Below, one piece after another: positions 1-64,000 of a stretch of DNA of 64,000 bases. Position numbers and translations under genes: made by a program. Every line of letters starts with the position of its first letter. Position 1 is the stretch's first letter. Source of the DNA: Chrysemys picta bellii (Eukaryota). The notes under the pieces are model-generated. The model saw only the letters and a program-made list of their open reading frames with translations. It searched no databases and was not told the DNA's origin. Where the stretch lies: the NCBI RefSeq assembly GCF_011386835.1, contig NC_088795.1, positions 16,802,001-16,866,000 on the forward strand, written 5' to 3'.

Positions 1-324
1 ATTTACCTCCAATTTTCACACACTGAAAATTAAACTGGCAACTGCTCAAAAACTTATTAAAATTATGGTGACTAAAGATATTTTGGAATCAAGTGCCAGC
101 ATTAAAATAGCTAAAACGCTGCACATAGTTTGAGGGGGGGAAATAGATTTATGCATTAAAAAGGGGGGATTTTGTTAAGGCAGCTACCTCAGAAAACTGC
201 ATGTAGTTCTATCTTATATTTGATAGTAGAAGTCACGACACAGAAAGAGTCACACTCATAACCAGGCACGGGGATGGAGGAAGAGTTTGGCTGAACTAAA
301 TGACGGCATGTTATTATTTCTCAT

Positions 325-591
325 AGGCTTGTCTACACTACAGGGACAAGTCGATCTAAGCTACACAATTTGAGTTACATGAATACCATAACTCAAGTCA
401 ACATAGCTTAGATCTACTTACCGCAGGGTCCACGCTACGCCCTCCCATCGTCTCCCCTTACTCTTCTCGATCCGGTACAGGACTCGACGGGAGAGCAATC
501 TGCGGTCGATTTAGCAGGTCTAGGACCCGCTAAATCGACCGCCGATGCATCGATCGCCATGCGTTGATCCCCCGTAAGTGTAGGTAAGCCC
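325..591. mobile_element. Harbinger/PIF-type MITE (GTCTACACT-terminal family)
   Basis: Ends ggcttgtctacactac ... agtgtaggtaagccc; internal hairpins; related to copies at 21392, 30175, 50635 and 56203. Confidence 0.7.
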
Positions 592-1932
592 TTACTACTA
601 TCACTGTATGCACAAGGCCTGGTTCTCGTTTACATCATTCTGGCAATGTCAACCTCACTTTAAGGCCTGTGCACATTCCCAGAGGGGTGTAAATGGACTT
701 AATGTGAATGAGAATAAGCCTGCATACTTCTATCTGTATACAGACATCACATAGCTAGGACTGACAAATAATCTTGTTCAGTACTATGGCCCCAGTCTCA
801 CAATCAGATTCCTGATAGTGCAAGAGGCCACATGGGTGGATCCAATCACAGGATGAGGACTTATGTCAAATGTTTTTGTTTAATGTGCACACGCACACAC
901 ACAAAATGGTCCCATTATAAAGGAAAACATCAGTTGCGTGGCCGTTGTCCCCTTCAGTTCACTCCCTTCCATTGACATTTAAATCTATGAATACATCTGT
1001 CCTTCTCACACACACAAAAATCTCACACACACCCCAAAAAACCCCACAACTGTTTCTAAATGAACATATATTTTATGCATCAGAGTTTGGAAGATTTCAC
1101 TTCTCACCAGTACTAGCCTGTTTGTTTCAGTCTGACACCCTCCAACTGGTTAAAGGCCACTTTCTTACAGAGAAAATATGGTGTCATATATCTGTGTAAA
1201 ACCAGCTCCATGAATCTGTTATAGACCATAATTTTCAAATCTGAGTAGCTTAATTAGGTATCTAAACCTATGCTTAGGCACTTGAATTAGTGGCTTGCTT
1301 TTCAGAAGAGCTGACCACCCATACCTTCTACTGAAGTCTTTGCAATATGTGGGTGCCTGACACCTAAAGAAAGGAAATCAGTGTCAGATATAGGATGGAG
1401 CAGATTACTTCCTGGAACAAGTAAGGAATCAGGGGCCACATTCTCATTTCTTGAGTCATACTGTGGTCCCTTGTCTGCCCTGGAGCAGCACAACTAAGAG
1501 TTGCTACTTGCTCAATGTTTGTGTCATAAATACTAGTATGGATTTGGGTGTCTGTTTGAAAATCTGACCATAATCTACAGTGGTTCAGAGAACTATTTAT
1601 GAAGCTAGGGACAAATCATGGTCCCAGTGCAAGGAGGTACTGCATAAACACATGATGCAGGAAATAAACAGCAATGTTTCCAGCGGACACAAAAGTTAAA
1701 GCAATACTTGAAAAACAGTGTATCTGGGTGGCAGGTTGCACAATCAGGAGATCTACAGGCTTGTGAGGTAACAGCATACTCCTCTGTTCTGCAAGCTCTC
1801 TAATGGCTGCAGATCTGCTCCTTCTCGGTGCAGAAGCTACTGCTCCTGCTGTCTCACCTCCCTGCCACAAGGAGGAGGAGTGATTGGTGCAGCTCCCCAA
1901 GTTGCAGGTGCAGTGGGGCACAGTGAGCTAGT

Positions 1933-2099
1933 ATCATAGAATATCAGGGTTGGAAGAGACCTCAGGAGGTCAGCTAGTCCAACCCCCTGCTCAAAGAAGG
2001 ACCAATCCCCCAACTAAATCCCCAAATGGCCCCCTCAAGAGTGAACTCACAACGCTGGGTTTAGCAAGCCAATGCTCAAACCACTGAGCTATCCCTCCC
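1933..2099 (-). mobile_element. Tortoise PolIII/SINE (tRNA-derived head, CR1-derived tail)
   Basis: Reverse complement reads GGGAGGGATAGCTCAGTGGTTTGAGCATTGGC...GAGTTCACTCTTGAGGGGGCCATTTGGG...CTTCCAACCCTGATATTCTATGAT. Confidence 0.9.
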
Positions 2100-3263
2100 C
2101 CCACAGAGCTATGCTTCAAACCTTGATATGTTTCTAATGTGTCCAGCGGCACCTGCGCCTGAGAAGCATGGGATAGACTTTACTCAATAGTGAGCACAGA
2201 CAGTGCTGCAGATGGTTAATATTCTACAATTGTGATATTTTTGCTCAGATTCTTGACACTTGCTGAGGGTGTAAAAATTAATATTGTATTTTTCCCAAAA
2301 CAACAGGACCTACCCCATATGCAAAGCCAGTTATTTTAATTTTGGAACGTTTAAAGAATTAAAAACAAAATGCAGTCTTTTCACACACACCCTTAGTTGA
2401 GCTGAGCATAAGACACTACCAAAACCTAACTTGTCTTACCAGTCCCTATTGGAACCCCAACAATAGCAAGCTTCCACTACAGACTGTTTGATATACTGGT
2501 GGAATTGGTAGAAGTTCAAAGGTCCTTAAACACTTCGCCGCTTGGCAGCACTTGTGAGTTTAAGACAGGGAATTGGAGGACAGCAATGCAATAGCTCTGA
2601 TCTCATGGAATCATGGGAAATTGCAGTGCCATGCTATAAAGGGTCATTATTATGTTAAATCAGTCTATTAATTCAGCTCAGGATTCTATGGCCACTGCAT
2701 AATATTAAGCACTTAGTTCTGCTCATGCAGTCTTTCCTAATGCATTGGGAACACTGTGTGCCCTAGTGAGGACAGTGAAGGACTGCATTAGAAATTACTA
2801 GTGATCTTAACATAAGATCCACGCGTCTTAACAGCCAGCATGCCTATACAATTTACTGAAGATGTTTCCATCTGTGAATATTTCCCATTATAATCTAATC
2901 TTGTCAAACTAAATGTCCTTTTTAAAATATTTCAGAAGTTAATATTTATAATAGATATTAGGTCCTATCCTGCAGCTCTCAGAAAAAAACTCCCCATTGG
3001 CTTCCAGCTCAAATTCATCTCCCAAATTGCTTTTGGGGAGGTTTGCACAACTTGAGTGCCTGCTGACACAAACATCCTCTTCCAGATTTTTGTTCTCAAC
3101 ATTCATGGTACAAGCCTTTGAAAGAAAAGGCAGCTAAAGCCCTAGTGACCGAAGTCATGTGCCAAGTATGACCGATTCCAGAATAAAAGGGTTTTTGAAG
3201 TTATATGCTGCAGGTGTGCTCAAGGCATTCGGCACCTGCACCATAGCTTAAATAAATAGAGAA

Positions 3264-3437
3264 ATCCTATCTCCTAGAACTGGAAGGGACCTTGGGTCAT
3301 TGAATCCAGCCCCCTGCCTTCACTAGCAGGACCAAGTACTGATTTTGCCCCAGATCCTTAAGTGGCCCCCTCAAGGATTGAACTTACAATACTGGGTTTA
3401 GCAGGCCAATGCTCAAACCACTGAGCTATCCCTCCCC
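3264..3437 (-). mobile_element. Tortoise PolIII/SINE
   Basis: Same tRNA-like A/B-box head; CR1-type tail variant ending CCCTTCCAGTTCTAGGAGATAGGA. Confidence 0.9.
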
Positions 3438-4119
3438 CCTCTAGTAGGAGGAGGAGGAGGAATTTCTACAGCTGCTGGACTGTCAATGACAGAGAAGAGT
3501 TTTTTCTTAATATGAGAAATTTTCATGTTCCTTTTTGGAGATGATTGTTCATACCTGCATGAACTATCTGGCTCGGGGAGGGGGGGGTTGTTCTGTGGGC
3601 AAAAGTGGACTCAGAAAGTAAAAAGCACTGAGGGTACATGACCACTACTAATCCAGCAAAGCAGAAAGTAGGAGTTCATGCTCAGCACTTCCCAGGAAGC
3701 ACTCAGTTATTTGTTCCTATAGGACTCAAAAAGGTCCTTGAACCAAAACAACACATTCCATCCAACTTCCTGGAGGTTCATCTTTCATATTTGACGTGTG
3801 CTCTTCATAATTCTAATTTTTGCAACAAGGCAAAAAATTGGGGGGTATTCAGAATATTGTCATTTAAAATGGTCACTCCAGAAATAAGCCCACTAAAGAA
3901 CACTAATTATCTCCAGCCTTACATCCTCAGACTTCTTGTTTATATGTTACATGTAATTAAAAAAAAAAAAAAAAAACACACACAACATTTAACTCCAGCC
4001 TCTTAAATGCACAGGGTCAAATGCTCTGCGAGTGTTAACTGGTGCAGCGCTAGAATTTGATCCATAATTATCTAATGTGTTTAGCAATGCATATAGAAAT
4101 TTTATTATATATATAAAAA

Positions 4120-4158
<39 letters not shown>
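4120..4158. repeat. Compound microsatellite (GT)n(AT)n
   Basis: Directly visible. Confidence 0.95.
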
Positions 4159-4159
<1 letters not shown>

Positions 4160-6315
4160 AAATTTGAATAGTATTCTTGTATAGTTTTGTGAGGCACTGT
4201 GCGATGATTAGCTGATTTGATATTTTTAAGTATCACAATTTAAATATATATTAGTGCTTTTTTAATAAGCTAAAAAAGGTTGAGTATGTAATCTGCTTTG
4301 AATTCGCTCTCCATCTGGAATGCTGAAATCTGAAGACTAATTTTAACTTACAATTGTCATTAAGTTACTAAATAATGTAGTGTTAGAAGGTTAAAATTGA
4401 GGATGTGCATTGCCGTGTGATTTTCAGTTCTTTAATGTATGCGTTAAAGTGACAGTATGGTTGAATCGAAAAAGTGTGTAGGTTAACGATTGTTTTAAGG
4501 TGGTTGTGGTCTAGCATTGCAATAACAATTGGCTACTAAAGCTTGGAAATGGGTATCAAGTTGGGTGTGATTGTTGCCTTAACTTATTACTTCCTTGCTT
4601 TTTTAAGCTTACAGTGTTGTGAGACAACAACTGTGTATCCTCAAAACTAAGTTAATGGCACGTTCTGTGGAAATCTAAATGTATGTAACATCCTCATCAC
4701 TTCCCCCCCCCCCCCCCCGCCACACTTCCAAAACCATTCTTATGTCTCCTTCAAGAGAACTACTGATACTGTATCAGCTCTCTTTTTATTTAGATATTTA
4801 TTACATATTTGCGTGAAGAATTGGGCCAATGTTTTTGAAAGCACATTTAACTATACCATATGCCTACATAAATGATCCCTATCAAACAAGTTGTAGAATA
4901 ATGCACTGGTTCATTCTGTTCTGATTTTCCTTCTTTCTCAATAGGTTTATATATATTTATCCAATTTGTTCTGTTCTTCTTGCCAAATTGCAGGTTTGAG
5001 ATCTCAACTATGCAGGGGCAGCTGTGCTATTGTTGATGTCTTACAAAACAGAGGTCACAGACTGAGCCCATATCACTAGAACAAATGACAGCTGCATGTT
5101 AACCATTATGGTATGGCCATGCAATGATCAGGGTTCATGGACCTCTGAAAGTAAGAATAAATCTTACCATGCCCTTTGGATAACATGAATTTAAATCTCA
5201 TTTTACGAAGTTATTTTTGTGCAAATTAGCCTGTTCCAAAATATATACATAAATTCAAACCAGCAAGTGACCTTTTTTCCTCCCACCCTTTACTGAAAAA
5301 GAACTTTAAAACAACCAGCATGAACATATGAAAAATCAAAGAACATTTGACCGGGAAGTCCAATCCCGTATGTATACAGCTAATGTTAGTTTTTCTCTTT
5401 GCTGCAATTGATAAGAATTTCCAGCTGTTCCAGGCTGTGAAGTCATATATCAAACAAAGAAATACACTAACACAAGACATTGTGTCTTTCAAAGAAGGTT
5501 GTTTCCAAACCCATCTCAGCAACTTCAAATAATGAAACATCTGGGCGGGACTAGTTCAAATGCCCTTTGTTTGGAGATGCCAAACAATCTCCAAAGCTTG
5601 AGTGTCCAGGCCTATCTGCCCCATGGGTGGCCTGATATATATTCCCTCCTTCCCTGCTGCCTTTCAGACCAAAATCCAAGCATCCAAAGTTGTTGTTTTT
5701 TTTTAAATGTTTCTTAGGACTAAACACGTTTGTTGAAATGCCAACGAAGAGGGAACGCAACAGACAGAGCAGACTAATGAGATGAGGCACATGTCCATAG
5801 ATACAGCTCTGAGACTAAACAGCTGGCTTCGAGGCTGTCTGTCTAGGGCTACTTCACCAGTGTGGTGTTAATTATTTAAAAGAGAGAACTGGGGAAACGA
5901 CCGCCACATCTGTCACCCACACACAGGCAGAACCTTCACTCATTGCAGGACCAGATGTGTTTATTTGAAACATATACTAACTAGCTATTTAATGGGTTAG
6001 AATCCTTAGCCAAAAGTTAATTAGGCAAACATATTAAACATCAGTCACCTTACGCAGCAGCACTTTTTTTTTTTTTTTTTTAAACTTTAATCAGTTTTCA
6101 TAGGAGGTCTTAACACCCACACGGGTGAAAAAAAAATAAGGAAAACAAAGCAAAACCACCAGACAATGAAGTGACAGTGATATACTGAATACTTACACAT
6201 ATAAAATGGTTGCCATATGTTAACATCCCATGAAAACAGCAATACACCAGGTGATTTTTTAAGGACACAAAAGAAGCTGTCTCTCGAATGCTTTAAATAA
6301 TACAGAGACAAGTAC

Positions 6316-6455
6316 CTGTCCCAGACCTGAGAAAGAACTCTGTGTGAGCTTCAGAGCTTCTCTCCTTCACCAAGAGACGTTGGTCCAGTAAAAGGTATTA
6401 CCTCACGCACCTCGGCTCTATAATATCCTGGGACCAACATGGCTACAACTACACT
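6316..6455 (+). mobile_element. Penelope-like element terminal fragment with decayed hammerhead motif
   Basis: ccagacctgagaaagaactctgtgtgagcttcagagcttctctccttcaccaagagacgttggtccagtaaaaggtattacctcac; homologous to the 27113-27295 block. Confidence 0.65.
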
Positions 6456-6955
6456 TTAAATAATACACTAATATGTGGAGGAAGAAAGGGAAGGTTTACC
6501 TCTACAGGTAACTGTTAAAAAGTGTCTACTACTCGAGTAATCTGAAGTAATTGGGAGGTAAAGTTTTACTTAGCAGAGCCAAGTCAGAAACTTTAGAAAG
6601 GATGATTGCTCTGGTTCAGCATATATTATACATATCCCAGAAGATACAAGCACTGCTATGGCAGTCTGCCTGTGTAATGAACTTACCACAAATGTGACTG
6701 GCCAATGTAACATGCTGTTGTTATGCAGGAGATTAAATTCAGAAGCAATTTTAAAATTCTGGCTCCCAGACTAGTGTCACTGAAAGCAGGAATGGGGCAC
6801 AGATATGACATGCTTCATTTCCAAGAAGAGTCCAAGGGGATGGAAAAGGGAAGCCAGTATCCTTCAGCAGCAACTATCCCTGCCAGCTATTTGATGGAAC
6901 ACCTTTCAGCTGACCGCGAATGACCTCACCGCACATTAAGCAGGCGGTACCCTTT

Positions 6956-7770
6956 TGTCTAGGTTGTCAGAAAAGGTGTGTTCCCCTTTAAGGAGGAGGA
7001 AGCCAGAGAGCTACCTGCTACATGGAGGCAGCTCTATACCAGGTCAGCATGGGGACACTGACCTAGGTGTCCCTCCCAAGTGACAGGGAGAGAAAGGGGC
7101 TATTTATGCCCACATCAGTGCAGCGAAAACCTGCTTTTGTTCACCTGGACCAAGCTGAACAGTACCCTCCCCTCCCTGCCATGGAAATAATTGAAATACC
7201 AGGTTTCATCATGAACAGTTGTGGCCATTATGCTAGTTGCTCCTTCCTCAGGAGGCTGAGAAAGAAGTTTTTCCCCTCACCACCAGATGGGCCAATGTGA
7301 GGTGGGGGTTTTTCACCTTCCCCGCAGTGGGTTGGGGGTATAATGGGGAGTTAGGTTGTGATGTCGCAACTCATTAGGTAAGCTTGGGGTAGCTATCCAG
7401 TGCAGGTACTCCATCGGGAATGGATACGGTGATCAGACAGAATGGACTGGGAAAGGATTTAAAGGCAGGATTCTTTATAGGACCAAAAACGGCATGGGTG
7501 GGAGGGTGTCCACCTATGAGCAATCTCCCCCTCTTTTTATAGTCCCCCCTTAACTCTCATTCAAAGGGAGGATTGGCGAGGTCCCAGCAGTGGGTACGCT
7601 GGGGACCAGGATGAATAAGGGCAAGGGCTGCCAGCAGCCCCCCGGGTATAGGCAAATGATTATGGAATTATCTCCACTGTACAGTTTTATCTGCCCAGAT
7701 ATTTAGGAACAAAGTGCAGCGTAATTAAACCACATTCAGTCTCCTGTCCTTCTTCCAGCATAGCCGGACA
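6956..7770 (+). mobile_element. Unclassified GC-richer retroelement-like fragment
   Basis: Composition shift, TG start and CA end, AACAAAGT...AATTAAACC near the 3-prime end; no TSD found. Confidence 0.35.
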
Positions 7771-8254
7771 ATGAGGACAGTTGTCTGTAAACCAGATTGG
7801 AGCCGTCACAGTATCAATGCATACCTCAATGCATACATCTCAGCCGTGTCTGGCTTTGCAGCACACGTTAACCTACTCTTCCTCTTAAATCTGGTGCTGC
7901 ATGCCAACCCCTGAAACTAGATGTCAAAATCAGAAAGCAGGGCTCAAAATACCAACACTCAGCTTTTTACCTAACACTTTTCACTGATAGGCTTCAAGGA
8001 ACTATACAAAGAAAGGGAAGTGTAAAGCAATGGTGGGGTGAGAGTTGTATGCTTCCACTTACGTAATGCTCATTTACTGGGCACAGAGGTTTGGTGGAGA
8101 CAGCCCCAGTTACTGGAGTGGGTTTGGGGTGGAATCTTGCTGGAGTTTTTCTGCTGGTTTTGCTTTTCTTGCATTGTTTCTTTAAATAAATGCCAAAGGT
8201 GCTCAGTGTAGCAGACAGGTATTGTAGATGGCAATAAATAAATTCATTTTAAAT

Positions 8255-8485
8255 AGGAGTACTTGTGGCACCTTAGAGACTAACAAATTTATTTGAGCAT
8301 AAGCTTTCGTGGGCTACAGCCCACTTCATCAGATGCATAGAATGGAACATATAGTAAGAAAATATATATATACATACAGAGAACATGAAAAGGTGGAAGT
8401 TACCATACCCACTGCAAGAGACTAATTAATTAAGATGAGCTATTATCAGCTGGAGAAAAAAAAAAACTTTTGTAGTGATAATCAA
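8255..8485 (-). mobile_element. Penelope-like element terminal fragment
   Basis: aggagtacttgtggcaccttagagactaacaaatttatttgagcataagctttcgtgggctacagcccacttcatcagatgc matches the recalled turtle PLE terminal repeat. Confidence 0.75.
8297..8336 (-). ncRNA. Minimal type I hammerhead ribozyme motif (PLE-derived)
   Basis: Minus strand GCAU-CUGAUGA-A-GUGGGC(UGUA)GCCCAC-GAA-AGCU-U-AUGC: intact core, 6-bp stem II, palindromic stem III, 4-bp stem I. Confidence 0.7.
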
Positions 8486-11049
8486 CTAAGTTGAGGTCTC
8501 TAGACGTTAAGTCAATACAAAATAACAACATGAATAACTTGGTTTATTAATTTGGCTCCTTCCATAATTACTAAATTTGCATTTTCGTAAAGTGCTAGAT
8601 AGGCAAGGCCCTTCGTTTTCAGTTTTTACCGATTTTTACGAGAACATTCCCAGGTTTTACAAAAGCTATCCTTAATTGTTTTTAACCCAATTTTCACCCA
8701 AGTTTTGGACCACGAAAGCACATTAGGTAGATGTGTTTATGAACTGTGCTGCTTCCTGCATCCTCAGTGTCCCGCCTGGCTGATGTGGAGAGACTATGTT
8801 TTAGGACTGCAGGAGAGAGAGCCTTAGAAGAGACAATTTGAAAAAAACTGCTGTGAGTCTACAGTACTGTCGGAGAAAAACACAGTTCTCACTTTCTTGT
8901 TGGGTGCAGCAAAGTCAGATACTTTATTATCTTTTGGAATTTATACTGAAGCCCCTTATATGAAGCATAACAGTAAACTATTTTTAAAAGAAAATATAAA
9001 ATAAAGGCTCAAACTGCTTTTACTTTCAATATTTTTATTTTTCTCTATTTGTTGGTTTTTGTTCTGGTCTCCTGTCCCCAAATATTAACCTCAATATTTA
9101 TCCCAAGAACTGTGAAGTTATTTTTTAATTTTTGTAATAGACACTGATAAATTTCAGAGAAATTTTAAACAAAATAGAAGCGAGAAATTAAAGGCTTTAT
9201 ACATAGGTGACTCAGAGCAAAAAGCCAGTAAACCTTTTGCTGAGAGCAGTTAATTCTTTCTTAAATCTGTGTTTCAGGGATGCAAGTAGCACGTTCCCAC
9301 AAACTTTCACTACAGACCACAGGGTGAGAAAATACATATGCCTGTCTGTGTTGTCACATGCCACCAAAAAACAGAAAAGAAAATAAGTGAGTCGGTCCAG
9401 GTTTGAGGATAAACTGTTTAAATAAAGGAGAATAACAAGGATCAAGAGAAAGGGAGGAACCTGCAAAAAGGAAAAGCAAGATGGTCCTTAACCAGCAAGG
9501 ACCTAATAAGACTATGTAGGACTTATTTTCTAATAAATTCAACAGAAATTAGGAGAAATAATTGGATTTCTCAAGGGAAAATGACAGTAGAATATTTGTT
9601 TTTCATCCTAGAAAACAGTTTTAGAAATTTGTAAGATACTGTACACTGGGAATAGGAAAAAAATTAGACTTCGAAGTCCTAAATAGGCTATGTTATGAAA
9701 TCCTCTATAACTAACATACAGGCTTTTTGTCTGTATTATTTAACTCAGATTTTTTTCTTACTCTTTTCTGTGATTTTTCTATATGAAAGGGTTGAGACAT
9801 AACTGAATTACAAAGAAATGGTCAAGGGAAGGAAGAGAGATGGCCCAAAAGAGAGAAACATTAAAATTAAGGACCTGAGGAATGGTAGCGTAAGGCCGCA
9901 CAATGCTGTTTTTGTTTTATAGGTCCTTCTGAGCTTCCCGAGCATTCACAAGTGAGTGAAAAAACAAATGAAGCAGCTGTTGTCAACAGGAAGAACAAAG
10001 ATTTCAATGACACAAGCTCCTCTTGTTGGGGAGTCTGGTTAATATCCAACTAAAAGCATGTTCAGAATTGGTACTTGCAGTTCAAAAATATCAAACCAAG
10101 TGCTCAACACTAGCTGGTTCATGCAATCTTAGCAGCATGCAAGATCATTTTCCACTACGTTTGTTACCCTTTGGGGACAATTCACTCTTATAAAAGTTTT
10201 TTAAAAGAGCCCAAGCGATATTTCAATGACCTCCTGTGTTCTACATGACGTACTTGCTAATTTGTTTCATTTTCCCTAGCTAATTACTGGGGTAACGTGT
10301 GTACAACATACCTTTAAAATTATTTACCAAAAAACGATACTATCTTGTGCTCCTTCCCAGGATCTTCAAACTGTTCACCATATATTAAAAACAAACTGAT
10401 CAGCTGTAACAATTTAAAGCCTCCCTCTCCTACATGCCTCTATGTGTAAATGTTTTGCAAACTAAAGCCTGAAATGTAAGAAAGATGATCCAAAACTGGA
10501 ACTGAAGTAGAATTTGGGGGATCCATACAGTAGAACTTTTATCTTCCTACCCCACCAAAACACCACCACTTTACTTGGATTTTCCTTTCCCTTTGTCTTA
10601 GACCACGATAGCAATTCATTTTGTTCAGGGCATAGTAAGCGATAGACCCTAAAAATGAAGCCAACACCACTTGAAGACGGAGCAAGTCAGGTCATTATAA
10701 CCACAGCATGCAACACAGTCAGAGCATGTTACTGCAACCAAGTCTCCGTAAGCTCCGGGGAGCAAGAGTACTACGGTTGCCCCTACACCTGGACAAACCG
10801 GTCTACGTCTGAATTTATCTATTCATTTGGGTGCTCTGCTTTGTTCATAAAAGCAAACAGATTCTGCCACTTTTACTTATGCTGAACAGTACTTAACGCC
10901 GCACAAGAAATCCCACTGAAATCAATGGGAATATGCCAAGTAAAGGAAACGCAATGGAAGGGTGTGGCAGAATCTGGCCCAAATAATTTAAAGATGGAAA
11001 ACACCTAGTACCTCCGGCAACGTATCTCCCTGAAAACTCAAGTTTGTTC

Positions 11050-11720
11050 CCTTCTGTACATTTACCAGTGGTTTGTCCCAAGTAATGCAGCTTCCACCAG
11101 TTCCCTTAGGCAATGCCAGTCTGATAACTCTGGCTGCCAGCAAGATTGTCCTGATATTCATCATAAACCTCTCCTTTCTTAATTTTGGCCCATTACTCCT
11201 AGTTACATCCCCTTTCTTCACAGGTCAATCCCTTTCCTCGTCCCTGAAATCGGTCTAGTTTGTCAGTAGCTTTCTCATAATGAAGTTCCCACAACTGAAT
11301 GCAACATCTCCAGATATAGACTGTATAAAAAGGAATTATCATTTCACTTCTCCATAATCTGATGTGCCTCTGGGCCTGCAACTCAAAATGGCATTGACCT
11401 TTTGGGCTGCCAGGTAATTTCAGATATAATTTGCCATCTTCCATCACTCTAAGTCTCTTCAATATTGCTGCTTTTTTAGGTTTCTCCCACCATCTGAACA
11501 TCTGTATTTTGCTTTCTCTCATCCCAGACACATTAGCTTGCATTTTCCCAAATTGAATTTTGTTTTCTTATTTTTGCTACTGTTTCTAAAGTCTTTAAAT
11601 GCCACTGTAATATTTTTCTGTCTTCATATACAAAACCTTCCTGTTTAGAGTTATTTGAAAATTACATTAATAAGCCTCACTTCAAGATCATTAATAAAAT
11701 TATTAAATAAGATCAGGCCT
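11050..11720 (-). mobile_element. Older CR1 LINE 3-prime ORF2 fragment
   Basis: Minus-strand peptides (KERFMMNIRTILLAARVIRL, DKLDRFQG, LWELHYEK) resemble a degraded CR1 ORF2 C-terminus; boundaries approximate. Confidence 0.7.
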
Positions 11721-11752
11721 TTCAGAGATCCCTTCTTTTATTTTTGTCACTA

Positions 11753-11757
<5 letters not shown>

Positions 11758-11783
<26 letters not shown>
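11758..11783. repeat. (CA)n microsatellite
   Basis: Directly visible. Confidence 0.95.
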
Positions 11784-13059
11784 TGCTTATTAGCTATTCA
11801 GCAAGTTACTTAAACACATAACCAATTTTAAATATGTGAGCAACACCATGCCTTCAATAGAACTATTCAATGTGTTTAAAGTTAGGCATACGCTTAAATA
11901 CCTTGCTGAACTGAGACCTAAATTCTTATTTCACATTATGGAATGAGCTAAGTACAAACACGCTGTGTCAGTTTAAATGCAGAATATGTAAAGCACAGTA
12001 TCCGTTTTGGAAGCACGCCAATGGTGCTGCAGCTACATTATGGGAAGCCCTGTACTTCTCTGCCAGTCTATTTTGATTGCAAAGCTTACTCTACAACCTC
12101 TCAATTACTTCCATTTAAACAAAAGTCTGGGATTCGCTGCACAGGCCAAATCCTGCTTGTCCTATTTACAGCAATACTTGCATGAGTAAACCAAGCAGGA
12201 TTTTAGCCTGAAGAGCTTGCACATCCAAAATCTATTACTGTAATCGTTCAGTGAGAAACTAGAGTAGACATAACTCATGTAAACCAGGAAATGGAACTTT
12301 TATGTCAGTAGATATTTACTCAGATTGTTTAATTTCAATCAAATACTGTACTGCGTGAGAGCACTGCTTCAATTTCAAAGTTATTTGATCTTATTATTGC
12401 CATCTACTCTGCCTACACATCAGCTGAAATGCGGAAACTGAGTTGAGATGAATTCCAAAGCGGTTTAAGATGCTAAAAAGGTAGAAAAATATGGTCTTGA
12501 TTCTGGTCCCATTGAAGTCAAAGGGAATTTTGCCACTGACTTCAAAGAATGGGAACCCTTTGTTTGTGCTGGATACAACTACAAATATCATTTCAAAGCC
12601 TGCATTTGAAAAACTGCCTATTAGAGGAGTAGAAATAAAAAGAGATATTAATAACAATCATTTATTTTAAAACAGACATCTGTTCCTCCTGTACAAGCCT
12701 ACGAAAAGCTGAGTCAAAGGCTCTGGGTTTTCTCTGCAAGGATTGATGACATCAGAAATATCTGCAGCAAGGAAGGAAGGAAGGAAGGGGAAATCTCTGC
12801 TCTGCTTTAGCTGCTTATGATATCCTGCAGCTACAGAAGGAGAATCACGGAAAATTAAGTGCAGGCTTTGGCAGGTAAAAAGAAGAGGAGATGGTTTTCA
12901 AATATTTTATTTAAAAATGTAATTGGGTATCATTTTTTTAAAAACTCTAAGGGTCAGACATTTGGGCAGAAGCAGCCAGGGTTTATATTAGCATCAGCTG
13001 ACATAAAACCAGGCACAGGTCCCTGCGAGCCCCAAATCTGCTGGGGGAAAGGGAAGGTT

Positions 13060-13965
13060 AGAACATAAGAACAGCCATACCGGGTCAGACCAAAGGTCCA
13101 TCTAGCCCAGTATCCTGTCTACCGACAGTGGCCAATGCCAGGTGCCCCAGAGGGAGTGGACCAACAGGCAATGATCAAGTGATCTCTCTCCTGCCATCCA
13201 TCTCCATCCTCTGACAAACAGAGGCTAGGGACACCATTCCTTACCCATCCTGGTTAATAGCCATTAATGGACTTAACCTCCATGAATTTATCCAGTTCTC
13301 TTTTAAACGCTGTTATAGTCCTAGCCTTTTCAACCTCCTCAGGTAAGGAGTTCCACAAATTGACTGTGCGCTGCGTGAAGAAGAACTTCCTTTTATTTGT
13401 TTTAAACCTGCTGCCTATTAATTTCATTTGGTGACCTCTAGTTCTTGTATTATGGGAATAAGTAAATAACTTTTCCTTATCCACTTTCTCCACATCACTC
13501 ATGATTTTATATACCTCTATCATATCCTCCCCTTAGTCTCCTCTTTTCCAAGCTGAAGAGTCCTAGCCTCTTTAATCTCTCCTCATATGGGACCCGTTCC
13601 AAACCCCTAATCATTTTAGTTGCCCTTTTCTGAACCTTTTCTAGTGCAAGTATATCTTTTTTTAGATGAGGAGACCACATCTGTACCCAGTATTCGAGAT
13701 GTGGGCATACGATCGATTTATATAAGGGCAACAATATATTCTCAGTCTTATTCTCTATCCCCTTTTTAATGATCCCTAACATCCTGTTTGCTTTTTTGAC
13801 CTCCTCGGCACACTGCGCGGACATCTTCAGAGAACTATCCACGATGACTCCAAGATCTTTTTCCTGACTTGTTGTAGCTAAATTAGCCCCCATCATAGTG
13901 TATGTATAGTTGGGGTTATTTTTTTCCAATGTGCATTACTTTACATTTATCCACATTACATTTAT
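13060..13965 (-). mobile_element. 5-prime-truncated CR1 LINE (ORF2 C-terminus, 3-prime UTR and tail)
   Basis: Track ORFs 13507..13929 and 13254..13523 encode typical CR1 ORF2 C-terminal text ([42 protein letters not shown]) with one frameshift near 13525; tail TTCTTATGTTCT. Confidence 0.95.
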
Positions 13966-16900
13966 CTGTGTCACAATGCAACCTCCATCCCCACCAGGAG
14001 GCCCACTAGGGACCAGCACAGTGCAAAACATGGATAACGGTGGCTGGGAAGGAAGCATGGTCAGGACAGATGGGGTTCAGTGCACGCCACCAGATGGGCT
14101 CCTATGGATCCCTCAACAGGAATTAAACCTGTCCCTTATGGACAGAAGAAAATGTAGGGCAAATGGCAATTTACACCTCCTTGTGCCCATTTGGTGAATC
14201 TGGAATGAATGGTTCAACGCCACTAGTTTACACCAGGGATGAGCTTGGCCCTAAATGTAGAGTCTGTAACTGCTCTGAGTTATTGATCAGTTTTTGGTTT
14301 CAACTCAATTCACCTTTAAATTAAAAAGAAACAAGAATCATCAAATAGAAACACTCAGGTAAAACTCATCGCTAGTCTGCTGACCTCCTCTGCTCAGGGA
14401 TAAATTTCACCCCCACTGAATTGAAGTCCCAATGTAGCTGTTTTCATGGTGGCTTAAGTGGTGCAGAGGCCTCATGCCTTCTGCGCAGATGTGAATTTCA
14501 CCCTGAGCTCTTAGTTACGCATAACACAGTGCTTCGTATTTACAGATCTAAAAATCCCAAGTCACAGCTCCTTTTAGCCCACCAAAAAAAGTTAGTCTGG
14601 GTACAAACATCATTTTGCATACCATCAATACTGTGACGAACAGGTATTCTGTACGCAGTAAGTTGTATCACTACACTGCCACATCAGCTCACACTGCCAC
14701 ATCGGCCTGCTTCATGCTGCTATCTAAAAACGTACCACTTTGTAAGAAATGCCACACTATAAATCTACAGGCAGTATTTTGTGGGTATCTAACAAACTAC
14801 AGCCAGCAGCCAGATATAGAGAGAACTAAAATATGTTCTGGCATTAATCCAATAAAACCAGTGGTTTGCCAACCAAATGGATTTATTTTAAGAATTTTTT
14901 GCGGCTCTCAAGTTCCATATAGATGTTCCCATACTTATAAAAGTGTTTAATTCATCAGCCTACAAAAATTAAAAATTGTGTAAGTACCAAATAGCAAAAA
15001 CAAAGGGGAAATGACTGTATTCCCCCCATCCACATAGGAAACAACTCAAGGCAAGTTAAATTGCAAAATGAACTTAGTCTGATATTTTGTTGTACTTAAT
15101 CTATATAACATTTCTAATTCCATTAAAAAGAACTCCAGAAGACAGCATGCAGACTGCTGCTACATTCGGAAGTAATATTAGATCCACTACATAAGGAATA
15201 ACTGGGAGGTATCCAGCAACAGTCTGAGCTGTGCCAATGGAAAGTCAAGAGTTCAAATATGTACATTTCTTTCATAGCTGTCAGTCTTCTGACTTGCCGT
15301 GTACTGCTTATCTTTAGGCCAAAACCTGTGACTTTTTCTTCCATGCAGTGTTTTGGACGTACATGTGATAGCTGGATAACTTTTCCAAAGTGGTGCTACA
15401 TAGAATCTGTACATATTTTAATCTACAGCTTGTATTTCCTCTGAACGCTGCTGGAAAGAACTGCCCTGCAGTTAGGTACTTTGTTTGCCTTGCAATTACA
15501 ATATGGCATGTGACACTTCACAGCCCAACAAGCCCTTCCCTGATCAACAAAATTACAGCATGTTCAAATACTTTACACTGTGCATTTCATGTTCAACTGG
15601 CATAGTGTCAGCTAGTACTAGATACGGTGGTGATTAGGTACAAGTTCAGAATTTCCTGTGTTTAGGCCACATTGTGGGCCTGAGTTACCAGTGCATTACT
15701 CCAGTTTTAAGCTAGTTAACGCACGCCTGGTGAGGAGGGGATACGTTTTTAAACCCGATTAATTTATGCCTTCCTGGTGATAAAATTGGTTCTCTCATAG
15801 CTCTGCGTGGTGTCAATTCATCTTAGCGGAGATCAAAATTTGATGAGATCTGCTATGGCTGCAGATTCAGGGCCTTATTGGCTGCCGCATTACACCAGTG
15901 ATATGCCAGGAAAAAACTCCACTGAAATCAATGGGAATTACACTGGAGTCATATCCAAGCAGAACAGCTCTAACAAACTGGCATCTCGGTTACGACAAAT
16001 CAACATCACATACAGTTATGAAAAAGCAAATTTTATTATCAGGACTTCATAATAACTGGATTACAAACTCATCCCCTCTCCGCAAAACCTAATTCTCGAC
16101 ATTTCTCCATCGTTATAAAATAATGCAAGCTCCCTCTCACCCCTCCACTGCAGTTCATCCCTTGAAAGTATTTTAGTCTATTCATTTGCAACTTTTCTCC
16201 TCCAAACCACCATTCAATACACAAAACAGATGTGTATCCAATGGTCAGTTATTAGTAGGGCAGGGCAGTACCTGGGGCTAAAAGGAGCCAGGCTGTCAGT
16301 AAGCAGGGGAGAGCTGCCAGAGGCAGGAACGGCAGAAGTTCCCTGGGAGAGGCTGCCAAAGTCCCGTGGGAGGGGAGGCAGCGGGAAGCTGGAGTAATGC
16401 AGGAAAAAAGGAGAAAGCTGTGGCAGGCAGTGCTCCGTTAAAAGAGCACAGAAGAATCCTACAAAGGTCCTGAAACAGGAGGGACTGGGAAAAGCAAAAG
16501 GGAAAATCCCCTGAGAGCTGTAACCCAGGGTGTTTTTGCATTTGCGAAGTAAAACCGAGCCTAGAAAGAGCCTCTGGGTGTGACACTGGATCCTTCATGG
16601 GTTGCAGATAAGCCAGCACCTTACACATCCTGATTCAGGGAAACATTTTAAGCACGTGCTTCAGTGCCAGTGAAGCCCCCTAAGCAGTAAACTACCGTGC
16701 TGAGTACTGGCTTAGTAACAGAAAGCTCATCGCAAACTCCTCTTTCCTACGGTAGTAGTTGTTCTCCTCCAAGGGTTAATGGTCTGAGAGTCTTCCCCCT
16801 CTTACAGTGTAAAGACCTGACAGCTAATTATAATCTCCACACAGTTCTGATTCCTGATGAGCATGGTAGCATTAAACAGGAAACCTAAGTACAGGAAATT

Positions 16901-17465
16901 AAGTTTAAGTGAAAGTGATCTTAAAAGCCTAGGGCATCTCTGAATTTGGGAGGTGGAGATCTCAAGGCTGTAGAAATAACATCCAGCCAGTGACATCTAG
17001 AATAAGGCTAGTTTGGCCCTGATGTTGTTAGAAGCCTGCTGCAGTTGTTAAATTAGTGCCTCCTTTTATCATTACATGTTGAGCAGTGGTACATATCCTG
17101 ACACATAATTTTAATAATAGCTTGTAAGTGTCACTGATAATGTAAGAGGTTTAACAATGAGCTCAAAGATTATCCAGAAGAAAGCATCTTAAATCCTATT
17201 AAAGAGTAGCTAATCTGCATAAAACTTATGACAAGCCAGACTTTTTCAGGGTTTAATAAACTAGCTGAATATTCATTTTTAAAGCACCGTCCAAATCAGT
17301 TTGGACGCAGATGACTATTTAAAGCCCATTCCAAAGCTGGAAAATACACCAGGGAAATAACACAAGATAGAAAAATAGAACTGCCTTTAGCCAAAACCCC
17401 ACACAATTAAATTCAGCATCCGTGAATATACAAGATACAGAACAAAACTTTCACCAAATACTTAC

Positions 17466-17535
17466 TGGCCACTTTTATGTAGGACGGGTGCTGGACAGAG
17501 CATAAAAGTGGATTCCACTGTTACAGGTTTTTCGT
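17466..17535 (-). CDS. ANTXR2: ANTXR2 exon 10 (70 nt): (N)EKPVTVESTFMLCPAPVLHKSG
   Basis: Acceptor ttctttttcag, donor gtaagt, phase 1-2. Confidence 0.94.
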
Positions 17536-18947
17536 CTGAAAAAGAAAGCATCACATGAGCTCAACATACTGCACTATAGTCACATGGGAAGCTGACATGT
17601 CTGAATATGATGCAATCTAGTTTTCTTCAATGAATTTTGGATATTGATTTGATTCAAAGCTGCCCTGACTTGTAAGTTATTAAGGCCCCAATTGAGGAAA
17701 GCACTTATGTTTAAATCCACAGGACAACGCTTACGCCCAGGCTTAACTTTAAGTGCCACTGACTGCTTAAAGTTAAGTGTGAGCTTTAGTGCAGTCTAGG
17801 ATAAGGACACTTTCTTGAACTGGAGTTTAGTGAGAAAAGTGTTTTTAATAATATTGACAGACTCACTACTAATTAGAAGATGAAGGGCAGGTTCTTATAA
17901 GCAGGCCTGTACTGCTAATTTCTATCCATTATAGCCAACGACCATTATTACAATAACTTACAATTCTGTAGCATTTCTCATTCTGAAGGATCCCAAAGCT
18001 CTCTCCAAAGCATGGCTGCTTTACAAAGCATGCATTTTTATTGATAGGTCAAGGTTAACTACCATAGCGTCAGGCTATGCCCTGCCGCTCTGCAGGTGTG
18101 AAAGGTGGGAGGACACATGAAGCCCCTGCACAGCAGCAGGAAATGACTGCAGTCCTTCCACCCATCCCCTGGGGTACAAGACACCCCAAAAGAGGTGGAA
18201 GGGGTCAGAGAGGAAGGCCATTGTCCCACCCATCCCCGTACACACTGGCCTATGCTACTCTCTAAAGGGCAAAAGGAACTCTACCATCATGTGTACCACA
18301 GGGCTCTGGGAGGAGGTCTGACAACTGGAGGCAAAGTCCCTCTCATAACTCACCCTGGGCTGGGCTGTTCTGGGACTGGGCCTTAAAGACACAACTCAGC
18401 ACACAATCAGGAAATCACCTATCTGCGGGAGTAAGCTCTGAGGCAACTCCATCCTGAACATAAATAAAGCCAGATATGCAAATGGCTTAGAGATGGTTGA
18501 GGAAGTTGCTAGGTCGTGGGAGATGCACATTACATCTGGATGTGGTACATTCTGCACCAACTGCTCATGCCGGAACTGGGGCTAACTGCAAAGGGGAGGC
18601 GGGCTTAGCACATGGCCATATACTTTTGTCTTAAGGTTACATTTTATAGTTCAGTAGTAGTAGTATTTCAACTACACTTATTTTCAGCATTTGGTAATGC
18701 AAATCTACAAATGTTAGAAAACAAACCCGCCAAATCTAACATCTAAAATCAAACGAACCTACAAAATTATTGTTTGCCCCAAGGGCTGTCCTACAGGCAA
18801 CCTCGAAGTAGGAAGACGGTGTGTGTGCCACACAAACAGGGCTCAATCTACCACGACTATTCACCCTGATCAACACTCAAGTGTATAGTCTCATCCCCTT
18901 TCATTAGGCGTATGAGTAGCGGGAGTTTACTGGGAGGAGGAAACCCA

Positions 18948-18993
18948 CTCAGTACCCTTCACAGGGCTGCCTCAGTACCCTTCACAGGGCTGC
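18948..18993 (+). repeat. Perfect 23-bp tandem duplication
   Basis: ctcagtacccttcacagggctgc occurs twice in tandem. Confidence 0.95.
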
Positions 18994-19419
18994 CTTCCTC
19001 CTCTTCTTGCTGCCCATGCTCAAAGCATCTTCAGCCCATGTTAGGTTTTTGTCATTCTCTTCTGCTTGTGTTCTGATATAAAACTACCCTGCCCCTGGCA
19101 ACGTGGCAGCACCATGCAGCACACCACCAAGCCACTCCAGTATCTGGTGGTGTTATTTACACCAAGGCAAAGTTGGTGTAAAATACTATCATTCTGCTTT
19201 AATAGTGTTTTGCATCCACTTTGCACTAGTGTAAATGACCAAACAAGGTGCAGTGCATCACAGAATCAGGCCCCTAATGCCTAATGTTACTGGCCTATAA
19301 TTCTAGAAAAACTAACAGCATCTGATGTTATGCATCAGTAGCACTTCTGCCATTGCATGTTGATAGTAGCATTATTAGTAATACATGCTAAAACGGAGGA
19401 AAGTCTACAATATTATTGC

Positions 19420-19530
19420 TATTTTAAATGGATAAACAGAGACATGGAGAGGTTAGGTGAATTGCCTGTGGTCACAGAACAAGTCAGTGACAGAGACAGA
19501 AATAGAACACCGGGGTCCTAACCACTAGGC
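19420..19530 (-). mobile_element. MIR/CORE-SINE-like fragment
   Basis: ggataaacagagacatggagaggttaggtgaattgcctgtggtcacag resembles the CORE-SINE core; boundaries approximate. Confidence 0.6.
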
Positions 19531-20184
19531 AGCTGGTCTACATGTAGATGCCAATATTCACATCCAAAGTACTCATATTTCCAAAACCTTCAGATATTTC
19601 TCCCAAATCTGAAATGTGTATAAAGAATAAATAAAGTCAATTTTCTTCCTCTGCAACTACAATGATCTGAATGTTTCAAATGTTCCCCGAGCCATCTGGA
19701 TAATTGAGTTTTACCAGAATACTGTAGCCACATGTGCAAGAATTACTCCACCCTCCTCTGAATTGTAGCCACTTCTGACCAGATCACAGCAACTTATTTA
19801 TACTGTACAGTCAGAGCAAATCAGCACAAGTTTATGACAGGAAGTCAGAATGTCACATTCAGTGGAAATTGAAGGACAATTTATATAGACAGAATGTAAT
19901 TACACAATTTGACTTTAGGCAGACCACCTGGGCTAGCACATTTACTCATACAAATTGTTCTGTGAGATCTTTAACAAACACATGATCAGGACCTCATATG
20001 CTGAAGAGTGGAACAAATGTGATGGAACCACATTTGTGTACAGTAAGATAGGAATCTGGGGAAAAGTAAGTGCACTGTATAAATTAGAAACGACTCAAAA
20101 TCCTTGTGTTTTATTTTATACGCCTACTCTTCACTCATTTTGCAATCACGGTTTATTTTTAAGGATATTTACTTCTTAAGGCAA

Positions 20185-20310
20185 GTATCAGGGGGTAGCC
20201 GTGTTAGTCTGTATCCGCAAAAACAACAAGGAGTCCGGTGCACCTTAAAGACTAACAGATCTATTTGGGCATAAGCTTTCATGGGTAAAAAAGCCACTTC
20301 TTCAGATGCA
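20185..20310 (-). mobile_element. Penelope-like terminal fragment with second hammerhead motif (20269-20309)
   Basis: Minus strand GCAU-CUGAAGA-A-GUGG(CUUUUUUAC)CCAU-GAA-AGCU-U-AUGC; upstream sequence homologous to the 8255 copy. Confidence 0.7.
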
Positions 20311-21235
20311 AAATCCATTAGCTATTCACTTTGGTTCCCGAACATCAAAAATAGCAGATGTTTACTAGGAGGGTCCAACTTGTAGTCATTTGTACCAGTA
20401 CAAAGTGGGTGTAAAACATTACTGAATCAAAACAGAAGCCTTTTACATTTCCTTTGCACTGGTGCAAGTGACCGCACACAATGAAGGGCAACAAAGAATT
20501 AGGCCCTGAGTGTTTTCCTGAAAATTTACATTCTCTTTCCCTTATATTTGTTTAACTGAAGTTTCAAAGAGCTGTGTAGAATAAAATCTGCTCTCTCCCT
20601 CATTAAGAGCTTTTCTGACTACGGATCAGCTCCTGCAGTCCTTCACTCAGGCATCACGCCCACTGAAGTCAACTGGAGTTTTGCCTGAGTAAGAACTAAA
20701 CACTGTAGGATCTGGCCAATTACAAATATTAATAAAAGCAAAAAATATAATGTAGAAAACTGTTCCCTTGGAACTGAAAAGGGTACACAGAAAGGTGTTT
20801 TTATTTGCAATCACCTATTTATACACGAATCCTAGAGGTGAAACTAGCGCAATAAGCCACAGCTATCCACATCCTATGGCTGTGTGGAGTTCATTTTTCA
20901 AATTACTATGCAGAACTTTCATGCACCGATCTAATTATTTGCTATAATTATTGGGAATTTCACAGAAGGGCTCCAGCAGGTCACTTATGTCAATTATTTT
21001 TACACAAATTATTGCAATGTTAAAATAATTTTCATACCATTCTGTTAATCTTATTATGTATTTTAATGTGTGCATAATATTTGCACTACAATGCTCACAT
21101 TACCTCTTACCATCAAAAGTGAAATAATTATTATATAACCCATGTAGGCCTATCCTGATGTACACTCAGTTAAAACTTGTATGCACTAATACATTTTGCA
21201 AAACCCTTTTTCCTCTCTCTCTTTTTGCTTTTCTT

Positions 21236-21391
21236 AGGCCTGGTCTACACTTAAAAGTTTTACCAGCATCATTATTTCAGTGGAGTGTGATTTATTTTTT
21301 TTTGGTTATAATCAAAATAGTTATAGCAGTAAAAGCCCTAGTGTGAACGCTGTTACATCAGCGTAAAGGTGCCTTACTCTGGTATAGCTTA
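21236..21391. mobile_element. Left part of a Harbinger-type MITE interrupted by a second MITE
   Basis: Starts aggcctggtctacacttaaaag; similar sequence appears to resume after 21686. Confidence 0.5.
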
Positions 21392-21683
21392 GGGTACGTC
21401 TTCACTACCCGCCAGATTGGCAGGTAGTGATTGATCTATCGGGGATCGATTTATCGCGTCTCATCTAGCCACGATAAATCGATCCTCGAACGCGCTCCCG
21501 TCGACTCCGGAACTCCACCAGAGCGAGAGGCGGTAGTGGAGTTGACGGGGGAGCCACGGCAGTCGATCCCATGCCGTGAGGACCCGAGGTAAATCGATCT
21601 AAGATACGTCGACTTCAGCTACGCTATTCACGTAGCTGAAGTTGCGTATCTTAGATCAATCCCCCCCCAGTGAAGACCAGTCC
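21392..21683. mobile_element. Harbinger/PIF-type MITE with TTA TSD
   Basis: Ends gggtacgtcttcact and agtgaagaccagtcc; TTA at 21389-21391 and 21684-21686. Confidence 0.8.
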
Positions 21684-21944
21684 TTAGTCCGCTTCCTGAA
21701 CTGGAATAAGTACTTTTATACTAGTGCTTATACTAATAAAGCTAATACTTTTATGCTGGACCCCACACCAAAAGGGGCACGCATTTCCTGCATGATCCGT
21801 GCGGCTTCGCCACCTCCTTGAGCAGAACCACAGCAGTTCCACTGCCAGGCAGGGATGTCCAGTGTTTTTATAGGGAACTGTATTTGCTTCTGTGTACCTC
21901 AAACAGGTGACACTTTGACAATGACACCACAAGCCACCAATGTA

Positions 21945-22238
21945 ACTCAAGGGTGACCTGGAACAACCATCTCTTGGGCTGAGAATGTGGGCCCATTCCT
22001 TGGCCTCTCTGCTGAGAGGATTGCCAATTAGTGCAAGTTGTGGTGATGTTTTTCCTATGTGGACACCTGCCTATTAGGAGCTTGACTGACACCACCAACG
22101 TATTTCCTCTGGGCTGCTGGATGGCCAGACATTAACGACAGCCTGCGGTTAATACCAACCTGGACGGGATTCAAATCACTGATAAGAGGCAAAAACACTT
22201 ATATCCCATTACCAGTCCTCTGAGCCATCCCAGTTCCC
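21945..22238 (-). mobile_element. LF-SINE-like element (ancient Deu-domain SINE)
   Basis: Minus strand GTTGGTGGTGTCAGTCAAGCTCCTAATAGGCAGGTGTCCACAT...CACTAATTGGCAATCCTCTCAGCAGAGAGGCCAAGGAATGGGCC matches the recalled LF-SINE consensus and is preceded by a tRNA-like head. Confidence 0.75.
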
Positions 22239-22396
22239 TCCTTTATTATTTCACTTCATCCCTCCTCCCTTTCGATTTGCATAAAATAGAGAAGTGACAG
22301 AGAACATTCACAACAGTAAAAATAAACGTATATGGCAGACACTTGTGGTGATTTATCCTGGATTCACTGCAGTTTACCTTAGACTTTGATACTTAC

Positions 22397-22492
22397 TAAT
22401 GGTTGTGCCATTTATATGGTAGGTGCAAGTAACACCATCTTGTCTTCTGCCCAGTGTGAAGCCACTTCCTCTGAGGACAACATGAAACTCCT
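22397..22492 (-). CDS. ANTXR2: ANTXR2 exon 9 (96 nt): (E)EFHVVLRGSGFTLGRRQDGVTCTYHINGTTI(N); Ig-like domain
   Basis: Acceptor tgtgttttcag, donor gtaagt, phase 1-1. Confidence 0.93.
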
Positions 22493-22864
22493 CTGAAAAC
22501 ACAAAATTATCAGCTTTTAGTGGGTGTGGCAGGAGCCAGGTTTATACCAGTCAAGTCTCAAGTCATCTAGCTACAAAACAGCGACAGCACAGGCAATAAC
22601 ACTGCAAACCTACTCATGCCACCTTGCCACAGTGCCCCAATGTGCCTCACATTTCACCTAGAGAGAGTCATCTGCAGTGACAGAGTAGTTTTGTTTCTAT
22701 GCTTTTTATAGGATTTTGAAATGCATACTCCCACCTAGCAACTAAGGCTAGGCCATATCCTTCTGCTCTGCAATGGAAAGGTCAACTTCATGGCTCTCAG
22801 CCCCACAAACGAGATCTTTGCAAGCCTACAAGTTCTTATTAAGCTACTACAATATATGGTATAC

Positions 22865-22936
22865 GGGCCTGATACAAAACTCTTTGGAGTCAGCGGAAAG
22901 ACTCCTGTTGACTTCAATGCACTTTGTATCAGGCCC
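22865..22936. mobile_element. Short palindromic MITE-like element (GGGCCTGAT...ATCAGGCCC class)
   Basis: Perfect 14-bp TIR gggcctgatacaaa / tttgtatcaggccc with a ttgacttcaatg core; many decayed relatives across the window. Confidence 0.6.
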
Positions 22937-23318
22937 TTTGAGAGCACCTGATATTGGTTGGCTTGAATTTCTTCCGAAATCTGGATGGTGATCATGAAGT
23001 TTTCTTTGAGTGACTAAAGAGTCTTTATTTATTTAAACCATTGCTCTGAATCAAATAATCCAGGAACTTTTGTAATCTTCTTCCTTTTTTTTTTTTTTTT
23101 TTTTTAACAAAACAACAGAATAAAAAGATTTTGCAATAACCTTATTTTTCATGAATGCAAAGCATGTGTGGATTGTGAAATCAGAAAGAGGTGAAGAAAA
23201 AAAATTCGGAACAGGTCAAACTCAGGGGAAATTAACACTTGCACTGCCTTTCAAGTCTGGTCTGCAATTTTGTGTAATTATTCTCTAGCATTTTAACATA
23301 TATTTCTTCTAGTAATAC

Positions 23319-23364
23319 ATCATAATGGTCCCTTCTGACCTAAAGTCTATGACTCTATGACTCT
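23319..23364 (+). mobile_element. CR1 extreme 3-prime tail fragment
   Basis: cataatggtcccttctgacctaaagtctatgactctatgactcta, an octamer-repeat CR1 tail. Confidence 0.65.
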
Positions 23365-24331
23365 AAATCAGCAAATCGCTGTTTTCAGAATCATATGGAA
23401 AAAAAGTTGAAAGTCCATGTCCATGGCATGACAAAAATTATTATGAATGTATGTGATTACACTTATCAGGACTTTAAAAATCAAAATGATCATAGCAGCT
23501 GTACATGGAGTTACATGTGAATATATCATTACCGTGAATGCAAGAGCAACAGTATAGCTTCCATGACAGATTCTCCTAGTCCCTTAGTGAAGGAAACTTA
23601 TTTACTGTAATTCTGATTTCGTTTGACTAATTGCAAGGTTTCACAGAACTTATAAGCCCATCTCTAATTCAGCTTCATTCACCACACACAGTGAATATCA
23701 GATAAACAAATAGTTTTGTGACTATTTTTAACTTCTGAAAAAATAACTCTCTCAGTAGAAAGTTACAGTATGTGTTTACCTTAACATATTTCTGTGACTT
23801 GAAATGTAACTTGATCCATTTAATTGAATATGGAAAATTGTGTATACTTTTAAGGTGGAAAATTGGGTAGTAAAATGCATGGCTTTGAGACCAGCATGGC
23901 AGTTTAGAGAATGTGCAATATATTGCCACATGAGTTTCTGGACTATGACTATAGTGTGTTTATACAGTGCTGTGTACAGAGTCTAGCCCATGACTGGACT
24001 CCTAGATGCTATCTCAACACAAATAACTACTAATAATGGTAACAACAACATTGCTCAGTTTGTCATTCACTGGACAACATGGAGTTGCCAGACACAGGAT
24101 TGAGAGTGGGAGCTGTCTGTCCATCCCTCAAAATTCTTCCACTGCATTTATCCTAGGCTACAAGAGGAGGAGTTAGAGGACAACCCTCCTCCCTCCCCGT
24201 TAGAAGGAAGAATCCAATCTTTCCTTAATTCCTTTTCTGTCTAGTGGAGTTTTAGCTACACATTTTACACAAAGCGGAAAACAGCACTATCATAATTATT
24301 TGTATATTATTTTCCATTTCTAATAACTTAC

Positions 24332-24392
24332 CTCCCACGCAGACACTTGATGGTTCCAAATATAAAATCTCTGTGCATGACTGCTTCAGTAT
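24332..24392 (-). CDS. ANTXR2: ANTXR2 exon 8 (61 nt): ILKQSCTEILYLEPSSVCVG(E)
   Basis: Acceptor ctccccccccaatag, donor gtaagt, phase 0-1; follows a 24-kb intron (24393-48400). Confidence 0.95.
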
Positions 24393-24519
24393 CTATTGGG
24401 GGGGAGAGGAGAAATTGGGGAGAGAAGATAATATCAAAATATGAATAAGATTTCTAAATACAACATCAGAAACTGAGATCACACCAAACAGTGAGACAAG
24501 AATGAACAATGCACATGTT

Positions 24520-24838
24520 TGTCACAAATGCAAGGGGACAGAGTGCTGGGAATCAGCAACTCAACCAGCACTCTGGTCACGGTTTAAACCAATTAGGCCA
24601 CAGGGAGGGCCTGATTAAGGAGAGGAGTTCCTGATTACCATATCAGACCCTGACTGGGTAGCTAATGAGCTAACTGGCCCATTAACAAGGAGACTGGATC
24701 AAAGGAAGAAAGTGCAGTGGGGGAAGAAGTGGAAGAGAGGAAAAAGTCTGATAGGCCCAGGCAAAAGGGAGTTCACTGGGAAGAGACGCCTTTTCTTCCC
24801 CCACCTTTGAGGATGGGAGCAGTGGGTCCCCGGTCACA
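24520..24838. mobile_element. Degraded solo-LTR-like element
   Basis: tgtcaca ... ggtcaca ends and LTR-like composition; the putative TSD matches only 2 of 4 bases. Confidence 0.4.
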
Positions 24839-27112
24839 TGCATATATTAAAAAAAATATACAGATTTCACGTGTATGTGCGCTGTGAGAACACAATGGAT
24901 GTTTCTGCAATCAAAATAAGGACCTGATCTTGCAAATTCTTGCACACCTGTTTATTCTGTACTATTTCCTAAGCGTTGTACCACAGGGACTAATATGTTA
25001 ACTTTGGACTCTATTCAGAACAAATATTAATGTCTGGTTTTGGCCTTGGAATTTCTGTGTAGCTTCCTAAATTTATTTCCCATGGATCCTCATCCTAATG
25101 TACAATCCAAAAGTGCATGATCCAAGGCCCAGGGAAGTCAATGGGAGTCTTTCAATGGGCTTTGGGGCAGTGTCAAAGCACATATACCAGGTTTTGGCAT
25201 TAGTCCCCATGTAGAGCAGAACAGGAATGCCCAGAGCTCTCAAGTGTATTGGATTGTATGGGACATTTTGCATTTCAGCTAAACCAGGCAGCCTTTTCTG
25301 CTACACCAGCACATCAACCAATGCTCAGCCAGAGATGAGGGAGAGAATGATTCATCTACAGAATGCTCTGAACCTAGGGGAAGGTGCACTCATCTGGCAG
25401 CCAGAAGACCAAAGTTTCTGATCTCACCTCTACTGACTGCTGTTCATATTTCTGTGCATCTCAGAGTCCTTTTTATTAACTAATGCTTTGTGTGCGACTC
25501 GCTTCTAGGATAAGGATCATTCCCCATTTTACAAATAAGTTGACTGACCAGGCTAAACAAGATCATTAAAGCAGAGCAAGGACTAGAACCCAGGTCTCTA
25601 CTATGGCAGGCCCCAGTCTTACCCAAGTGAGCCACATAACGTATCTATAGCAAGTCTGGCTATCCTGTTACAAGGCTGTTTGCAACTACCATGTTAACCA
25701 TTAAACCAAACTCTCCGTACCAGAGTCAAGCTCAGAACCCAAGATTCCCAATCTCCATCATTCCACTAATGTCTAGCAAATACTTGTGTCAGATGCTGTC
25801 AACATGTCTGTAGCTGGTCCACAACTGGGTAATTGTTCTCCTTTAATTCAGGTGGTAGAGATCAGTGCTAGCGTGTGACGTATACAGGTTCAAACACTAC
25901 TGATGACCCACGAACAGAGGTCCTTCTAGTTGTACATGATGGAATCTGATTTTCCAGTCTTCTTTTTTTTAATGTTTATTTAATTCATACCATGAAAAAA
26001 GCATCCTTAAAACAGGTTTTATAAAAACCAGGATGTTCTGGCAATTCTGGCATGACATGCAAACAAAACACAGGTATTATGCATGCTGGTCATTGTTACA
26101 CATTTTGATTGCTTTTGTCACAAACAGGCAAGCTTAAAGGTTGACAGATATGGAAACACAGGTTTTCCAACATGCCCTGAAAGGATGACAAAAAATCACC
26201 CAAGTGAGCATGTTCAAAGAGAACATTCATCCATACAGGAGAAAAAGCTAACTGTGGATAACAGCCACATTGAGACAAATTTCAACACTTTTACTCCTTA
26301 TGTCTGCCTGAGCTCCAAATATCATCATTCAAAGGCTGTGTATCATGACAGATCAACAGTTCATTTTGCCTGTTTGTGAAAAGGACACACCTAACCCACC
26401 TTCCTGGGTATTTGCCACACACAGGGTTTTATCTCAGGAATGACAAACTATTTTCTCTCTCTCTTTTGGCAGCATCACAACCAACCATTCTTGACCACGT
26501 GGCGAGGGCTTGAAAAGTTCACTTCCCAGTGGTATCAACCACTGTGCTCCCGTGTCAAGGAGCATGAGACACTATTCCAGTATCTATCGCAGCCACAGAT
26601 ATTTCTTTTGCAGGAGATGGTCCTGGAAGTTCTTTACAGTCCAGCCATATAAACCCACTGTTGCCTAGTCTACGTCTATCTACACTTAAAATGCTACAGC
26701 ACTGTAGACACTTACTATAACAGGAGTAGACACTTACTATAATAAAATAAAATAATAATACCTTTGCTGAAGGTAGTGCACCTCCCTGATATGTGAATTC
26801 TTCCATCTGCCTAGCGCTGTCTCTACAGAGGGCTAGGTCTCACACCCCAGAGAAAGGTATCTATGCCAATGTAACTTTTCAGTGTAGACCAGCCCCTAGT
26901 TCTTATTCCATGAGACAAAGCCCCAGCCAACTCATGAGCAGGCACCGTGCCCATCTATCCATAGGCAGCCAAAAGATCACAAAAGCATCTTAGGTATTGA
27001 GTCTTTGACCCTATGGTTAACGGAATCATAAATCTAGCTCTGACATGGGTCCAACTTTAAAGGGGAGGTTTTGTGACAGCATACAACAAGCCTGCCAAGT
27101 CACGTGGATTTG

Positions 27113-27295
27113 GTAATATCTTTTATTGGACCACCTTCTGTTGGTGAGAGAGACGAGCTTATACAGAGCTCTTCTTGACCTGAACAAGAGCTCTATGTAA
27201 GCATGAAGGCTTGTCTCTCTCACCAACAGAGGTTGGGCCAATAAAAGACATTACCTCACCCACCTTGTCTCGCTAATATCCAACACAACTACATT
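27113..27295. mobile_element. Inverted (head-to-head) pair of Penelope-like terminal repeats
   Basis: Left arm gtaatatcttttattggaccaccttctgttggtgagagagac is the reverse complement of right arm gtctctctcaccaacagaggttgggccaataaaagacattac. Confidence 0.7.
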
Positions 27296-27519
27296 GCGTG
27301 AGTCAGGTGGACGTCATTCAGAGACAGTCTCCTCAACACCCAATTTTTTTTGACCACTCAATGGTAGATTAAGTGGAAACAGCAAGAGTAAGTCAGTCAG
27401 AAGTACAAGCTGGTTCCGCCAGGCTACACAGGATTACAGTCATGGAAGGGGAGCGACATACTGAGCCCCCAACACGTTCATATGTTGCAAGGAATAAATC
27501 AATCTACACACTTGGCCCT

Positions 27520-27728
27520 CGTTACTACAGTATCTAAGCACCTCACAACCAATAATCGATTTTATTATCCTCACCACAGCCCTGTGAGGTAGGGAGGTAT
27601 CATCCCCAGGTACCAGAGAAGCAATGGAGGCACAAGGTAAATTAAATAACCTACCCAAGTTCTGCCTGACTAGGAATTGAACCCAGCCTTTCTGAATCCC
27701 AGTCTGGTGCCATCTTCACTCAGCCATA
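27520..27728 (-). mobile_element. MIR/CORE-SINE-like fragment
   Basis: atcctcaccacagccctgtgaggtagg ... ggaattgaacccagcctttctgaatcccagtc; boundaries approximate. Confidence 0.65.
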
Positions 27729-28628
27729 CTATGTAGCAATTTTCTCAGTGTGTAGCCAGTTAATCTCATCCTCTTAAATCCAATATACATTTTAATTGGG
27801 TTTCACAGTTGTGTAGCAGTAAATTTGGCAAGGAAGACCTCCAGTTTTGTTCAATGATTAATATTCATTACAGCAGCCAAAAAACTGCTCTAGTTTACGC
27901 CAGCTGCCAGGGGTCCTAAGAGACCTGTTACAACAGCCAAGGATTGTCAGAGCACACCAAAGCCCCAGCCACACCCACTAAACTGGCTGCAGCCAGGCAG
28001 AATGACGCAGGAACTGCAACACTGGCTCTACACCATCAGAAGAGTCTCACCACCGGTGATCCCTCTATGCTGGCTGCCCTGGCTTTCAGGCTTTGCAATG
28101 GTGATGCAGTGTCAAGTGACTGTTGCGCAGGGAAGAATCTGGGTCTCTTTTTTTCTTGTTCCAATACAGAGCCATCAAATTAAAAACATATTTGGTCCCA
28201 CAATAGCAGCAGCAAGCGTGTGAACGCTTCCAACTCCATTCTGCCTCCTACTAACTCTGCTCGCCTCACCCAGGTGTGGGCGGAGACCATTTAAATGGGA
28301 ATATTATTAAGTATGGGCATTTTCCCCTTTTTCTTTTAAAAAAATGTGAGGAAATTAAATAGAGCATGGTATTCCTTCAGTTAAAAATTCACAATAAAAG
28401 CACTGTTTTTTCTAATAAGGAAACTTACTCTCATGAGTAGGCCAATTTAAGTTAATTGGACTATTCAGCTGCTTAAAGTTAACCACATGTGTAACTGTTT
28501 GCAAGATTGGGGCCTTGGCTACTAAAGGTGGGATCTTCGAAAGTGCTCAGTATTGGCCTAACTCTGCTCTCATAAGAGTCAATGGGATTGTTACCAGAAA
28601 CTTCAGTGGGAGAAGAGTTAGGCCAACA

Positions 28629-28737
28629 CATAAGAACAGTTCTACTGGGTCAGACCAAACGTCCATCAAGCCCAGTATCCGGTCTTCCGACAATGGCCAA
28701 TGCCAGGTGCCCCAGAGGGAATGAACAGAACAGGTAA
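28629..28737 (-). mobile_element. Short CR1 3-prime end
   Basis: Closely matches 13065-13170 (cataagaac...ggtcagaccaaa...cagtatcc...tggccaatgccaggtg). Confidence 0.85.
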
Positions 28738-30174
28738 ACACATTGCACTTTTGAAAATCCCAGCCTACAGCAATTTGTCAAGATTCTGTTTGTGTGTGTG
28801 GCATCTTTAAGGAAGAATAATTCCCTCTCTCACATCTCCTTTAGGTTTTGTTTTTATTACTCCACCCTGTTTGCTGGTGGTTTCTATTGCTGCATCTCCA
28901 GATCCAGTACTGAGCAGGAACAATTACAACATATTTGCATGTGCCAATTTCCCTTTTTTCTTAAAACCGAAAAGCACAAAAGCGGATATGGATAAGATAT
29001 GTCTTAGAGAGATTTATCAGCTCTGAGGCACAAAAAATGAGTATAAATAAGGAGTTCAGGCTATATTCATCCCCTTGGCACCAGTTATTTCACAATTCCA
29101 ACAGTAGATGTCCTGCTGGGACAATCTGATTCCAAGTGTGAAAAGTTTTTTTTTTTTTAAATACTGTCATTAAAAATAAACAGTTGCCTTGACACAAAAT
29201 TTCCATAACTTAAACTATTCTTTTCTTTCACTTGACTTGATAAAGCCCCAATTCTTCCACAAGAGTTTCAAAAGTTCTTGGCAAAGACCAGGTCTGAGTG
29301 TGCAGGATTCCTCAACTGTATTTCTTAACTCTCGATATGAAGGCCAAGTGGTTTCCTAAAGGATAAAACCTGCATGGCTTGCTTTGACTTGCAATGTAAA
29401 GGTCCTTAACCTTGCTGTCTCTATGACATTCAAACTAGGCTGCTCCTAACCTTCAAAAATCTTCAGTCCCTGTACTAAAAAAAGTAACAGCATTACAGAA
29501 ATCTTATCATCCCTGAAATTCCTTCTGTGGAGCAACAATCACTTCACAGGAGCAAAATTAAAAAAAAAAAAAAACCCATCCTGTAATCATCTGATATTAG
29601 AAACATATGGGACCTCACTGGAAACAGATACATCACCCTATAGTCTTTCCTCAAAAATAAGTTTTCCCTTCCTGCTTCAATTCTCCCATTTGACCAGAAA
29701 TCTGGACATTCCTTCACAGCAATACTTACACACAGGGCCAGATTTCCATCTTCCACAGAGTGGAAGTCAGAAGTATCATCCAGGTAATGGGGCAAATCCC
29801 GCTAGTCATACCCATGAACATGAGCAGTGCCATTGACTTCATTGGGCTGCTCAACTAAGAATAAGGCAACTGGACCTAGCCATCATAATGGAAAAAAGAA
29901 AATGTCTTCAAAGATAGGCAAGCTACACTAATTCTGTCACACTCGGGGGAGAGATATTTTTGTACCTTAAAAGGATGTACGGGAATATCTTATCCTTTCT
30001 TTTCCCCCTTCTCTCTCTGGCCCCCACTCTTTTTTTCTGGTTAACTCTCTTCTTCCTTCTGCAATGTTATTTCATAGAAGTCAACAAAGTGCACCTATAT
30101 TTCACTAAAATGCTCATACCTTTCTTTTAAAAAAAAAAAATCTAAATACTGTCAAGCTCTTTGATCCAAACTAT

Positions 30175-30476
30175 GGGTACATCTACACTACCCGCCGGAT
30201 TGGCGGGTAGTGATCAATCTATCGGGGATCGGTTTATCGCATCTAGTGTAGACACAATAAATCGATCCCGATTGCTCTGCCGTCGACTCCTGTACTCCAC
30301 TGTGGCAAGAGGCGGAAGCAGAGTCGATGGGGGGGGGGAGGGGCCATCGACCCTGCGCCGTGAGGACGCAAGGTAAGTCGACCTAAGATACGTCTACTTC
30401 AGCTATGCTATTCTCGTAGCTGAAGTTGCATATCTTCAGTCGATCCCCTTCCCTCCCCTTCAGTGTAGACCAGGCC
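30175..30476. mobile_element. Harbinger/PIF-type MITE
   Basis: gggtacatctacactacc ... cagtgtagaccaggcc; same family as the 21392 and 50635 copies; TSD not conserved. Confidence 0.8.
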
Positions 30477-32084
30477 TCAGTTTGATCATTTGTCTCCTTG
30501 GTGCCCCATCCATTGTTAGGTATGCACTGGGGACCTGAGCCAAATCCCAATTACTCCCAATGATTTCAATGGGCTTTGCCTCAGCCCCTTGAGAAATACA
30601 TCCTCCCACACACGCCAGGCTGCAGAGCTCCCTGCAGAGCACTCACTGAAGGCCAGAGCCTGTAGTAGCCCCCAGCCATATGGAATATCAATGGACAGAG
30701 GATCTGCTAGCAGTAGACCCACTGACAGAGCTCCCACACCTTTACTGGCCCTCTCTTCTCCCACAACTAAACACTCCTGCACCTCCCCACACAGGGAACC
30801 CCGAGACAGGCCTTGAGCAGTCCACCCAAATCTTCCTCCCACCTCCCATAGGGTAGGATTTTCCAAAGCACTCAGCATTGGCCTACTTTACTCCTATTCA
30901 AGTCAATGGGAGTTTTACCATAGACTTCACAGGGAGCGGAGTTTGGCCAACATAGAGTGCTTATTGAAAATTCCTCCCACAGCTGAACCACAATGGTTTT
31001 GCTCCATCTGGGATTCTCTCGGACCAAGGAGGATGAACAGGATTTGCCCCATAGCGAATTACTTGAACTGTGTTTTTGCATTTTTGCCCACTGCTCCAAT
31101 TTACCTGAAAAAGTGTAACGTGCAAATGAACCGATCAATAGTTTCATTCCCCTTTTTGAAAAATCTATTCTTAAACAGACTTGTTGTGGAAAACTCGGGC
31201 ACAATATAAAGTGCAATAGGTCAGCAACACTGCGATGCTACTGTCAAAAGACGATCCGTAACTTTGAATTCCATTCTTTCCTGGCTCCGGACGATGAAGC
31301 CGAATGATTTTGTGCTGCAAATTCATTATTTACAAACTCACTGCACACAAGTAAAGCTGAAATAATTACTATATAAAGGCCATCCTTGAATAGGACTGTG
31401 TTTGAATAAGTACTCTGCTGACATACAAGTATTTCAAACAACTGTAAACTTCCTTGATATAGTTGCATGCAGGAGAGAGATTCAAGGAGCTGATGTCATC
31501 TTTTCTATTTCCAGAGTTTCATGCCAAATACAGAGCCCTATTTTCCCCAGAACATAAAGGCCTTGCTTCCAGGGAATTCCCTGATTGCCAGCTGCCCCAC
31601 AAACATATATTTTCCCATAGCCCAGAGTGTAGAAGCAAGTAGAGACTGACTATTCCCTTTAGCCTCATTCCCTCCAGCCCTGTCCCCACTCATGGAAATC
31701 TTCTAGGATCTGGAGAAGCACCTCCAGGGTACTCCATAGACATACACGCAGCTCATGTACCCCAGCCTGAATACAGGGCCACAGGCTCCCATTGAAGTGG
31801 AGAGGATGGTAGGGGCTATAAATATCAGACCTGGGAGCTTATACCACAAACTTTATACATAAGATAAAATTTCAGAAAATTAGGGAATTTCCATGCCTCA
31901 GCAAACTAACTTCTTCATTTTTCCGGCACATAACGGAAAAGAAAATGTTGCATTATGTACAATTTTAAGAAAATAAAAAGAAATGGAGCTAACAAGACCT
32001 GTGCCCATCACCATTCTGGCCCCCATCTCTTTTTAAACGGTAAGTTCTTGAGTGCAGAGATCATGTCACCCGTATATTATTATA

Positions 32085-32270
32085 TATCTCATAGAACTGG
32101 AAGGGACCTTGAAAGGTCATTGAGTCCAGTCCCCTGCCTTCACTAGCAGCACCAAGTATTGTCCCTGACTGTTGTTGTTGCCCCAGATCCCTAAATGGCC
32201 CCCTCAAGAATTGAACTCACAACCCTGGGAATTAGCAGGCCAATGCTCAAACCACTGAGCTATACCTCCC
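32085..32270 (-). mobile_element. Tortoise PolIII/SINE
   Basis: Homologous to 3264-3437. Confidence 0.9.
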
Positions 32271-34046
32271 CCCACCCTATGCATGTCCATACAGATTATC
32301 GCACACTAGGGCCTTGATACTGACTGGAGTCTTTGGATGCTGCCTCAATATAAACACCACCACTCGTGGTGACATCGCATGCATTCACTAGTCGAGGACA
32401 GGAAATACATCGCCAGGTCTGATCAGCTATCTGATTGTGCAGGGCAACAAGACAATTGTACTTAAAGGGCCTGATCCTCATTTAGACGAGTTGCACCATT
32501 CTGTAAATGTGAAGGGGTTTTAAACTGAGGGTAAATGTAGTTTACACCCACTTTAAGCGGCCTTGGGCATTATCTACAAGCTGGGGGGTGTGATATGCTC
32601 TAAAAGGGTGTGATTTCGAAAGCACACTAACATATTGTGCATTAACTGGTCTGTGTAGACCCTGCTGGTGTGCTTTAACATAGTGCTGTTTGCAACAGCA
32701 CTAAGGAACCTTTAGTGCACACCAACAGGGTCTGCATGGCCCTATTAACATGCAACATGTTAGCGCACTTTAAAAATCATGCCCTTAGTTATAATGAGAA
32801 TTGGGTCCTCCATGAAAATTGTCAGGGCTTTAAAAATTCACTCGCCAATTCACTAGCAGCGAGTAATAAACGTGCCATGACAAGTGGGCAATCTACACCA
32901 TCTACTTCTGCAGAATTAAATCTTCATTGTTGAAAACAATTCCATTTCTAACCTCGATGGCTGGAAGATAACCTTCCAATGTCAGCCAATGCAGAGACGT
33001 CTTCCTGAATCTGCAAACTATAACAGTGCTCCGACCTCACAAAAAGAGAAGCAGAGTGAGATTAACAGAATGTGGTCAGTTTCACACTGCTATTCAGAGT
33101 TGTAAGTCAGAACAAAGACTCACATCAGTGTCCCACTGCTGCTGAATGAGCCGCAGCACAATCAGCAACAGGAACTATTCATGGGAGAAAAGGACCCAAA
33201 ACATGGAAGAGAGGTTGTGTATCAAAGAACCCTGCCCAGAGACACATCTGGCAGAAGCCAGGAAGCTGGGAGTAGTAAGAACATTCTCTGCCCTTCTCCC
33301 AAACACACACACAATTTAGTAGGCTCAGCAGGTGAACAGCAAATTCCTTGTCCTTTCCAGCAGCCAGAGGATGCGTTTTAAAGAATAGCGTGTTATAACT
33401 GCTATCTTAAAAGCAAACAGAATCAACACATCACATGTTCAGTGTCAAGAGAGACATGCCGCAGAGATCTCAAGAGACAGTTCAAGGCAACAAAACTGGA
33501 ACTTTCATGAAGTCACATATGGCCATTAAGTGAATGGATAATCTACAAATAGTTTTCACAGTCAGAAGTGTTTATTGGTAATAAGGGGCTAAGCACTTCT
33601 TAGTCCATACAGTTTATCAGAGTAAAGATATGCAAGATAATGGGCACATGAGCACATATTCATCTTTGCTGTAACTCCACTGACTTAACAACATTACATC
33701 AGGACTGAATGATGGGAATTCTCCCATCAGCCTTGTGCTGTCTGCACCAGGGGTTAGGTTGGTTTAGCTGCGTCATTCAGGGATGTGGATTGTAGACCAG
33801 GCCTCAGTTGTGCTATTATAGTTCAGTCCAATTTTGCCTCTCAGCCAGGAGGTTGGGAGTTTAGGCCCTGATCTAATAAAACACTTAACCACATACTTAA
33901 GAGTGTAAACAGTCCCACTTTAAACACTGGTTTAAAGTCAAGCACATGCTCGGGTGCCTTGCTGGATCAGGGTTTTAAAGTCATATGCCAAGACTAAGGT
34001 GCACACCCAATTCTGTCATAGAAGTGCAGGACTTGGATGTGCTCAC

Positions 34047-34685
34047 TGTGTCAGACCCAGACCAGTGGGGTACAGGAGTCTGGTAGAGGGCAAATATACT
34101 GGTCACTGGATGAGTAGTTTTCTGTTCCCTGAGTGACCAGAGAAGGGGCTGCACTAGAGTAATCAGGAACCTGCTAGAACCAGTTAAGGCAGGCAGGTGA
34201 ATTAGGACACCTGGAGCCAATTAAGAAGAAGCTGCTAGAATCAATTAAGGCAGGCTAATCAGGGCACCTGGGCTTTAAAAAGGAGCTCATTTCAGTTTGT
34301 GGCGTGAGTGTGAGGAGCTGGGAGCAAGAAGCTGAGAGTGAGCGGGTGTGCTGCTGGAGGACTGAGGACCAGGAGGAAGGTCCTGTGGTGAAAATAAGGA
34401 AAGTGCTTGGAGGAGGCCCTGGGGAAGTAGCCCAGGGAGTTGTAGCTGTCATGCAGCTGTTACAGGAGGCACTATAGACAGCTGCAGTCCACAGGGCCCT
34501 GGGCTGGAACCCAGGAATAGAGGGTGGGCCTGGGTTCCCTCCAAACCTCCCAATTGACCTGGACTGTAGGTTCTTCCAGAGGAGAAGGTCTCTGGGCTGT
34601 TCCCCTACACATGGTGAATCTCTGAGGCAAGAAAATCCGCCAATAAGCGCAGGACCCACCAAGATAGAGGAGGAACTTTGTCACA
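34047..34685 (+). mobile_element. Solo LTR (Gypsy/Ty3-like), 639 bp
   Basis: TGTGTCA...TGTCACA termini; 4-bp TSD TCAC at 34043-34046 and 34686-34689; TATA-like tttaaaaagg; no internal coding region. Confidence 0.8.
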
Positions 34686-37600
34686 TCACTTTTAAGAAAC
34701 ACTCCTTTGTATGGCCACTACCTAATCCATCTAATATTATTACAAGCTTGTCTGTTCTGGGTTTACTAACTCGTTAATACATAGGCGTTTGGTAATCAGG
34801 CTCTTTTGGACTGTGACCAACTGCTTCGTTTTTTCACTCTCTTTTTAAAACAACTCTTTCTGTTCTGGAAAGTTGATAAGTTGAAAGTTCCACAGTCTGT
34901 AGTTTAGCACATCTTGTTCTCAAGTAATTTCAGCTGCAGCCAAGACATAGGAGGGTGGATGTGCAGGAGTGGTTCAGCTCCTTCAGGGATATCTGAAGCT
35001 CAGTGCAAGTTCACAACTAAACATTACTTAAAGCCTCTGGGAAAAAAAAGCCCAACGGCTATGTCAGCCCTTGAATTTGGGGGCAATTCCTTTCTATTGA
35101 ACTAGTTTCTGAATAAGCTGTTTATAAGTACAATAGTTAGACTGGATGTTTGCAGTGTATAGCTCTACACAATTTCTGCTCTAACGCTTCCTGTTCTGCA
35201 GCCTCGTGTTTATTTCACTGTACACGTTATAAAGCAGCATAGGGGTTAGCAATTCTACTTAATACATATAGGATTTAATTCAATTAGAGGCATTTTACAG
35301 AAACAGGGTCAGTTCTTGACCCTGTACACTGAACCCATAGAAGCCTAAAGCTGAGTAAATTAAAAACAGTATCATGTTTGGTTAAAAATATTTCAGCTGG
35401 GGGGGAGGAAAAACACCTACGCCAATCATCACATTAGCAGCTGCATAAAAACAGAAGCTGAACTGACAAATTATGAAAAGGAAGCCCACGTCACAAAGTA
35501 AAACAGAGATCACCATTGCCTCTAGTCTTTAGGAACTCCCCTCCCAGCCACCTCTTTGTGCTACACTTGCCTCATTTCTGTCTTGTCACACACAGCCTTG
35601 ACACTGCTTGTGCAAGCACCTTCTCCTCTGGATCCCCTGTTGTCTGCAACAAGCTGCTACTATCGCTTCTCCTCAGTCCAGTGTAAATCACGAATAATTG
35701 CACTGACATCAATGTATATTGGTGTAAGTGATATGAGAACTGAGGCTTCTCTCTTTTCAAATCCTAGCTAAACACACTATTTTCCCTTTTGCTAGTCCCT
35801 CTTCATGTTCTCTCCCTCTGCTGCTGTTATACGTGTAACAGAGCAATTAAATAGTTTGCAGTAAAATTGTGAAGTATTCCAGGTACAATTCTTATGAAAG
35901 GGGCTACATAATGTTATTGTACTGCATGGTATTACACAAACCCTGCTAAAAATATCTTTTCCTGTCACTGTCTCAACACATTTCATGTTCAGGGGCCCTT
36001 AAGAAAACAGTACACTAGCAACAACTTGTGATCAACATAACTGTACATTGACAATTAACAAAATATGTTAAGTGTCAATTCATTTCACGGCATCATTTGA
36101 TTTTGCTTAGCCCCAGTCTGCAGTTCAAAAGTTTTGGCAGCAGCTAGCACCATAAATCATAACTCTCCTGGCATCTGTTCCTCCCATAAAACTACACACT
36201 GAGTTCAGGATTCTGGGCAGGTCATCAAGCACAGCTGGAGTCTTTTCAGAGCAACCATATCAATTTTCAAGTCTATTTAATGTTATGAAAACAATAAATG
36301 GGACGAGCATACAAGAGATGTGTTTCCCTAAATTAAGAGATTAGTATACCACAGATTATTGGAGGAAGAGCTCGGAGAGATTTTAGTCGCACTCAGCACA
36401 TCAATATTTTGAACAATGCAAGCTTTTCAAGATTCCTGGTGAGTGGGTGTTATTCACTACAGATTTATTTCTAATATACACCTCCATTTGTTTTTATTAT
36501 TGCTCATTGGAAAATGGAAGCAGGTCCCCAGGGAGACTGGCCATTACTGTTTTCACAGGAAGCCAACAGCTTGATAGGCAAAACTGTGTGTACAACAACA
36601 TAACTAATGCATCTTAAGTACAATTATATTCCTGCTGTACATTCGCAATCAATTTTCGAAAGAAAAAAAAAATGACCACTTGTTACATTGCAGTATAACA
36701 ACTTTCACTGAAGTCATGCCCAGCAATCTCTGTACAAAAACATATTTACGGTACTATTAACTCCTGTTCACTGCACTTGCAGTTTTGGGAGCCTAGAGTG
36801 CTGCCCACCATGCCCTTGTGTACGTTCACTGCAAAACATACCCTGCACAATTCTGAGCCCAAACAAAAAAGCACAAGGAATAGGGTAAATGCCAGTTTAC
36901 CAATGTACACTATTCCCAAGAGTGACCAATATAAGAAAATTTCAACCCACTAAAGCAGAGTTTATGATGTTCTGTAGGAATGCTATGAACACAAACAGTG
37001 AGCAAAACACAGCTGAGTATTAGTGGGTCCATACTGAAAGAAGCACCATGAACCATGACAAAATACAAACCAAACTAAACTATGAGAAGTGCTTCGGTCA
37101 TGTCCATAGTATGGCATTTGCACAAAAGCCAAGACATTTAGAATTTAAACTGGACCCCTCTTCCTAGCTTCCCGTCCTGAGCCCACATTGTACAAAGCAT
37201 TCATCCATACGATGATGTGTCTGTTGATTGACTCCATGATAACATGTTTCAGGGTACATCGCACATCCTTATTACAGAGAAAATATCTATAAAGGAGAGA
37301 ATAAAACATAGGCGGGGAAGGGGCCCGGATCCATGGCTACAACCGAGCTGCCAACAGCACAAGGCAAAGGTGGCACAAAAGTGAACCTTGGCATTCCGCT
37401 GCAAGTACTGGATACGGGGCACGAGTCAAAGCAGCATCAAGGCTGCTTTAAGCACATCAGCTCCCAACAGAGTGAAATGACAGTCAGAGCAGCTTTAGCG
37501 CACCTCCTTCCCTCCAACCATGCCCCCTACACTGGCAGCCTAGAGGAGGCTGGCCTAGGAGGCATTGTGTTGATTCTAGAAGACTGGAGCATCCCTACTA

Positions 37601-40600
37601 CTTGAGGGTGACCCTCCTATGGCAGGTTACATTGATCCAATGACCTGCCTGATTTTTCCAGCAGTGCAGCACAAAGCCGCCACGGTGTTGCAAGAACCTG
37701 CCCCGCAATCCAAAAATGTAATGTTTAACGGCTGCAAGTCTCTCTCAGCATCTCATCCCACGCTGAAACATCAGGCAACAGTAAGGCTGTTAAATTCAAA
37801 TCCTCTGAGCTTCATCCCAACTATACAAAATTAGCGTGGGTGAAATTCATTTCCAGCTACACTGTTTTCCCTCGCCGCGTCTGACAAGCCAGACTGGGTT
37901 GAGCCAAACCATGTTCGAACCAAGTTTACAAAGGTGCTTAATCCAGGTTCTAAAATGGTTCAGCCTCATTCTCACTGACTGGTTGAACTGGGACTATGTC
38001 TAACCCAGGTCTCCACGTGGCTTTCACGTGAGTCACAGAATGTCTCACTGGCAGACTTTTTTCAGCTTAGTTGAAATAATATTTTCACCATTGTAAGGTG
38101 GTGAAAAGAACAGAGAATTAAATATAAGGGGGAAGAGGTGCAACATACAGCAATGGGTTAATATACTAGCCTTTCACCTCTGGAGACTTTGGCCCTGAAT
38201 CCACAGAAACTTATGGGTTTTTACATACTGACTTTGGTGGGATTACTCACGATGTGTAAAGTTAATCTTCACAGGATCAGGGCCCTAGTGCTGAATTCAG
38301 CCCTGGTATAAGCAGGTGCACCTCTAAATTTATCCCTAGAGCTCCAAAGGGAAGATAAACATTTAATTCTAAATTTCTTTGCTTTCTCGACTTTAACGGG
38401 AATTATACCCTCTCTTGCCATGGCCAAATTTGGCTTCAAAGATAAAAATTCATTGCAGATCATGAAAGTAAATGAGTACAGTGGATTACGTGACCTAATT
38501 TAACATGGTCCACCGTACACATTCACACTTAGAACCTGTAAGTGTATGTACGTGGCTTAAGTTTTACAGCAGATCTTGTTTCTGGCCAGGCAGGGCTCTT
38601 CCCCACTCCAAATAATTGTTAATCACTTGAAAACAAAAGATCTGACTCCAAAGATCTGACTTGGTTCTTCAGTGTAGCATTTGCAAAGCCAAGAGCCTAG
38701 CACTCTGAATTTAGCTCTAGTAAAAAATCGTTTTTAAAAATGCATGAGCCAGACAAGCATTGCAGCCCGTGCAAGATGAAATTCTGTATAACTTCTGTGG
38801 GCTAGTCAATGCTCAGATTTCAGCATAGTGCTAAAACAAGCCCCAGCATCTCCCATTTCTGCCCAGGGATGTGTCTTTGCCACTTATTACCTACTGTGCA
38901 AATATGGTGTGGAAAGCAATCCGGCAATATGGCCACGCTACACTAAATGTTAGACACTCAATCCAAATTAATTTGAAACTTATCAAGTGTATTCATGGTG
39001 AAACACCATTTTGACATTGCACTCAAGTGAATCTGTAGAAAAGCAACAGCAGAAGTCACAAACATTGTGGGACCTACTTTTTAATTTTCTGCCAAACATC
39101 TGCAGTCTCAAAGGGCACCAAATACTCAATACCATTACAGCTATTTCCTGAGGTTACATGAGTGTAGCGTGTAAACCAAGAGGAAGTTTAAAAAGGTGGG
39201 GGAGGGAAGAGCTACCATCCCCTCCCCCACCTAAATGAAAAAAATGAAAATGCATGGGACATATGGACTGCATAAAACAATCAGTGATGTAATATCATAA
39301 TATTAGTGAGGTTATTCTAATTATACATTGTCTAAGCAATGCCTCATTTTGCAGTTACTTAGTAGAGTAGATACAGATTACAAAACAGCAGGTCATAAGG
39401 GATACATATTTTAACAGAATCAGTCTTTTCCCCCAAATTAAAACAACAACCTTGCTTCTGAAACATTACTTATTACAAAGGCCATGACAAATTGTTAGCT
39501 TCAATAGCAGAAGGGAACTTAAAACACATTGTTAAGGAAAGTCTAACCTTAAAAAACAACTCGTCACTAAGGAAACGCTAACTATACGTCAGCTGGACTT
39601 CTGAATGCTTCATTTTGTTAAAACAGTTTACGGTATCCGTTATGTAATGTAACTGAGAACAGTTTAGGGATATCTGACAAGTCAAATCCAAATCATAAGG
39701 CACACAACGAGCATACACCAAAAAAAAAAAAAAACTGGAACCTTGTCAGTTATGTTGCTGGCTTATCAAGCTCAGTGTTCTACAGGAGAACATTATATGA
39801 TTTGTAATATGTCAGAGAATGTCAAATTAAGGGCTGTACAATCCTGAAGGGTAGAGCAGAAAGCATTCTATTCCAGGCCATTGAGTTTCTTTAACAACTA
39901 CATGCAATAATTCCCAAAACTATCTACTCGTCGTCTCAATCACATGGAAAAACATAGCACAATGTTAGTTCTAAAGCTTGCACCAAGTGCAGCTAGAGTA
40001 TTAGACCATCCATGTGGATTAAGGAAGAGAGTGATCTAATCGGAATAATTTTTTTAATGACAACTTGTTGCTTTTCTTTCTTCACCCTCCCCCTTAAAGT
40101 TTAAACATTTAATTGCTCGCTTCCTGGCTTCCCAGTACAGAAACCAAGCATATTTTCCTCCTACAGGAAATGTTCCAATTAGGAAGATTTGTAATTGGTA
40201 ATCAGCTGTTTCTTTAAGTTGATTTTGCTCTTGAAAAAATGTTTCAGGGCTATGAAACGTCAAGGGTATCCTTAGTGGCATGCACTTCACTGACCTCTTT
40301 CAAAACTTGTGCTTTCTACTTTTCTGCAACTAAGGCAGGTAGGAAAAACAAGGCAATTATTTAAATAAATGCTGGAGTCAGGAGCTAGGTGGACAGGTTA
40401 GTAAGGGCACTGGCTTTTCACCTGTATTGGGGTGAGATGGCTTTGGTCTCAAGTGACAACTACCTTGAAACAACCTTGTCTCTAATCACTGTGGCTGTAC
40501 TACAGAACTGAACTGCATATAACCGAACCAGTTGGCTTAGAAACCATTTATCTACAAATGGTTCAATGCATTCACACTAGCCATACGGATTCAGTTTAAC

Positions 40601-40679
40601 ACTACTTGTGTTTCCACCAAGGCTATGCTAAACCACTCATTTTCAGCTGAAATGTTCACAGGCTACCCATCCTATAGAT

Positions 40680-40985
40680 CAGTGTTCCCCAAATTTGGGA
40701 CGCTGCTTGTGTAGGGAAAGCCCCTGTCGGGCCGCAGGTTCGGTCGATCGCAGCTCCCACTGGCCATGGTTCGCCACTCCAGGCCAATGGGAGCTGCTGG
40801 AAGCGGCCCGGGATGAGGGACTTACTGGCCTCCGCTTCCAGCGGCACCCATTGGCCTGGAGCGGCGAACCGCGGCCACTGGGAGCCGCGACCGGCCAGAC
40901 CTGAGGACGCGGCAGGTACACAAACCGGCCCGGCCCGCCAGGGGCTTTCCCTGCACAAACAGCGTCCCAAATTTGGGGAACACTG
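40680..40985. mobile_element. hAT-type foldback MITE, 306 bp
   Basis: Perfect 26-bp TIR cagtgttccccaaatttgggacgctg; perfect 8-bp TSD ctatagat at 40672-40679 and 40986-40993. Confidence 0.92.
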
Positions 40986-41254
40986 CTATAGATCATAGCA
41001 CATCCCCCCCACATCAGCTGATTCTGAGCAGATCTGGCAACATGATGGTGGGACAATTCACTAATCTACAATTACGTTGGCACCAAAACAATTCAGATTG
41101 AAATGGTTTAGATGGAAACAGTTCTTAGTAAGGCTAAAAGCAAGTCTGGTCAAAATGGTCCTTGGAACTCATGGGAACACTTTTGTACACGAACATGAGG
41201 TGTTTCACAAGTGCTCTAGGGGTGAGTTGTTCTTGGAATGGCAAATGTCTCCAT

Positions 41255-41420
41255 GGTACACAAGCCTTAAGAACTGGGAGTCAGGATACCTGAGTTCTAT
41301 TTCCATCTCTGCCACTGATGATGTCTATCTTTGAGCACTAATCACACCTCTCTGTGCCTCTGTTTCTCCTCCCATCCTTTGTCTATCTAGACTGTAAGCT
41401 CTTTGGGACAGGAACTCTCA
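41255..41420 (+). mobile_element. CORE-SINE-like head with L2-type tail
   Basis: gaactgggagtcaggatacctgagttctat ... tagactgtaagctctttgggacagg; boundaries approximate. Confidence 0.55.
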
Positions 41421-42895
41421 CAGTGAGTTCAATACCGTGCCAATGTAGGCCCCGATCTTGACTGGCACTTCTATGTTCTACTGTAATAATAAAAACAACA
41501 ACTGTGGGTATGTGTAAAGAAAGAAGTGTTCAAGGCATGTATTTAGAGGCGTTATGTAATTTGGCTACTCAAGCAGTATTTTACACAGCTGTTTTCTTTC
41601 AGATCCTCTCACTAATCTATCTTATACCTTAATGGTAAAAATGTATTGTTACACAATCATGTATTGATATAAGATGAGGAAGAGCTTGACTGAAAGAAAA
41701 AGCCTTAATTAGATATCCTTTTCTGCTATTCAAGTGAATGTGAATTATAAAGGGGGGTTTTATTGACTGATCGTTGCAGTCAGATCAGGCTTTATTCCCA
41801 TAATAAATGAGAGTTTTACCGGAAAGAGCTTCTACAATTAAGCCATAAGCTTTTATAGCAGTGCCGGCTAACACCACTTTAGCTAAGGGCTGTCAGCATG
41901 TCCATTATGAACCCAGTTTTTCAATGGATTATAACTTGCCTATAAAATTTTGCTCCAACAAGAAAGTTGGCAAACAAGATCTCTGCCTCAGGGAGCATTC
42001 GTACGTTTGAAATCATAATAAAGATGCTTTAAATACAGTATTGTGTGTATCTGTATATATGAGCCTTGAAAATTGCAAGGAAATTTTACCAGTCCATGCA
42101 GAAGATCTATTCTTAAGCCTTTTTCCATTGTTACTGATTCAAAAACAAAAACCCAACACTAAAGGTATTTTTTTTTTTTGGATGGATGAATAAAACTACT
42201 CTACCTGGGAATGTGGTCCCTTAATTTAGTTCTAGGACTCCTTGTTATGCCCCTTTTATCACCCTAAATAATTCCTCTCCAACTTTTGTCTTAAACTGTT
42301 ATCATGCCCCATCTTCCCCAAGTCACCACTTAGTCAAGAAGTGCTTACAGGACCAGATGCTGATAGTGTGGCACATATAGAGTTACCTACTACCCAACAA
42401 ACAGCCCCACTAATTTCAAAGGGACCATTGGCAGAGTAAAATACCACCCACCCAATGAGAATCTGGGAATCTGGCCCACATTATTTCACTCTATTAGTAA
42501 CACCGCAATAAATCAATCCCGCCAGGCCCTCCCATTCCCAAGGTTGTTGCTCTTTGCTGAACTTCTTCCAATTTGTCAATATCGTTTCAGAAGTGAGGTG
42601 TGCAGAACCGACAGCAAGACTCAAGGCACAGCTCCACTGGAGCAGTATATAGACAGACTATTACCATTCTGCCCCATGGCATGATGCCTCTCCATGCTAG
42701 ATGACGAACTTTGGATTTCATATGTATCTTGTAATCTTAATTTTGAATGTTCAGCCTAATGTTTATGTTTTCTGAGAAAGCTACAATTTTCTCTTAATGG
42801 GAGTGGGTTTCATCCCATGCTAAATGGACCCAGTCCATTTGGAATCTATTCAGTTTTAAAAGATTCAGTTAAAAATTGGTTTATATTTATAACTA

Positions 42896-43085
42896 CATCT
42901 CTACCCCTATATAACGCGACCCGATATAACACGAATTCGGCTATAACGTGGTAAAGCAGTGCTCCGGGGGGGAGAAGGGGGCTGCGCACTCGTGGATCAA
43001 AGCAAGTTCGATATAACGCGGTTTCACCTATAACGCGGTAAGATTTTTTGGCTCCCAAGGACAGCGTTATATCGAGGTAGAGATG
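42896..43085. mobile_element. Tc1/mariner (Tigger-like) MITE, 190 bp
   Basis: TA at 42894-42895 and 43086-43087; TIRs catctctacc...atataacgc; internal iterated TATAACGC motifs. Confidence 0.8.
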
Positions 43086-46000
43086 TAATGTATATGGTTT
43101 GACAATCATGTTGGACTGTTTTTAAAATGGTGTTTTTCTCTCCCTTCTTCCTCTATGAAAGCCCTGAACTTACTCTACAAGGGAAACAGTAAAATTGACT
43201 ATACACAAAATAATCAATTAAAACAACAGAGACAAATATTTCTCTCTCTAATCTCATATTATAATTATAATCAGTTATAATAATCTTAGGTACAACCTGT
43301 TACAGCAGAAAAATGTTCAGAGGGAGGGTTTTTTTTTTTTTAAGCTGTTTCCCTTTTAGTGTCTGTTAAGCATCAAGTTCCTGCAGCCTTATCTGATAAG
43401 TGTTTGGGGTTGTTTTAAATATGAGAGAATATTTTACTTCCCACATTATGCACTGTCAACTCGTAATATGAAAGCTAAGTGATGTCTAATTATAGCCGGT
43501 CACATACTTTAATGAAGTTACTAAAGAGAAATCCATATTTTAAAACGAATGTTACTTTTAAAGGTGTACTCTGTTCCAGTTCTGCTCTCAGAAACAGCCA
43601 TGCAACTTCCACTCACTGCACCCAAATCCATGGGAATTCTGCATGCACATGTGAAGATAGAATCAGGATCCTTTCGTTTATTTTGTTTTTCAGAACCAGG
43701 TTTATTCAAGCAATTTAGATCTCAAGACCACATGTTCAACTGTACACAGTGTCCATAACTGAACATTCCACAAACGCAGGCGAAACTCAAAATGTGAACC
43801 TTTCTGCAAGCCGGAGAAAAGTCTAGATCAGGTCAGATTGATTTAAGATTTGGAATGCAGCCTCCCAATCATGTGGACCCTGAGGAACAAGCAGCAGGAA
43901 GAGACCCACTCCCATGCGGGCCAAGATGTCCAATGGCTGCTGCCTCCTTGCTGGCCCCCTTCCTTTGAGATCCCTGTCACCTATCCCCACTGGAAGAGCA
44001 GTACAGCAGTGGAATGGAGTTCCCAGTCAGTACAACAGCAGCAGGGAAGATGATCCTAGCAAAGTGAATTCTGTTTTCAAATCTATTTGATTTACAACTG
44101 GATATCTACTGGAATAATAGAGGCTCAACCAGGAAGGACATCTCAGTGAGTGCCTGTTCCCCTGCTCGCCCCATAAGCCTGCAGAACCCCAACCCTGTGG
44201 AGCTCCAGCATAAGAGCTTCGTTAGGAAAACTAGGATTTGGGGGGGAGGAGTGTGGGTGGAGGAAGGGAGGGAAAGAGATTAAAATGTAGGCCGCATCTG
44301 GCTCCCAGCTCTGTGTTTTAATCACTAGAGCCTGCTGCTTTTTCTCAGTAGAATGCTTCCACAACAATGTTCATTTCAGAATCAATTGAAACCATTAAGA
44401 AAATAGAGCTAAAGCGATAAAATTTCCAGATGTGTATAAATAGGAATGTTTCCAATACAACTTTTTTTAGAACAAGCTTGATTCTTATGCGACTTCATGA
44501 AGAAGAACATTTCCACTTGTGGTTGAGATTTTTCGAAGCTGCATCTAAGGGATTTGGATACTCAATTCCTATTCATATTAATGGAAACTGGGCGCCGGGA
44601 TCTCCTAGGAAACTTTGAAAATCTCAGCTTGGGGTTATTTTTTTAAGGACCTGGACTACTTCTCAAGCACATGCTAAAATCCCATTGAAGTGTTCTAAGT
44701 TAGATGCTTCCTGAATCAGGACATGGATCCTCCAATGTACTAGGCCATCTCCTCGAAACGTGCTCACCATCCTTTAACTCCCAACAAAGACCATAGGTGT
44801 TCAAGATGGTCAGCCGCTCACAACACTGGTCCCTAGAACACTGATGTGGTTATTACACTCCAAATAGCCATTCCTGAATGGTGCTTTAATAGAGAAGAAA
44901 TAGCTTAATTAAATCCCGTCCATATTAGAAAACATTTGAGCTCCTCATATGGTACCAAAATATCACACTGTGAAAGCAACTGTGCACTCCTAAGCTCTTA
45001 AATCTCACATTGCCACTGTATTTCTTCCGTTTGCTCATGAAGCCATACTTCCACATAATTATCAGCCAAACTAAATCAGTAAACCATTCCTGATAGGGTA
45101 ACCAACTTGCCTTCAGCATTTTTCTTTTAAGCTACTAGACTTTCTGCGTAGATTTATTTACTCTGACAACTTTGTTCATTTGATACTTTGTAAAGCTGGA
45201 TATTAACAATGCCAGAAAAGCTTACAGAACTTCATGTGAGTTATCACCGCACAGAAGTATGCATAAATCAAATACATTGTTCAAATACAGTATATGGGGA
45301 TATTATTCAAAAGAAATGTGGCACAATACGTAGATGGGTAAATCCTTGCTGACTTCATTGGGAATTGGAGCAAGTAAAAACTAAGAAAGAACTTCAGGAT
45401 TTGGGCTAGAATTTTTCAAAGGTTATGTCTATGTTGCACTGCACACCACTGGTGGCAGCATGGGGGGTACATGTAGCTTCCCACCACAGTGAAAGGCAGG
45501 TGGTGTCCACACTGCAGTGGGTGGCTACATGCATCAGTGAAAGGCTCTGGCAGTGGGGAGGCGGCAGAGAAAGGCCCCGGCAGCTGCCCCCAACCTTTCC
45601 CTTCCCCATTGCCTCTCTCTGTCAGAGCCTTTCCCCACTACCGGAGTCTTTCCCTGTGGTGGAAAAAGTTAGCCAAAGACCCATTACTAACGTATGGATG
45701 TTTCAATCCCTGCCCTAGAAATGAGCAAGTGATATTGACAGTGTCCCACTGTCCAGCTTCCACACGGATAACATTTTCCAGGGGGAAAATGGATGCCAAT
45801 GGATTTTTCAGACTGCTTCTCAAAGCATTTAAAATCCTTGAAGTTGGAGTCAAGGGCTGTAAAGCCAGAACTTTTCAGGACCTTAAGAACAAAAATTAAA
45901 AATCTAAACCACCAAATCAACAACCAGATAATTTTTTATTTATCCCAACAAACATAACCGAAATGAGCCCTTTCTTGTGTTTCCAGACAACCTGAATAGC

Positions 46001-47389
46001 TGCAACACACGCTTTTCTTGGAAATATACAAGCAATTAGCTAAGCCCTGAAACATTTGTTCAAATTGCTGTCTGTTAAATAAAAATCTACGCTATTCAAG
46101 TGCTCAGTTACAGCTTATAAGGAATAGTCCATGCGTTTACGATCTAGACTAGATCTTCCTTAAAAAGCCAGTCATTCCCACACAGTATTTCTGGGATGAA
46201 GCACATCATATTTTAAGGATGGGATTTTCACAAGCACCAAAGGGAATTGCATTTCAACGGGAGTTTGGTGCTGAACTCTTTAAGAGCTTTTGAAATCCCA
46301 CCCTGAAAAACTAAAGATTAAATTCACCCCAGTGTACATCAGTGTCTGCCAGGGCACAGGGCCCATGGTGGCTCATAGTTCTTGGGGTGAAATAATGCAG
46401 GTACGCAGACCCACTTCTCAGCCATCTCTGCCAGGGGTCTGACAGACAACAAATGCAGCCTCAAAAATGGGTGTCACTGACCTGCTAAAGCGGGTGGCCA
46501 AACCAGCTAGGGGATGCACTGACTCTACACATCCTAATAGTACCTTCCACAAGTTGGGCTCCTAAGGAAAGCCTATGAGAAACTACACTTCCCCTATCCT
46601 TCAAAACCTGAGAGAAGAGCATGGTGGAACCACCGCTTAGCCTCTAACAAGGAAACAGCAGCCCTTGTTAGTACTAGGAGGTGCAAACTGATACTCCTTG
46701 TATTTATGAGGTTGACTCTTGCCATATATAGTTGAAAAACATTATAAATGTTTAGGTCATGGGGTTTCCAAGGACATTAAACAATTAAGGCCAAATACTC
46801 AGCTGGTGTAAATCAGTTTAGCTCCATTAACTGTGCTGGGCCGATTTACAGCAGCAAAGGAACTGGCCCTTAAAGTCTTCAAAATACTGACAAACAGGCA
46901 TTCCCTAGCATTTGCCACATGGATTTACTATCTCTTAAGGGAGATGAAGTAAGAGCCAGAACAGATTGATTGCATCTCTTTAGACTGGACGAAGAATCTT
47001 CTGAAACAATATATCAGCAAAGAGAAGAAAAAATAGTTTAATCTATACCAGTAACTTCTAGAGAAAAACCACATTATTCAATGGAAAAGTAGTGACAAGT
47101 TCATGACTTAGTTATAAGTAGTGTCCTTTGTTTAAAAAAAAAAAAGGGGGCGGATGGAGGGGGAACAGCAGTGGGGTCTGTCTTGGGAAGAGAGCTTCGT
47201 TCATTATTATATTACAGCCTTACATTTGACATTCAGTTTGCACTATTTTCCTTTATGAATAAAAGCTGTATTGAACAACATATGGAGCTTAAACCAGCTT
47301 GAGCTCACTGCCTATCACGCTGACCAACAGTTGCATTGTTTCCTTCTACTCCTCTGTCTGTCTGCATCCATCTGTTGTCTTTTGCCTTA

Positions 47390-47535
47390 TACTTCGATAG
47401 CAAACTCTTTGGGGCAGGGACAGCCTTTTTGTTCTGGGTTTGTACAGCATCCAGCACAGTGCGGTCCTTGTCCGTGGCCAGAGCTCTTATGCACCTACCG
47501 CAACACAAATCATTAACAACAATAACAATCATCAT
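47390..47535 (+). mobile_element. L2-type 3-prime tail fragment
   Basis: aaactctttggggcagggacagcc...tttgtacagcatccagcacagtg followed by an aat/aac-rich tail. Confidence 0.6.
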
Positions 47536-48400
47536 CTTTTAAGGCACTGGTGCTCTGACGATTATCCAAACGACACCAAATTTCCTCTAAAACCAAATAC
47601 GTAAGTTATGGTCCATACAACTGAAGATGCCTACTTGAGCGAACCAACTAAAATATAGCCTCGTCACTGACCACATCAAAAGCATGAACCGCGTCTCTTG
47701 GTTTCATCCCTTCATATCCCTTTCAAACAAATCACTGCAAATCAGTTCATTCACCCACACTCATTAACGGGACCCTTTGGTGAAACGCATAAAATGCAGG
47801 AGTAACAAACCAAACTAAAAGACGGTTTTCTTACAGGGAAAAAAAGCGGGTAAAAGCAGAGGCCAAAGTGATGCTTCCAGAATACTTCCATATTCTTACT
47901 AATTTCTGGTTAGTACCATAACTAGCTTATGGAATACTTTAAAGCCAGTTGTTACCAAACTATTTTGAATAGCTGTACCACCTCACCAGACTAAGCCCTT
48001 AACTGTAAAAGTTTCCACCTCATCCCCTTGATTTAGGAAAACTCACCTAAGCTTGCATTTTGCTAACTCTATACTGAGCCAGACCACATGCAATTCAGTG
48101 GATGGCAGGCAACAGCAATGTATGGAAATGCATCACTAAGGTAAGAAGGGTAAATGTATTGCAGATACCAGTGACTGGGAACTATGAATTTAGGGCCCAA
48201 TTCGGCTCAATGAAATCAATGGAAATGGAGGGCTCTCAGCACCTCTCAGAAGGCAATCAGCTCCTTGCAGGCCTTTAGACTAAACCTAGCTAATTATAAT
48301 GCAATTGCCTTCCTGGCAAAAACGAAGCCTCCACAGAAATCAAGAAATTGCTTCTAAAATCCATCAAAAGTTCTGAGAATGAGTGTTTAATAATACTCAC

Positions 48401-48481
48401 AGAATTAATTATTCCTTTAAGCGCTTGGAATCCTCCAGTGACAGGGAAGACTTGTTCTTTTGTATCAGCAATTCTTTCAAG
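48401..48481 (-). CDS. ANTXR2: ANTXR2 exon 7 (81 nt): [27 protein letters not shown]
   Basis: Acceptor gtttttcaaag, donor gtgagt; within track ORF 48290..48571. Confidence 0.96.
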
Positions 48482-49426
48482 CTTTGAAAAACAAACACAA
48501 ATAACTTGGCAGACCAAACACGTTGCACAATATTTTTCAGCCTGAAAATCTAAACATCGGTCTAAAAGCAACAGGCTCTATCATTTAGCAAGAGAATGGA
48601 AATCCTGGATCCCATGGACATTCTGGCCCACAGTTAAAGAGAGCAGTTATGTTTTTTCTGAGCAGGAGTACTTGCTGCAACATGATATGCAGCTAATCCC
48701 ACTGTATGGTAATCACTCAAATAAAACCAGAGTAAGAGGATCCCTAAATACAGACCGTTTCAGACAATCATTTTACTTCTCTTCTTGGAGTGGAGTTAAA
48801 AATCAGCACTAAAACTGAGAGAGAGATAGGTGGTGCAAATTTTCTGCTTCCCCATTTGCTTCATCTTACTTTACAAAGTCTTTCCGCATACCCTTTCTTT
48901 AAAGTTCCTTCTGTACACTTTTCCATTTAAAGTCCAAGTCTTCCTACTCCATTTCCATCCGCTCTATAGTGCTAATTCTGCAAATGATCAGCTTATACGA
49001 GCACAGGACCTATAGATACATCTTCAGTTGATGAAAAAAAACAATAGTCCTTCTTTTGTTTTCCAAAACAAAGACTATTGTCCCCTGTCAACTCAAAGCT
49101 TATCTATAGTCACTGTACTCATGCAAGCTGTGGTCTAAGCTGGTTAACATTTGAATGGAAAGTTTACCTAAATGATCTGGTTCAGGCGGCTATCAATAAG
49201 TGTAATTCATTTCTGAGAGATCTTTTATGTAATAGAACAGTGGCATCCACTCATTCTTTTTACGTCTATTAATAAGCAAATGCCTAAGTATCTACTTCCT
49301 GCTCTGGAGAAGATATTGGACTGTTCCAACATAAGTAAAGTACATTCATCTACCACAGTGATGGCTGCCTTATAAAAACTTGAATTATGACATAATTAGT
49401 AATAATAATAACAACAATGCACTTAC

Positions 49427-49495
49427 TTGTTCTTGTTTAAAATCAAGGACCCCAACACAGTAAACTCTAGCCCCTAAGGTTCGGGCCTTATTTGC
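49427..49495 (-). CDS. ANTXR2: ANTXR2 exon 6 (69 nt): ANKARTLGARVYCVGVLDFKQEQ
   Basis: Acceptor attttggaacag, donor gtaagt; follows a 105-bp intron. Confidence 0.95.
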
Positions 49496-49600
49496 CTGTT
49501 CCAAAATAGAATGAAGAAAGAAATACACTATTTACACACCAGGCTATACACACACAAAAACACAGCAGAATGTAACAGACAGTTGCAGTTCGGTACTCAC

Positions 49601-49708
49601 CTCTTTTTCTGCATACAAGGGGATCTGACCATCCAATTTACCATCTGTCAAAGCAATTATTATACTGGAGAACTTTGAGCCTCCTGCACCCTCAATTTGT
49701 TGATTTGC
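49601..49708 (-). CDS. ANTXR2: ANTXR2 exon 5 (108 nt): [36 protein letters not shown]; MIDAS Asp in LTDG
   Basis: Acceptor ttcattttcag, donor gtgagt; within track ORF 49544..49828. Confidence 0.96.
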
Positions 49709-50634
49709 CTGAAAATGAACAATAATTATCCAGTTTGCAGTCATATCCGAACTTATAACCAAGGTACTTCTACTAAATGAATGCAGCCATTTGAAATAAT
49801 CCAAATAAGACTGAATGATCAAATCCATCCCTAGAATTCACCTCTTCAAGCAATCCCCCATCTCCCCTCTACCTATCATCCTTTCATTAATTTAAACCAT
49901 AGTTGGATCACAGCCTTGGATTGTAATTTGTTTAGGCTAAGGAACATGACCAACATTTTCCAAAGTTACTAGTGACTTTAAGAGCCCCAGCGTTTGGGTC
50001 CACAAACTGACACACATTTAAAGCGGTATGATTGTCATACTCTGCAATTTTTGATGATCATGTCCCTTTAAGGGGTCTCACTTTCAATATTGCCAACCCC
50101 AAACCTTCAAAAATCATTAGACAGGCCCCAAAATATAATGAAATCAGATTAAAAAGAATAAGGTTTTTTTAAACAACAAATTTGGGGCTCTTTTTATTTG
50201 TCTTCTAATTTTTCAGCCCTTTACGTCACAGTGTCAAACTTTTCTCCACAACCGTGATGGCTAGAAACTTACTTTTTCTTTTTGATGAAAATTTAGATTC
50301 TCACAGAGTCCCTGGTCCCCAGGACCTGGGCCTTTAAATTAAACATCAAATATTGTGAGACTCTCAATAAAATTACAAGAGTCAACAAGACTGCGAATTG
50401 GATACCCAAAAATTAAGGGAGCTAAAATCACTAGTCCCTATGAAATATTTTGGCCCATGTCTTTATCTATGTTTGTAAACAAACATGAACATTTTAGATG
50501 CTCTATTAATGTTCTGTAATAATAACAGCAACACTATAAAGCGGTGGTTATTTACTATACCAATTCTTTAACTGTTATACAGTGTTAGTTACTTATTCCA
50601 TATGGGAAAACTAAGGTCCACCTCTTGACTCTAG

Positions 50635-50923
50635 GGGTATGTCTACACTACCCGGATCGGCGGGTAGCGATCGATCTATCGCGTGTAATGTAGACACGAT
50701 AAATCAATCCTCGATCGCTCTCCTGTCGACTGCTGATCTCCAGCAGTGCGAGAGGCGGAAGCAAAGTCGACGGAGGAGCCACGGCCGTCGATCCCGTGCC
50801 GCGAGGACATGAAGTAAGTAATTCTAATTCGATCTAAGATACATCGACTTCAGCTATGCTATTCTCGTAGCTGAAGTTGCGTATCTCAGATCGATCCCCC
50901 CCCCGCCTAGTGTAGACCAGGCC
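50635..50923. mobile_element. Harbinger/PIF-type MITE with TAG TSD (intron 4)
   Basis: gggtatgtctacact ... agtgtagaccaggcc; TAG at 50632-50634 and 50924-50926. Confidence 0.82.
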
Positions 50924-51189
50924 TAGGAAACAATACAAAAGAAACTCCATAAGGCAAACCTCACAGGATTTCCAAGCCCCTACATGGGTTTTTCCTCCTA
51001 CCAGAACAATCTTTGCTTGAGTAAGGACCTTGGGATTTGGCCCTTAAAGACTATTGGATGTAAGATCCAGTAACAAAAAAATGCATGCAAAATGTTTTAA
51101 ATGCATATTGTTTTGTTGTTACTTCAACAGGGCATTCAAGTCATGGGAGAACAGACTTTTATTTCAATTATAAGACTATTAAAACTTAC

Positions 51190-51271
51190 TAGTTTTAATC
51201 CTTCGTGCATGTATGTATCACCAGCTGGCTTCACACTACGTAAATCTTGAAGGCCCTGATTGATTACACTT
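51190..51271 (-). CDS. ANTXR2: ANTXR2 exon 4 (82 nt): (R)SVINQGLQDLRSVKPAGDTYMHEGLKL; MIDAS Thr
   Basis: Acceptor taattattcgcag, donor gtaagt, phase 2-0; absent from the ORF track, found by reading the reverse strand. Confidence 0.94.
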
Positions 51272-51875
51272 CTGCGAATAATTAGAAAACAAGACCAAAG
51301 GTTGTTCAATCAATAAATGATGCTAAAAATCACATTGACAATTGGTAAAACTAATAGGTTTTGATGTTCTGTATGTCCCATTGTATAAAAGGGCTACAGT
51401 GTGACCCTGAAATTAAAACATGAAAAAAAAAAATCATTTCCGCTCATAAACATTGTGCAGAGACAAATTTAAAATCACAACGAAAGCTGTGCTTTGGTAA
51501 CCAATATGGTATGCCTAAGTGACGCTATGCTTTGGGGACTCAGATTCAAGAGGAATGTTTCAGATGGAGCTTATACTGCAAACAAAGGTCCATGTACCAA
51601 CTCTAGAACAGTTCACTGGAAATTGTGTCATACTTTTTGAAGTTTACTTAGCTTGCTCGCCTGCATTTACTTAGCTTCCAGGCACACGCAAATTAAAGAA
51701 GAATTCTACCAAGATCCACAACTTTATTTCTGCAAGCAGCATAATGGAATGATACACCTTCATACGTACTGACAGGAGGTAATTCATGAGCCGGAGGGTG
51801 CTAAAACAGTATTACAATAATTAATTAAAGTCCGTTTTCTAAATAAAAAAAAATCTGTTCATTCTTTCAGCATTT

Positions 51876-52100
51876 GTAGGATGTTCTTGTGGTTAAAGCA
51901 ATGAACTGGGATTCAGGAGAGCTGGGTTCAATTCCTGGCTTTGCCACAGACCCTGTGTGTGACCTCAGGGAAGTCGTTTAACCTTTATGGGTTGCAGTTC
52001 CTCATTTGTAAAAAGTGGACAACACTGTTTCTCGGTTTTACTGGAAAACCGAAAGGATAAATCCACCAATGACTGTGAGGTGCTCAGATACTATGGGGAC
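51876..52100 (+). mobile_element. MIR/CORE-SINE-like element
   Basis: tRNA-like head (tggttaaagca ... gggttcaattcctggc), core gtgacctcagggaagtcgtttaacc, ctcatttgtaaaa. Confidence 0.7.
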
Positions 52101-53109
52101 GGGGCTGTGGAAGCAAGTAGGCAGAAGTAAAGGAAATATTTTGAATGCAGTCAGTAGTAGCAAAAATAAAAGGATTACATTAAGAGGGCCACAGCCTCAG
52201 ATTCTCAGTCAGTTTTCACTTGGGCAAACTTCTAATGAAGTCAATGGGCATTTGCCCTAGTAAGGAGATTGTCATTTGGCCCAGAATGCACAGAACACAA
52301 CAAATACAGATGACAATGAGGGAGAGTGAGGGATTGGCTAGGAAAGTATTTCCAGACTGCATGAAACCCTTCCTTAGGGCAGACAAAGAAAGAAAGAATT
52401 GGAACACCACCCAGCCCGAATGCCATGCACAAGTCATTTGTTCCACTGATTAAGTTTCTCTACGTTTAGAAGCTTTACTCCAGAAGTACAATATGTAGAT
52501 GTAAATTTCAATTTGCATTCAGCAACTGATATCCATATTGACAGTTGCAATTGCAAAGGAAGAGATTCTGTGTTAAATAGACGGAAGAGAACAAGTTACG
52601 TAAGGCAATACAATCTGTTTGATCCAAATATTTTACATTCAGCAGCTATAGAAACAACTTGAAACTGATTATGTATGAATGCAGATTATAAGCCACATAC
52701 TTAGTGCTTGCCAGAAATGAGTGGCAGCATGTCCACAGGCATTAATGTTCTGCTTGCCAAGAAACAAACAGCAACTGAAGTTCCAGTTTCTGAAACAGAT
52801 TTCACATTGCAAAAATAGCTCTTGTACAATCAGCTCAGTTTTATCCAGTATGTCTCATGACCAGGCCTCACAGGACACACTGGCACCTCCAGGCCTCTTT
52901 TTGCAGTTGGTTCTGATGAAATCTTTGGCAACAAAAATTGTCCCTTCTGCAGCAGCAGGGAGCAGGTCACTATCTATCTTCCAGTACCAAAGCAGGCATT
53001 GTAACAAGGGGGTTCATGCTACCATCACCCCCACCCCACCCCCGCCCACTCCCAGAACTATCCAGGACTCTGCAGCTCTCCCCAGTTCTGTACCTGTTGC
53101 TGTAGCCAC

Positions 53110-53240
53110 CAGATTGTAAATTGTTCAGGGCAGGGAGCGTCTTTCTATGTGTTTGTACAGTGCCTACCATAACGGGGCTAGGATTGCTGGTTGGGGTCCC
53201 TAGGCCCTGCTGCAGTACAAATAAATAATCATCATAATAA
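53110..53240 (+). mobile_element. L2-type 3-prime tail fragment
   Basis: agattgtaaattgttcagggcaggga...tttgtacagtgcct...taataat. Confidence 0.6.
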
Positions 53241-54188
53241 TGAATTCTAGAGCTCTGCAGGGCTCTCTTATGATTTAAGTCACACAAAAGGTGGAGGGAG
53301 CGGGCGGGGGGAAATCAATCCGTTCACTACAGTCTGTAACTTGCAGCCTGTCTGTGTTTGGGCTGAATGATTACAAATATAACATCTCTTCTCAATTCAA
53401 CATATGTGCTGCATCACACCTCTGTCTTTTAGAAAAGGCATATTTAATCTATAATAGCTACCCTGTCTGTTCTTTCTTCTGCGCATCGTAATTACTTAGA
53501 TAATATCTCCACAAGCAGCATAAAGCAAGTAACACCCTTCTTACAAGGCTTCCATCATGTCTTGTCTAACCTAGATTGTAAACTCCTAAGGTCAAGGATC
53601 ATCGGTGAAATCCTGGCCCTACTGAATTCAATGGGAGTTCTGCCATTCACCCCATGTCTTTCCTCTCTGTGGTCCCAGTTCTGCTTCCCTTTCTCACAGT
53701 GAATAGTACCCTCCCAGGAGTACACCCATTTATTTCAGCGGGTCTATTCATGAAGTCAGGTGCTATTTAATATGAGTAAGGGTGGCGGACTCAGGTCTGA
53801 CATACGACTTAAAGAATACTGTTCACTCTGCATTGATTGCACTGCCGTCACTGGACTGCGTGGTGCACGACTCAATTCAGAATTTGGTCTGGACAATCTA
53901 AGGATGCAATAGTACTAAGCACTGAGACTCAACGTAAAATAAACTACAACATACCAGCATCTGCCATTGGCTGAGCACACACCTTGACTTTCCCTCTTTA
54001 GTTGGTCTAGTGTAGCTCTGCAATTCTTCATGCGGACTGAATTATTACATGGCATTTATCAGCTGAACAGATGCTGACAACACTGGAAGCCCTAGTCCAG
54101 ACAACCCAACAGCTACCGACACTGTTTTTGACACCGTGTCATGTAACCCTGCCATGATATAGCACTGAAAATGGTGTCAGCAGCCAAT

Positions 54189-54264
54189 GGCCTGTCTACG
54201 CTACGGCTCTGAATGTTGCTAACATGTTAGCAATTTTAAAAGTCTTGCTAATGAAGACAAGACC
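54189..54264. mobile_element. Very short Harbinger-type MITE with an internal perfect 18-bp palindrome
   Basis: ggcctgtctacgcta ... taatgaagacaagacc; palindrome ttgctaacatgttagcaa at 54216-54233. Confidence 0.5.
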
Positions 54265-55726
54265 ATAGATGGTACTCTCTGTCAAGATACATGGCCTGAT
54301 TGAACGTCCATTAAAGACAATGGATATTACAAACTTCCATTAACTGGATCAAGCCCCTACAAGGATACGTCACAGAAAAAGAAACAGACTGACTTCGTAG
54401 CAGAGACCAACTTCCTTTTCATTAGTGTGAACAAATGTATTTCTGACAGGCACAAAGAGAGGGAACAAAATGTTACTTGATAGTGATGGAGAGCACATCT
54501 GAAAAAATATGCTGAAGATAATGCTGAATGCCAGTTCTTGCTAGCGAAAGGCTTTGCCCTTGGAAATTAATACTGCTGAGGTCAGTGTTGGCTGGAATTG
54601 TCTGCTACATAAGCCTCAGGTCACACAAGTTAAATTCGACAGAGGATTACTCTGATTTGTGAACCTGAGTTTTTCGAATTGGGGCTCTAAGTTCTTTTAG
54701 GCCAGTTCCAATTTCTTATTTATTTACCATCCCACTCTGGCATCTCGCATTATTAGTCAAGATAGCTTGAGTACATCACCATCAACTGGCCTTTGAGAGT
54801 AGACTCTGATTCCCAGTAAGTACATCCCCCAAAAACATTTATGAGGGATTGTCAATGTCTTCTCCAACAAAATGCAGCTGTACCACAAAATTGCTATAAT
54901 CCAACAGGTGTATTAGGAAGCACACGCATACTTGTTGAAGGAGAAAATGTGTCATTTGACAAAAACAGGGAAGTTTCATCCCAAATCTGTGCACAATATG
55001 CTCCACGCGCTACCTAGAATAACCTCTGCATATCCCCCTCCTCAGCTGAATCACATAAATTAATGAGAAGCTCTCTACCTACATGTGCTTTTCACACATC
55101 TTAGCTCAGTTAATAAATGCAAACTTCCCACAAAACTCCCTTCCAGAGGTAACTGGCAAATTTTCATTGATGTGATACTATGCGCTTCTACTACAATATT
55201 TGGGGCTCATTTGTCGTCTCAGTATGAAAAAGGTGGGTAACTGGAAAATTAGGTGCATCTTCTGAATGTTACATGTGCAGCACAACAGTCTGTATACCGC
55301 TCTGGCTGGCTACATTCTGGCAGACCTTCCATGCTAAAATAAATGAGTGTAAAGTTAAGCATGTAGAAATGCTTTGCTGGGTTGGTTCTTGCGTGCATTC
55401 ATGATATGCATGTGCAACAGAATACGGAGAGAAGCCACATACCATACAAGCATCATACATAAAGACTGTGGGCCTGATCCTGTGGTCCTCACTCATGCAA
55501 AGTATTCAGTAACATCAAATGGAGTTCTGCCTAAGTGAAGACAGCAGGATCACACCCCGTACATATGGCCAAAGGTCTGAGTCAAACACTAATTATAGTT
55601 GGCAGAAGCTAGGATATGGAAACTACAGTTATATCTGCCAGCACAAGGCAGCCACGGGAGTATACAAAGTATATTGTGATGCCTGTATCATGTGCTTTTC
55701 CTGGCCACCGGTTTTTGATAAAATTA

Positions 55727-55806
55727 TACTGTTCTGTGGCTAAAGAGGATTTTAGTCTCCAGGGCTGTCAATATGGCACGTCTCACCAACACGAAGTTCC
55801 CTTTAA
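55727..55806 (+). mobile_element. LF-SINE-like 3-prime fragment
   Basis: tactgttctgtggctaaagaggattttagtctccagggctgtcaatatggcac matches the recalled LF-SINE 3-prime end. Confidence 0.65.
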
Positions 55807-56202
55807 CTTTAGGTTTTTACTTCTAGGGTGTGTTCATACCATGTGTGTCAATACAGTTGAAATATGTTGTAAAAATCAGTATGAACTGTACTTTGTAAAC
55901 GACTAGCATTCAATTAATTAAAATACAGTAAAACTTCACTGACTTGAACAAATGACTGGAAATTCATTGTGGTTTACTGAGATTTGTGAATTAGCAAGTA
56001 ACAAAACACAATTCCTAACAAATCAAAGATACTGCGTCACTCAATGGTACTAAGTCCCTAATACTGCAATGTGCTGAGCCCCTCATCTCCTGCTGGAGCC
56101 AATGGGAGTCAAAGATGCTGAGTTGTTCTCAGCTGTTGGACTCCTTAATATTTAGAATCAAAGTTTTTCAAAGCGTATCTGCATTAAAAATATCTCTACT
56201 CA

Positions 56203-56497
56203 GGGCTGGTCCACATTAACCCCCCAGTTTGAACTAAGATACGCAACTTCAGCTACGTGAATAACGTAGCTGAAGTCGAAGTATCGTAGTTCGAACTACA
56301 AGGTACTTACCGCGGGTCCATTCGCAGCAGACAGGCTCCCCCGTCGACTCCGCATACTCCTCTCGCGGAGCAGGAGTACCGGTGTCAACGGCGAGCACTT
56401 GCGGGATTGATTTATCGTGTCTAGACAAGACGCGATAAATCAATCCCAGAAGATCGATTGCTTACCGCCGAACCCAGAGGTAAGTATAGACGTACCC
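56203..56497. mobile_element. Harbinger/PIF-type MITE with TCA TSD (intron 3), opposite orientation to the 50635 copy
   Basis: gggctggtccacatt ... agtatagacgtaccc; TCA at 56200-56202 and 56498-56500. Confidence 0.82.
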
Positions 56498-57108
56498 TCA
56501 GTCATGTACATACAGTTACTGTGATTACTTCCCATCTTCCTCATCTTCTTTCACAACCCCCAATGAATCACAAAAGGGTAATTTTTTTTCAGTATTTGCG
56601 TGCACTGATGCCTCAGGAAATATTGGATGACAGAAAGGAAAGGAAGAGGAACTCACTTATAACGAAATATGCTCCTCCAGAACTCTCTTTTCTAGAATTG
56701 ATTTTCATAGAAAAATGTTTTAACTCCTTCACACGACTGAGAACATACTACACCGACTCACTGAAACAGCACTGTGCTTCTGTGGAGGGATGCCAAAATT
56801 CTGCCTAGGCATTCAAAATAGTGTGAACTACTGTATCAATCGTGACTGTCAGTGTTCAGGAAGGAATATGGCATTGAAAAGAATCAAGCGTCCATTGAAA
56901 TCAAGAGAAAGCCTCCCATTGACTTCAACAGGTGCTGCAGCAGGCCTAAAACGCCTTATCCTGCACTCTCTGAAGTAATTTAGAGTTGTGATCTATAACC
57001 TCACCCCTCTCTACATCTGCCCATAGCGTAGACCAAAAATTCAAGTCAAGTCAATTTTTCAAGTCAGGCCACTTTTTCAGCTGCCGAAGTATGGATTTAG
57101 ACGAATAA

Positions 57109-59661
57109 CACTGGTCTACAATTTTTGAGAAGTCGCCTGCTTCAGAGATGAAATGTGCTATTTATTATGTATTTTGATGTGCTGAATTCAAATATGACAA
57201 CTAAAACAACTGATTGGCTACTGTTTCTAAGATATTTAAGTTTTTACATTTTATGTCTATGTATATTGTGTAGATAATAGAGTTTTAATCATAAATTGTA
57301 AACCTAGGTCTTTTCATGTGTTTATGGTTGCTTTACATGATAATATTTCACCTGTCCTGTTTATGTTACACTTTAAAAATCAGCAAAAGGGTTATATAAA
57401 TAAAATTTATTATGAAACAAAAGGCAAAAAACTATTATGTACATAGTTTAGTCCTATTCAGTGTCTGCTCGGCGCTTCTTGGCTTGTCTCTTGTATTCAT
57501 TAAATGGAGCATCTCTTGTCACTGTCCAGCAATAGTCTGCAAGCATTGATGGGCTCCATTTGCCCTGATAGCGTTTCTCCATTGTTGCAATGTCCTGGTG
57601 AAATCGCTCGCCATGCTTGTCGCTCCCTGCTCCGCAGTTCAGTGGAAAAAAATCTAGATGAGAGTGCAAAAAATGTATCTTTAGTGACATGTTGCAACCA
57701 AGGCTTTTGTATGCCTTGAGGAGGTTTTCCACCAACAACATGTAGTTGACTGCCTTGTTGTTTCTGAGAAAATTTATTGCCACTAACTGGAAGGCTTTCC
57801 ATGCCGTCTTTTCCTTGCCACGCAGTGCATGGTCAAATGCATCATCTCGAAGAAGTTCACGAATCTGAGGACCAACAAAGACACCTTCCTTTATCTTAGC
57901 TTCACTTAACCTTGGAAATTTTCCACAGAGGTACTTGAAAGCTGCTTGTGTTTTGTCAATGGCTTTGACAAAGTTCTTCATCAGACCCAGCTTGATGTGT
58001 AAGAGTGGTAACAAAATCTTCCTTGATTCAACAAGTGGTGGATGCTGAACACTTTTCCTCCCAGGCTCCAATGACTGTCGGAGTGGTCAATCTTTCTTGA
58101 TGTAGTGGGAATCTCTTGCACGACTATCCCATTCGCAGAGAAAACAGCAGTACCGTCAGTACCTTGTGTATCCAGTCTGCAGACCAAGCAAGAGAGCAAC
58201 AACCTTCAAATCACCACAAAGCTGCCACTGATGTTGGTCATAGTTTATGCACCTCAAAAGTTGTTTCATGTTGTCATAGGTTTCCTTCATATGGACTGCA
58301 TGACCAACTGGAATTGATGGCAAAACATTGCCATTATGCAGTAAAACAGCTTTAAGACTCGTCTTCGATGAATCAATGAACAGTCTCCACTCATCTGGAT
58401 CGTGAACGATGTTCAGGGCTGCCATCACACCATCCATGTTGTTGCAGGCTACAAGATCACCTTCCATGAAGAAGAATGGGACAAGATCCTTTTGACGGTC
58501 ACGGAACATGGAAACCCTACCATCACCTGCCAGGAGATTCCACTGCTGTAGTCTGGAGCCCGACAGCTCTGCCTTACTCTTGGGTAGTTCCAAATCCCTG
58601 ACAAGGTCATTCAGTTCACCTTATGTTACGAGGTGTGGTTCAGAGGAGGAGGATGGGAGAAAATGTGGGTCCTGTGACATTGATCGTTCAGGACTAGAAA
58701 TTTCATCCTCTTCCTCGTCTGACTCAAGTGAGAATGATTCTGGTGCATCAGGAACCGGCAGTCCTTCTCTGTGGGGTACTGGGCGTATGGCTGATGGAAT
58801 GTTTGGATAATGCACAGTCCACTTTTTCTTCTTTGACACACCTTTCCCAACTGGAGGCACCATGCAGAAGTAACAATTGCTGGTATGATCTGTTGGCTCT
58901 CTCCAAATCATTGGCACTGTAAAAGGCATAGATTTTCTTTTCCTGTTCAACCACTGGCGAAGATTTGTTGCACAAGTGTTGCAGCATATGTGTGGGGCCC
59001 ACCTCTTGTCCTGATCTCCAATTTTGCAGCCAAAATAAAGGTGATAGGCTTTCTTAACCATAGTGTTTATACTGTGCTTTTGTGATGCAAAAGTCACTTC
59101 ACCACAAACATAGCAGAAATTATCTGCACTGTTCACGCAAGTATGAGGCATCTCTGCTCACTTTGGCTAAACAGAAATGTGTCCCTTTGCAAAATCAAAC
59201 ACTGACAAATAAGAGAGCACGACACTGTATGATTTCTAGAGCTGATATAGGGCAATTTGTTCAGCAGAGTGATGTAAGCTTCGTTATGATTGCATCATCT
59301 ACGACTTCTAGGAATAACATGCTGCAATTCATATCATGTATGATGCAATACCAGCTTCAGATTGCATCATTCATTGTTTTGCCTAAAAAGCAAGTACTGT
59401 CCAAACCCAGTCATAGATTTATTCATAGATCCAGTCGAAGATGTATTTTAGTCATTTCTGGTTTAAATTGAGATCCCTTCCCTTTATAACTCACTTATCC
59501 TCCGCCATTCCCAAGTCAAGGGTTGTATATACTGACCCAATAGCATATCTTGAAAACTAGAGCCAATCAACAATTTTAAGCATCATTTTCATTCTCAGTG
59601 ACCCAGAATTAGTCAAGTTTGACTACATTTATTTCAGAAGCATTTTGGCTGTAGAGCAGTG
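57109..59661 (-). mobile_element. Full-length Chapaev3-type DNA transposon (CMC superfamily), 2553 bp, in ANTXR2 intron 3
   Basis: TIRs CACTGGTCTACA (57109-57120) and TGTAGAGCAGTG (59650-59661), 11/12 match; TAA target duplication at 57106-57108 and 59662-59664; internal transposase. CAC..GTG ends with a 3-bp TWA TSD are the described Chapaev3 hallmarks. Confidence 0.85.
57454..59151 (-). pseudogene. Chapaev3-type transposase pseudogene (single frame, 566 codons including the terminal stop, three premature stops)
   Basis: Track ORFs 58621..59151, 58156..58593 and 57454..58071 share one frame. Internal stops: TAA 58621-58623, TGA 58156-58158, TGA 58087-58089. Motifs: N-terminal Cys/His region (CYVCG, HICCNTC, WREPTDH, CYFC), likely DDE residues in FIDSS, CGDLK and HGERFH, plus CFLC and LHIKLG. 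Confidence 0.88.
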
Positions 59662-60639
59662 TAATTTGAGGCACCCAGTTCTGCAAATCTTGCCTTATAC
59701 CTCTGGTAATAATACTGTTTTCTTGACTTGCTTATTTATTATAAAAACCAATAAACAAACTGAACATAATAAAACATGCCTTAGTGTTACTCAACTGCAA
59801 GAAGGCAGAGAGAGAGGAACGCCTCACTTCAGTCCCTCACAAGTTGTTTATGTGGCTTAATTACTTCACAAATTGTTCATAATCCAAGAATTGTTCCTTA
59901 TATAATTTGAAATGAGCTACCCATCAGCATTTTCTCAAACTACTTAACTGCTCTGTTTTGGGGCTTTTCATGCTGTTTTGACATGGTTCAAAAGGCACAT
60001 GTGGGAAAAATATCAGAGTTTTCAGTAGTTTGACATGAGATCAATCTAACGTGGTGACCTTGAAAACACTGCAATGACTCTCTGCAGGAAGCAATGTTCT
60101 GTAATGTAGATTTCCTGTTGTTTCTGATGTGACTTTTTCTACTAGTTCACTTTGCAACAGTCTCCCCTTCTAACGGTGTATTTTTCTCTTCTGTTTCCTT
60201 TTTTTCCTTCCTAGCTTTCCCTCCAACCTTTCCCTGACTTTCCCAGAAGTGGTCATTTTTTTCTTCCCTTTGAAAACAAAGCAAGCAGTCTCTTCTTATG
60301 CCAGCACGGATATGCAAATCAAATGACAAGAGGTGCAGCAAACAACTCCTCAACCCTCTCTTCAACTCAAGGCAATAAACAGCAACTACAAGGTCCATCA
60401 GACCTCCACTGATTCAGGCTGGTCCCAGATACCAGCACACCTTCTAATGCCTATTTGGAAATCAATAAAATTGTTTTCAGAATTTTTATTTTAAAAAATC
60501 CTGGTTTTATGTACCTTTTCCATATCAAATGTAACATTTATCGGAGATATTAATTTAATGTAACAAGGTTTGTCTTGAACGCAGCATTTACACAGAGCTT
60601 CTGCATCCCTGGATTTCAGTTTACAAAGACGAGCAAGCA

Positions 60640-60750
60640 TCATTATCTCCATTTTGCAAATGAAGAAACTGAAGCATACGGAGGTGAAGTGGCTTGCCTG
60701 TGATCACACATCAAGATAGTGGCAGAGTTGAGACAAAGAACCTAGATCAT
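60640..60750 (-). mobile_element. MIR/CORE-SINE-like fragment
   Basis: attatctccattttgcaaatgaagaaactgaagcatacggaggtgaagtggcttgcc; boundaries approximate. Confidence 0.65.
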
Positions 60751-60938
60751 TTAACTCCCTCGCTCATTCTGACTTAGTGGTCCATCCATTGGGATGTTCA
60801 CAAAAATAAACCCAGACATGAACTGTTGCCTTATGATTCTGAGGTTTCCATACTGGCTGCCCCTTGAAAGTATCAATCATTTTGCTAACATCATCTGATC
60901 TAGTAAAAGCCCTAAAAAAAAAGGAATAATGAACTAAC

Positions 60939-61010
60939 CTGTCTCCAGTTAATGGCATAATGGCTTGTGCTTGGGTGGAAAACACTATGAAGGATAATCT
61001 CATCCGAGGG
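60939..61010 (-). CDS. ANTXR2: ANTXR2 exon 3 (72 nt): (S)PRMRLSFIVFSTQAQAIMPLTGD(R)
   Basis: Acceptor ttttctttaaaag, donor gttagt; embedded in track ORF 60764..61003. Confidence 0.95.
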
Positions 61011-63898
61011 CTTTTAAAGAAAAGAAAAATACATACATTTTAGACAAATGAAAAGAAAACCTTGTACAGTATATCCATCCATCATCTTTTTGCCTGCCTT
61101 TATTAGCGTTATTCTCATCATCTTATTTCCAAAGCATACACTTTCAAACTACAAATCAAGAATGTGCAGAAGAAAAAGGGAATTAATAAGCTGTTTACTT
61201 CTTGAGCTCATACCTCTCTTGTCCTGGTGTTCTGCAAAATGCAGAAGCAAAATTATTGTTTTCTTTCTTGCTTTATCATAGGCAGTAAATAAACACAAGT
61301 TAAACTGAGGTATTTAACATCAAAAATTCATGCACAGAACTGCAGTTTGCATATTGCAATAGAATGAGGCTTCACATTTTTAAGGCATGCATGTACATTT
61401 TTGTATTCACCCAACTATGGGTGCGTATGCAACTCGGGGATTTGCAAACACCCATTTTTGCACATGTGCAATTCTAATTTATGCACATGCACTGGTTGTT
61501 ATGGGCATTTTGGGACCTGTGCAAAAGCGAGCTTACATTTTAAAAGTTTGGGCCTGACACAATTTAAGACTCTGGACCAAATTCATATCGGGTGTGAGAA
61601 GGCACAATACTAGTAATATTAAAGTAGCAGCACCCACTTATTCCAGGTCTGAATTTGGCTATTTCTTTTAAAACAAAGTTTAATTATCTGCAGTTTCTCA
61701 ATGAGCAGGTTCCAATGTTCTTCAAAGATATCTGTACTAGATAAAAGGAATTCTCTCAAAAGGATTATTGGGCAAATGTATGCCATAATCAGCAATATGA
61801 CCTAAACACACATTTAGTAAGGGAGCAATCTTTTCCCTTGATGTAGATTCTTAACTCCTCTCATGTTAAGAGGAATTATACAACAGACATCAGTTGAAGA
61901 CTAGTCCCCCGTCCCCCCCCCAAGACTGATTGATGCTTTTGATGGCCAAGACAGTGACATTTGTAAAATGGGTTCTAACAGCATCTCACCTCTCCTTTTT
62001 GAAATCATAACATTTTAATTTATAAATGTATCAGAGAAATATACACTGAAAATTATTATAAGATTCATAATATTTGTGTGGCTATGTGAATGTATTAGGT
62101 TAACATTAATAAGGATAAACATCAGTATAATTTGAATTATTATATTTTAGTTCATGTGTGTTAATTTTTAAAACTTTTTGTCTGATCATAAGTATCAGAG
62201 AAATTATAATGTGAATATGTGACAGATCTGCAGCATGTTACTTTGATTTAAGGCACTGTCCTAGTCCTTCCACTGAGGTTTTACCTGAGAAAAGACAAAA
62301 AGTCCATTTAGTTGTCACAAGCAGTTGTCAAAGAGACAACACAATGCTTTCAGTCTGAAATACTTTGGATAACATAAGCAGCTAATGAAGATCACAAGAG
62401 GGATCTTTTCATTTGAGATGTGAGTCCTTTGAGTTACCTCAGAGTTATGAATGGATTTGACTATCTGAATTGGTCATTAAGAAATACATAAAATATCCTC
62501 TTCATCAAACATCCTTTATTTCATTTCACTATCCGAGCATTCAGACTCTAGAGTGATGTGTGGGGGCAATATACCTACATACATACACAGTCATAGGCAT
62601 GTAACACAGGAAATAAATGTGTGATATTACTGCTGCAGGCCTACATCCTGCCAACCAATCAAAATGGAAAGCAGATGTACAGCTCACACTGGTATCATCT
62701 AATTTTTAGAATGACCCTGTTCAGTGTTTTCACTGCATGCTGAACTGAACAGCCTCAGACAACTACTAAACAATTCTCTGCTGTTCTTTCCACAACTAAT
62801 ATTTTTAAATTAAAAAGGGGGGGGGGGTCTGATTGTCATGTATAATAAGGGCACTATACACTACTCAGGCAGCATAAAAGAGCCTTAATATGGGTGTAAG
62901 TCATTTAGAAAATCAGGCTCATACATTCTGTGTTCTTCAGCTGATCGTGCCAGACCAACACTCTAATCCAGCTGTTGCAAAAGGGAGTGTCACTTGGCTG
63001 CAGAAGAGGATGCACCAGTGGCTTTGTAATGAACAAATACACCCTTTTTTCACCAATAACAGAAGGGAAGAATGGCCAAAGCCTCTTCAGAGTCTCTCAA
63101 ACTTTCAACTTTGTCACCCAGGCTTCTTTTACATACAATTTGACCCTAGCAAGATGGATGGAAGCAATATTTAATTATGCAACCCTTATTCATGTTCTCT
63201 TCATTAGCTGGCCAAGCTTACAATTGCCTACTGTATTTCATTTTCCACAGGAAAAAATTAACTCCCATAACATCCTGTATTCTGTGGGTGGTTATTTTTT
63301 TTTTTAAAGGAAGGTGTTTCATTACACTCGTTCTTAATTTAAACAAAAATATAACAAGCCAAATTGTAACAGCAACATTTGTCAGAGGGGAAGAATTGTT
63401 GTTTATAAATAAAGTTAGTTGCATATATACAATGCATATATTAAACTGGCGCAAACTTTAAACACATGCCTGCACTTGAGAAGCAAAAGCGTTCCCTTAC
63501 TTTTAGGCTGGATCACATATTCACTTTACATTTCCTGATCTCTTTATCGTGACCTCTAAAATTAGGATAATGCTAAACAATAGATGCAAAGAAATAATAT
63601 ATCAGAATCCACTGATGTTGTTTCTGGGAGAAGCAATGTTAAAAAAAATAATCAAATCAAATATAAGATCAAATTAAGAATCTAATATTTAAAGATCCTT
63701 CCAGATTAACATTTTACTAAGTTGCAAACATGGTGACATCATAAAGTGAGAGTTTATTGTCCAGTTTATCTGAATACTAGAGTTCAAATGCTTTATATGC
63801 TTATGACAGGTTTACAGCCGATAACCTTCCAGAAGGATTTGTTTTGTAACATACCCCAATATCAATTAAAAGCAGAAGCTACCAAAGGGAAAACATAC

Positions 63899-63970
63899 CT
63901 CACAAATCTGTCTGTGAGTTGTTTTACAAAATCATAGATCTCAACCCAGTTCTGTGCTACACTCCCAGAT
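63899..63970 (-). CDS. ANTXR2: ANTXR2 exon 2 (72 nt): (K)SGSVAQNWVEIYDFVKQLTDRFV(S); MIDAS S-x-S
   Basis: Acceptor ttccttttcag, donor gtatgt, phase 2-2. Confidence 0.95.
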
Positions 63971-64000
63971 CTGAAAAGGAAAGACAACAAAACAGATGAG

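Follow-up and report, generated by a model that had tools for sequence, protein, structure and literature searches.

A dead full-length Chapaev3 transposon copy in Chrysemys picta bellii, the predicted RAG1-like core of its transposase and its unequally spaced ends

The question raised by this locus is what kind of element occupies positions 57109-59661 of the window (the whole 64,000-nt stretch of Chrysemys picta bellii DNA that was analysed), in what state it survives, and how its family came to be present in turtles. The segment is an autonomous cut-and-paste transposon copy of the Chapaev3 group (CMC-Chapaev-3), which is full length and dead. The combined reading, of a dead Chapaev3 copy from a family with presumed RAG-like end recognition and cleavage and with probable horizontal spread into or among turtles, is considered highly probable.

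The boundaries of the element were determined from its termini and flanks, and are as follows.

57109-59661, minus strand: full-length DNA transposon of 2553 bp, with CAC-starting 12-nt terminal repeats and a TAA target site duplication (TSD)
57106-57108, unstranded: left TSD, TAA, with an A before it at 57105, which fits the A-TWA...TWA-T rule of Chapaev3 (PMC4079192)
59662-59664, unstranded: right TSD, TAA, followed by T at 59665 (sequence inspection)
59650-59661, minus strand: outermost 12 nt at the sense 5' end, CACTGCTCTACA, with the heptamer-like part at 59655-59661
57109-57120, minus strand: outermost 12 nt at the sense 3' end, which read CACTGGTCTACA inward, with the heptamer-like part at 57109-57115

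An earlier description of this DNA made from its letters (here the sequence-only reading) had noted both terminal repeats and a TAA TSD, and each was found. The two 12-mers are of the CACTG type and equal at 11 of 12 positions, and the target was A-TAA-T, of which the TAA was duplicated on insertion. The termini are identical in type in eight other turtle copies of the family. The TSDs of other turtle copies were TTA/TTA (L005a and L007), TAA/TAA (L008) and TCA/TCA (L005b); the flanks of L006 do not match (TAA/TTA) and the right end of L004 is truncated. Self-BLAST of the window returned no second copy of the element within it.

The transposase gene can be read across its whole length on the minus strand.

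57454-59151, minus strand: transposase frame of 566 codons including the terminal stop, a single exon with no frameshift, read from 59151 down to 57454
57454-57456, minus strand: terminal stop of this frame
58621-58623, minus strand: internal stop 1, TAA, where the family has Q (CAA>TAA, by comparison with family copies)
58155-58163, minus strand: private 9-nt tandem duplication, on the sense strand AGGTACTGA followed by CGGTACTGC, missing in 9/9 other copies
58156-58158, minus strand: internal stop 2, TGA, inside the duplication
58087-58089, minus strand: internal stop 3, TGA, where the family has W (TGG>TGA, by comparison with family copies)
57616-57618, minus strand: missense E>K, at a position (E509 of the family member P0242) that does not vary among 95 homologues

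The frame is thus free of frameshifts and carries three internal stops, two of them single transitions and one lying within a 9-nt insertion, all as the sequence-only reading had it. This insertion is the sole indel of the copy against nine other copies, and the read contigs also show it to be private, with a loose end at 58153 and contigs carrying 9-nt gaps. Since its insertion the copy has gained 41 substitutions (nonsynonymous to synonymous count 21:8) in addition to the duplication, and its decay has been neutral. Domestication of this copy was rejected on the basis of the three stops and the 21:8 count. It had also been suggested that an active enzyme could be recovered with about three edits plus consensus correction; the three lesions stand, but three edits are too few for repair because there are 19 further missense changes besides the stops, some of them at invariant positions (including the E>K change, P>L and V>G).

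In several turtle genomes the family ranks among the commonest repeats. Summed word depth across the element was 0.36-1.1 million, compared with ~30 in the unique flanks (four runs, four organisms), which suggests ~10^4 copies per turtle genome, although this is based on summed contig depth, which is itself no copy number. Uninterrupted 562-aa ORFs of the family are present in Chrysemys and Malaclemys in public turtle annotations. As one of ~10^4 copies, and with such ORFs available, the copy at 57109-59661 is no privileged template; it is an ordinary fossil.

The encoded enzyme of ~562 aa has at its N-terminus a two-zinc Cys/His domain, followed by a DDE core that is split by a C-x2-C...H-x4-H pair.

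58864-59115, minus strand: zinc domain of the N-terminus, putatively of the Chapa type, with the Cys/His residues C13, C16, C57, C60, H89, C93 and C96, all invariant columns
57607-58374, minus strand: whole span of the catalytic core markers, invariant in 95 homologues, with a RAG1-like predicted fold
58372-58374, minus strand: D260, first D of the DDE triad
58210-58212, minus strand: D314, second D of the triad
58135-58146, minus strand: C-x2-C, motif CFLC
57997-57999, minus strand: LH, motif LHIKLG
57658-57675, minus strand: H-x4-H, motif HFLHSH
57607-57609, minus strand: E515, the E of the triad in the numbering of this copy

The Cys/His domain and the CFLC, LHIKLG and DDE motifs that had been read in the letters were recovered, together with HFLHSH and the triad D260/D314/E515. 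Chapaev3 elements are defined by CAC/GTG termini, a TWA TSD between A and T, and the motifs C(2)C, LH and H(4)H (PMC4079192, PMC3014272). This copy has CAC...GTG termini with short TIRs, a TWA-type 3-bp TSD between A and T, and the motif set CFLC, LHIKLG, HFLHSH and D260/D314/E515; the C(2)C, LH, H(4)H and DDE columns are invariant across the 95 homologues. The protein is also collinear with the Garfield_BM transposase, segment by segment over its whole length, in a comparison made by eye and unscored against the printed supplement of PMC4079192. Termini, target, motifs and collinearity all agree with the earlier assignment to Chapaev3.

The element shares CAC...GTG termini, a 3-bp TWA TSD and a ~560-aa transposase with the published Chapaev3 families (Merrow, Garfield, Conan and the Anolis Chapaev3-1/2_AC; PMC4079192, PMC3014272), and its TIR is, like that of Anolis Chapaev3-1_AC (CACTGRWAAACA), 12 nt long and of the CACTG type. 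Its family is distinct from these. The turtle gene has one exon whereas those of Merrow and Garfield have two, and copy number is very high in turtles compared with 4-988 per family in Anolis. No match to Pfam, to PDB sequences or to a curated TE library names the family: a Pfam scan of four ORF pieces returned noise only (TRASH and CHCH, below the cut-off), and the C-terminal piece matched no sequence of the PDB. Homologues of the transposase were abundant (>3000 matches), the full-length ones being 550-570 aa on contigs of ~2.1-2.7 kb.

The higher placement of Chapaev3 is disputed. Kapitonov and Koonin reportedly placed it in 2015 inside a broad Transib/RAG1 superfamily, and Yuan and Wessler are said to have assigned it to CMC. 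The intact family member P0242 was modelled (pLDDT 85.9). P0241, which had been considered as an intact Chrysemys ORF, was dropped for an internal out-of-frame stretch, and P0242 and P0239 were used instead. In a Foldseek search with the P0242 model the best 48 matches were all RAG1, BbRAGL or HzTransib (lowest E 4e-8). VIA-align of the same model against the RAG1 core gave Z 19.5 over 364 residues at 3.5 A, with HzTransib at Z 18.7 and BbRAGL at Z 17.8; the next family was the P element (Z 10.9), and Hermes gave Z 9.0. Between 354 and 370 residues were aligned with the RAG1 core, the BbRAG1L of ProtoRAG and HzTransib (PDB 4WWX, 6XNX, 6B40, 6PQX), covering RAG1 460 to 1007.

In RAG1 the catalytic residues are D600/D708/E962 and the zinc site is formed by C727, C730, H937 and H942 (PMC4914335); the Chapaev3 family (P0242) has D260/D314/E512 with C333, C336, H490 and H495, and the second D and the first C are separated by 19 residues in the family and in RAG1 alike. 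The core is thus predicted to fold like that of RAG1 and Transib, with a C2/H2 zinc insertion. The sequence-only reading had called the element a RAG1/Transib relative, and on the structural level this is borne out by the model, for which RAG1, HzTransib and BbRAGL are best by a wide margin and in which C-x2-C/H-x4-H lies at the position of the RAG1 zinc site. A DDE triad, the zinc-binding C-x2-C...H-x4-H insertion and a CAC at the cleavage border are common to the two groups. The differences are an identity of only 10-14% to RAG1, HzTransib and BbRAGL, a 3-bp TSD (this copy, L005a, L005b, L007 and L008) where RAG and Transib have 5 bp, the lack of a RAG2-like partner gene in the turtle element, and the nonamer-binding domain of RAG1, whose counterpart in the family is unaligned as the match begins at RAG1 residue 460. 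Structure prediction here offers independent support for the disputed placement of Chapaev3 beside RAG1 and Transib.

RAG1 and some of its relatives act on bipartite signals with unequal spacers, and the ends of the turtle element have a comparable layout.

57116-57137, minus strand: 22-nt spacer of the long (3') end, A/T-rich at its start
57138-57146, minus strand: second conserved block in the long (3') end, in the inward direction TGCTTCAGA, 22 nt past the heptamer
59634-59642, minus strand: second conserved block of the short (5') end, TGCTTCTGA, 12 nt past the heptamer

The same arrangement was observed in ~12 divergent Chapaev3 families, whose transposases are 41-66% identical to the turtle protein: a heptamer-like CACTGST, a spacer of 12 nt (5') or 22 nt (3'), and then a family-specific block. 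Across families this second block starts at nt 20 of the short end and at nt 30 of the long end, a spacing asymmetry of 10 bp. Its sequence differs in nearly every family, yet is equal at both ends within one family; since the block has turned over between families while its start positions are constant, the spacing has been kept while the sequence changed. The best diagonals lay at +9 to +11 in 12/18 cases, compared with 6.4% in shuffled controls; L014, L037, L050 and L067 were left out of this count as end detection had caught an inner inverted repeat there. Exceptions to 12/22 are L074, which is symmetric, and L024, which is reversed.

Unequal bipartite spacers are found elsewhere in the RSS (12/23), in some Transibs (12/23 +/-1) and in ProtoRAG (27/31). 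The heptamer is CACTG[C/G]T in the turtle family, compared with CACAGTG or CACAATG in the RAG/Transib comparison set, and the second block is family-specific in Chapaev3 rather than an A-rich nonamer as in the RAG RSS. Bipartite ends with heptamer+12 and heptamer+22, shared by ~12 Chapaev3 families, are new here: 12/22 ends are unmentioned in the Chapaev3 papers PMC4079192 and PMC3014272, a literature search for Chapaev with a heptamer and a nonamer returned no paper, and a 2021 review gives some Transibs as the only known case of RSS-like unequal spacers outside V(D)J recombination (PMC8355894). We tentatively propose that Chapaev3 ends are RSS-like bipartite signals whose 12/22 spacers, one helical turn apart and with the shorter one at the transposase-proximal 5' end, have been kept in ~12 turtle, insect and marine families; this is a possible reading that falls short of probable.

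The history of the family in turtles was approached through orthologous sites and other copies. The sequence-only reading had proposed looking for an empty site elsewhere, and an exact one was found in organism F, where an 8231-nt contig joins 57109 to 59666, so that the element and one TAA are missing and a single TAA is left; the flanks of organism F differ by 8.8% from the window. The site is filled in organism D, whose contigs extend 21 nt into both element ends. The insertion therefore postdates the split from the species with the empty orthologous site. Over 2.5 kb the whole element is 95.1-97.4% identical to copies from Pelodiscus, Macrochelys, Malaclemys and Chrysemys, a sample which covers Emydidae, Chelydridae and Trionychidae with only two Pelodiscus and two Macrochelys copies, and which was picked via a 90%-identity protein cluster and so is biased towards little-diverged copies. 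K2P distances between copies are equal in coding and non-coding parts. Lineage-diagnostic sites amount to 0.04-0.67%, compared with private changes of 0.9-3.3% per copy, and orthologous Chrysemys/Malaclemys flanks differ by 2.4%, which puts the age of the copies at only ~1-3 times that of this recent split. Host neutral divergence between turtle families was only scaled, from this 2.4% and a published relative rate, and both split times and rate are approximate.

Several other explanations of these data were weighed. The element could come from a different superfamily (Transib proper, P element, hAT or CACTA), the Chapaev3 label having been misread from generic DDE features; the predicted fold is indeed nearest to RAG1 and Transib, and Transib and CACTA have CAC termini too. 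This is very improbable, as the TSD is a 3-bp TWA between A and T and not the 5 bp of Transib/RAG or the 8 bp of hAT/P, the collinearity is with a published Chapaev3 transposase, identity to RAG1/Transib in the structural alignments is low, and the C(2)C/LH/H(4)H set was found together with an N-terminal zinc domain, putatively of the Chapa type, which canonical Transibs lack (PMC4411706). For the ends of this Chapaev3 element, the 12/22 layout might reflect common descent or chance, for example an inherited 10-nt A/T-rich insertion, with no functional spacing signal. The long-end spacer opens with an AAATTT-like stretch in many families, which may be a shared ancestral insertion, and the symmetric and the reversed family indicate that the layout is not obligatory. 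Against this stand a second block that varies by family but matches between its own two ends, starts at nt 20 and nt 30 that hold at 41-66% transposase identity, and the excess at +9 to +11 over shuffled controls, so that the layout as a by-product is judged unlikely.

The remaining alternative concerns the turtles, and is that of a purely vertical history, in which one amplification in the cryptodiran ancestor was followed by a slow turtle clock that kept the copies alike, without horizontal transfer. The turtle neutral rate is ~1/3 of the human rate (PMC4054807), the family was found in every turtle lineage sampled, and one insertion is common to Chrysemys and Malaclemys, which makes the history vertical in some part at least. 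However, the insertion studied here is missing in organism F, whose flanks are 8.8% diverged, and the family was therefore active after that split; the copies, at 0.9-3.3% from their shared centre against the 2.4% of the flanks, are far younger than the emydid/chelydrid/trionychid splits, and even so lineage-diagnostic differences are <=0.7%, non-coding parts included. A purely vertical history is accordingly rather unlikely. Comparison of the copies instead favours, but does not prove, that the family spread horizontally into turtle lineages, or among them, once these had separated, as Emydidae, Chelydridae and Trionychidae have a near-identical consensus. The earlier suggestion of possible horizontal acquisition is strengthened by this near-identity across three turtle families; a donor was not found. 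The nearest non-turtle relative detected, on Tara marine metagenome contigs, has 79% aa and 85% nt identity in the CDS, and the nearest unnamed protein matches from ENA contigs (P0002 and P0003) were rejected as donors, being just 75% nt relatives. One case of horizontal transposon transfer in turtles, hAT-6, is on record in the literature searched, and the presence of one family, at ~10^4 copies and with almost the same consensus, in long-separated turtle families is a candidate for a further spread of this kind.

By analogy with RAG and HzTransib, transposition would begin with a transposase dimer that binds both the CAC heptamer-like terminus and the second block of each end, the latter being read across a spacer of 12 nt (5' end) or 22 nt (3' end). 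This dimer would then nick at the CAC border and free the element, probably via hairpins on the flanking DNA, and integration would follow with a 3-bp stagger. If RSS-like spacing is confirmed for Chapaev3, asymmetric pairing of the 12/23 type either predates the RAG/Transib lineage or is intrinsic to this transposase fold, and the thousands of copies and the uninterrupted ORFs of turtle Chapaev3 would make it a convenient system in which to study the origin of the 12/23 rule. The 12/22 asymmetry places Chapaev3, as a second transposon group, alongside a few Transib families in having RSS-like spacers of unequal length, and bears directly on that origin.

The N-terminal domain was also modelled (pLDDT 87.4). 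With its Cys/His residues in two putative zinc modules it resembles the RAG1 NZD and the Chapa domain (preprint 10.64898/2026.01.24.700457; PMC4411706). An NZD structure was absent from the fold matches returned. For residues 11-73 the sole PDB fold matches were ZAD domains, which are weak (Z 2.8-5.1), and this resemblance to ZAD alone parallels that described for the ZFa module of the NZD (preprint 10.64898/2026.01.24.700457).

Examination of window 57109-59661 on both strands confirmed the anatomy described in the sequence-only reading, namely a transposon with both TIRs, a TAA TSD and a single-frame transposase with three internal stops. No second copy of the element was found when the 64-kb window was compared with itself.

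Features of the window copy
59650-59661, minus strand: sense 5' terminus CACTGCTCTACA, 11/12 match to the other end
57109-57120, minus strand: sense 3' terminus CACTGGTCTACA, 11/12 match to the other end
57106-57108 and 59662-59664: TSD TAA, with A before and T after
59151 to 57454, minus strand: transposase frame, 566 codons in one frame
58621-58623, minus strand: internal stop TAA, from frame reading
58156-58158, minus strand: internal stop TGA, from frame reading, inside a 9-nt duplication
58087-58089, minus strand: internal stop TGA, from frame reading
57454-57456, minus strand: terminal stop, from frame reading

Pfam and PDB sequence searches with pieces of the frame gave no informative match. 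The C-terminal piece as query recovered more than 2600 unnamed homologues, chiefly from arthropods and metagenomes, and a longer homologue as query gave more than 3000 matches, of which ~100 were full-length (550-570 aa, on contigs of ~2.1-2.7 kb). Chapaev3 elements are recognised by CAC/GTG termini, a TWA TSD set between an A and a T, a DDE triad and the C(2)C, LH and H(4)H motifs (Zhang et al. 2014, PMC4079192; Novick et al. 2011, PMC3014272). All four features are present in the window copy, as A-TAA...TAA-T, CFLC, LHIKLG, HFLHSH and DDE, and the motif residues together with D260, D314 and E512 (numbering of P0242, an intact 562-aa member; the last is E515 in the window copy) are invariant in 95 full-length homologues. 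The Garfield_BM protein (PMC4079192 supplement) is collinear block by block with the window frame, as judged by eye, and Anolis Chapaev3 TIRs, e.g. CACTGRWAAACA (12 nt), resemble the window-copy termini (PMC3014272). The observation is real and the Chapaev3 call is right.

The window copy was compared with the majority of nine other aligned family copies. Its sole indel is a 9-nt tandem duplication (58155-58163) that carries a TGA and is absent from read contigs of four organisms (as seen from a loose end at 58153 and from 9-nt gaps in contig pieces), and the remaining two internal stops stand where the family has Q and W; the three lesions and the absence of frameshifts had thus been read correctly. 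The copy carries 41 substitutions (31 transitions and 10 transversions), which include missense changes at conserved columns (E>K at an invariant one, P>L and V>G at almost invariant ones), and its distance from the family norm exceeds the roughly three edits that the sequence-only reading named in addition to consensus correction. The 29 coding-region substitutions (21 nonsynonymous, 8 synonymous) fit neutral decay. This copy is unable to supply transposase and is an ordinary fossil, one of roughly 10^4; uninterrupted family ORFs (P0242, P0239) are already in public annotations. What is of value lies at the level of the family: structural, model-based support for RAG1/Transib kinship, a conserved 12/22 asymmetry of the ends, and candidate horizontal spread between families of turtles.

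Between 64 and 75% of the element's 31-mers were present in 20 public read runs of ten organisms, and contigs of four of these were aligned to window 56109-60661. Summed word depth in the four was 0.36-1.1 million across the whole element versus ~30 in the unique flanks, which suggests that each genome has ~10^4 copies, most of them full-length, summed depth being a rough proxy and not a copy number. In organism D, contigs of the unique flanks extend for 21 nt into each element end with 0-2 differences, and the site is therefore filled. The empty-site check that had been proposed yielded an exact empty site in organism F, where one 8231-nt contig links 57109 directly to 59666 and lacks exactly the element and one TAA, leaving a single TAA. 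Over 1606 aligned positions, the flanks of this empty site show 141 differences from the window (8.8%), and the insertion therefore postdates the split from organism F. Upstream of the element, window 56109-56564 is another very high-copy repeat, with a summed depth of 0.06-0.8 million in three runs and less in the fourth (X14), at which loose ends of read contigs enter poly-G stretches.

Chapaev and Chapaev3 have been placed as clades of the broad Transib superfamily, with a 'Chapa' zinc domain common to Chapaev-type transposases and the RAG1 N-terminus (Kapitonov and Koonin 2015, PMC4411706); a 2026 preprint (10.64898/2026.01.24.700457) concurs on the Chapa domain, but finds core similarity low. 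An AlphaFold2 model of P0242 (Chrysemys, uninterrupted, 562 aa), built with 95 homologues, had a mean pLDDT of 85.9. The best 48 Foldseek matches of this model in the PDB were all RAG1, BbRAGL or HzTransib. In VIA-align, the model matched RAG1 with Z 19.5 (364 residues, 3.5 A, RAG1 residues 460-1007), HzTransib with 18.7 and BbRAGL with 17.8, with the P element next at 10.9, Hermes at 9.0 and integrases near 8, so that the proposed RAG1/Transib relationship is upheld at the level of predicted fold. Mouse RAG1 has the triad D600/D708/E962 and a zinc site of C727, C730, H937 and H942 (PMC4914335); the turtle family correspondingly has D260/D314/E512 with C333, C336, H490 and H495, and 19 residues separate the second D from the first C in both. 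Given this shared residue set and spacing, the 'C(2)C' and 'H(4)H' motifs that mark Chapaev elements most likely represent a RAG1-type zinc site. The N-terminal 135 residues, modelled separately (pLDDT 87.4), matched ZAD domains only (Z 2.8-5.1, residues 11-73). The same partial ZAD resemblance is described for the RAG1 N-terminal domain (10.64898/2026.01.24.700457), and the model is consistent with, though not conclusive for, kinship to the RAG1 N-terminal/Chapa domain.

End-to-end alignment revealed a second block common to both turtle element ends, inward of the terminal 12-mer:

59634-59642, sense 5' end: second block TGCTTCTGA
57138-57146, sense 3' end: second block TGCTTCAGA

Measured from the heptamer-like CACTGST, the 5' end has a spacer of 12 nt and the 3' end one of 22 nt, and this layout recurs in three relatives, namely L001, a Tara Oceans element and a firefly element; the second block of the firefly element differs in sequence (TCTATCC). 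In 80 additional loci from metagenome contigs, ends were located by the first 12 nt and TSD only, and all diagonals between the two subterminal regions were scored; 18 elements with confident ends were counted (L014, L037, L050 and L067 were left out).

Best diagonal between the two ends, 18 elements
+10: 10
+9: 2
+12: 2 (poly-T length changes)
-10: 1 (L024, orientation reversed)
0: 1 (L074, symmetric long ends)
unclear: 2

In shuffled controls, 6.4% of best diagonals fell at +9 to +11. The elements group into ~12 families by their second blocks, which include TGCTTCNGA, TCTATCC, TTCTGTTTC, TGTAACAC, AAAACTGCAAAT, AAAAAAAACG, GGCCCATGA, TGTTGCAT, ATGTTATGG and TGTATCTGT, and with few exceptions the first nucleotide of the block is nt 20 in the short end and nt 30 in the long one. 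Because the block co-varies between both ends of a family while its spacing is retained, these sequences argue for a putative functional second binding site, one helical turn deeper at one end. Outside RSSs, 12/23 asymmetry occurs only in a few Transib families according to a 2021 review (PMC8355894), and ProtoRAG spacers are 27/31 (PMC8289069), compared with 12/22 here. A literature search returned no paper tying Chapaev to a heptamer plus nonamer; the original Repbase Reports on Chapaev3 may already describe such ends.

A second inverted repeat (ATATGAC...AAAA...TGATTGGC...GTTTCT-like) is present ~80-120 nt inside each end (window 57185-57230 and 59535-59600). It is kept even in divergent families, was taken for the termini by the end finder in L014, L037, L050 and L067, and may be an additional binding site of the transposase.

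The anatomy, target duplication, empty site, predicted RAG1-like fold, conserved catalytic and zinc residues and bipartite ends are shown directly. If the element works as RAG and HzTransib do, a transposase dimer would pair one short-spacer with one long-spacer end, nick at the CAC border and free the element, probably via hairpins on the flanking DNA, and insertion would occur at A/TWA/T with a 3-bp stagger.

The protein P0123 is 95% identical to the window frame, and its 90%-identity cluster holds annotated proteins of Chrysemys picta bellii, Malaclemys terrapin, Macrochelys suwanniensis and Pelodiscus sinensis. The window copy shares 95.1-97.4% identity over the full 2.5 kb with DNA of copies from these four turtles.

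K2P distances between copies
Window and Chrysemys paralogue: 0.026
Window and Macrochelys: 0.028-0.032
Window and Malaclemys: 0.042
Window and Pelodiscus: 0.039-0.051
Pelodiscus and Pelodiscus: 0.049

These distances do not follow host relatedness, and non-coding K2P is similar to coding K2P. Diagnostic sites for host lineages are rare (Pelodiscus 6/1590, Macrochelys 17/2526, emydids 1/2517), and each copy carries 0.9-3.3% private changes. An orthologous insertion in Chrysemys (L093) and Malaclemys (L007) differs by 2.4% in its flanks and 2.0% in the element, an approximate yardstick of ~1.1-1.2% per lineage since the split of these hosts, by which the copies are about 1-3 times the age of that split and thus much more recent than the divergence of emydids from chelydrids or softshells. 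A single ancestral burst, or long independent vertical persistence, is not expected to leave this signature, as the founder sequence is nearly identical across all three lineages despite the youth of the copies. Such a pattern is that expected of horizontal spread among turtle families. The possible horizontal acquisition proposed in the sequence-only reading thereby gains support, and the spread is a candidate, drawn from few copies picked via a protein cluster (a biased choice) and from approximate dates.

The closest non-turtle relative found was on Tara Oceans marine metagenome contigs (L009, L010 and L011), with 79% aa and 85% nt identity in the CDS. It is a eukaryotic family from marine plankton metagenomes with an intact 562-aa ORF, its ends are 70-84% identical to the turtle ends, and its coding region gives a dN/dS of 0.27 and a dS of 0.39. 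It is not a donor but a sister family that was under purifying selection in the past. L010 and L011 have a variant 5' end, its spacer exceeding that of L009 by 2 nt.

Two full-length Macrochelys copies 47 kb apart (L005:2491-5041 and L005:49382-51915) differ by 1% overall and 0.2% in non-coding sequence, which suggests that one arose from the other by local duplication or that the element was active relatively recently in snapping turtles. The orthologous emydid insertion (L093:3001-4689 and L007:3001-4689) has an uninterrupted 562-aa ORF in both hosts, and dN/dS between the two is 0.33 (roughly 15 nonsynonymous and 14 synonymous changes), below the dead-copy expectation; chance or CpG effects could account for this, as could selection on the copy. 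In RefSeq, the Chrysemys ORF of this insertion is named 'nuclear cap-binding protein subunit 3 isoform X2'. RefSeq gives host-gene names to family transposase ORFs (P0232, P0237, P0242), namely boule-like isoform X2 in Pelodiscus and NMNAT3 isoform X1 and NCBP3 isoform X2 in Chrysemys; the probable explanation is an artefact of annotation or exonisation of transposon sequence.
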